From contig NW_026782185.1 in the NCBI RefSeq assembly GCF_031769215.1, positions 310,001 to 374,000 of the forward strand: a stretch of DNA of 64,000 nucleotides. The letters run 5' to 3'. Made by a program: the position numbers and the translations under genes. Below, piece by piece: positions 1 to 64,000 of the stretch. A model generated the notes under the pieces. It saw nothing but the letters and a program-made list of their open reading frames with translations. It searched no databases and had not been told where the DNA came from. The stretch is from Ylistrum balloti (Eukaryota). Every line of letters begins with the position of its first letter. The stretch's first letter is position 1.

Positions 1-530
1 ATGTTAAGGTTGTCATGGTGGTCAGATTTCTCTCTGTATACATTGACGATATGTTAGGGTTGTCATGGTGATCAGATTACTCTCTGTATACATTGACGAT
101 ATGTTAGGGTTGTCATGGTGATAAGATTTCTCTCTGTATACAATGATGATATGTTAGGGTTGTCATGGTGATCAGATTTCTCTCTGTATACAATAATGAT
201 ATGTTAGGGTTGTCATGGTGATCAGATTACTCTCTGTATACAATGACGATATGTTAAGGTTGTCATGGTGATCAGATTTATCTCTGTATACAATGATGAT
301 TTGTAATGGGTGTTATGGTGATATAAGTTTCTTTTTGTATACACTAACAATAGGTTATGGTTGTCATGGTGATGTTAGGCTTGTCATGGTGATATGATTT
401 TCTTCTGTATACACTGACGATATGTTTGTGTTTCCATGGTGATGTTATATCAGGGTTGTCATAGCGATATGATTTACTTCTGCATACACCGGTAATATGA
501 TGGTGTTGTCATGGTGATATGATTTCTCTT
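1..530. repeat. 50-bp tandem repeat, ~6 well-conserved copies decaying into degenerate copies
   Basis: Unit atgttagggttgtcatggtgatcagatttctctctgtatacaatgacgat recurs at 1, 51, 101, 151, 201 and 251, then degenerates. Truncated by the window start. Confidence 0.9.
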
Positions 531-2597
531 TGTTCCTTTTTATTCATAAATATCTTTTCATTTCACATTTATTTTATTTATCTTGATAGATATCAATTTC
601 ATTTTAGTTAAAACATCTTTATCATTTTCACTTTGTGTTCATGAAGCAATAAATGCTATTTCATATTGTAATATTTGTGCATCAGGATTTCTGAAGCAAA
701 AGTAATAAACGAGTTAAAATAAAATCTTTATATCAGCTGATATGTACATTTTCATAAATCTATCCAAACCCTTATAATCAGATACCGTGACTACATGATA
801 GAACCGCACTGGGCGCGATGATTTAGATGATGTTATACATGTATGTAACAATAAAGAAATGATAAATTATTTACCATATCTACCAAAACTTATCTAAGAT
901 ATACATCATGTAATATTGATACATGTTATAAAAGATTTTGGGATGTCTCCGTCCTCGTCTGTATTTATCATCTCGTATTTTTAATTCCTGTCCCTTGAAT
1001 GGTTTCTTGGTAACGTTAATACGTATATGAGGGATAACCAGTCATTATTTATGTTGTCAATGTGATGCACAGTGGTTATAGTTCGGCTGGACATAAACGG
1101 ATGATCTGACAGCTTCAGGCGTTTTAGAAGATATAGCCTTAAAGAAATGAGGTGGAGGGGGTGTTCTTTTGATTGGATCTGGATATAAAAGATGTGAAGA
1201 TATGATTAGACCAGTACCTTAACGCTTATATATATGCCTTGAACTAGGGGCTTCACAATAATCCAAGCTTGTCAGATTTATCTTCATATTGCCAACCGAT
1301 TTACTTCTCCGCAGACCACAGAATTCCGTAATTAATTAACGTAGTAACAGAATAGTATACAATACTCTGGAGCTGGGTCATAACAGCATTGAAGAGGTGC
1401 TTGGAAGATAAACATCTTTCGATAGGAGTCTTTACGTATCGAATATTCTATTTCTCTGTGTCTTTCTCTTCTTTCCAATAAGCGTGAAAACTGATTTAAG
1501 ACCCTATATATATAGAATGTCATTTGAATTGCCTATCTGTTTCCGAAACTAATACTAGCTTCATAAAAATTGATAAAGACGTTTATCAAAAGCAGCAGAA
1601 GAGGACCATGGTCCTATTTTTTGGAGAAGCATGCTTACACGAGAGTTTTGAATATTTCAAGACTTAATTTGCAATATCATTACATATGTTTATGTATATG
1701 ACGTCATGATTATTATGCGATTGACCCATCGTATTATACAGCACTGTAGGAAGCCATATTTCATAATTTCTGTGTATACATGAATTGTTAAGCTTTATCT
1801 AGTAAACAAATATGATTTCAATACAAAATTGCATTCCTTACCAGGCGATTAAGTTTGCGTAAAGTATATATATTTAAATTGTGTGCAGCCTTGTTGACAG
1901 GCGTAAAGTGATTTTAAAAAATCTTTCAAAAAGGATTAAGAAATTTCGATTCGCTCAAGTGAACGCAGAAGTTATAGGTTTAAAAGAGATAGTTGAACAT
2001 AATCACGATTGAGGTTTCGGTTGAAGGAAGTGACTTGTAACACCATGTAGATTGTAATCCTGTTCAAACGGAGTGACTTTATTTCTGTTATCCGAACATG
2101 CAATGTACTAAAAGATGTGATTATCTATATTGCTAACCTCTTTTCATTTCAGCACGCGGGTGTAAATTTCTCATATCTTATCTTTACACTTCAGTAACTT
2201 TAGTAGAATTAGAATAAGACTTACCTTCTAAAAAAAGATAAAGTTCCTCTTACAAAAGTGTAATATCTTATTTCATTTTTTGGCTTTAATGTACCTACTC
2301 ATTCTTTGGCCACATTCCTCCTGTCTGTAATCCACATACATGATCAATGTTTATGAACTCTAACTCGAACACCAGGTTTTTCGGATTCACAACCGTAAGC
2401 AATGCTGTAACAACACATGTATAATAGGCTATTGTATTCATGTCGTCTTAAGTATAGACAATGTATATGTCATGAAAATTAAATAAATAAATATACATTT
2501 TAAAAATTTTTTTTGGTTATCGCTAAGTTGATTATACAAAAGACACTCTGTTTAGGAAATATATAATTAGAGAAGAACAAATTAATAATGTAAACTT

Positions 2598-2670
2598 CAT
2601 CACACAGCTGTTTCGTCCTCCTTTGACTAGTCAGTGATGCTGAGGGCCTAAAGTTTGAAACCCTAGAGGA
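2598..2670 (-). mobile_element. Degenerate Penelope-type hammerhead/terminal-repeat relic
   Basis: Minus strand reads CATCA CTGACTA GTCA AAGGA GGAC GAAA CAGCTG TG TGATG. Same family as 8761-8865, but the core is mutated (CUGACUA) and the triplet is GUG, so it is predicted inactive. Confidence 0.65.
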
Positions 2671-3421
2671 TATTGTTGATAGTTAAAATTATGTTATAAT
2701 AAATTTCGTTCGGACTAGCTATACTTTTCTGACCTAACTATACTTGTCTGACCTAATTCACGCTAACAGTGTGTTAGCCCTGATAAAATGAGATAGGTGT
2801 TCTAGTCTGTTTAACACTAGGTAGATTTACAAGTCAACACTGGGAAAAAATCACTAATAGCCAATAGCAATGAGAAGACAGGAGCTGTCATTCTGTAGCC
2901 CATTTACAGTCTTTATTCCATTTACAGTGTATTTTGAAGATGGCGATTAAACGATCGTGGATCCTTTTTTATATTAAATGTGTTTTACTTTGTTAAATGC
3001 TGTACAATAATTGAAAAAAAAATGAATAAAAAAAATTACATGTTGTTCCATATGCAGTTGCAATGATTAATAGATGCATTTTTCAATTAAATGACAACCA
3101 TTTATTTGTTGTAGAAAGGATTGAACATAATTTATCTGATAGCATAGCCAGAAAAACGAGTCCTGCTCTTTATATATAAATTTTCCGTGTTTTCAATGAG
3201 AAACACGTGATGAGATATCCTTTCATATCGTTGTTAAAAGGACGCTTGATTCATGTTCAGTTTTCAATTTCTATTGTAAGCAATACAAACAGATTATCGA
3301 GAGCGGATTTGTTTCAATATGCTTTGGCTGGTTAAAGCATTTTCCCGACAAACAACACAGGATCACATCGTCTCCGCAGAGATATATTGATCTAGGTATA
3401 ATGTCTACTACCATATATCTG

Positions 3422-6400
3422 TCATAGATCTGCAACACTTTTATCGTCAGGATGGAAACCGATAGGAGGTCCCTCGCCTTCCGGCGTAACCGGATCAATG
3501 ATCTACAAAGCAGAACAAACAGCATTGATTACGGACAATTATTACAATAGGTATTTTCCTTGCAACAACTTTCTTTAACTTCGAATACCAGTGTATTTCA
3601 ATAAGATTGCCAATATATGTCCTGATTTGTTACAATACAACTAGTGTTGTTTTAAGTGCTAAACAATAATTGAGAAACTCTAATTGGTGTAGTTTTTCTT
3701 CTGTTTGATTGCTTTGTTTTGCCTACCATTTCTTCAGCCAGATCATATTTGTATCTTGATGCCACTCCACACATCCTTCTACATATAGGGAAGATGAGGC
3801 GTGGTTCGACGGGCTCACCACCGTCGCCACCTTTGAGTGAAAAAGAAATGGTACCAGTATATAGAATCTTGAAGAGTAAGGTCATCATCATCTCCTTCAA
3901 AATCTGTCGACATTGTTAGACAGCTTGATTACTGAGAAGAATTTGAATTTCAAAAAATATCCCTGGTTGAGTGGTATAACACCGGTACCAAAACGATGGA
4001 ACACAACCAAAGTTCAGAAGACACTTTGATTTCTTAGGCACAAATGTGACATAATCGCAATCAACATTTAAGTCTATAGCGATCAAATTGTTGGTTGTTT
4101 CCAACACATTTTGTTGAATCACTTTCTTTCCATGTGACAGGTTTGACTATGTTAAAATGACTATTACACGTACCCGTACACAGGCTGACGACGGTACCTA
4201 GCATCAGGGTCAACAAGAATCCGATTAAACCGTACCAGACATAAGAGATGTTATACAGGAAAAAACCTTCATCTGGACTGTAAAAGTAAATTCACTTTGA
4301 CAAGCATAACTCGTGAAACAAACATTATCACTATGAACTGACACTATTAGTACACACTGTTGATTTCAGAAGTATATTCATATCAGTATTTTAAATGTGT
4401 AGTTAATATAGAGTCATTGATAATCTGTTATATTTTGAAAAGGAGATAACGGTGAGACAGATAAACAAAATAGTAACGTGATACAACTCCATGCGATTAA
4501 TAGTATTATGAAGGATAGAGTAAGTTTCTAAAATTAAAAAGCTTGTTCTTACCTGCCTAGACTGTTGGAGGAATCATTTGTATATCCATTTATATCGTAC
4601 GGAGGGGTATGCAATGTAGTATTAAAGCTATTTATAGACAAATTGTTCATTGTGGCTGTAGCGTTGTCATGGAAACACCCACTCGTGGGATTCCGTATTA
4701 ATGCTGCAGGTTTTGATCCGTACATTTGTGAGGATACTGTCATCCAGATATTGAACCCAAGACTCAGTAAACTGCCAAAAGTGGCTCCCTGAAATAATTA
4801 AACTGATGAACAAAACCAAGGTCTATAACCACAAGTAATAATAGATAGGCTAGATCTACATTGTTTATAACTGGACGAATTGTACGTCTTATACATTCTC
4901 TGATTCTATTGTACGCACTTTCCAGTTGGCTTTCGGTATCATTCCACCGAGGAAAAAAAGTCCAGCTAAAGGTCCTCCACACGCCCCAAATATTGAGAGC
5001 GCCATCTGTCAGAAATAGCAAACATTAAAACTGTTTTAATGCATTTCTAGAATCCGTCACAACACATCACACAATTGTTAAAATGAAGATGATATTTTTT
5101 ACAATTTCAACATTTAACACACGTCATTGCGAACACAACAAAGGGTATATCGACATTTTCAACAAAATCTTAATTCAAAGTCGATTAAACTAGGGCACAA
5201 TTTGAACAAAAGACAAATTCACAAGAAAACAAAAGAGAATAGTTCCGGAAGTATTAGCGTCTTTTGCGCCATCGATGACACCTTCTTAGTCAATCCAAGT
5301 AACTAATGTCACGTTCTCAAATTTTTAGTATCATTCAAAGCTACTAATTATAGTGTTGACGCAATAATTATGTTCCGAGTCAAATGAAGATCAGTATTTT
5401 AGAAATATACATGTATTTGAGAAGCAACAGGAAGTGTGAGGAAAAAGAAATATCCTATATCAGATAACACAATCGGAATGGCGTACGTGAATGATTTCAT
5501 CGATTCCTGAGTTACCTGTGTGATAGATCCTGACATTGAGTTAATGGCATACGCTAGTCCAATGACCGTCAGTCCGTACAGAAACACTAAAAAGGCAAGA
5601 AAACGTCCAAATCAAACATTTCACGAATAAAAACATTTGCTCCTTTTTTGTTTTATATGTTGTATGTAATGTAATCTAATAAACATGTATTTAACGTGAT
5701 GATCCATTCTGTGTTTAATTTTGGTTGAGTTCTTAGACACAGAAATATTCAAGGAGAAAGCAGATGTACATATTAATAATTTTCAGATTTGAACGTTATT
5801 TTGTAATAAATTTGAAATGGCACCATCCTTGTTTGAAGTTTACAAGAAAACATTTTGTGAATCAATCGGTGAAATTGGTTATCAGTTTCATGACTCAGAA
5901 GAAACACCATTTTTACTTTTTTATCTGTATTAAAACCTCGAAAATTTTAATTTGAAAACACGAAACAGTATTACTTTAAAAACATTTCAGAAGTTTAAAA
6001 AACACGCTTTACGATTCCAACATCCCAAAACTAAGCCGAATAAAAAGGTGTTTTATCTGAATTAACTATTTTGCATCACAATTGAAATCATGTTTTCAAA
6101 TACTGTATATTTGAGCAAGCAAACACAAGGAAATAATGTAAAATAATTGAATAAAAAACAAAGAACAAAATTATGACTTTCTGTAACTGTAAATGGAAAC
6201 TTTTCCAAGAATGCGTTTAAATGGTATGCCTATATCTATACAGTTATCACATCGCTTGTTTTCGTATACTACATTTATAATGAAATTGGAATTTAAGAAA
6301 ATTCATAAAATTACATAAACTGCTTATTATTCTTTTTATTCAATTAATGCTCACCAAATGTCTTTGCCGCGAATGTCTGCGAAATAAATTTTGATTTCTT

Positions 6401-9400
6401 AACGTAGTCTCCAAGAATGTCTTCCACGGTGTTGGCAGCTAAAGCGTTGATTCCAGATGATAGAGTACTGAATGAAAGAACATCATTGCTGATAGTTAGT
6501 AATATATCCATTTTACACATTTACAACTCTGACTCTGAAATACTATCGCTTTGTTTGGTCATAATAATATTACGATAGTCCTTGTGTCACAGACCGTGTA
6601 GCACTATTATATTGGGTCTCCATCATCACCTAAGAGCGCCGCCGGATACACTAATCACCTGAGAGAGCCACCAGATACACATATCAACGAGAGAGCCACC
6701 AGATACACATATCACCTGAGAGAGCCACCAGATACATATATCACCTGAGAGAGCCACCAGATAAACATATCACCTGAGAGAGCCACCAGATAAACATATC
6801 ACCTGAGAGAGCCACCAGATAAACATATCACCTGAGAGAGCCACCAGATACACATATCACATGAGAGCACCACCAGATAAACATATCACCTGAGAGAGCC
6901 ACCAGATAAGCATATCACATGAGAGAGCCACCAGATAAACATATCACATGAGAGAGCCACCAGATACACATATCACATGAGAGAGCCCCCAGGTACACAT
7001 ATCACATGAGAGTACCACCAGATAAACATATCACCTGAGAGAGCCACCAGATACACATATCACCTGAGAGAGCCACCAGATAAACATATCACCTGAGAGT
7101 ACCACCAGATACACATATCAACGAGAGAGCCACCAGATACACATATCACCTGAGAGAGCCACCAGATACATATATCACCTGAGAGAGCCACCAGATAAAC
7201 ATATCACCTGAGAGAGCCACCAGATAAACATATCACCTGAGAGAGCCACCAGATACACATATCACATGAGAGCACCACCAGATAAACATATCACCTGAGA
7301 GAGCCACCAGATAAGCATATCACATGAGAGAGCCACCAGATAAACATATCACCTGAGAGAGCCACCAGATAAACATATCACATGAGAGAGCCCCCAGGAG
7401 AGAGCACCACCAGATACACCATGAGAGGATACACATATCATATGAGAGCTGAGAGACCACCAGATACACATATTACATGAGAGCACCACCAGATAAACAT
7501 ATCACCTGAGAGAGCCACCAGATAAACATATCACCTGAGAGTACCACCAGATAAACATATCACCTGAGAGAGCCACCAGATACACATATCACCTGAGAGA
7601 GCCACCAGATAAACATATCACATGAGAGAGCCCCCAGGTACACATATCATATGAGAGCACCACCAGATACACATATTACATGAGAGCACCACCAGATAAA
7701 CATATCACCTGAGAGAGCCACCAGATAAACATATCACCTGAGAGAGCCACCAGATAAACATATCACCTGAGAGCACCACTATATAAACATATCACCTGAG
7801 AGAGCCACCACATATCACCTGAGAGAGCCACCAGATAAACATATCACCTAAGAGAGCCACCAGATAAACATATCACCTGAGAGAGCCACCAGATACACAT
7901 ATCACATGAGAGCACCACCAGATAAACATATCACCTGAGAAAGCCACTAGATAAACATATCACCTGAGAGAGCCACCAGATACATATGTCACCTGAGAGC
8001 GTTGCTCGATAATCATATCACATGGGAGAGCCACCAGATAAACATATCACCTAAGAGAGCCACCAGATACACACATCACATGGGAGCACCACCAGGTAAA
8101 CATATCACCTGAGAGAGCCAACAGATAAACATGTCACCTGAGAGAGCCAACAGATACACATATCCCCTGAGAGTGCCACCAGATACACATATCACCTAAA
8201 AGTACTTCTAGATATACATATCACCCGAGAACGTTGCTCGATAAACATATCACATGGGAGAGCCACCAGATACCCTAATCATCTGAGAGTGCCGCTAGAC
8301 ACACCTATCACCTAAGAGAGCAGCTAGATACACCTATAACCTGAGAAAGCCGCTAGATAAACATATCTCCTGAGAGAACCACTAGATAATTATATCACCT
8401 GAGAGCGTTGCTAGATAAACATATCACCTGAGAGCGCCGCTAAATAAACAACTAATGTAGATTCCAGGAATACCCGGCAGTGACCGCAACACATCGAGGA
8501 CGAAATACGGCATAAGCTGCAAATGCAAACAAAGGCATAAGAGTAGATATGGAAAACTACGAACGCCGAAAACAATATTTTCATGTTATGATACAAAAAG
8601 CATAAAGTACAGAACATTCAATGCTATGTTGGGAAATTATCGATAAAAAGAAGTGCTTATTTTACCAAGTTTCACAATCATAGCTGGCAAAAATAATGTA
8701 TAAGACAACATTTCAAAAAAAATTGAAATTAGACACAGTCTATCCAAATAATTTGTCAAGCTACATCATACAGCTGTTTCGTCCTTCTAGGACTCGTCAG
8801 TGATGCTACATCATACAGCTGTTTCGTCCTTCTATGGCTCGTCAGTGATGTTACATCATACAGCTATTCACATGTGTGTCTTTTGTACAATCTTTAAATA
8901 TCAAGATTTAAAGTCTTGGACGATTTATTATCAAGAGAGAGGAATATGAAAATGATTATTAATATTACCTGATTAAAGTTGCTTAGAAATCCCGCTTGAA
9001 CAGGATCACATTTTACAGTGTTGTAATATGAGTACAAGAGGATTCCCAAAAATCCTAGAACTGCATAGTACGTTATCACTACAGGCACAATAAGCCAAAA
9101 TGCCCTATATGAAAATAAGATAAGTTCGCATAATATATCGTTTGGATTGTTATCATAATGTCCTCAGTCTAGATACATTGTAGTCTGGATAAGACGATAC
9201 CAGTATATGGCCACTTTGTAGCATAATTTCGTTCTACTGTTTCAAGCGACAACTTTAAATCGAAGTTGTTTTAGTAAAGTGAACTCGCGGTATGCAGTAA
9301 GCAGCTGCATTCTTATAACTATTCAATTTCAACCATGAAAGCTACCGATAATTTCATTAAAAAGTGAATGCTTACATCTTAGCTGCTCTGAGAGTACGGA

Positions 9401-12400
9401 GGGACGAGACCCTCTGGACACTCGACTGGTTACACCAATTAGGAAGGAAAGCAAATGTAAGGCCGATCGCCATTCCCCAAACGGTGTGTCGAGCTCTAGG
9501 GTCCGGGTCAAAACTACAAAGTAAGAGTGTTCCGTTAACAGCACACACTGATTAAACATGTTCTGAATTAATTCATATGCAAATATGTTTTATTTTAAAG
9601 GTTTTAACAATGATAAATTTGCCAAAGGAACGAGTCTATTTTAGGTGCATCTGAAATCGATGGAAAATAATTTTAAAGTAATACCTGTAATATCTGTCAT
9701 TTAAAGTGTTTATTTATGGGAAACTTATACATATGAAGATGAAAAATGTCTTCATTCTGAAACATAATATACAGGACTGTAAAAAGCTGTGTACTTGAAA
9801 AACTCGAGTCGTTTGCCCTCCATTGCGATCCTGGAGATTGAATGCCGCGTTCCCATAAGGATGCTGCCCTGTAAGGTATAAAAAGAAAAACCGTGTTACT
9901 TACTGTTTGTGTATATTAATGAACTTTCCATTTTTTTATGTATCAGTTTGGTTATTGACTCACAAAGGAAATTCCCAATATAACTGAAACATTTAAGCCA
10001 TTTGCAATTAAAATTATTAAGACAATATGCTCAAATAATGAATTAAACCACACCTTGTACAGACCCGTCAGTAATGCTAACGACCTATATTTTGACACCT
10101 TGGATGTATGTAAGGCATATCGAGGTAAATAGAAAGAAATATTAAATATTCCTCAACGACATCAAAGACCGTTTCTCAGCTTGCTGACAAACACATCCGT
10201 CACGGGTAGATATTGTCGAACACCACAAAGCTGCTCCTGATTGTAAGTAGACCAACGCTATACCGACTGAGCTATCGTGGTTCCATGAAAACACGCATCC
10301 TATTCAGACTTCACTGCGAGCCCTTGAATGACTTCACACCTGCATTGTGATAGGACGTCACAAAACAGCGCTAAGCACGTGCGACCTCGCACTTTATTTG
10401 TAAAGGCGACTACTTTACCTGTACATTTGAACATGCAGGTTGGTCACATGGAGTTTTCGTGATGGTTGGTTATAATTATCTGTATATAACTGAACGGTTA
10501 CAAGTTGATATAATTAATAAACAACACATTACCTTTATGGTTACCGCCGCCAAGCCAATGAAAATCATCATAAACTGAAACGCGTCCGTCCACACTACAC
10601 TCTTGATTCCTCCCTAAAATGAGACGCCCAAAGGGTTCGGATTATTATTTTCACCTGCAATTTCTAATTTTGCGATATTTTTGTACCTATTTACATCAGT
10701 TACATTTTCTGTGAAGGTGTCAACACTATGATTCATAAAAAGAAGGAGAAATGCACGGACATACTTACTATGGATGTGTATATGGTGCCAACAAGGCCTA
10801 TAACAACAACTGACAGCCATAGAGGTATTCCAGCAACTACAACCACAAATCAGCTAGTTTCATTGTCAATACAAGGAAGTTGAAATGAACAAAAGTGTAA
10901 ATCTTTCTGTTAAAGTAAAATAAATGACATTTGTTTCATTCGTAAGAACGTGCCCATTGTACAAGTCTATTATTAATAGCTGAAAACATAGCCTAGCAGT
11001 TAAAGATGAGATAATAAATAGACCTGCTACGGTCAATAAAGAAACAATCTGTCTTTCTTTCCATTCTTGGCACGCTATTATCGACTTGTTTTCAAGTGAA
11101 TGCATCTAAATCCGGATATATTTTGCATTGCAAGAAGTCAAAGACATTCTCTCTGAAATCTACATTAACATAGTCAACTTGCAAAGCGCATCGGTGGTCT
11201 TACTCTAGATTGCATTAGCGTACACTGTTGGTAATTGTTAACCATCCATGTTTGACTATCCTCTGATTACTCTGAAACAAGATCAATTATATTCTGACCA
11301 CTGACTACAGACAGATATTGAAGAGATACATAATCCCGTACTTTAATACATGGCCTTCATATCGACATTTTAGACGCACATCATGATTGATATATTCTAG
11401 AAATGTAATGGTCTCTTTTTTAGTAATTTTGTTCCAGTTTGTATTCCGTTTTTCTTCAAATCAAGGAAAGTGGTCCTTATTACTACACACGTTCAATCAG
11501 GATTCCTAGTGCAAGATTGCCCGATTAAAAAAGACATGTGATTCGATGTTAAATTTATATAAGTTAAATGTGTATTCATCAAATAACGTTCACATTTACT
11601 GTAATAATGTGCTATCCAATATAAAATATTTCATCTCTTGCCGCGGATTTAACAATTTGAAATACACCACAACCTTTTCCTTTTGATGTCAATGTATAAA
11701 CCTAAAGTCAACATACCAATTTGAAGGGCCAAAGCTGGTGCATAAAGTGTTACTCCCATATAGGCAACCTGCAAAATTATACGTTTGAAAGACAAATCTT
11801 ATGTCGTTTTAAGAACACAACACAAAATTAAAATGATTAAAGTGATCGAGTTTCTGGTTGATGAAATCTTCTTCGAGTTTGGTGTTAAGATCTTCCTACA
11901 GACTATTTGTATACCTATGGGAAATAACTAGTTATTTCAATATTTAACAATATACAATATACAACATAGCTTTCCACCAAGCTTTACGATCAGAGGGATG
12001 ATTTCATTTTCTATTTCCATATAGCCAAACTCCAAAAGTGATAGAACGAAATGTCAAAATCTAGATTGAGAGGTGCTTTAGATTCCCACAATTCAACAAA
12101 TTTCATACATCAAGAAGCTGTGATGGACGTCAGACACATATGCATATTCTGAACATGGTCATTACTTGGAGTATTTTAATTCGGCATGCAGTCACTTCCA
12201 TATGTAATATCGAAAATTGTACAAAGGCACAAAAGACTAAAACACCTCTAAATACTAATTCAGAATCAGTTACAGCAGAGCTAAATAATGAATTAATCTG
12301 TGTCACTCTTGTATGACTAGACAGTGATGCTAAAGACATAAAGGTCGAAATCAAAGCAACTCGGGAATTTAACAAATGTTTGCAAGAAAAGTGAACAATC

Positions 12401-15180
12401 TAGGCAGAAGGTGTACCACAACATTCAATAGATTTCGTAATTTTCATATATCAAATAATTCTTGAACAACGCAAAGTACATGTGTATATAATACGCCATG
12501 AAATTATTCGTATTAATTAAAAGGGGAAATGCAAGTTATGACACCGCCGCGTGGACTAAACGTCCACAAGTAGTGTCTACCAATCTCGAAGATTGTACAA
12601 ATACACACAAGTAAAAACAACTTTTAACATGAATTAAAAATAAGATCTAGTAGAACCACGTAAACTACACCAGCAGTGTCTAACACCTGCACTCTCACAG
12701 ACTGTACAAAACGCACACGGTAAAGACAACTTTTGACATGAATTTAGAGCTAGATATTATAGAGCTAAATAAAACATCAACAACCAATATTTTTTGTTTT
12801 GCCTGTCGTTGACTTCTGGACATAAATCCGTTGCTTATAACGGATCATCAACTTGTAAACAATTATTTGTTCTGATGTCATTTCATTATTAGCTTTTTTG
12901 CGGGAAAAAACGATAAATAAAAATATAGTCAATGTATTGCTTAAATGAGGATATCTGCATTGTCAATAAGATAACAAAAGACATCCGCCATATATATATA
13001 TTTCCATAATAAGAAAAGTTCACAGCAAACTAATGATAGTACTACAACTAACATAGCTAAACAGTATTTTTCTTCAGTCTGGAAGATTTTAATTGTAAAA
13101 CCACCGACTGAAGATAAGACGTGAATTTTAAAATCACCAGAAAATAATGTAACAATGTGCAAATATTGATGTTTTAATTAGTGACACTGTTTAACTATAT
13201 TTTAATTAATTGAATTTTTGCGCTGCGTTCGTTGTACTGTTATGTAATACTGTGTTGCGTGCGGCCACTGTTCCGTCTACCTGTACTGTCCTTGTAAGTG
13301 TTTGATGTCACGTGTCTTACTTTGTGTTGTCCATATATGGGTATTATTCCTAATATAGGTATTACCTCGTTTTGGTCAGTGGTCAGTCCGGTTGTCTTTA
13401 TGTTTGGCGCGGTTTTTTATTAGTCCTTTGTGTGCAGACCTGGAGAGCGGACGTATAGTAGATCTAGACCTGTGTCCGCAAGATTTGAATCTTGGGCCTT
13501 GTAATTGGTTCTTCCGATATTTGGTATGTACGATAAAGTCTCAGTCTAGCTGCTCTCGTAATTGGGTTTTGTAAATTATTGATTCATTTTATAATTGAGG
13601 ATTCAGATGAAGTAAAGTTAATTAATGTGTGAAACGGTGCTTTTCATAAAGTGACGTAATTGTGATCTCATGTACGTATATATGGATTGAAGTTATTTAA
13701 AATAACAGGTGAAATATACCTTTACATGTATTTTACAGATTGATGCAAGATCTACAATTAGTCCACGCGCAGACCTTTTTCTGTCTGGCAAACCCCCGAC
13801 CCATAGTTGGGGTAGGTATTTTAATAGATATTATATGTAGAATACGAGAGTTTGTGTAATTGATAATGTCAGTTATATTATGAGTAATTATGTAATAATG
13901 TAAGTTGTAAGCAGTTTCCTGTAGACCACCATCTACTTATATATACTAATAAGCGCAAAGCTGAGTCCTATTGATATTCCTATTTAGAATAAAGTATTAA
14001 GTGTGAATGTATTAAATATGTATTTACTGGATGTACATCATGTTATGAATGTAGACAACATTTCAATATTTAATTCAATACTGATATTTTCATATATATA
14101 AGGGTATGTCAACATACCGTCTGAAGCATCCCAATCATTGTTCCTAAAGTACGAACGCCTTTTGAACGAAAACGAAGTTGAAGATACTGTAAATTAACAA
14201 ATACACGTAATGAAAAAAAATAAGATAAATAAATAAATGAAAAAATCATGAAACGGTGTCCTAAATACAGTGTGGTCTTCATTGATCGGAAAGTAATAAA
14301 ATAGTGTCCTAAACACAGTGTGGTCTTCATAGATCGGGAAAGTAATAAAATAATGTCCTAAACACAGTGTGGTCTTCATTGATCGGGAAAGTAATGAAAT
14401 AGTATCCTAAACACAGTGTGGTCTTCATAGATCGGGAAAGTATTGAAATAGTGTCCTAAATACAGTGTGGTCTTCATTGATCGGGAAAGTAATGAAATAG
14501 TATCCTAAACACAGTGTGGTCTTCATAGATCGGGAAAGTAATGAAATAATGTCCTAAACACAGTGTGGTCTTCATAGATCGGGAAAGTAATGAAATAGTA
14601 TCCTAAATACAGTGTGGTCTTCATTGATCGGGAAAGTAATAAAATAATGTCCTAAACACAGTGTGGTCTTCATAGATCGGGAAAGTAATGAAATAATGTC
14701 CTAAACACAGTGTGGTCTTCATTGATCAGATTTTAGGTCACATGTGGAATTAAAAGAGAACTTCATTTTATTATTATTTACAAAATTTCTGTTAGAAGGA
14801 AAAATTATCTTCATCTTCATACTTACCTCGTACGTACTGGTGAGCCGTAGAGGATACAGCAGAGGAACTATGGTAATACTTGCTAGCAATACGGATATGA
14901 GATAACCCAGGCCAATATAGGCTCCGCGGATTCCGTAAACGTAGGTATCGGCCGGAGTACCCATGAGTGAAATCGCTGATGCAAAAGTCACAAATAAGGA
15001 CATTGTTACCGGTAAAAGTAAAAGTCGTCTGTTTCCAAGGAAGTAATTTTCCAAAGTCGGTTTCTTGTTTGTTTTATAGCCATAGTAAATACCGATTCCC
15101 AAACAAATACAGAGGAAAATGGCTATAACGATAAAGTCAGCAAAGTGTGGTGTCGGGATAGGGACAAACTCCAACTCCAT
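3422..15180 (-). CDS. Gene A: SLC5A5/6/8/12-clade sodium:solute symporter (SMCT/SMVT/NIS-like), 16 coding exons, 618 aa
   Basis: Exons 5'->3': 15180-14827, 14186-14118, 11768-11717, 10836-10769, 10613-10533, 9868-9795, 9513-9376, 9104-8969, 8516-8428, 6467-6355, 5586-5516, 5005-4919, 4788-4553, 4277-4174, 3830-3727, 3502-3422. All GT-AG, total 1857 nt, no internal stop. Family motifs: [70 protein letters not shown]. Ends ...KSVADL*. The exact vertebrate orthologue cannot be assigned from sequence alone. Confidence 0.93.
6622..8443 (-). repeat. 29-bp minisatellite (~63 copies) filling gene A intron 9; unit = exon 9 3' end + splice donor
   Basis: Plus-strand unit atatcacctgagagagccaccagataaac; gene-sense unit ctggtggctctctcag|gtgatatgtttat. 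The real junction is ttagcggcgctctcag|gtgatatgtttat (donor at 8427). Central copies are homogeneous and terminal copies are diverged. Confidence 0.95.
8761..8865 (-). ncRNA. Tandem 45-nt hammerhead ribozyme units (2.3 copies) in gene A intron 8, sense to the gene; one intact core
   Basis: Minus strand reads CAGCUG UA UGAUG uag CAUCA CUGACGA GUCC uagaa GGAC GAAA CAGCUG UA UGAUG. It has the canonical CUGANGA and GAAA boxes (8800-8794, 8780-8777), stem II GUCC/GGAC, stem I UGAUG/CAUCA, palindromic stem III CAGCUG and a GUA cleavage triplet. The second unit (8806-8850) has a disrupted stem II (GCCA/GGAC). Activity is untested. Confidence 0.8.
10060..10100 (-). mobile_element. Partial relic of the same hammerhead-bearing repeat
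   Basis: agacccgtcagtaatgctaacgacctatattttgacacc resembles gactagtcagtgatgctgagggcctaaagtttgaaaccc (2625-2665). The GAAA half is missing. Confidence 0.4.
10200..10285 (-). mobile_element. tRNA-derived SINE head relic in gene A intron 5
   Basis: Reverse complement reads atagctcagtcggtatagcgttggtc...ggtgttcgac: a good A box and a partial B box, but no closable cloverleaf, so not a tRNA gene. Confidence 0.4.
11785..12030 (+). mobile_element. Penelope-like retroelement reverse-transcriptase relic in gene A intron 2
   Basis: Plus-strand translation gives DKSYVV...[31 protein letters not shown] and [11 protein letters not shown]. These match the PLE RT patterns EFLIDNIFVEFGGRIFQQTIGIPMGTNC and KLYDKRDDFNF (from recall of the family). 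Confidence 0.75.
14256..14727. repeat. 49-bp minisatellite (~9.7 copies) in gene A intron 1
   Basis: Unit tcctaaacacagtgtggtcttcatagatcgggaaagtaatgaaataatg, with a few alternating variants (aaaca/aaata, catag/cattg). Confidence 0.93.
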
Positions 15181-16699
15181 CGTTATTGACTACGTGGCTG
15201 TTTATTCGCACTTTTAGTTATAAATGCTGTTGATCACTTCAGCGGAGCGTAAGATCAACACCCACATATATATGACCTGAATATATTAAGATTTGTTATC
15301 ATGACCGTATAAGTCGAGATGTTGCGATGATTAAGAATATATACATTTCCATATTGTGTTCAGCAGAATTGACTTCGGTCAGGCCAAAAAATTAAAATTC
15401 TGTGTTTCTAGTTTCTCCTTGAAACCATCAGGGTCTAGCTTCTAGATTGTTTTTAAAAACTTGATTGCTTGATTTTTGACACTGGCAAGTTGATTAGGGA
15501 ATAGTTTATACCCATGCGTCAAGTGTGTTTCAGTCTTGTATATGTGTATTATGAGATGTGATTCTGTGGGTGCATCAAATGAAAGGAAAAAAAGTTAGAA
15601 GTATTTGTCAATATCTAAATATCTGCCAAGGAAAAGCAAAGTTATCAAATTCAGAAAAGATGCTAGACTGGCTACCAGTCATTAAGTAGTATTTTTTTCT
15701 ACTGGTTTATCTCCCTTTCCCGTGAAATATTTCCCCTGATTAATGATGAGCGCAGAGATGGTAAGCATATATCATCCTAAGTGTCCACATGGTTGAGGAG
15801 TAGGGAACATGCCAGGAAGGAGTGGGGTCTCTGTGTAACATATATTGGTTTTATTCTAACTGATATAGCTACCATGCAGAAGATGGAATTGTTAAATATT
15901 TCAAGGAAACGGCTTTTGTTTCTAAAAAGGCATGAAGACATCAAGATGAACTATCACGGCCGATATCCAGTATGTATCATTTTCATAGGCAGACACAGGT
16001 GCATCTTGGCCTGACGTTTTACCGAAGTTGCAAGTTTGGATTGATAAGTGTACTGTAGATTTTGGTGAACTATGGGAGTATGCATGTTCGAGTTTTTATT
16101 AGTTCTAAACGAGATAGTTGGGATGTTCCTTTATGTGTTGCCTTTCGTTTAGAAATTCATACTGTTCCGTTATTATCAATATTACAAGGTAAAGGTAGGT
16201 AGCTAACATATAAGTGTAGTAGGGAAACTGGAAACGCAGTTTTGTATTTGGCCTTATCGTGTAGCGCAGTAGTGAAATTCCTGCCTTTCATCCTGTCCAA
16301 TGAGGTGATAATCCTCTTTGACATTTTCCCTTGGATAATTCAGAGCGTTTGACTATGTAACATAGGGAGAAGAGATTCCTGATTTGTTGATTGCACTCCC
16401 TACGCGTGGAGATTGGTGTTTATGAGATAGGTGAGAGGGCCGGAGCATTTGGCCACGAAAGAAGACACTATTATTAAATCAAATACAAAACAATGCGGTA
16501 TTTAGTCTACACTCTATAGACAGACATCATGTACGTAATCTATTTGCAAATGTTAATTTTTTTTCGATATAGTGAGACGGTTCAGAATATTCATATTTTA
16601 AAATAATAAGATATAAAAAAAATTGCGATATCTATTTAATTATATGGCTTATACACTTTCTCGTGTTGATGTAGAATTTTCATCTTTTGATCATTCTCA

Positions 16700-16770
16700 T
16701 AGCTTTCACAATTACGGCCCTTCTCAGGATGTGTCCGAGAAGAACGAAACAGCTGTATAACGCAGTTTAA
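16700..16770 (+). mobile_element. Degenerate hammerhead/terminal-repeat relic (same family)
   Basis: ggccc ttctca ggatgt GTCC gagaa GAAC GAAA CAGCTG TA taacg cagttta aligns to the reverse complement of 2590-2665. The CUGA box is lost. Confidence 0.55.
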
Positions 16771-17628
16771 TTCAGTATGTGGCTCTATTGTCTCTAACCC
16801 TAAATTGTATCAAAGGCGTAATCAAAATCATAGAGATATAATTTTGTTTTAACGTTGTAGAAGGAGCCAGTTCCAATTCGAAATGTATATCATATAATGT
16901 CTATAGGTAGGAGTAAATGGAAATCATCACTACTCACGTGCTATTTTTCTGGTGTAATGAATGATGCGTCAGCGCATTTATTCTTTAAATGTATTTATAG
17001 CGGACCTCCACCAAGGCAAGCTAGTACGAACGTCATAGCTTTGGGTTGGGGACGATTTTGCTTCACCTTGCTTATACAAGATTTGTTGGGTCTATTTATA
17101 TGATAAAATTTTAACAAATAACAAATGTCGTTTACTATAATAAATGGCCATATTAAATCTAGATCTAATTATCTAGTTTTGATTTCTAATGATCTGAAGG
17201 TTTCGCACGGTCAAGATCAGCTTTAATCTAAGTTAAACGTTGTTGAACAAAAAAAAAAAAGACCTACAGCTGACATTACCATATTTCCCGATCGGATCGC
17301 TTTTCATTTTGCACAAACTGGGTGATTACATACGAGAAGTTGAATTTCATGGTATGGTGACCAAAGGATCTGCTTTAAGAAAACGAGTTGATAAAATGAA
17401 ATCAAATTTACGATAGGAGACTTTTATTTAAATATTTTCTCTACCATATGATAAGTATACTCTTTTCATTGAAACACACTGAAGAAAATATAAATATTTC
17501 TTTATGAATAATGCAGATAATATATAGCATTAAATATGAAGCTTCTACCACAGTAACATGTAAATACATAAGCCCATGCCGATTAGCGGATTTAGACATG
17601 CACAATAAACGAGGAATATTGATTCCCA

Positions 17629-20600
17629 TTATTCTGGTTGTGATGGCAAATCAAACGGTGGCGTTCGTGAAACAATAGCTTGTTTTGGTATATGTTGATT
17701 TTGTGATTCCTGAAACAAACAAGGCAAAAGGATATGTCTAAAATGAAATTTGATATTATAGGTTCAAGTGTCTTATTATAGATAACAAAAACTATTGTAG
17801 ACTGAAAGAGGGAAACTGAAGAATATTTAACACAATTAGAGTGGTGAAATTTTCCAACAAAATGGAGAATGCTTGTATTATTTAATTTTTTATAAAATAC
17901 ACGCGTGGAAATTTCGTTTACGTTTTGAATTCTGAACAGTGCAAAATCTAAAAACCTTACAATAAAAATAATCGTCTATACCATCTGACTGTCTCTCACC
18001 TTTTTAGGTAACAAAGTAATTTGGTAAGTTTCTATCATAGTTAATCTGTCAACTTCCAAACCCCAGAATCTCCGACAGCAAGGGAAGATTAAACTGCTGT
18101 CAACAACGTTTCCTCTATCGAAACCTGTGATAAGAAATAATCCTCTTAAAGTGGGCTAGTACATACGACACAAACAAATATTAGGTATAGCATTATGTTG
18201 GAAAATGAACATCAAACCAAATACGACAAATATATCTCTAGTCATTATAGCTATGTTTCTGAACAGTTATTATATTGGAATGAAACAAGAAACGATATTT
18301 GATGACAATAATATTTTCTTAATGTAAAATGTATATTATGTGGACTATGTAGAGATGTATGTAAACACTTAAAGTTTATTTTAAAAAATAATATTTACAA
18401 TTTGAAATGAAATAAATGAATCTTGATGACTAAACATTAGTGCATGAATTTACAATGATAAGAAATATAAATAACCTGTAGCGCAGCTGACCAATACTCC
18501 GATTAAAATTGTCACTACAAAGCCGATGAAACCATACCATAAATAGGATATGTTGTAGATTGAAAATCTGTCGTAGAGGAGAACAGAAATTATGTCACCA
18601 TTGTAGATAAAGCCACCTTTAATCAGTGTATAAGAGCAAATATACTGGAATCTTACGAGGACATGGTAGAATAAGGGGAGATAAGTTATAATCATTAACT
18701 ACCTGCTTGTTTCACCCTCATTCAGCAACTGCTAATATAATTGTAACTTGTCCTTTTATGGGACGATTTTGTAAATAAACTTATACAATAAATTCAAAAC
18801 TTCTCAAAAATCTTTTAAAATACAGACAATGTAGATTTATCTTTTTAGTCGGTTCCTTTGAGGAATCGGTAAAAAACTTGTTTGTCAATTCATTGCATTG
18901 AAGTCATTTTGTTCTTGAATTTTCATCCAAAATGAGAGATTCATATAAACAACAAAATTAACACAGATTATCACTCACCCAGGAGAAAGGCAGTAAAAGA
19001 ATTAACAAAATCCAAAATTGACGTCTTTACAATAGAATAAAACTGAATATCAAGAACAAAGAATAAAAGGATCAACATCACATCAACATACATGGAAGGA
19101 TCTACAAAATCTGATACTACATTGGTGACGTTAAGGTCTGTCATCATGGTTGTGTTGGTGTTGTTCCATATTTGGTAAGACAAGGGGTTAAATGTTGAGG
19201 AATCGTTAGCGAAACATCCGCTGGTTGTAATCGGCTCCAGACGAACTGGAGCACTGCCATATAACTGCGCACCTATAGCTATCCACATGTTTATCACCAA
19301 AGCTGATACACTTCCCACCAAGGCGCCCTGTGTTGAAATATATTTAACCAAATCAGAGTGTCAATAGTTGTTAATCTAAATCCTCAAATGTTCATTCAGG
19401 CTCGAATAAATGATAGGCGATTATTAATTCATATATTCAGCCAATGCATTTACCGATGGATAAATGGCTCTACTCGTGTTCAACCTTTTTTAAATATGTT
19501 AATGGTCTTCATTCAATTTTATAGCATTTATTCTGTGATAAAAATCACACATAATCACCAGCCAGTTTGCGTTGGGAAATAGACCTCCAAGGAAGAACAA
19601 CCCGCCCATTGGTCCACCGCAGGCCCCAAAAATCGCGAGTGTAATCTATAAACAGTAAATGCAATCATGACGAACTGTACCGTAAATTCATCGCTAAATT
19701 ATAAAAACAATATCAAATTAACAAAAACTATATTATCGATTTTTGTTATTAATACTTGTTGGGTTAAGATATTCGGTTGATTTGTATTAAACTTTTATAT
19801 AATGTTCTGCTTGATAAGAGTGGACCAAACTATATACCTAGAGATTAGCTGGTGGTCATTTCTATAACATGCCGCCTTTTTGTAACTAATTAACCTCCTT
19901 ATGAATTGGATGGATACGATTTGACACAGTTGTCCAATTAGGTATGTATATAATGTACATATTTATACATGTATAGCTTAACTGCGAACTGAGAACTGCT
20001 ATGGTAAACTTGTGATAATTAGGACACTAACCTGTGTGATAGGACCTGATACATACTGCAATGTATAGGCAATACCAATTGCGAAGACACCATAAATAAG
20101 AACTGAAAATTATAAATATATATATAAGAATGAATCTGTAATTACTATCACCTACTTAAGATAGGAACACACCATCTCCTAGATGTCGAAAAATAAGATA
20201 TTCATTTAACATCAAAGACACAACAGATTGAACTGAGAGGACACTTGATTTAAGAGAGGATGAGAAATGGACTAATAGATGACAAGCAGACAGCTTTTTT
20301 TATAATAACAACTTATGTTGTGCATTACATTATCATTTTGAAATAACATTTAACTTTGTACCTGTCAATTTAGCTATCTTTGCCAAAGATATTTTTGATG
20401 ATCTAAAGGAGCGTGGCAAGACATCCTCGACTGTATTAGCTGCTAGTGCGTTTAGTCCTGACGATAATGTGCTACAAAGAATTTCTATATCACATTAATA
20501 ACATTTTTCTCTTTATGGCAACACATTTTGAAAATTTACATTATGTATAACCGAAAGCATTAGCGAAAAATACATTATTTTACAACAACGATGATCTTAT

Positions 20601-23600
20601 CACTGCAGTTGAACTGTTTAGTAATGTATTAAAACCGAGAACCTGTTGAATTGAAGCATTCGCATTCGACATATCATGATTTTTTTTCCGGTTGTTATAA
20701 GAAATGAGCAAAATATGATGAATTTCGCTACCGCTATTGATGGAATATTTTCAGAAACTCAATGCTGTTATGACCTCATGAATATTGAATAAATAAAAAT
20801 CAATTCTTAAATAAACTTAATCAAATGTACCAAGGTTTCAATCGACCAGTTTGATATAGGGGTAGCAACAAGAATGGTATGTTAAGACAATCAACTTTCA
20901 CATTACAATTTTCACCTTGACATTGAAAATGTTGAAGGTAATAGGTATATAACTATTGTATTTTTACAACCAACCTCTATTCTTAATGTGTAGTTTTTCG
21001 TTATTGTTATTTTATGAGTTGAAAGACTTATCGTTAATGGTATCAGTGTTACCAAATCAACATATGACACTCGGTGTTTTGACATGATATTCTCTTGTAT
21101 ATAAAAAGTGTGTTTTAATGATACACATAACCTGAAAGAAAACATGTATAGTAAAGGAAAAATGCTAGTTAAGTCTTGTCTCCTAATTCAAAATTCGACG
21201 AAGTACGACGCCTTGTATAACAGTGGATTGATAATTGAGACGTTTCTTACTGACGTTAAAAAGATTAGAAGTATCGAGGAAATGGTCATACCTTAGGGAT
21301 CCACTGAACAGACAGGAGACGTAAACACCTGACATCCCGGGCAGGGTCCGTAAAACATCAAACACGAAATATGGCGTCATCTATACAGACAATAAGAAAT
21401 TATCAATGGAGAAATGAAGCTTATTAACATTTCCTCTACAGCAAAACACAAATGCACTCGTAAGAAACAATGCAAACAATGGAGTGATACAGTTACTGTT
21501 CACGAGTATCTATTGCGATATCATAACAAAAGTGTGGTGTGGCGCTTTCGCCGTGTCTACAGCATTTTAGCATTTGTACTTCTTTTGAAAAACTGCTTTA
21601 CGTTTAGTACCGATGTGTTCCACTAAAAGCGTTGTAAAAAAACTACAAAAGACACACAAGGTTACAGTTTTGGAAGTTAGATATTTACAAATCAAAGTCT
21701 TAAATTCTTTTATTTCTGCTTTGGTTTGCTTTGTCATCCACCAATCATATATAGAAGTGTTGTATTCTTACCTGATTCATAGAAGTCACAAAGCCAGCTT
21801 CAAAAGGACCACAGTTCGACATCCGGTAGTATGTATACATTAACGATCCCATGAACATTAGCACAATGTTATAGATTAGAATTATCGGAAGCATGAGGAA
21901 AAAGGCACTGTAAGAAATAATGCAACAATTTTCTGAATCAATTGAAACACTTATAACCCAAAACTCTAATATATCAATGGAAAGAACAATTAACCAATCA
22001 GAAAGTCTCGTGTATTTGTTTGTTAATTATATAGCAAACATGTGTATATGAACGAAGACTTTAGAAATGAGATTGGCGTTTAGAGAAAAGAAGAGTATTA
22101 AACGGCATGACAAACTTTTAAGCATGATTTTCATTACCTTATTGTTTGAAACGTCCAACATTACCGAGTAAAAAGTTCTGTCTCTATACAATGGACATCT
22201 CTCTAAAAAGGACAGTTTTGACTATTTTGATTTCAGTGATGAACATTCATTTGTCTAAACTAATAAATTTTACTGCGTATTATTTCCTATACATGTGTTT
22301 TCGGCCTTCTCAGACAAGGCGTTAGAGAATAAGTCATATATCTCCTGATTCCTATGTATAGTATGAAATGTAACCATATCAAGTTTATCATGTGATCAAA
22401 TGAAGTGAGTAAAATCTGAAAATTACTTTTGGGCGGCTTTTATTGATCTGAGTGAAGAAATCCTTTGTATGCTTGCTTGACTGCACCAACTCGGAAGCCA
22501 AGTAAATATAAGTCCTATGAGACAACCCCACACTGTATGACGGACGCTGGGGTCGGGGCTTATGCTGTCAAATATAGAAATATCAAAATGTGTTGGCTGC
22601 ACAAAAAATCGAAATCAGCATATAAGGAAATTTATAGTCATATATATAGTATATCAGGCCATGAACGTCGCTCTAGTCAGGCGTATGAATACACATTAGG
22701 TGGCCAATGTGAGACGTTCATCAAAACGTAATCCTGCTAGATATAAATGCATTCGCCTATATATCATTACTACGCAAAATTGTAGAATATGAGACTGTAT
22801 AATACAATTTCCTGTGATCTGGTTGGTGTTGAAATGATTAATTCTTGATGTTTTGTAGGTAACGACCGCCGGGCACTTTCACTTCGGTAGCAATATACAG
22901 TGTACCGAAGTTGTTGGACTCTAGTAAGACTTTCACGGGAAAAAAACCCATTTAAAAAGCTAGCAAATTGTAACAGAACCATATTACTGTCGAGCATGTC
23001 ATTTTGAGACAAAATCATTATTAATGTAATAAAATACTGGAGTGCCGAATTTGTCAACTTCGTCTACTGCAGTAGACGCTATCTGACAGTCAAAATTACA
23101 AATTTAGAATCCGTTACAAACAAAATGTTGTCACTTATTGAGAGGGTTAACTTCCATCTATAATTTCCTTGGTTATTTTAATCCACTAAATCCACTCTAC
23201 GACACGAAAACACGAAAATATTGCCCGAAGAAACAGCAGACACTTCGTTCTGTGAAATCTGACTGAGAGCCGCATCACTTTTAAATGAAATATCAATGCG
23301 AATGAACGAACCCATGAAAGTAATGTATTTACATGGATAGTCTCCTGTTATAATTTTCATTTATAAGACACAATTATTAGGTATAAACACTGAAATCGTT
23401 GTATTTATTTTATGGTAAGGAAGCAGTCACAACAACAAAACTATTTATATAAGATATTACAACCTTATACATGAATAATTGTTATACATCATAGCAAATT
23501 TAACATCCATAGTTTTGTACTGGTTCTCTCTTTTCCTGTATTTCAGCATTCTATTACACGGGTTTTTCATGAAATCATAACTTTCGTAAAACCATTTATA

Positions 23601-26600
23601 ATCCTGTAGAAATAATTTGGTATACTCACTCATTAAACTGAAGGCGGTTACCTCCCTCTAATTGAGTCTTTAGTTCATCTCCGGTGCCGACCAATATTAA
23701 ACCCTGAAGAATGTGAAAGAATTGTGATATACTATCCTTTTAGATGATAGGGTAGTGTGTGATCCCAGTTATACTGAAACACTGACAGCATGGATAAAAC
23801 TACATCACTAATGGAGAAACATTATCATTAAACATTACTACATGACGTTAGACAGTCACATACTAACAGCAAATTTTCCGGATTAAGAATAAAACGGATG
23901 GCGAAAAATGGAGAGGCGTCCCATTACAATTTTTTTTTTCATTATGATTTTACGATAGCCTTATAAATGAGCCAGTTTGTAAATTTTAGATAAAAATAAT
24001 TTCAGGTACCACAAAGGTAAGTTGAGCATTGATTCACTACCAAATCTTTGGCGTCAAGATTACGAATCAAGCAATTTGTAGGAAAATAGATTGGAGAGAC
24101 AAACAGGTATTCGTTGTAAATCACACTCCAACAATGACCATATTGTTAAATTAACCAAACTTACCTTTTGTAAGAGGAAACTAGAGAACAAACCATATCT
24201 AGAAGTTTTCAAACTTTTGTTCTGAAATATCGACAAGAGAGTTACAATTTAGCAGTATATGCCTACCTTGATTATAACAGCCGTGATCCCTGTGAATAAC
24301 ATAAGGAACTGGAAAACATCGGTCCATACCACACTTTTAATACCACCCTGAAAAATAAGGAGGGGGTATACTGATAAGTAGAAATATATTTCAACTATAT
24401 AATAGTTTACTATTACTCATCAACTAAGACTAAAACGTTATTGTTTGATATAAAAAAAAATGTACATAGCAAGATGGCGGATAAAACAGAGTATATAAAT
24501 GGTAACAAAATAGGAAAATAAAGGATACTTAGTATAGTTAATATCTGACATTTTTTTTCATAAAATATAGTTGTGGTAACTCACAACGCACCAAAAGCTT
24601 CGTGTTTACATCGTCCGCGCAAAGTGCGCTCATTGGGCGCACAGCATCCGCACACACGAACAATGAGATTTTAGATGATTCATTTTCGAGACAAACAGAG
24701 ACGTTCATTTCATGTTACATATGCAATATATATATAATGAGTGTCTGTATGCTAATGATGGTCACGTGTAGCACTTTGTAAACGAAAGACATTGAATTTC
24801 GAGTTTATGGAACAATTCAGTCTGTATCTGATAAATCTACACCTGTCTAACAGACACATTAATGGCGTGATTAGGAACTATACTTAGTTGTTAGAAATAA
24901 ATCCTATCCCACACTTATCTATAAATCATTTCTAAATTTACATCAACCACGATAGAATCGTACATCTGTGCTATAGAACCGCACAAAGTACAGACGGATA
25001 TGCGATAGCTTACATGTATTTCGTCAAGGTTTCATGCCGTACCCACATCATGCAACACATTAAGATTATAGTGACAAAACTGACTTACAAAATACAGAAG
25101 ACAATATGAACTCTTTTTAGGATCGGAAAAAGGAGAAGTAAAATAAAAGCATAGCAATGATTTTAATTAATTACATAGCAATATCTTACAATTGATGTGT
25201 AGAATGTTCCTATAGCCCCAATAACAACAACTGACACCCACAGCGGAAACCCTGCCACTAAAAAGGAAAATCATTTGTCAATGTCTTTAAACATGTTTGT
25301 CGTTCAATTTTGAGGAGACGATGCATTTACTTAATAAAGAGACGTAGCATCCAATAACGAGCTACATAATCTTGGTTTAAAGGATCGCAATTATCATTTG
25401 AGAAAATTTGTACGTCAATTATAAACATCAAAATTCATTAGCAATATTTAATTCATAATAAAAGTGATGACATGCCGCGACTGTGAATGAGGGCATAAAA
25501 TATCTTGAGAAATAATGTAACCATTTCGTGGTCAAGCAAACATCACTTTGAATTCAGCATAACAACGAATATGTAGAATAGTGAGTACTGCCTCCAGCAA
25601 TCGTTTACAACAAGCAACATTCGATGTTATCTAGGTAAGTAAACATATCTGCATTTCCACATAATATGACATCATTGGTATAAAAATAAAGGTAAGTGAT
25701 ATCTTGTTTTTGTTGATAGTATTTAAAGTGCATCGCGATGATGTTACCTGTTTGAAGTGCTAGAGCGGGTGCGTATAACGTCACTCCCATATAGGCAATC
25801 TGAAATGTAATTGGTTCAAATATCACATGATTTCATTATATATCTAATCCAAATGAACATATATTGGCCGAATTAACTGAGGACCACGACTCACACATTA
25901 CGATAATCAAAATCATCCACAGTAAAATCGTGAAGCTAATTTGACAGTCATAAAATGGCCATTTCTATGTTTTAGTAATTCAACACATTGCTGATTCACA
26001 AAAGGCTCATTAAAATTATGAACTTTCAAAAATAAACATATAATAGATTTGTTAGTAATTTTGGAAATACAGTCTGATCAATAACATGAAAACAATAACA
26101 AACTGTGAATAAAACGTGTTTTATTTCTTACCGTTTGCAACATCCCAATCAGCGTACCGAGAAGCCTGACTGCTTTAGAGCGGAAACGCAACTGCAAGTA
26201 CTGAATATTTCATAATGATCAAGATCTGGCTTATTATAAAACAGTAACTTTCGAAACATCGGTTGTACATTCGTTAATTTGACCAGTAAACAATGCTGCC
26301 TTGAAGAAATATAATAAAACATCGTTAATGCCATTTTAACAGCAATAATGATATCAGCAGTTACTATTGTCGAAATCTTATCTTCTTATTTACAAGTTGA
26401 TGAAATGAAATATGCATGCATGCTTTGAAATCTACATTTCCTATCATTTCAGGAAATAAGATATCACTTCCTAATATGGTATTTCTAATAATGTATAATC
26501 AGCGACGACATATCATTAGAGTTTGCATCACCAAACAGAAACTGTCCTTTACACTAACTTCATATGTGATTAATGTTGTACAGCGCGTTTTGTGAACCGA

Positions 26601-27948
26601 TGTCAAAGTAAGTATATGAAAGATGATTTCACTCCACTGTACAATAAAGACAATACATATTGTTTACTTGTTAGATATATTTATTACAGGCGAATCTAAA
26701 GGTTAAGATTTGGAGACTAGTTATGTTCACAAGGTAATCGTGCCAGAACAAAAATGGGCTAAAATTTAGTTAGAGAGGTAGTAAACGGAAACACGTATCC
26801 TTTTGTTTGTCTCTCTCTAGTCTGTCAAATAATTGATTGATTTATATATCAGCTTTTTCATGTTCCCTATCTGATTGTCAATGCATTTACATAAGTGTAG
26901 CAACTCTTCAAGGAAATTTTCGTCTTCAGCTTGTGAACTTCAGAGTAACCTCCCTTGCTGTTTCTTAGACGATCAGAACTTAAACCGTATATGTTTGCAT
27001 ATATAAATTAATTCATATTAAATGAAAATACATTTAAGATCCCATATGAAAGTAAATTCATATTCAACCTAATACCCTATTCTGAGTTACCTTACCAGTA
27101 TAAACAACTACATGAGTACACATAACTTCAATGAATGAATTAGCAACTGTAATACATTCTAGGCACGTACCAGTATCTCAATACTCGTCAAATTAGGCAA
27201 GATAGGCTAGCGGTAGGATATTGTAAACATCCAATTTGTAAGCAGTACCTTCTAGTTTCTTAATTATCTCTTATCTACACTATCATGTATTCTTCATATT
27301 TAAGTTTACACGAGAATATATATATATACCGATATTATACAGCACGATTTCCGTACGTATTAACTCAAAGAAATAAGAGGATGTTATTCCATTGCATNNN
27401 NNNNNNNNNNNNNNNNNNNNNNNNNNNNNNNNNNNNNNNNNNNNNNNNNNNNNNNNNNNNNNNNNNNNNNNNNNNNNNNNNNNNNNNNNNNNNNNNNNNN
27501 NNNNNNNNNNNNNNNNNNNNNNNNNNNNNNNNNNNNNNNNNNNNATATAACAACATAACCAAAACAACAACAACTAAATTGAGTAATCAAAAACAAAAAC
27601 CTCATATGTGCTAGTGAGTTTCAACGGGTAAAGCATCGGAACAATGGTTATTCCTGATATCCAAACAGAAAATAGAAAGCCAATCGTAGAGTACATAAAC
27701 ATTGTCCCGTAGATGTAGATTTCAGCAGGAATTCCCATCAATGAAATAGCAGAAGCAAAAGTAACAAACAGTGACATCGAAACGGGTACCAAAAGTAATT
27801 TCCGGTTTCCAAACAAATAGTTTTCAAGTGTTTTTTGTTTGTCAGTCCTGTACCCATAGAATATTCCGATCCCCATGCAAACGCAGAGAAACAGTCCCAG
27901 AACGACGTAATCGGCAATATGAGGACTAGGAATTGGCTGAAACTCCAT
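17629..27948 (-). CDS. Gene B: SLC5A5/6/8/12-clade sodium:solute symporter, 16 coding exons, 618 aa (most divergent paralogue)
   Basis: Exons: 27948-27601, 26200-26132, 25799-25748, 25257-25190, 24347-24267, 23703-23630, 22564-22427, 21907-21772, 21380-21292, 20471-20362, 20102-20032, 19645-19559, 19327-19092, 18567-18476, 18124-18000, 17709-17629. Total 1857 nt, open. The true ATG is 27948; the ORF track starts at an upstream TTG. The exon-1 donor is weak (GAG|GTTTTT) and lies near an N-gap. The exon 14 acceptor and exon 16 are the least certain calls. Confidence 0.88.
27398..27544. other. Assembly gap (147 N) in gene B intron 1
   Basis: Run of N from 27398 to 27544. Confidence 1.
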
Positions 27949-28639
27949 TTTAGGAATCAATACAAACGGTCACACAAGGCCACAGATATATGCTGACTTG
28001 TTGCTAACAACAATGAGTGAGGTATGAGACTATAGACATATAGAATATACACTGACCGTGATTTTGAATTTATTTGTTTTCTTTTAAGGTCAGGATTTGT
28101 CCTTCTTGAATGACGCTAAATTGATGCTGGTTACTTGGTAACCTGATTTTCTGAAGTCATATTAAGTCATATTATCAAACCTGTGTGCATATTCTTTTTT
28201 GATGTGCACAATCTGCAACTTTACTTACATTTGATTTATTATATACCTTGGTGTTAATCTGTCATGACAAAAGCTATTTGAAAACACAACAAAATTTACA
28301 AACGATCTAATGACATGTTTACGATATGTTCAGACACGTTTAACATTACAAATTCAAAGTGTTTAAAACATTATTTTAAATGGATCATAACTGAATTCTT
28401 ATCGTAACTTAGCCAGAACATTTTGAAACTGAAGGTATGTACTAGCTGTAAATTATGCTAATTCTATATTGAAATTGAGAGCAAGGACAAAGAAGTCAGG
28501 TTTGTGTGTGATATCAATTTAGGCCGCGCGAACACATAGTAGTACACGGATGATTTATATGTGAAGCCCGGGTAAGATTCTTTGATAGAAACACTCCGGT
28601 ATATGACCGACTGAATGTGATAAGTGATCATCATTTTGG

Positions 28640-28760
28640 GATGGTCGTTGACGCAGTAGTATTGCGCTTGCCTTCACCTAGCCGTCCTGGGTTCAATTCC
28701 TGTAAAAAGGTTTTGGGGTTATTTGCCCTACCACGTAGGTTTTTCCTTCGGGTATTCCGA
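28640..28760 (+). mobile_element. tRNA-headed SINE relic with V-domain-like core, ~700 bp upstream of gene B
   Basis: A-box-like gacgcagtagt, B-box-like gggttcaattcc, then ccacgtaggttttccttcgggtattccg resembling the V-SINE core gtgggtttcctccgggtactccggt. Confidence 0.45.
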
Positions 28761-30612
28761 TAAATTATTTGTTTCGGTGAACTGACTACATTGCGTCGTA
28801 TTTTCGCTGTTTAAAGTAATGGTTCTGATGTTAATAATAAAGTATTTAGCAATTTGGTTTTCAAAATTTATTCCTTTTCAATGTTTTTAACGAGAGTCTT
28901 ACACTATTTCAATATTAGTAAATATATAAACACAATGTTACCATGGTAGTCTCATATACCAGTAATTGTCTTTGACATTCAAATGCTTATAAAGCAAGTT
29001 ATTTCTACCATGACTCTGATATCTTTCCGTTTCTACTCCTGGTCTATTTGTCTCCCTTTGAAACACTCTTTGTTATTTTTGTTCATAACTTCTAATCGCT
29101 TGCTATGTTTAGCATATATGTATAATGCATGCATGCATTCATTTCTAGATTATATGGTTTCATTTATTTACAACGACAGTGATTTCCTGTAAAACTGTAC
29201 ACTTGTATAGATGTATAATATCAAAAGAACAACACTACAACAAAATGCTGATAATATTACCTGTTTGAAACATCAGGTACAGCTTCTTGAAACTAGGGCT
29301 CTTGACTTTTGTGACACTTTAAGTTTTCGATTTATTAACTCGAAAAACATTGAAACACGGCTTACCGATGCGTCTATATCTAAATAAACTTCATGAACTA
29401 TTGTGCCTGTGACCTTTTTTCACTGTCGGGTTTTTTTTTTTTTTTTTTTTTCTTTTCTTTTTACATATTTCTGAAATCAAAGACGATCTTTAATAACGAA
29501 ATAATACAAATTCAACGCATTATATCTTGTTTTGTGTCTGGGTTAATATTATGTAATCAATGACTTAAGATAAGAAACTTAAACATATATATATTTGTGT
29601 AGGTATAACGGTTTTGTCAGCATTGTGAAAATTGGAAAAAAAAACTTTCAACAATACCTTTCGTTTCTGAACTTGCGTAATTTTTTCTAGACTTTGAAAA
29701 TTGTTTGTAATTTAGAACGCTAGAAACTGTATATTGTTTACTAAGGAAGAATAAAGATGATTATTATATTTGAAACATGAATTAATACTTAGTAGATTGC
29801 AGACATAAATACCTGGATGGTTGGAATATGAAACATTTTGTTTTTGTGTGCGAGATCGTATGGAATCGGGGGGAGGTGGGTGCCCAATACAATACTGCTA
29901 CTGGAATCTTTACATGTACACAGGAGTTCATGGGTTTTTTCTTGGTCGTTATCAGTAGCAGATCGCAGAACCAAGCATTTATAAGCAATTGAACGACTTT
30001 ATCAATAACATAACATTTGAATTATAAATTTAAGTAATTTAGGTTTTTATGACACATTTGATCGATTCTACGTCAGCTTGTGGCCCAGAGCCGACCACAA
30101 CTCCGAATACTGAAGACCTTGAAAATCTTCTCACACTCATGTATAATAGCAACTATATAGACATTCAGAGAAGAAATATGTCAAAATCACTGAAAAAACT
30201 CTTAGATATTACCCAACTACAATGACTCTTTATAAATAAAATGAAGTGATATTGAGTTAACTCTTACTAAATATGAAATACAAAGACTGTTTTAAATATT
30301 ACCATTTTACAAAAATAGAAGAGATAGCAGAGAAATTAGCCATTTCGTATAACTACTTATATTCAATTTCTTCTGATTGTCATCTGACAAACTACCGTAA
30401 CAAACCATTACACATACACAAAACTTTACAGAATGACATCTTGGGTTACCGACGATTTAATATATTTTATAGATATTTTTTCGTCCGGAGATGAAAGGAG
30501 AGGGCTTTCAAAATAAAAACCAAGAACATTGTAACAGGTCAATATAATCATAATTCAATCTCAAATTGAATAAAGCTAGTTGGAAATAGTAACAAAAGAA
30601 AAAAAACTACTA

Positions 30613-30685
30613 GAAGACCAGGTGCTCCAAAGAGTAAGCGTCTTTTGCTTCATAGCCGAAACCCGCCATGTAAACCTTGGACAAT
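30613..30685 (-). repeat. Dispersed repeat fragment (copy 2 of 3), B-C intergenic region
   Basis: Reverse complement attgtccaaggtttacatggcgggtttcggctatgaagcaaaagacgcttactctttggagcacctggtc aligns with 40398-40470. Confidence 0.65.
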
Positions 30686-33600
30686 CCAAGTACGTTATTT
30701 CAGGTTCTTGAATTAGAACAAGGTGTACAACATGGAAACCAACAGGTCAAACATACTGATTTAATTGGTTCTAATTTGATGTGCGTGCCGGTCTAGTCGG
30801 TTTAAAGTAGCTAAGTAGATATGATTGTGCCAACAATGAAAAAGAAATATCACCCTACCAGTGTTCTTGATCCTGGCGTTGTATTTCTTTCTTGATTTTT
30901 ACTTTCACATCCCACCCTATGCTGATGTACCGTAAAATAATTCATTTTCGTGAACAAATTCATCTGCCCACTATCTAATAAACCATTTGAATAGTATAAG
31001 TGGATTTAGCTTTTTTTTTTTTTTTTTTGTTTTTTTAATGTCTTTTGAAAAAGCAAATTTTCTGAATGTAGGATTCTAATTTGTCAAAAATAAAAACATG
31101 CCACGACATGAAGCTTTTACAGACCTATATGTCAAATATTGCTAAAACATACTCATATGAGTTAAACACATCTTGAGGACATATACCAGCGTTGTTTAAG
31201 TATCCTAACGTATGTTGTGTTTTCCATTTTTGATATTAACATCTAAGAAGGTTACAGCTGCTGCATACAATTTATCCTTTATTGTTGCATCATAATTTCC
31301 CGTCAACACCTAAAACACCATATGTGGCAACGTCATAATGTGCCCAAATAAAATATCTCTAATCAAGTGTATCTATGTAAATCGAGGAACTGTTTCACAC
31401 TCTAAGGACACTGCATACACATCTCTGACATGGAATACGAAGCACAAACCGCATTATATCTCTCAATTCCTTCAAAGTGGCTTAATGATTTAATGACATC
31501 AGAACGCTTTCTGTTCTACAGTGATGCAAAATATCATATATGTTGGCGAGGTAACTGAAGCTGTTATATCGGCATTCAAAAGGAACCAGAAATTTCAAAT
31601 GTTGTTAAAGGGATTTATCAACGGTACGGAGAAAATTATGACACTATAAGTCCACAAGTTTTGATCGATTATTTTTAATATTGTAATAAATTTATTGTTT
31701 TACTGACCCATGTATAACTTTTATTGTAATTAGTCACTCATACTTGCTAACGTGTTTAATTTGTATTTGTTTACTATTTGATATTTATATACTGTCGTCT
31801 GCCACAACACTTAGCTGTCTCTAAGGTTAATGACATAAATGCTTGACTGCCTACCCGGGTTAAGCATTTGCATCAAAGGTCAAGCACCCATGGTGAACAA
31901 GTGAACAGTTGGTGGCTAGATAGAGCACACAGAAGGCTGTGCACAGAATACTAGGAGAGCCATCATGTCACGAGCATGATTAGGAGTGAGTTAACCAACA
32001 GCCTGTGACAAAATCCAACCCAGAACTTGGTAAAATCCTCACCTGGTTAAATTTCTGCAGTTGACTTCATCTCATTAAACCTTTGACGATTAGGGCCCAC
32101 CGTTTTGATACCCTGGTGAAAAAAGTGATCACCATATGTTGAATGATAAAAACATTTCGAAGCAGAATGACTTTCATTTATTTGGAGCAACAAGAGACGG
32201 AATACAGAACAAAACGCTTGCCAGCCAATGAAGGTACGGCATCTGCAAGCAGGCACTGGACCAGCAAAAGATATGATGGTAGGTGGATGGGTTTGTTAGA
32301 AATTGAAATGAGAGGAAACTTGTCAAAGAAAATGTTATTTTGATGTGAAGACGTTGACGTATACTGCCTCCGCCCCAAATGGTAATGAAAAGAAAAATCA
32401 ACAAGAAAATACCAACATGTCCACATAATCATGATCCAAAATCAAAGTCAATAAAACTAGGGCAAAATATGAACGAAAGGAAGATTTACATGGAGACTCT
32501 TTCCTGAAAAAGTACACGAATAAAAAGATCAGATGTTCCAGAGAAGAAAGCGTCATCTGCTTCACCGAGGACAACAACGATCACACTTAAACCGACCCTT
32601 TTAGGGTCTGAGTTCATGAGGTATCGTACGATAGCTTTTAATATACACATCTGTTAGTCTCCTATGTTCCATTTGCTGGCTTAATAAGATATATTCAGAG
32701 TAATATGTGGCAGACTCTTTAGAATCAATGTTCATCACTTATATCCTAGCTAAGAACAAGACTGCACATCGATGTCCATAGACTTATTTCGATGACACTG
32801 CGGCAAAATATTAACAAAAACAATATTTGTATGGAGACTTCTAAAAAGTACAAGGAAACATATATATAGATTTTGAAAGATTCTTAAATAAATAAATCTA
32901 TTTTGATCAATACATTTCATATTTATATCTTCGGGAAATAAGAGCTTTTCATAATACCTTACATTGTTTGGATTGATTTTTTCCATATCTCGGAATGTAT
33001 CAAAACTAAGCCAGGCGTTAATGTTTTCGAAGTTGTGGTGCATTTGCATCAAGACATAGTTTTAGAATAACATACACATATAGGTGATCAACATGATAGT
33101 AAGCTGGTGCTGCAGTCAATTCCTTCCGCGTGCAAGGTGTGTTTGGGTGTCGTGAACGAGAATTTCCATCAGCATTGATAACCCTAGGCTATTTATGACC
33201 GTAATTCATTTCACATTTTGTCAATTTCTTGCAGGATCTAATTGAACTGCCGTTACATGAGAACACTCTTTTGTCCGTTTCGAAGCCTTGTGTCCGCCAT
33301 CCAGTGACAGGAAAACAAAACCCAAACCCACAACAGTTGTTACATTTATATTTTCACTTTGGCAGACTGATAGAAGACATCAAAAGCCTGTCTGTTTGAT
33401 TGACAGTTCCCATATTGACGTTCAGCTGACTATTAATCAAACAAACCATTTCATCTTAACATTCAGATCAATACGTTATGTCAATACATAAATATTTTTT
33501 GGATATCGTTTGCGAGATTAGCTTAAGATAAGGACGCACTGCCATTATTTATATACAAAATGATTCAGAAAGTTAATATAAAATAGGTACATGGAAAAGT

Positions 33601-33775
33601 ATTATAGATATATGCAGTACCATATGGACTATACCTAAACAATAAAAAAAAACAATTTATTATCAATGGTTTATATAAAGTAAATGTATATGCGTATTCA
33701 TACATATATCTTTTTTGCGCGTCATTCGCGAACGAGTTTGAGACGCCAAAAGCTTGCAGATTGTTTCCGATAAAC

Positions 33776-36700
33776 ATGGGTTCGACATTTGTTCCACCTC
33801 CTGCTCCACACGTCGCCGACTATATCGTTATAGCCATTTTCCTCTGTGTCTGTATAGGGATTGGTGTTTACTATGGTTATCAGACCAACAAGAACCCGAC
33901 ACTGGAGAATTATTTCTTTGGAAACCGACGTCTGCTGGTCGTACCAGTGGCTATGTCCATTTTTGTAACGTTTATCTCTGCGATATCGGTAATGGGTATA
34001 CCAGCCGAGATATACTTGTTCGGAATCCGAATGATTCATGGAGTTGTGGCGTACGTTTTGTCTATATGTATAGCTAACGTTACCGTTGTTCCTCTACTGT
34101 ACCCACTAAAACTGACCAGCACATACGAGGTAAGGTTTACTTAACATTCAAAGACTCTCATTTGGCTTATTGGATACACGAATGACAATAGGATAGGGGT
34201 GTCTTCAATGAAACGCGTCATCATTTATAATTCACATTGAAGCCAGGTAAAGCTGTTCCATTTTCATGCTTATCATCTTTTTCATCTGACGTCTCATCAC
34301 TAGGGACGACTATCTCATTTCGTTCACATTATGTGCAATAGTCCTGCGCCTTTTAAGTTCATGAACGCCTTAGTGATGACATTCATTGGTAAATTGATTC
34401 ATATACAATCAAACAAACAAAATACCAATAGGGAACAGACTTTTACACCAAACATGAATTCGGTAAAGCTGTTTCAAAATATGAACAAATAAGAAATTTA
34501 TATGTACTCCTGGAAAAAGAATCGGCAGAATAAGACCAGATGTAAAGGGTAAGCGCTAAATGGATCGAAAATGACAAAATCTAGATGGAAAGATGCACTA
34601 GCATCACGTCGCATATAGATATATACATTTTAAGTGACATGCATGGTTTTTTGTTCATGATCCTGTGTGTGCTAATGTGCTTTCTGTGTTTCTGTCTACA
34701 GACGAATTATTATAAGTCCTAAGTTCCACGTAACCTTCATTCCACAATAGTGCTTACTTTGAAAAGTAAAATTTTCGATGTTCAATGTTTCGATATTTTG
34801 TTTATGGAAAAGTCACTGAGATACAGCCCAATAAATCGTATAAGATGGCATAAAACGAAATCTTTAATATCCTCACAATCCTACAAAGGACTTCTTCATG
34901 CTTGAAGTTATAGTCCATATGAGATATACTGACGACATCTATTGAGAACATGCAATAATATACTAGTTGACCAGGAATTGTACTCAACTATGTTTCATAT
35001 TCTACGATATCATTATTGACAACAGATTAATTTTTAAAATCTATTTATCAAATAGTATCTACAACATCGGTATAATTCCAAAAGTGTCCGCCTCATGGGG
35101 ACGGCAATCGGAATGCTTCATACGGTAAGTTTCAAGATGCGTGTCATATGCAGAAATAATGCGAATGCAATCAAAAATTGTATAATATAAATTAATAGCA
35201 CCACAGAAAAACTGGATTCCGTAACGACTGTTCTATCAAGAAAAAATATGGGAAATTATACTTAAATGAATAAAGTTTCAATATTTCTCTTGCCAATTAT
35301 AATGTAAGATATATTTTATGTTAAAGACTCGCTCGTATATAACAATGATAAAAAGAAACTGTATTTCGCCTGTTTGAATTATGAATTCTTACCTGAAAGT
35401 ATGTGTTAATGATAAAGATATTGTGAAGCAGGCAATCAGTCAATCGGAATTGAAAGAAAGAATATGTCATTCCAGTTTCAATTCTTTAATACTTTGTATG
35501 TCCTCCATTTGCACTGGTGAACGCCACACATCTACAACGCATGGAACCGATCAAATCACGCAAGAATGCTCAGGGAATGCTCTGACATATCTGACATATG
35601 CCTTACAATGTAAGACGTACAATGCTTCTAACTTCACAAGAGAGTTGGACTCCTGACGCAAACGTGGAACTAGCCAAAGAATATCGTTTTGACTGCGATG
35701 TGTAAACACCATAGGTTGGGGGTGCAAGGTTGTCGCTATCCAGAAATGTAAAAACTATTGATAGAAAAATAAAATTCATCATTTCGTTCTTTCTTCTTTG
35801 ATATGGATGTATTTTTTCCAAAAGACACACGACTGAATACCATCTTTTAGATATTATTACGCTTCGGTTATAGTTCATAAATCATATGTTTGTACCAGCT
35901 TTCACTTTTCTTGTAAAAGAATGTTCTCAAAACAAAAGATCGCAGGCACTCTTTCAGTTTTAAATTTGGTATTGTTGCGTAGTCATGTTTTGCTGGCTAA
36001 TTTAGATAAATGGGAGAACGTGAGAAGGTGTAAGTTCGTTGCGGTAGCGCACATTTGTTAAGCTTCCATCCACCATAACTAAAGAGGTCCTTCCAGAGGC
36101 TGTAATGCCAGCCCAGATCATAATGCTTCTTCTTCCGAACTGGTAACACTGAATTGCACAAACATCGATAAAATGTTCTACCGGCCGAAGGTACACCCGA
36201 ATACAACCCTTTCTGTAACAAAGTAAAATCTTGACTTGTTTGTGAGTAACACTTCAGAGCATTCTCTGTTGATGAATAGGAGAAGATTCTTACACCAAGC
36301 TACCTGCACAACTCTGTCACGTTGTAGCAAAATAGAAAGCGGAACGTCTCAGGCGGATGGTAGCCTCTCGCCTTATGTTTCGTGAGGTTCTGAAACTGAT
36401 CCGTTTAAGACCAGAGATATTGCTAGCGATCAATGAAGATTACTGGAACCGAATTCGCAAATGCAACTGCCGTATATACGTTACTTGTCCACGTAACGTT
36501 TTAATACATGACAAAATATTTCCGGACAAACAATTATTTTCTGTGTTATTAGTTTGTGGTGCCTAGTTTCAAAACTCTGGGGAAATATGCACTGACCATT
36601 GAAGCTTAACGAAATCAAATTTTCATTCGAACAAGGATCTATTACTTCAAATAGGTTAAATACTTAAAAAAAACTTTTAAAATTATCGGTGATTTATTTT

Positions 36701-39700
36701 TTTATTTTTATATTTTCCGTCAGTATATATGAGGAACCAAAAACATGTGTTGACCATTAAGCATAACAAAAGTTTTTCACCAAACACAAAACACTTCAAA
36801 ATATGTCTTTTGTAATTATCGGTGAGGAAAAGACTCAATTAGTATATATGCTTATATCGATATTTTATGTCTTTGATTCGATTCTCTATTACCAGTAATT
36901 AAGAAAAAGATTTGTCTGAATCTCCACACAAGGAAATACAGTCTCAATATTTAAGATAATACTGCCACTAAATCTATGAAACCTTTACTTCTTTGCAGGT
37001 GATTTATATGGGGATCGCTCTTTACGCTCCAGCATTAGCTCTTGAAATTGGTACGTAGCTACACACAGATATAACTAACTGTTTGGTGCTCGTTTCTTTT
37101 ACCTGCAGTTGTATATTTTCGGACCCGATATTTTAGCTTCAGACTGAAACAAAATATCGTGTGGATATGAAATAGATGAAATAGCGAAGCTATGAGTCTA
37201 TGGCTTGTGTTGCTTTAACTTCATGATGTTATATACACCGCGACGTAACTAGACAAAGACATGAAGCATGAAAAGATCGCTAATTTGGCTTGCATATCGG
37301 TATACAACAAGGTTGTTCTCAAGAGGCTTGCAAAAGTATCATACTTTCGTCTCGGTGAAATAACACCTCATTTGAAATAGAACCTTATATAAGAACAATG
37401 TATATGAACAAGCAACATAAGTCAGATCGAAATCGACTGATATTTTGAAAGTTTAATGGATTACTTAATAATTTGAACAGAGATCACTTTGCGTGATCAA
37501 TCCCAAGTGATAGGATGAAAAAGAGGTCAAATGAACCTTTAGTGTTCTAACAAGTCCCAATTTCCATTGCAGTGGCTGGGATACCACTGTGGGTTTCTAT
37601 AGTTGTCATTGGATTTGTCTGTACTATATACACAACAATCGTATGTATTTATTTTACCGTCTTTACTGACATCATGAATCACCATCACTTTACAGTCAAG
37701 GGAAATGATCCATATAGATATCTAACAAATAAAGAAAATTCATACAAATACATCAATGATATTAAAACATGGAACACGATTATTTTACACCAAGTATTTC
37801 AAACTTCACAATTTTGCCACAATTTGATGCATAACTTTGTCAAATGTTAAATTCAACTATTATCAATTTCTCTTAGTGAGATAATTAAAATTAATTGATA
37901 TCTCAACGTTTGGTTTACTAATGATTATGATACAGAGTGAAATGGTCATGGCAAATTCAAAATGTTTCAGGGAGGAATCAAAAGTGTTGTATGGACTGAC
38001 GTTTTTCAGTGTATTATGCTGTTCGTTGGAATGATAGCTGTTATCATAAAAGTAATTATATCTCGAAATGTAAATGGAATTATTGTGTAAAAGACAATAC
38101 TAAAATACTCCCCAAATTTCAGTTCAAACTTACAATTGGTGGCACGTGAGCAAATGACGACAAAAGAAATATTTACGTAGTCCACAATGTCAATCTGGAC
38201 AAATTCTCGAACCGGAACCAGTTTGAAAAAAAATGGAAACAAAATAAAAAGTCTTTCTATTAATCCCTAAGCGGTTTAACTCGACCAACAAAGATGATTA
38301 AAAAAAGATGAAACGAATAACAGATCTCCGAATTACATTATACTGTGGACTTTTCAAACATCCCATTGTATTGGAAAATGATAGATGTTTTATGCTACTG
38401 TCATCTAGCAGATTTATGACAAACAACAGATTATATTTCGAAAATCATTTATAATGAATGTACACTTTCAACATATACACGTGAGAAATGACACAATTTA
38501 TCAACCGTTTTGTCATAAAATGTATATATCTTTATTTGTTTTTGAAATAGGGCACTATTCTGATAGGACCGAGTCACTCAATTTTGGGAATCGCAACTGA
38601 GGGAAAGAGACTTGAGCATTTTAAGTATAAACTCATTGCCTTAATAGAAAAAATATCAATTAATTCAAACCATCTTATAAGTAGAACAAAAACCAAAAAA
38701 CAGCGGAGTAGAAAACACACCGATATCAATGAAAGAAAGTTTGAGGTTTTGTCTTCATTTTATTTCAGCTCAAAGCTGAAAAAAAGTAATAAAAATCTTG
38801 AAAAAAAAAACATTGCCATGGCGATAGTCAACAACGGGAGAATATCAAAATAAAAAAAAAGTTTTGAATGTCTCCGTTGTATGTATGTTTTGTGTTCAGT
38901 AGGAGACAATAATGCAAAAATAAAACAACATCTTTGACAAAAAGTAGCCTGAAATAACGAAAAATATACATTATGATAGCGGATCACTAAACGTGTATCT
39001 TTTCCGTCAAATTCTAAAACTTTATATTGATATATCTGTTCACTTTATTTTATTTAAAAAAAAAATTCTCATTACTTTTATACATTGACTACAAAGTTTA
39101 AGTGTCTTTATTTGTTATTTTCCACCAGCTTTGACCCAGATCCCAGGATTCGTTACAGTAATTGGGGTTTGTGGATTGGTCTTGTGTTCTCAAATCTTGC
39201 AAACTGGTGCAACCAAGCAAGTGTCCAGAGGATTTCTTCTCTACGGAGTCTTAAATCAGCTTATTTGTGAGTAATAATTTGTGCCTCTTGAGAACAGATT
39301 GAAATGATAATTGGTTTTTAAAAAGACCTGCTGACCAATTTAACAAGAATTGACTAAAAATAATTAAAAAAATTCGATAAACATTTAATCATAAGATGTC
39401 CAATATACCCACTACGTGCAAACATACATAGTAAAAAACAGCTGTCGTTTGGATTTTACAGTGCATTTTGGATGCTTGGTCCACTTCTTGTGATGTTTTA
39501 TACCATCCTTGGATACTTGGGTATCCTTATTTACTCCTACTACAACACTTTGGAATGTGATCCACTTCAAGGAGAATTTATCTCGAACATCAATCAAGTA
39601 TTCTTATGATACATCAACATTCAGACATTTAATCAGGAATCATGTTCCACAAAAATTCAATACTTTCAACAGTAACCAGATCATTTCTTCGTACACGTAA

Positions 39701-51100: not shown

Positions 51101-54100
51101 TACTAATGACTGCGGAAAAATGAAACGGCCATAATAATTTCAATAAGGTTCGCCTTTATTTTAGGGAGGAATCAAGAGCGTTGTATGGACGGACGTCTTT
51201 CAGTGTGTTACGATGTTCATTGGAATGATAACTGTTATCATAAAGGTATTTACATCTCGAAGTGTAAATGGAATTATGTTATAAAAGTCGTGATGAGGTG
51301 CATTTTTCTACATATCCTGTATCCCTCCATACATATGTATCTTGCGCCACTCATCGGTGCCGATAATTTGTACCCCATCTTTTTGTTGTACATATAGACT
51401 GAAGTTAATGTCATTCAGATCTATATATTATATAACAACAGTGATTGATATTATGGTTGTATTTGAAATGTTCCTGTCATTTAATAAATGACCATTTGAC
51501 AACATTTCTTTTCCCTGTTGTTTTTTGTTTATAAGACATGTACAACAAATAACAAGCTGCAGTCTCTGAGCTGGGTTACCGTGCTAACACAAATGGAATT
51601 ATACTATAAAAGTCATTAAGAAAATAACATAATTTCACCTCAAACTGACAAATGAAATGATTGAAAGAGATACCAATTACATTCTGCTGTGTAATTTGCA
51701 CTTCTCACAATAGAATAGAAAAAAAAAAAAAACAAACATGTTGTGTTTTATCTTTGTCTACTTCCATTTAACAGATTTGCGACAAACCATCGAGTATATT
51801 TCTGTATTTTGAAAATCATTGATATTGTGGGTGAACTCGTTTTACAAACATATGGACAGTTCTTTCGTAAAAATGGCACATTTAATAAAACGTTGTCTTC
51901 TTAAGATGTTTATATATTTTTTGTTAAAGGGCACCATCCTGATAGGACCGAATCACTCTATTTTCGGAATCGCAAGTGTTGGGAAGAGACTTGAGTTTTT
52001 TAAGTATAAAATCATTGCTTTAATTGCAAATTACTTATCAATTAATTGAAAACATCCTGTTTATCTACAATGTAAGAAATAACAGAGAAGCAAAAAGAAA
52101 AGAAAAAACCAGCTTATTGATATTAAAGAAAGAAAGTGTGACTTCTTGTCCCCCAAGATCCGGAGAAAAGAGGAGGAAGATTGCAATGACAACAATCAAC
52201 AACGAGAGAAATTAAAATCAAGTTTTGAATGTCTCCGTTGTATGTAGGTTTTGTGTTTGGAAGAAGAGACAAAAATGAAAAGATTAAAAACACATTATTC
52301 CATTAGTCAATTGCTCAGTCTATGCATACGTAGCATCTGGATGTGTAATGATAATACTTTTTTTTGATATTATGTGTTTAGGCTACCACTTCCAATTAGT
52401 ATATGTATCTTCCGTTAAATTATTTTTCTTTAAAACTGTTATATGAATTATTTTCGTCAAATACTAAAACTTTATATTGTAGTATTGGTTCACTTCGTTT
52501 TATCTTAAAGAACCCTATATCATTGAAATTTATCACAAAGTTCAAGTATCTTTATTTGTTATTTTTACCAGCTTTGATCTAGACCCCAGGATTCGTTATA
52601 GTAATTGGGGATTATGGATAGGTCTTGTGTTTATGAACATTCCAAACTGGTGCAACCAAGCAAGTGTCCAGAGGATTTCTTCTCTCCGGAGTCTTAAATC
52701 AGCTTATTTGTGAGTAATGTATTTTGCCTCATAGAAACGGAGTTAGAAATTAATTATTGGTTAAAAAACTCGTACACCCATTGACCAATATTTTGGGACA
52801 CGTATTAAATGAAAGGTATATTCGATACACACTTAAAGATTAAATGTCACATATACCCACAAAAACACATAGTTGATAAAGTAGCTGTCCCTCTTTTTTC
52901 CACAGAGCGTTTTGGTTGCTGGTTCCACTTCTTCTGATTTTGTATGTCTTCCTTGGATTATTGGGTATCATTAGTTATTCTTACTACAACACTTTGGAAT
53001 GTGACCCACTCTTAGGAGGATTCATCTCAAACATCAATCAGGTAGTATTCTCGTGATATATCACCTTTCTACCATTTTGTCAGGAATCATGTTTGAAGAA
53101 TCCTTAATTGTTTCAATAGAAAAAAGCTTGAATCAACAAATAAATGATATATTTAGGTGTAGCTTTTGATGAAATTATAATTTTCTTTTGTATATTCAAT
53201 ACGAACGTGAAATATTTTGCTTCTTTGCTGTGAATGAGTTTCTAAAGACTTTCCTTTTATGCCTTTCCATGACTTAAACGTTGCATATCTTTTCCATTGT
53301 AGTTGATACCTTATTTCGTGCTCGATGTGTTGCGATCTCTTCCAGGATTTTCCGGTGTCTTTATCAGCTGTTTGTTCAGCGGGGCACTTAGGTAACAATT
53401 AGCTGACTCATTTCTACATTGGATATTTAATTGAGATATTGCAAAGCAGAGTTGTTCTGTTGGTAAGAGAATGAAAGGTGTGAAAACTTAAATTCAAGAT
53501 TATTGTTTTGGCAGATTTATAAATAGAAAAATTGTAAAGGCTAAGATTGCGCCTTGTTTCATTCATGGTATATTAAATGGGTTTTTTAAACAAAAAACAT
53601 TCAGAGTTTTGCGTTTTTTGGTCTCGTTTCATCGATTGCTTGTTTCAATATCGATATTGTTTATATGTCAGCATTTTTCTTGCACAGTATGTAAGTTTTA
53701 TGTTGTATTTTCAGTACATTTTCGTCGGGTATCAACTCTTTAGCTGCCAACACTGTAGAGGATATTCTGGGTGACTGCGTCAAAACATCCAAGATGATTT
53801 CACAAACACTTGTAGCAAAGTTATTTGGTGAGTTGTGAATTGTTTAGTAGGAAAAATGTCGCGTAATACAGTTCATTTTTCTCCATTTAAACAACATTAA
53901 CAGCAAACGTATTCCTTTACAATTAAATTTAATATTCAGTTTGTCATTGACGTTTCCCTGTAGTGATCTTTTATGGATTGGTGGTCATTGGGCTAGCATA
54001 CGCAATCAACTCCATGCCAGGTTCAGTGATTCAGGTAACTACCTCAATACTTAAAGTGCCATCGTTCGAAAAGTCTGTATGCTGGATATAATTGAGTTAA

Positions 54101-56926
54101 AGAAATTCGAAACTTAATATCACCTTAATGTATAAAAACAAGACATAACACCAACTTTTACAAACTTTTCCTTGTCATAAGAGATTGTTCGAAGATTAAC
54201 AAAAAAATGGATATAGAAAGGTGATAAGTATGTTTAATCTTCACAGACCCCAGAATCATAATATTTTCATTTAGATGGCGGGGATCGTTTTTGGCGCATG
54301 TGGAGGACCGATGTCGGGGCTTTTCTATCTTGGCGGAATGGTACCGAAAGCAAACTGGATAGTAAGTTATCATCATATACTTTTATATATTATGTTTTAG
54401 CCTGATATCAAAATTGTTTACATTTATTTCAGAATCAAATGTCTTAAAATCGTTTAGTATAGTATCGGTAAATGATCAATAACTTATTTTAAAAAAGATT
54501 TTGATTATATCTTTGTTTGAGGTGTTATACGTTTTGAAATCACATGGATAATCACATGATTGTATACTTAAGTATGCTATATTTACTTAAGAATATAAAT
54601 GAAAAGTATAATATGTAAGTTATATTTCAGGGTGCGATTGTCGGCAGTGTAACAGCTCTTGTCTTCAATATTTGGCTAACAGTAGGTGCACAATTATACG
54701 GGAATCGTCCTGAAATATTACAATTCAACCCCACGAACCGGTGTTTTCCCGATAACATCACGACCACGATGGTAGAATCAACGACCTACAACTACAACAT
54801 AACGACAGGCGGATACTCCAGTGAATCAATAAACAATCATAACACGTAAGGTTAACTAATGGTGATGTTTGGGTCAAAAATCGTAATCAATGGGGCATGG
54901 GCTTCTGGAAGGTTTTGTGTGATTTCGTGAAATTCAATATATACATGTTAGAGTTTGTGGAAATTGTGATATTGTACACAAGCTCTTTAATAGGAAAATC
55001 AACCACGACACGTAAAGAATTGTCAATATCGTAGGTTCGGAATGAAGTAGGGTACCTATAAGAGGTAAACTGCTGATATAAAAGGCGTCCATACTAGAAG
55101 GGCCATATCTACTTAATTTCTATATAACCACTGCAATTACTCAGACTTCCACAAAAAAAAAAAAAAAAAAAAAAAACAATAATACAAAGACACTTCCCGA
55201 TTCGTACGTCTATTTCATTTTACAAAATACAAACTTCAATTATAACTTGCAAAGACAATTTGTGAATTATGAACATCGTCACCCTTAGCTCTATAACATT
55301 ACCGGATAAAGTATTTAAAATCAGTTATTGCTATGTGTTTCTATGTCAATATTCAGATATGATGAAGGTTTTTTCCTGTACAATATTTCCTACGTCTGGT
55401 ATGGTCTTACTGGTTTCTGCCTAACTTTGATCGTCGGCACTGTCGTCAGCTTGTGTACAAGTAAGTATATACACATAAGAAAAGTTCTAATTTCTGATTT
55501 CTTTTCCGTTTAACGATGTTAATCAACTAGTCATCCATTCCCGAACGTCATTATCTGCACTGAAAACTGATAGATATTAATGACAAAAGATACATACAAA
55601 CAACCATTAAAACACATTCCCTTGTATCTGTGATTTTTATGCCAACGTTATTGTCATTATAAACGTCTTATACAACCTGAAAAATTATTTACTACAGGAC
55701 GGACATCGTGTAAGAGGTTTTAATGATTACGTATATACCTTATGTGACTCTGATTCAGCGGTCACTGTGATTACAATGAGGCATTTATTCCGAATTAAAC
55801 AGGTAGTGAGCGCGAAGAAACTGTGGATGCCCGTCTCATCTTCCCTGTTTGTAGAAAAGTGTTTCGTCTGGAAGCTACTTCTACTTATCAATTAACAGAG
55901 ACAGAGAACAAGGTATACGTATATCATACACACAATGTAACAGGTGTCACAACATGTATCATGTTTATGGATTAAATTTTAAACGTTGTAAGATAATGTT
56001 TACTGTATATCTTTAATAATTTGATATTGATTGTCTGTATTGGCCTCCATTCAGAGTGATTTCCAAATTTCTTGACGGGATCATTGAATAACATTATGAC
56101 AAACTCCGTTGAAACAAACAACTATCAAATTATTCATTAAGGTACCTGGACATGGATATGACTTGTTAATACATATCTTTATTTTTTAAAATAACGTGGT
56201 AGTTGAACATATACATCCTCGGATGGTTTTAGAATAGTGCGCAAACACATACATCCTCGGATGGTTTTAGAATAGTGCGCAAACACATACATCCTCGGAT
56301 GGTTTTAGAATAGTGCGCAAACACATACATCCTCGGATGGTTTTAGAATAGTGCGCAAACACATACATCCTCGGATGGTTTTAGAATAGTGCGCAAACAC
56401 ATACATCCTCGGATGGTTTTAGAATAGTGCGCAAACATATACATCTTCGTATGGTTTTAGAATGGTGCGCAAACATATAAATCTTCGGTGATTAATGTCA
56501 ATTTTGTAAGAGATGTTAGAAGCTGACATTGGCTACCACCGTCTCTTCATGTTATTATTAATCATGATGTAAAAACTTAATAAGCGTTGACTAAGTAGGT
56601 ACATAATCAGAGGGGAAAATGGAAAATGGTGCTAAAGCACTCTTTTCATTACCTCGGAACAGCTTTATAAAAATAGGCAGTTCAAGTCATAGCCAGGAAG
56701 AGCTGACAGTGTTTTCTATTCTGAATCGTTCGATATAATAATGCTGTAATCAACATCATTTCTAATGGAAAAGAACTAATGTGTTCCTTTACATGGTAAT
56801 TGTTTAGTATAGTTAAATATCATGATAAGAAAGTAGAACAATTGTTTTTATTTGTAGCCAACTCTGGAACAAACGCCTGTCAACGAAGAATCAACTGACA
56901 AAGAATGGAGAACGTCTAAGTTGTAA
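47392..56926 (+). CDS. Gene D: SLC5A5/6/8/12-clade sodium:solute symporter, 16 coding exons, 609 aa
   Basis: Exons: 47392-47745, 48623-48691, 50198-50249, 50773-50840, 51165-51245, 51930-52003, 52572-52709, 52906-53041, 53303-53391, 53715-53827, 53964-54034, 54275-54361, 54631-54845, 55357-55460, 55803-55912, 56858-56926. Total 1830 nt, open, GT-AG. Ends ...WRTSKL*. Confidence 0.93.
48117..48146. repeat. (TA)n microsatellite in gene D intron 1
   Basis: About 14-15 consecutive TA units. Confidence 0.85.
49100..49900 (-). mobile_element. Decayed Tc1/mariner transposase relic in gene D intron 2 (orthologous to the one in C)
   Basis: ORF 49348-49746 contains LRFTNRNWADVL...GERCTGVCVLRRRQVGEGSIMGWVGVTTLGITYLVIVEGCL, a Tc1 catalytic-region pattern. 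The C-terminal INSIRHRC..GNGPHT relic is at ~49120-49175. Same intron, strand and right flank as in C. Confidence 0.8.
56205..56490. repeat. 38-bp minisatellite (~7 copies) in gene D intron 15
   Basis: Unit acatacatcctcggatggttttagaatagtgcgcaaac; six essentially identical copies, then one variant and a partial copy. Confidence 0.93.
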
Positions 56927-56932
56927 AATAAA
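56927..56932 (+). promoter_or_regulatory. Candidate polyadenylation signal abutting the stop codon of gene D
   Basis: TAA (56924-56926) is directly followed by AATAAA. Confidence 0.45.
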
Positions 56933-59869
56933 AATGTTCATGGTGATCTCATTGAGAAATGTTCTGTTTTATTTGTGCGAAAAGAATCTGGACGTGTTTG
57001 ATGCTCGTTTGTTTGTATGTTGTTTCCGTTATTGTATACCTTGTTCTCATTTGAGAACATAACATTACCTACTTGGATTGTCGATTAAAACCTATTCACT
57101 TTAGATAAAACATGATCCGGGCATATGTTTGCTCCTCTGTAAGTCTACAAAAATGCAAAAATGAATTATGATTAAGAAATGCATTCGGGTTAATAATTTT
57201 ATGTAGATAATTGAACAAATGAGGCAGTCAAAAAAATTTTCCAAACAGCCTCATCCTTCATTTCTTCCTCATGCTTTTGCTTTACTAAAAGTGCATTGAA
57301 TTATAAATTGGAGGAATCAATGAGATATTATGCTGGTTGATATTATATAAAATATATTTGTACAGACTATATTTGAAAACATCTCTGTGTATAGTATAAA
57401 GCTCATTACCGGTTATTTCATCAACGCATAGCTAAAAAAGGAAATACCGACATGTTGAAAAAAAGCAAGAGCAACCCACTTCGAAAAACGAGAGAAACGA
57501 CATTCACGCAAAACTGCTAACAAAAATCAGAAAAAAAAATTGCAAATAGACAATGAAAAAGTACAAAACAATTCATTGTAAAGTATAAATCTGTTCTTTC
57601 ACGGGCACCCTGTTTCTTGGTAATCTAAAACGAAAAAGATATATCACAATCTCAATATTATAACGAATGTAACGATAAAGTACGCTTTAGGTACATAAAC
57701 AAGCATCGATGATATACTTTTTTCACAGAAGGAAAAGAATAATCCTCAATAAGAGATAACAACAATGAAACTTTCTTATAACCTTCATTAAACAGCGTCC
57801 CCCATAACCCTGTGTTGTTACTATTGTCCTGTTAGCTACTTACATCTCACAGGAAAATCACGATGTTGACAGCTTCTCCATTCATATTACACCATCTGCT
57901 ACAGACATAAAGGACAATTATTAAGTAAACAGGAATGTTACTATTAAAAAATGAAGTATTCAAGGAAGGAAAAAATGTTTTACACTTATCACACGAATAA
58001 AAAGCCAATTGTACTTGAAGTTTTAGAAATGAGTCAACTGCTGAAATAGAGATTAGAATAGATAGCAGGTTGTTTACACTGCCGCTGGACCGTAAGTCCC
58101 CTGGATTCGCTGCAACCTGCATATCACGTTTTGATTCACTCTTATTATGGCACGGTTTAGAATATACACATATCCTTAACACTCTCCTAAAATGATCTGA
58201 TAAACGATAATTACGAAATTTATTTAATTTAAGGGCTTTTCTTTGTTTTTACAAATCAAAATAAAAGAAACGCCAGAATACCTCCGACAGATATATGCAA
58301 ATTAGTGGACATAAAAAGGTACAACCAGTGACTAATTATCATTCTGTTTCAAAACCACAGTCAAGACGTTATTCCAAAGTGTATAGATTTTGTGTCAATT
58401 TCACATATGTTCCATCGCTGCGTGTTAGCCAGTTACGTTGCAACAGACAAGCATGTATTAACGTCATAAATGTGTTTCATCTGTACAGCACAGCTGCATT
58501 GTTAAACATGTAATTAGATTCCGTATTTTATGGTTCAACATTTTATATCACCAACTCATGAATATGTACACACGGAACCTTTATCATACGTTAAAAGGCA
58601 TAAGCTGATGACGTAATTCAGTGTCTTTGTAGTTCCCGTGTATCATATTATAGCTGACACACATGCGTGTATAGACAAATATATAAATTTTGTGTGAAAT
58701 AATGGAATAGTATTCCTTCATTATTAAACTATTAAATGGACAATTATCAGAAATTTTATTTGTGTAATATTTTCATACAGATATGAGTTATCTCTGTGGA
58801 TATACAAAAGCGTGGAACTATATAGTTATTAATGATTTGTTTGAACTAAACATAACCTTCCATAACCTTCAAACACTAGGGAACTCGTCAGAATAAATAT
58901 GAATGTAGGATACAACATATTCTGTTTTGCACGCACAAATCCAGAATCTACGTTACAGTTGTCTTTTATGCATTCTCCATCTAGTCACATAAACAACCAA
59001 AAGAATGATATGAATGAATGTGGTCACCATATGGTGACTTTTAATGGATTTTACAAACACATAGACATAATTATGACACACCTGAACATTATTTTCTCAC
59101 ATTATTCATATCAAAATGGTAAAAACAAATACATCATTTGTTAGAAATATGTTAAATTATAATAATCACCTGATGAAAAGCATACGTGAGGGTTGCCAAA
59201 CTCTGCCACTAAACCCAGATGTAAAACATGAATCATCGTAGAAAGAAATACTCTTTGATGCAAAGTTTTTATTGTGGAAAGAAGATGAGCTATGTGAGAT
59301 GAATTCACAACAGAGCTATAATGGTTGAAACCATTGTTAATAGCACAAATCGAGAATACAGACCAAAATCAACTAAATGTTGCTCGGTAGGAGAGAGTCA
59401 TGATGCATTTCCTAATTCTCCAACTCCTCCAAAAAGCTCCGTGGTAGATATTGGGGCTGTTTGGATGTCGCTGTTGCATCCATTCCTGGTACTTCCTTCT
59501 TGAAATCTGCAACAGTGTAAACAAAAGCAGCATTGCGAAATGTCTGATCACTTAATGATTTTTTTGTCTCTGTTTGACTTTTAAATTTCCAACAATACAT
59601 TATTATCATCCCTGACGTTAAGTACATACCGGTGAAATACATTCTATCTAAACAGCACAGAGATATTAATCATCCATTATTTCCTTGAATACAGTATTAT
59701 TCTCTTTACAAGGAGGAAACCATCACGTCTGATATTCTTATCATCGTCAATATGATATTGATAAAAGCTTTCATGTTTTAATTTCATAATTATTGATAAC
59801 ATAAACCTACAAGAGAAAACAATCAAGACTCTCAAGAATAGTAGATATCATTGTATGGAAACCTAATGA

Positions 59870-60130
59870 TATATGCTACCTAAATAATACTTAAATGTAG
59901 CGATGCGTGGTAACTTACTGTGACAACTTACGGGTGAGTGTTACCTTCCTATGATTAAATAAGAAAGCATGTTATATTACTGCATAATGATGCGTGTTGC
60001 TTTACTGTGATAACTTTAGGATGCGTGTTGCCTTACTGTGATAACTTAAGGGTGAGTGTTACCTAACAGTGATAACGAAAGGTACATGTTATCTTACTCT
60101 GATTAAATAAAGATGCATGTTACATTCCTA
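59870..60130. repeat. Degenerate ~31-bp tandem repeat upstream of gene E, same seed as the 48-bp repeat of D
   Basis: gatgcgtgttgctttactgtgataactttag / gatgcgtgttgccttactgtgataacttaag / ggtgagtgttacctaacagtgataacgaaag. Shares the ttactgtgat core with 46373-46519. Confidence 0.65.
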
Positions 60131-61051
60131 CGATAATTTGCAAAATGATTAGTTTGATAACCTTTCTAAAAAGCATTTTATCTATATACAAAAGTCAGAT
60201 GTAGAAGAAAACTGTTCTAGGATAATTCTTATCTTATCTAAATTGCAATGCCATTAATTGTATCGTTAAGAAGTTCTAAAGAGGAAAAGTATGGTGTGGA
60301 TCGATGCGTTTATGTCTGTGAGGGGGAATTCCATCAGATTTGAAATCACTGAACTAGGTTTGATAGTAAGCGATTTTTCGTTTTATCATTTTTGTTGCGT
60401 GAGCTGATATAACTTTCATTACACGTGAAAATCGCGAATGAAATATCATCAATGTGAGGAACAACTTTCTATAACGTCACCTTGTTTTCGTCTATACTTT
60501 TTGGGTAACTTTCTTGTCTTTATGGGGAAATTAGAAAGAACGACATACCAATAATGATATATAGTTTTCCCTTGGATGGTAGACTAGTACATGTAGAAGA
60601 CATTTATGGGAAAATATGGATAAAATGGACAGATTCCATATTTGAAATTCAGCTGACTATAATATTAGTAATATCATTAAATGTTAAAATATCGATCAAT
60701 ACTACACAATTTCAGAATGATGTGCTTCTCATTAAAAGTAATTATTAATATATACAATACTACAAAGACGATATTTTAGCAATGAAATAATCAGGTAGAA
60801 TAGATGACTTTATTTAAGTATCATATTGCAGCATCGAAAATAAAATTGATTGTATGTATATATATATATGAATATCTTGATATACATCTTCTGTGCAGAC
60901 AATGCGAAATAAACCATATAAAATATGCATGTTAATTCAAGATAAATAACGTTATTTAGCTATCATATTGCAGCATCTGAAATTAAAATGTATACGTGTT
61001 GTAAAAATATATATATACTGATGTACATCTTCTGACTTCTAAGAAATAAAC

Positions 61052-63475
61052 ATGGATTCGACATTTGTTCCAGCTCCCGCTCCACACATCGCCGACTATA
61101 TCGTTATAGCCATTTTCCTCTGTGTCTGTATAGGAATCGGTGTTTACTATGGTTACCAGACCAACAAGAACCCGACACTGGAGAATTATTTCTTTGGAAA
61201 CCGTCGTCTGCGTGTCCTGCCAGTGACTATGTCCATTTTTGTAACGTTTGTTTCTGCGATATCGGTAATGGGTCTTCCAGCCGAGATATACGAGTTTGGA
61301 ATTCGAGCTATTTATGGAGGCGTGGCTCACGTGTTGTCTTTATTTATAGCTAATATTACTGTTGTCCCTCTACTCTACCCACTAAAATTGACCAGTACTT
61401 ATGAGGTAAGATTGAAGATCAATAACGTTTTGAAATAACATATTTGGGGGACTGGTTTTGAAGATAAATAGTACGATTCTATAATGGATTTTTGAAAAAT
61501 ATTTACTTTAAACCAAGATTTCACATCTTCCCCTAAGGATCCTTAGTTAAAACAGGCTACAAAAAGACACTATTTCTTATCAAGAAAAAATGTTTACTTT
61601 TGGAATCAGAGTTGATCGTGGAGGTGATTTGTTCAAGGAACAGTTATATAACACTAATTAGGCATTTTGTCTTCTTACGAATCCTTCTAAAATTCATATA
61701 CGATATGCATTTTATATATTTTCTGATATGTGTTTTCTGTTCATGGTTTCGGCGTCCTTATGCAATTTTCATTTATTTGAAAATTACGACATTTACCAAA
61801 TTATTTGGCAAGTACATCCTCCTATCTACATTTTGACTTTTTTTGTCGATCAAGTTTGATTATCATCAACCTCCTGGAAACTTTGATATTTAAAAGAGGC
61901 ATTTTTTAGTATTTCCTTGATTTCATACAATTCGAAAATTTTGAATAACATGTCACTTCCCGAAGAAAATTTCAGAAGTTTATATATTGATACAAAGGTT
62001 ATGACCAAAACAATGCCTAGTTGACTGGTCAAGTCATATGTGTTTCTTGCACGAAATGTATGTCCGACATCCTGTGAGAGTGTGTATATCAGATATACGG
62101 TGGGAGTGTGTATATCAGATATCATGTGGGAGTGTGTATATCAGATATCCTGTGAGAGTGTGTATATCATATATCCTGTGGGAGTGTGTATATCAGATAT
62201 CCTGTGGAAGTGTGTATATCAGATATCCTGTGGGAGTGTGTATATCAGATATCCTGTTGGAGTGTGTATATCAGATATCATGTGGGAGTGTGTATATCAG
62301 ATATCCTGTGGGAGTGTGTATATCAGATATCCTGTGAGAGTGTGTATATCATATATCCTGTGGGAGTGTGTATATCAGATATACGGTGGGAGTGTGTATA
62401 TCAGATATCCTGTTGGAGTGTGTATATCAGATATCCTGTGAGAGTGTGTATATCAGATATCCTGTGGAAGTGTGTATATCAGATATCCTGTGGGAGTGTG
62501 TATATCAGATATCCTGTGGAAGTGTGTATATCAGATATCCTGTGGGAGTGTGTATATCAGATATCCTGTGGGAGTGTGTATATCAGATATCCTGTGGGAG
62601 TGTGTATATCAGATATCCTGTGGAAGTTTGTATATCAGATATCCTGTGGGAGTGTGTATATCAGATATCCTGTTGGAGTGTGTATATCAGATATCCTGTG
62701 AGAGTGTGATATCCTGTGAGAGTGTGTATATCAGATATCCTGTGAGAGTGTGTATATCAGATATCATGTGGGAGTGTGTATATCAGATATCCTGTGGGAG
62801 TGTGTATATCAGATATCCTGTGGAAGTGTGTATATCAGATATCCTGTGGAAGTTTGTATATCAGATATCCTGTGGAAGTGTGTATATCAGATATCCTGTG
62901 GGAGTGTGTATATCAGATATCCTGTGAGAGTGTGTATATCAGATATCCTGTAGGAGTGTGTATATCAGATATTCTGTGGGAGTGTGGACTCCTTGTTTTC
63001 TGAGTTGCTGTTCATTACCAGAAGAAATTCCATGACGTTCCTTGTTTCCATCAGTTACTCGACTATATTATCTTTTCTGAAAAATACCTTAAAGTTCCTG
63101 GTGTCTCCATATTCATTAAACAAATCATACATAAAATCGTATTTCTGTAACCATTTTTACTAACATCTGTTATGAAGGACAATTCACTAGTAAAGACAAA
63201 GGCTGAGTTACCACAGAAGACGTATGAACATATGATGAATTGCAATGATAGATAACAATCCATACGAGTATTTGGGACATATATTTCTTATAGTAATTAA
63301 TCAAACTCTGTAAGCAACGTATTTCATTTTACTAGGAATTCGAAAATGACAACAAATTAAAGCTAAATCATGAAGTACTATAATTTTTTATTTATTTTCT
63401 AAACAGTACCTACAACTACGATATAATTCCAAAGGTGTTCGTCTCATGGGGATGGCAATTGGAATGCTTCACACG
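61052..63475 (+). CDS. Gene E (5' partial): SLC5A5/6/8/12-clade sodium:solute symporter, exons 1-2 only, continues beyond window
   Basis: Exon 1 61052-61405 (MDSTFVPAPAPHIADY...LTSTYE, donor GTAAGA). Exon 2 63407-63475 (YLQLRYNSKGVRLMGMAIGMLHT, donor GTAGGT). Same sizes (354, 69 nt) as in C and D. Confidence 0.88.
62069..62986. repeat. 26-bp minisatellite (~35 copies) in gene E intron 1
   Basis: Unit gtgtgtatatcagatatcctgtggga with variants (gaga, gaag, ttgg, catg). It explains the stack of overlapping ORFs at 62038-63003. Confidence 0.96.
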
Positions 63476-63511
63476 GTAGGTTTGTTGATTTTCATAATGC
63501 AAATATTATGG

Positions 63512-64000
63512 GGTCACCTGAGACTAAGTCTCATGGTAACCTGTTGCGATACCATTCTGTCCGGCGTCGTCCGTCTTCAAGTGTCCGTCTGTCCATAAAC
63601 ATATGACATTTTATTACTTTTTCTTTATTCCTTTATATGGTCCCCATCCCAAGGGGCGAGAGGAGAGGGGTAAAAAAAGGGCTAAATTGACTGAAATTTT
63701 AAAATCTTCTCGATACCAAAATATGGTAGAACCAAATTCTCATCGCGGATGGAATTGCACTAAATAAGATGCTTTACCATATTTGTAAATTTCATGACCC
63801 CAAGGTCTCTTATTTCGCTCTGGGGAGTGAGTAAAGTTTACTATATATGTATACATACATTTTTACCCTGGCTGACTTACCGGGGCGGATGGATGGGGCC
63901 AAAAAAGAATCCAATTGACAAAAAGTTTTGAAATATGGTAGAATAAGATACTAAACATAGATGGAAGGGTCTTGAGGTACCTTGCCCTTGCTAACCCCCA
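63512..64000 (+). mobile_element. Helentron/HINE-like non-autonomous element in gene E intron 2 (truncated by window end)
   Basis: 5' hairpin ggtcacctgagactaagtctcatggtaacc, then a gtccggcgtcgtccgtc...gtccgtctgtcc microsatellite-like tract and internally repeated gggg..aaaa..aattgac..aaa..tatggtagaa blocks. This is the layout of oyster Helentron-derived repeats (from recall). Confidence 0.55.

Follow-up and report, generated by a model that had tools for sequence, protein, structure and literature searches.

Does a tandem hammerhead ribozyme motif that lies in an intron, in sense orientation, act on the gene around it, or is it only carried there? The question is raised by intron 8 of a transporter gene of Ylistrum balloti, here referred to as gene A, which lies in a window of 64,000 nucleotides (contig NW_026782185.1, positions 310,001 to 374,000), the whole stretch of DNA that was analyzed. 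Positions given below are those of this window unless another locus is named.

Gene A and the array in its eighth intron

Gene A is an apparently intact SLC5/SSF transporter gene. A Pfam SSF match lies in exon 1, and the guide protein P0002 (617 amino acids) aligns to 15 colinear exons with no internal stops; the best protein relatives of the gene share only 66 to 69% identity with it. According to the exon structure of P0002 itself, the exon encoding amino acids 280 to 325 is exon 8, and the intron that follows has GT..AG ends, in agreement with the preliminary description of this DNA, which placed the motif in a 452-nt intron 8 of an intact transporter gene. The relevant features are as follows.

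8969 to 9103, minus strand: exon 8 of gene A, aligned to amino acids 280 to 325 of P0002
8517 to 8968, minus strand: intron 8 of gene A, 452 nt, bounded by GT (8968-8967) and AG (8518-8517)
8430 to 8516, minus strand: exon 9 of gene A, aligned to amino acids 325 to 353 of P0002
8760 to 8865, minus strand: 45-bp tandem array of 2.4 units, from TRF, the sequence and a unit alignment
8865 to 8821, 8820 to 8776 and from 8775 onward, minus strand: unit 1, unit 2 and partial unit 3 of the array

TRF reports 8760-8865 as a tandem repeat with a period of 45, 2.4 copies (2.3 in the preliminary description), 95% matches and no indels. The minus strand on which the array is read is the sense strand for gene A, and the array starts 103 nt past the exon 8 donor and lies 243 nt upstream of the intron 8 acceptor. 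It opens in the middle of a unit, of which only the final 15 nt are present. Units 1 and 2 differ at 3 of 45 positions: unit 2 matches the consensus of the dispersed repeat family considered below apart from the free position N7, and two noncompensated changes give unit 1 a stem II of GCCA/GGAC, compared with GUCC/GGAC in unit 2. The minus-strand sequence of 8821-8771 reads as it had been spelled before (CAGCUG-UA-UGAUG-UAG-CAUCA-CUGACGA-GUCC-UAGAA-GGAC-GAAA-CAGCUG), and all three cleavage triplets are intact, with GUA followed by positions 8858, 8813 and 8768. The array had also been called intact, a term that fits the junction core at 8821-8771 but not unit 1, given its stem II.

Hammerhead architecture and predicted folding

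Three hammerhead readings of the array have to be distinguished.

8771 to 8821, minus strand: intact junction hammerhead, type III-like (Hammerhead_3, 48.4 bits; fold of the 51-mer)
8816 to 8866, minus strand: upstream junction hammerhead, its helix II, GCCA/GGAC, being damaged (Hammerhead_3, 37.3 bits; unit alignment)
8763 to 8806, minus strand: the intact core taken as a type I monomer (Hammerhead_1, 32.7 bits, with a gathering score [GA] of 34; fold)

A hammerhead core (Rfam clan CL00010) was defined by C3 U4 G5 A6 N7 G8 A9, G12 A13 A14, the A15.1-U16.1 pair and an NUH triplet. Unit 2 and each of the three junctions contain CUGACGA, GAAA and GUA, and the core nucleotides of unit 1 are intact too, its helix II being broken. 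At 8821-8771, the core CUGACGA / GAAA is surrounded by helix III, CAGCUG(U):(A)CAGCUG, helix I, UGAUG-UAG-CAUCA, and helix II, GUCC-UAGAA-GGAC, that is, by three canonical helices of 7 bp, 5 bp and 4 to 5 bp, respectively. When searched alone, this segment matched Hammerhead_3 with 48.4 bits (GA 48.5; E = 1.2e-10) and no noncanonical pairs, which supports the earlier recognition of a real hammerhead motif on the sense strand of gene A. At Rfam gathering thresholds, no matches were obtained across the window, and the motif is visible in E-value mode only. In that mode, the whole-window search returned Hammerhead_3 at 8866-8816 (37.3 bits; E = 2e-4), with two noncanonical pairs marked in the match, and Hammerhead_1 at 8806-8763 (32.7 bits; E = 3e-4). 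The search with hammerhead models that had been proposed for this locus gave near-threshold matches, with shortfalls of 0.1 bit for Hammerhead_3 (the junction segment searched alone) and 1.3 bits for Hammerhead_1.

In the type I monomer, helix I is formed by CAUCA/UGAUG and helix III by only an A-U and a C-G pair closing an AGCU loop. Its cut would fall after A8769, and the fold is predicted to be essentially unpopulated (P = 2e-4 for the single unit alone and 1e-7 to 1e-9 in context). Hammerhead-competent folds with an extended helix III, 7 bp long and formed between neighboring units, occupy 0.45 to 0.62 of the predicted ensemble in contexts of 136, 209, 452 and 674 nt, and the minimum free energy structure of the 51-mer is the junction hammerhead fold of 8821-8771 (P = 0.56). 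Since neighboring CAGCUG palindromes can pair as a helix III of 6 to 7 bp, a type I unit unable to fold by itself becomes a stably predicted type III-like hammerhead. The proposal that the tandem layout supplies the helix III partner in cis is therefore upheld by the predicted ensemble, and it fits the published dimer logic, in which tandem copies switch on type I hammerheads having a short helix III (PMC4209133, PMC6155905).

The cut is predicted after A8814 for the junction hammerhead at 8771-8821 and after A8859 for the upstream one at 8816-8866. The preliminary description had favored 8814/8813 as the main site; in most contexts, however, the favored predicted fold has the intact core cutting at 8859/8858. 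A full double-hammerhead fold, the outer half of which uses the damaged core, is predicted to be rare (P = 1e-4 to 1e-6). All of these values come from nearest-neighbor folding, which leaves out tertiary contacts and cotranscriptional traps, such as the possible earlier capture of the second CAGCUG by the first.

A dispersed repeat family and comparable ribozymes

The array is not the only copy of this motif, as the following features indicate.

8700 to 8759, minus strand: 3' flank common to the dispersed family (BLAST, MAFFT)
2596 to 2641, minus strand: dead single copy with the 5' flank; G8 changed to U (CUGACUA), cleavage triplet GUG
16733 to 16797, plus strand: degenerate single copy that keeps GAAACAGCTGTA and the 3' flank but has lost the core's 5' half

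Seven family copies, in the window and in a second locus (L001, from GCA_031769215.1, taken as a related bivalve and holding homologs but no clear ortholog of gene A), share the hammerhead and about 30 to 50 nt on each side. In L001, G12 is changed to A in the copy at 5855-5895, and helix II is broken in the copy at 8222-8266. Judged by their sequences, the dispersed copies are mostly dead; the 45-bp unit corresponds to the ribozyme module of this dispersed family. BLAST homology between the array region and 16733-16797 extends to 8729, and the 3' flank (consensus TTAATT.A.TATTTGG...TGT.TCTAATT) occurs a single time, past the last unit; the array has thus kept the family 3' flank and has no 5' flank. 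It had been suggested that the ribozyme core was duplicated at the gene A locus itself. Nothing shows this, the array starting mid-unit with the 5' flank absent and the 3' flank present. When the 40 nt upstream were compared with the remainder of the intron, no direct repeat of at least 7 nt was found, and insertion by retrotransposition is therefore not demonstrated. The 64-kb window contains ten minisatellite arrays with periods of 26 to 75, of which two more lie in introns of gene A. Among metagenome contigs, the unit-junction pattern had no matches.

No hammerhead was found in intron 8 of the window's three paralogs (B, C and D) or in that of two homologs in L001. Conservation of the intron position is thus absent from a comparison made up of paralogs and homologs, with no true ortholog, so that the lack of the motif in the paralogs dates the insertion only as younger than the gene duplications; the Mizuhopecten yessoensis locus (L002), which likewise holds a homolog and not a clear ortholog, ends before exon 8. 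The array shows no sign of selection at the sequence level, as two of the three unit differences are noncompensated helix II changes, and by simple arithmetic, three random hits would spare about 14 core positions about 1 time in 3. The near-consensus state of unit 2 and the three intact triplets could reflect either a recent origin or constraint.

The motif had been likened to the minimal type I hammerheads of Penelope-like elements. These have a helix II of 7 to 8 bp, a helix I of 4 to 5 bp and no helix III (PMC4209133), whereas helix II of the array has 4 bp (5 with a U-A pair) and helix III consists of C-G with an AGCU loop, which is the canonical metazoan type I arrangement seen in retrozyme-type repeats (PMC4209133). 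Points of likeness do exist: as described in PMC4209133 and in the account of Lunse et al. 2017 given in PMC6765202, the Penelope-like motifs are mostly solitary, dispersed, high-copy invertebrate sequences with a palindromic helix III region, and they need a dimer, the monomer being predicted to be inactive. An open reading frame with reverse transcriptase and GIY-YIG domains was not found beside the array, as none of the ten open reading frames of at least 120 amino acids in the window lies within about 5.8 kb of it; six of the ten are SLC5 exons by tblastn, and the other four (49348-49746 and three at 62040-62927) lay outside the domain scan. Because solitary copies far from open reading frames are common in that family, this does not exclude a Penelope-like derivation. 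A Penelope pLTR proper was rejected, on the grounds of helix architecture and the lack of a nearby open reading frame of at least 120 amino acids.

Closer in architecture are the metazoan non-LTR retrozymes (Cervera and de la Pena 2020, PMC7229834), which are known from bivalves, with about 5000 copies in mussel. They combine a type I hammerhead, having a 4-bp helix II, a helix III of 1 to 2 bp with a palindromic loop and a helix I of 5 to 6 bp, with head-to-tail repeats in AT-rich sequence, in which neighboring units can cooperate. The array shares these helix features and likewise consists of head-to-tail repeats in AT-rich sequence, with a type I hammerhead in each unit. However, published retrozyme units measure about 150 to 450 bp and have a self-paired, nonribozyme body between the hammerheads, whereas the array has only 2.4 units, each a 45-nt ribozyme alone with a 3-nt helix I loop, and no target-site duplication was found. 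Pairing of helix III strands between tandem copies, which creates sites that a monomer cannot form, is known from newt satellite 2 and avocado sunblotch viroid dimers (Forster et al. 1988, as related in PMC6155905 and PMC6765202). Compared with these, the junction type III hammerhead of the array corresponds to the inner half of the double-hammerhead fold as those sources present it; the newt and viroid ribozymes are given there as about 250 to 330 nt apart, whereas those of the array abut directly.

Origin of the array and its bearing on gene A

It is conceivable that duplication at the locus made a working cis ribozyme that cleaves intron 8 of gene A and has been domesticated to tune splicing or mRNA output. 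The sense orientation in an apparently intact gene, the fully paired type III hammerhead close to threshold and the dominance of the hammerhead fold in the predicted ensemble are in line with this, and there is precedent in the intronic hammerheads of amniote RECK, CTCL and DTNB (PMC6155905) and in the intronic CPEB3 ribozyme, inhibition of which alters mRNA and protein levels of its host gene (PMC10919898). Like the array, HH9/HH10 in amniote RECK and CTCL and the mammalian HDV-like CPEB3 ribozyme lie on the sense strand in introns of protein-coding genes and are probably derived from retroelements. Unlike the array, which is unconserved among the paralogs and homologs examined and belongs to a repeat family, they are single copies deeply conserved at orthologous positions (PMC6155905, PMC10919898), and the decay of unit 1 without compensation also speaks against domestication. 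Moreover, the acceptor is so close to the array that Pol II crosses the distance in seconds, while bivalve and coral retrozyme hammerheads were measured at about 0.1 to 0.8 per min (PMC7229834), and a slow hammerhead does not keep the intron that it cuts from being spliced, according to the summary of Dye 2006 and Fong 2009 in PMC2995048. Competition between cleavage and splicing of intron 8, as had been anticipated, is hence unlikely to reach a meaningful level, and we regard a domesticated function in gene A as quite unlikely.

The mid-unit start of the array is also what a 5'-truncated multimeric cDNA would give, such as one reverse transcribed by rolling circle from an excised, circular 45-nt RNA, and circular RNA intermediates have been put forward in the case of metazoan retrozymes (PMC7229834) and considered in that of Penelope-like elements (PMC6765202). 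We nevertheless consider this origin unlikely, since the array ends in the family 3' flank, which would be missing from a copy of a 45-nt circle, a target-site duplication was not found, known retrozyme circles are 170 to 400 nt or larger (PMC7229834) and the ten unrelated minisatellites in the window show that DNA-level duplication suffices. It is very doubtful that the 45-nt hammerhead-only repeat is itself a working minimal retrozyme, in which an intron or lariat transcript would be cut at two adjacent GUA sites, the resulting 45-nt RNA (5'-OH and 2',3'-cyclic phosphate) would be circularized by tRNA ligase and circles or multimers would template the spread of arrays; if true, all other ribozyme-bearing replicating units known in animals would be far larger. 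That the tandem is misassembled, or resembles a hammerhead by chance, is highly improbable. Assemblies can missize short tandem repeats, and the Rfam gathering thresholds were not reached; however, 3 differences in 45 positions between units do not point to a simple collapse or expansion of identical reads, and chance resemblance was rejected on the E-values, both for the whole window and for the intact unit alone, and on the homologous copies elsewhere in the window and in L001, which also count against an artefact.

Taken together, the array is probably a relic of a hammerhead-bearing, noncoding dispersed repeat that lies in sense orientation in intron 8, underwent tandem duplication of the minisatellite type at the DNA level and drifts neutrally, with small effect on gene A. 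The source repeat would have been either a retrozyme-type one or a relative of Penelope-like elements. Its ribozyme module may have been duplicated before a 5'-truncated insertion, while still in the source, or afterward in place. An intronic position has a parallel in Xenopus, where about 44% of retrozyme copies are intronic according to a preprint (10.64898/2026.07.22.740005). If the intron is transcribed, the sole intact core (8800-8778) could pair with a neighboring unit through the 7-bp helix III, giving a hammerhead that might cleave after either A8859 or A8814. Were this core to make both cuts in succession, a 45-nt RNA (8858-8814) would be set free. Given how soon so short an intron is completed, cleavage is expected to lag behind, and the consequence for the host gene is therefore likely small. 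The copy would be drifting neutrally, helix II pairing having already been lost in one unit.

Tandem hammerheads in animal repeats are well known, and the described arrays that we found have units of 150 to 450 bp; a literature search for hammerheads in scallops gave only shark papers. A repeat whose whole unit is a 45-nt ribozyme, with each junction forming a fully paired type III hammerhead, appears to be undescribed in the literature searched. To this, the intron 8 locus adds only a short, partly decayed example, but it is convenient for RNA-based testing of cleavage, since it occupies the sense strand of a short intron and gene A appears to be intact. If 45-nt arrays of this kind do cut, they would offer a naturally occurring, minimal setting in which to study how dimer formation activates hammerheads, and very small RNAs might also arise from them.

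Gene A and its intron 8

Exon 1 of gene A (15180-14827, minus strand) matches Pfam SSF (PF00474), and a profile-free search with this exon as the query retrieved a 617-amino-acid homolog, P0002, which, when mapped on the window, revealed five SLC5-type paralogs in tandem:

15180->3742, minus strand, SLC5 paralog A
27942->18471, minus strand, SLC5 paralog B
33776->43404, plus strand, SLC5 paralog C
47392->55912, plus strand, SLC5 paralog D
starts at 61052, plus strand, SLC5 paralog E

Exon 1 of these SLC5/sodium:solute symporter paralogs shares 61 to 69% identity with the homolog from GCA_031769215.1, and the locus of P0002 in that assembly (L001) also holds at least three tandem SLC5 paralogs. 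Gene A is represented by 15 colinear exons covering amino acids 1 to ~588 of P0002 with no internal stops, and the exon for amino acids 280 to 325 is exon 8 according to P0002's own gene structure in L001. Intron 8, between the end of exon 8 at 8969 and the start of exon 9 at 8516, is 452 nt long and has GT..AG ends. The array lies on its sense strand, 103 nt past the donor and 243 nt short of the acceptor, with no overlap with the splice signals. Exon mapping thus agrees with the preliminary description, which had placed a sense-strand array in a 452-nt intron 8 of a transporter gene. Paralogs B, C, and D and the two L001 homologs have no hammerhead in their intron 8.

The array and its repeat family

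TRF reports a 45-bp period at 8760-8865, with 2.4 copies and 95% matches. The units, on the minus strand, are as follows:

unit 1: AGCUG-UA-UGAUG-UAA-CAUCA-CUGACGA-GCCAUAGAAGGAC-GAAAC
unit 2: AGCUG-UA-UGAUG-UAG-CAUCA-CUGACGA-GUCCUAGAAGGAC-GAAAC
partial unit 3: AGCUG-UA-UGAUG-UAG, then unique sequence

The GUA triplets, three in all, have their last bases at 8859, 8814, and 8769, matching the sites noted previously. Units 1 and 2 differ at three positions, one in loop 1 and two in helix II, and both helix II changes in unit 1 are uncompensated. The tandem had been called intact; this is true of the unit 2 core, but helix II of unit 1 is broken, which leaves a single fully intact core out of two. 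By our estimate, three random hits would miss the ~14 core positions about 1 time in 3; hence, nothing in the sequence indicates constraint on the array, in which unit 1 is decaying without compensation.

No Rfam family reaches its gathering threshold (GA) in the window. In E-value mode, Hammerhead_3 was found at 8866-8816 (37.3 bits; whole-window E, 2e-4) and Hammerhead_1 at 8806-8763 (32.7 bits versus a GA of 34; whole-window E, 3e-4), the best unit (8821-8771) being masked in this listing by the overlap rule. Searched by itself, that unit, the proposed hammerhead, matches the Hammerhead_3 covariance model with 48.4 bits, 0.1 below the GA of 48.5 (E, 1.2e-10), with all pairs canonical.

Helices I and II of the array measure 5 and 4 bp, and its helix III is a C-G pair with a palindromic AGCU loop, an architecture shared with retrozyme-type repeats and their "canonical metazoan type I" hammerhead (PMC4209133). 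The same helix architecture rules out identity with the Penelope min-HHR (PMC4209133). The array differs in unit length, with 45 nt and no body compared with the published ~150 to 450 bp (PMC7229834), and no description of ribozyme-only 45-nt arrays was found in the literature searched.

BLAST and MAFFT place the hammerhead at the center of a dispersed repeat conserved on both sides, with four places in L001 and two in the window:

5' flank of the family: ...CCTCTAGGTTT.AAA..TAGGCCCTTAG
3' flank of the family: TTAATT.A.TATTTGG...TCTAATT
2596-2641, minus strand, family copy
16733-16797, plus strand, family copy

All dispersed copies in the window and L001 are single and most are dead. Among their defects are G8 -> U combined with a GUG site, G12 -> A, and disruption of helix II. 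Two decayed single copies, L001:16155-16187 (plus strand) and L001:5855-5895 (minus strand), lie in introns of two SLC5 paralogs, one sense and one antisense, at intron positions different from that of the window's copy.

The intron 8 array carries the family 3' flank once, past the last unit. The 5' flank is missing, the array opening with the final 15 nt of a unit, and a search for a target-site duplication was negative. The array may have been copied, with 5' truncation, from an element in which several units were already present, a reading that fits no better than local duplication, which could have been seeded by a short TAGC repeat bracketing the module and fits equally well.

Predicted folding and cleavage

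Each candidate hammerhead fold was enforced and ensemble free energies were compared (ViennaRNA), giving shares that take in neither tertiary contacts nor co-transcriptional traps. CAGCUG#1 to #3 are the successive palindromes of the array, and core 2 is the catalytic core of unit 2.

Candidate folds and predicted ensemble shares
type I monomer, helix III of 2 bp; cut after A8769; 2e-4 for the unit by itself, 1e-7 to 1e-9 when embedded in longer sequence
F1, core 2 with helix III CAGCUG#1:#3, unit 1 inside loop 1; cut at 8859/8858; counted in F1 + F2
F2, core 2 with helix III CAGCUG#2:#3; cut at 8814/8813; counted in F1 + F2
F1 and F2 together; 0.45-0.62 across the 136-, 209-, 452-, and 674-nt contexts
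full double-hammerhead fold; 1e-4 to 1e-6

Since F1 and F2 dominate over the monomer in the predicted ensemble, the suggestion that the duplication supplies the missing helix III in cis holds thermodynamically. Two points depart from the proposal, namely the state of unit 1 and the favored cut site: a cut between 8814 and 8813 had been expected, but F1, cut at 8859/8858, is the minimum free energy (MFE) structure in all four contexts. Its ensemble share exceeds that of F2 in 136, 209, and 452 nt, and F2 exceeds F1 in 674 nt. RNA folding, named earlier as a check, also gives a hammerhead as the MFE structure of the isolated 51-mer. In the classical double-hammerhead fold (Forster 1988, cited through PMC6155905), the inner half equals the array's junction type III hammerhead. 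With one intact core, two cuts at sites 1 and 2 could in principle free a 45-nt RNA (8858-8814). Overall, the preliminary observation is confirmed and its interpretation is partly supported.

Expected effect and genomic setting

Transcription by Pol II from the array to the acceptor, a distance of 243 nt, takes seconds. Retrozyme hammerheads cleave at ~0.8 per min in coral and ~0.1 per min in mussel (PMC7229834), Penelope-type hammerheads are poor cutters, dimers included (PMC4209133), and introns cut by hammerheads still splice, splicing being blocked by a fast ribozyme only, according to studies reviewed in PMC2995048. Such slow cleavage, the few seconds available, and the splicing of cut introns lead us to expect that the array would have little effect on gene A. 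An intronic ribozyme can matter, as with CPEB3 (PMC10919898); however, that ribozyme is conserved and has ~10 kb of intron 3' of it, compared with 243 nt to the acceptor here.

Minisatellites are unusually abundant in the window: its 64 kb hold ten separate arrays with periods of 26 to 75, and another two of these lie in gene A introns. Three others are as follows:

1-373, minisatellite, 50 bp x 7.4
44150-45467, minisatellite, 40 bp x 33
62057-62986, minisatellite, 26 bp x 36

A 29-bp repeat at 6625-8450 (63 copies) occupies most of gene A intron 9; its unit holds the last bases of exon 9 and the GT donor (CAG|GTGATATG), so that the intron's own 5' splice junction recurs within it dozens of times. 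The second array in gene A to abut an exon boundary is a 49-bp repeat at 14248-14727 (9.8 copies) in intron 1, adjoining exon 2 (~14186-14115). In the Mizuhopecten yessoensis locus, ~115 nt at L002:13954-14071 match the mir-5014 precursor model on both strands, well below gathering, and are probably a palindromic hairpin repeat.

Mobile elements carrying short arrays are a described pattern in bivalves (PMC7492417 and PMC11136912), and ~44% of Xenopus retrozyme copies are intronic (preprint 10.64898/2026.07.22.740005). Given these precedents, the lack of a hammerhead in intron 8 of the paralogs and L001 homologs examined, the decay of unit 1, and the wealth of minisatellites in the window, the array at the gene A locus reads as ordinary, a minor and partly decayed example of its kind.
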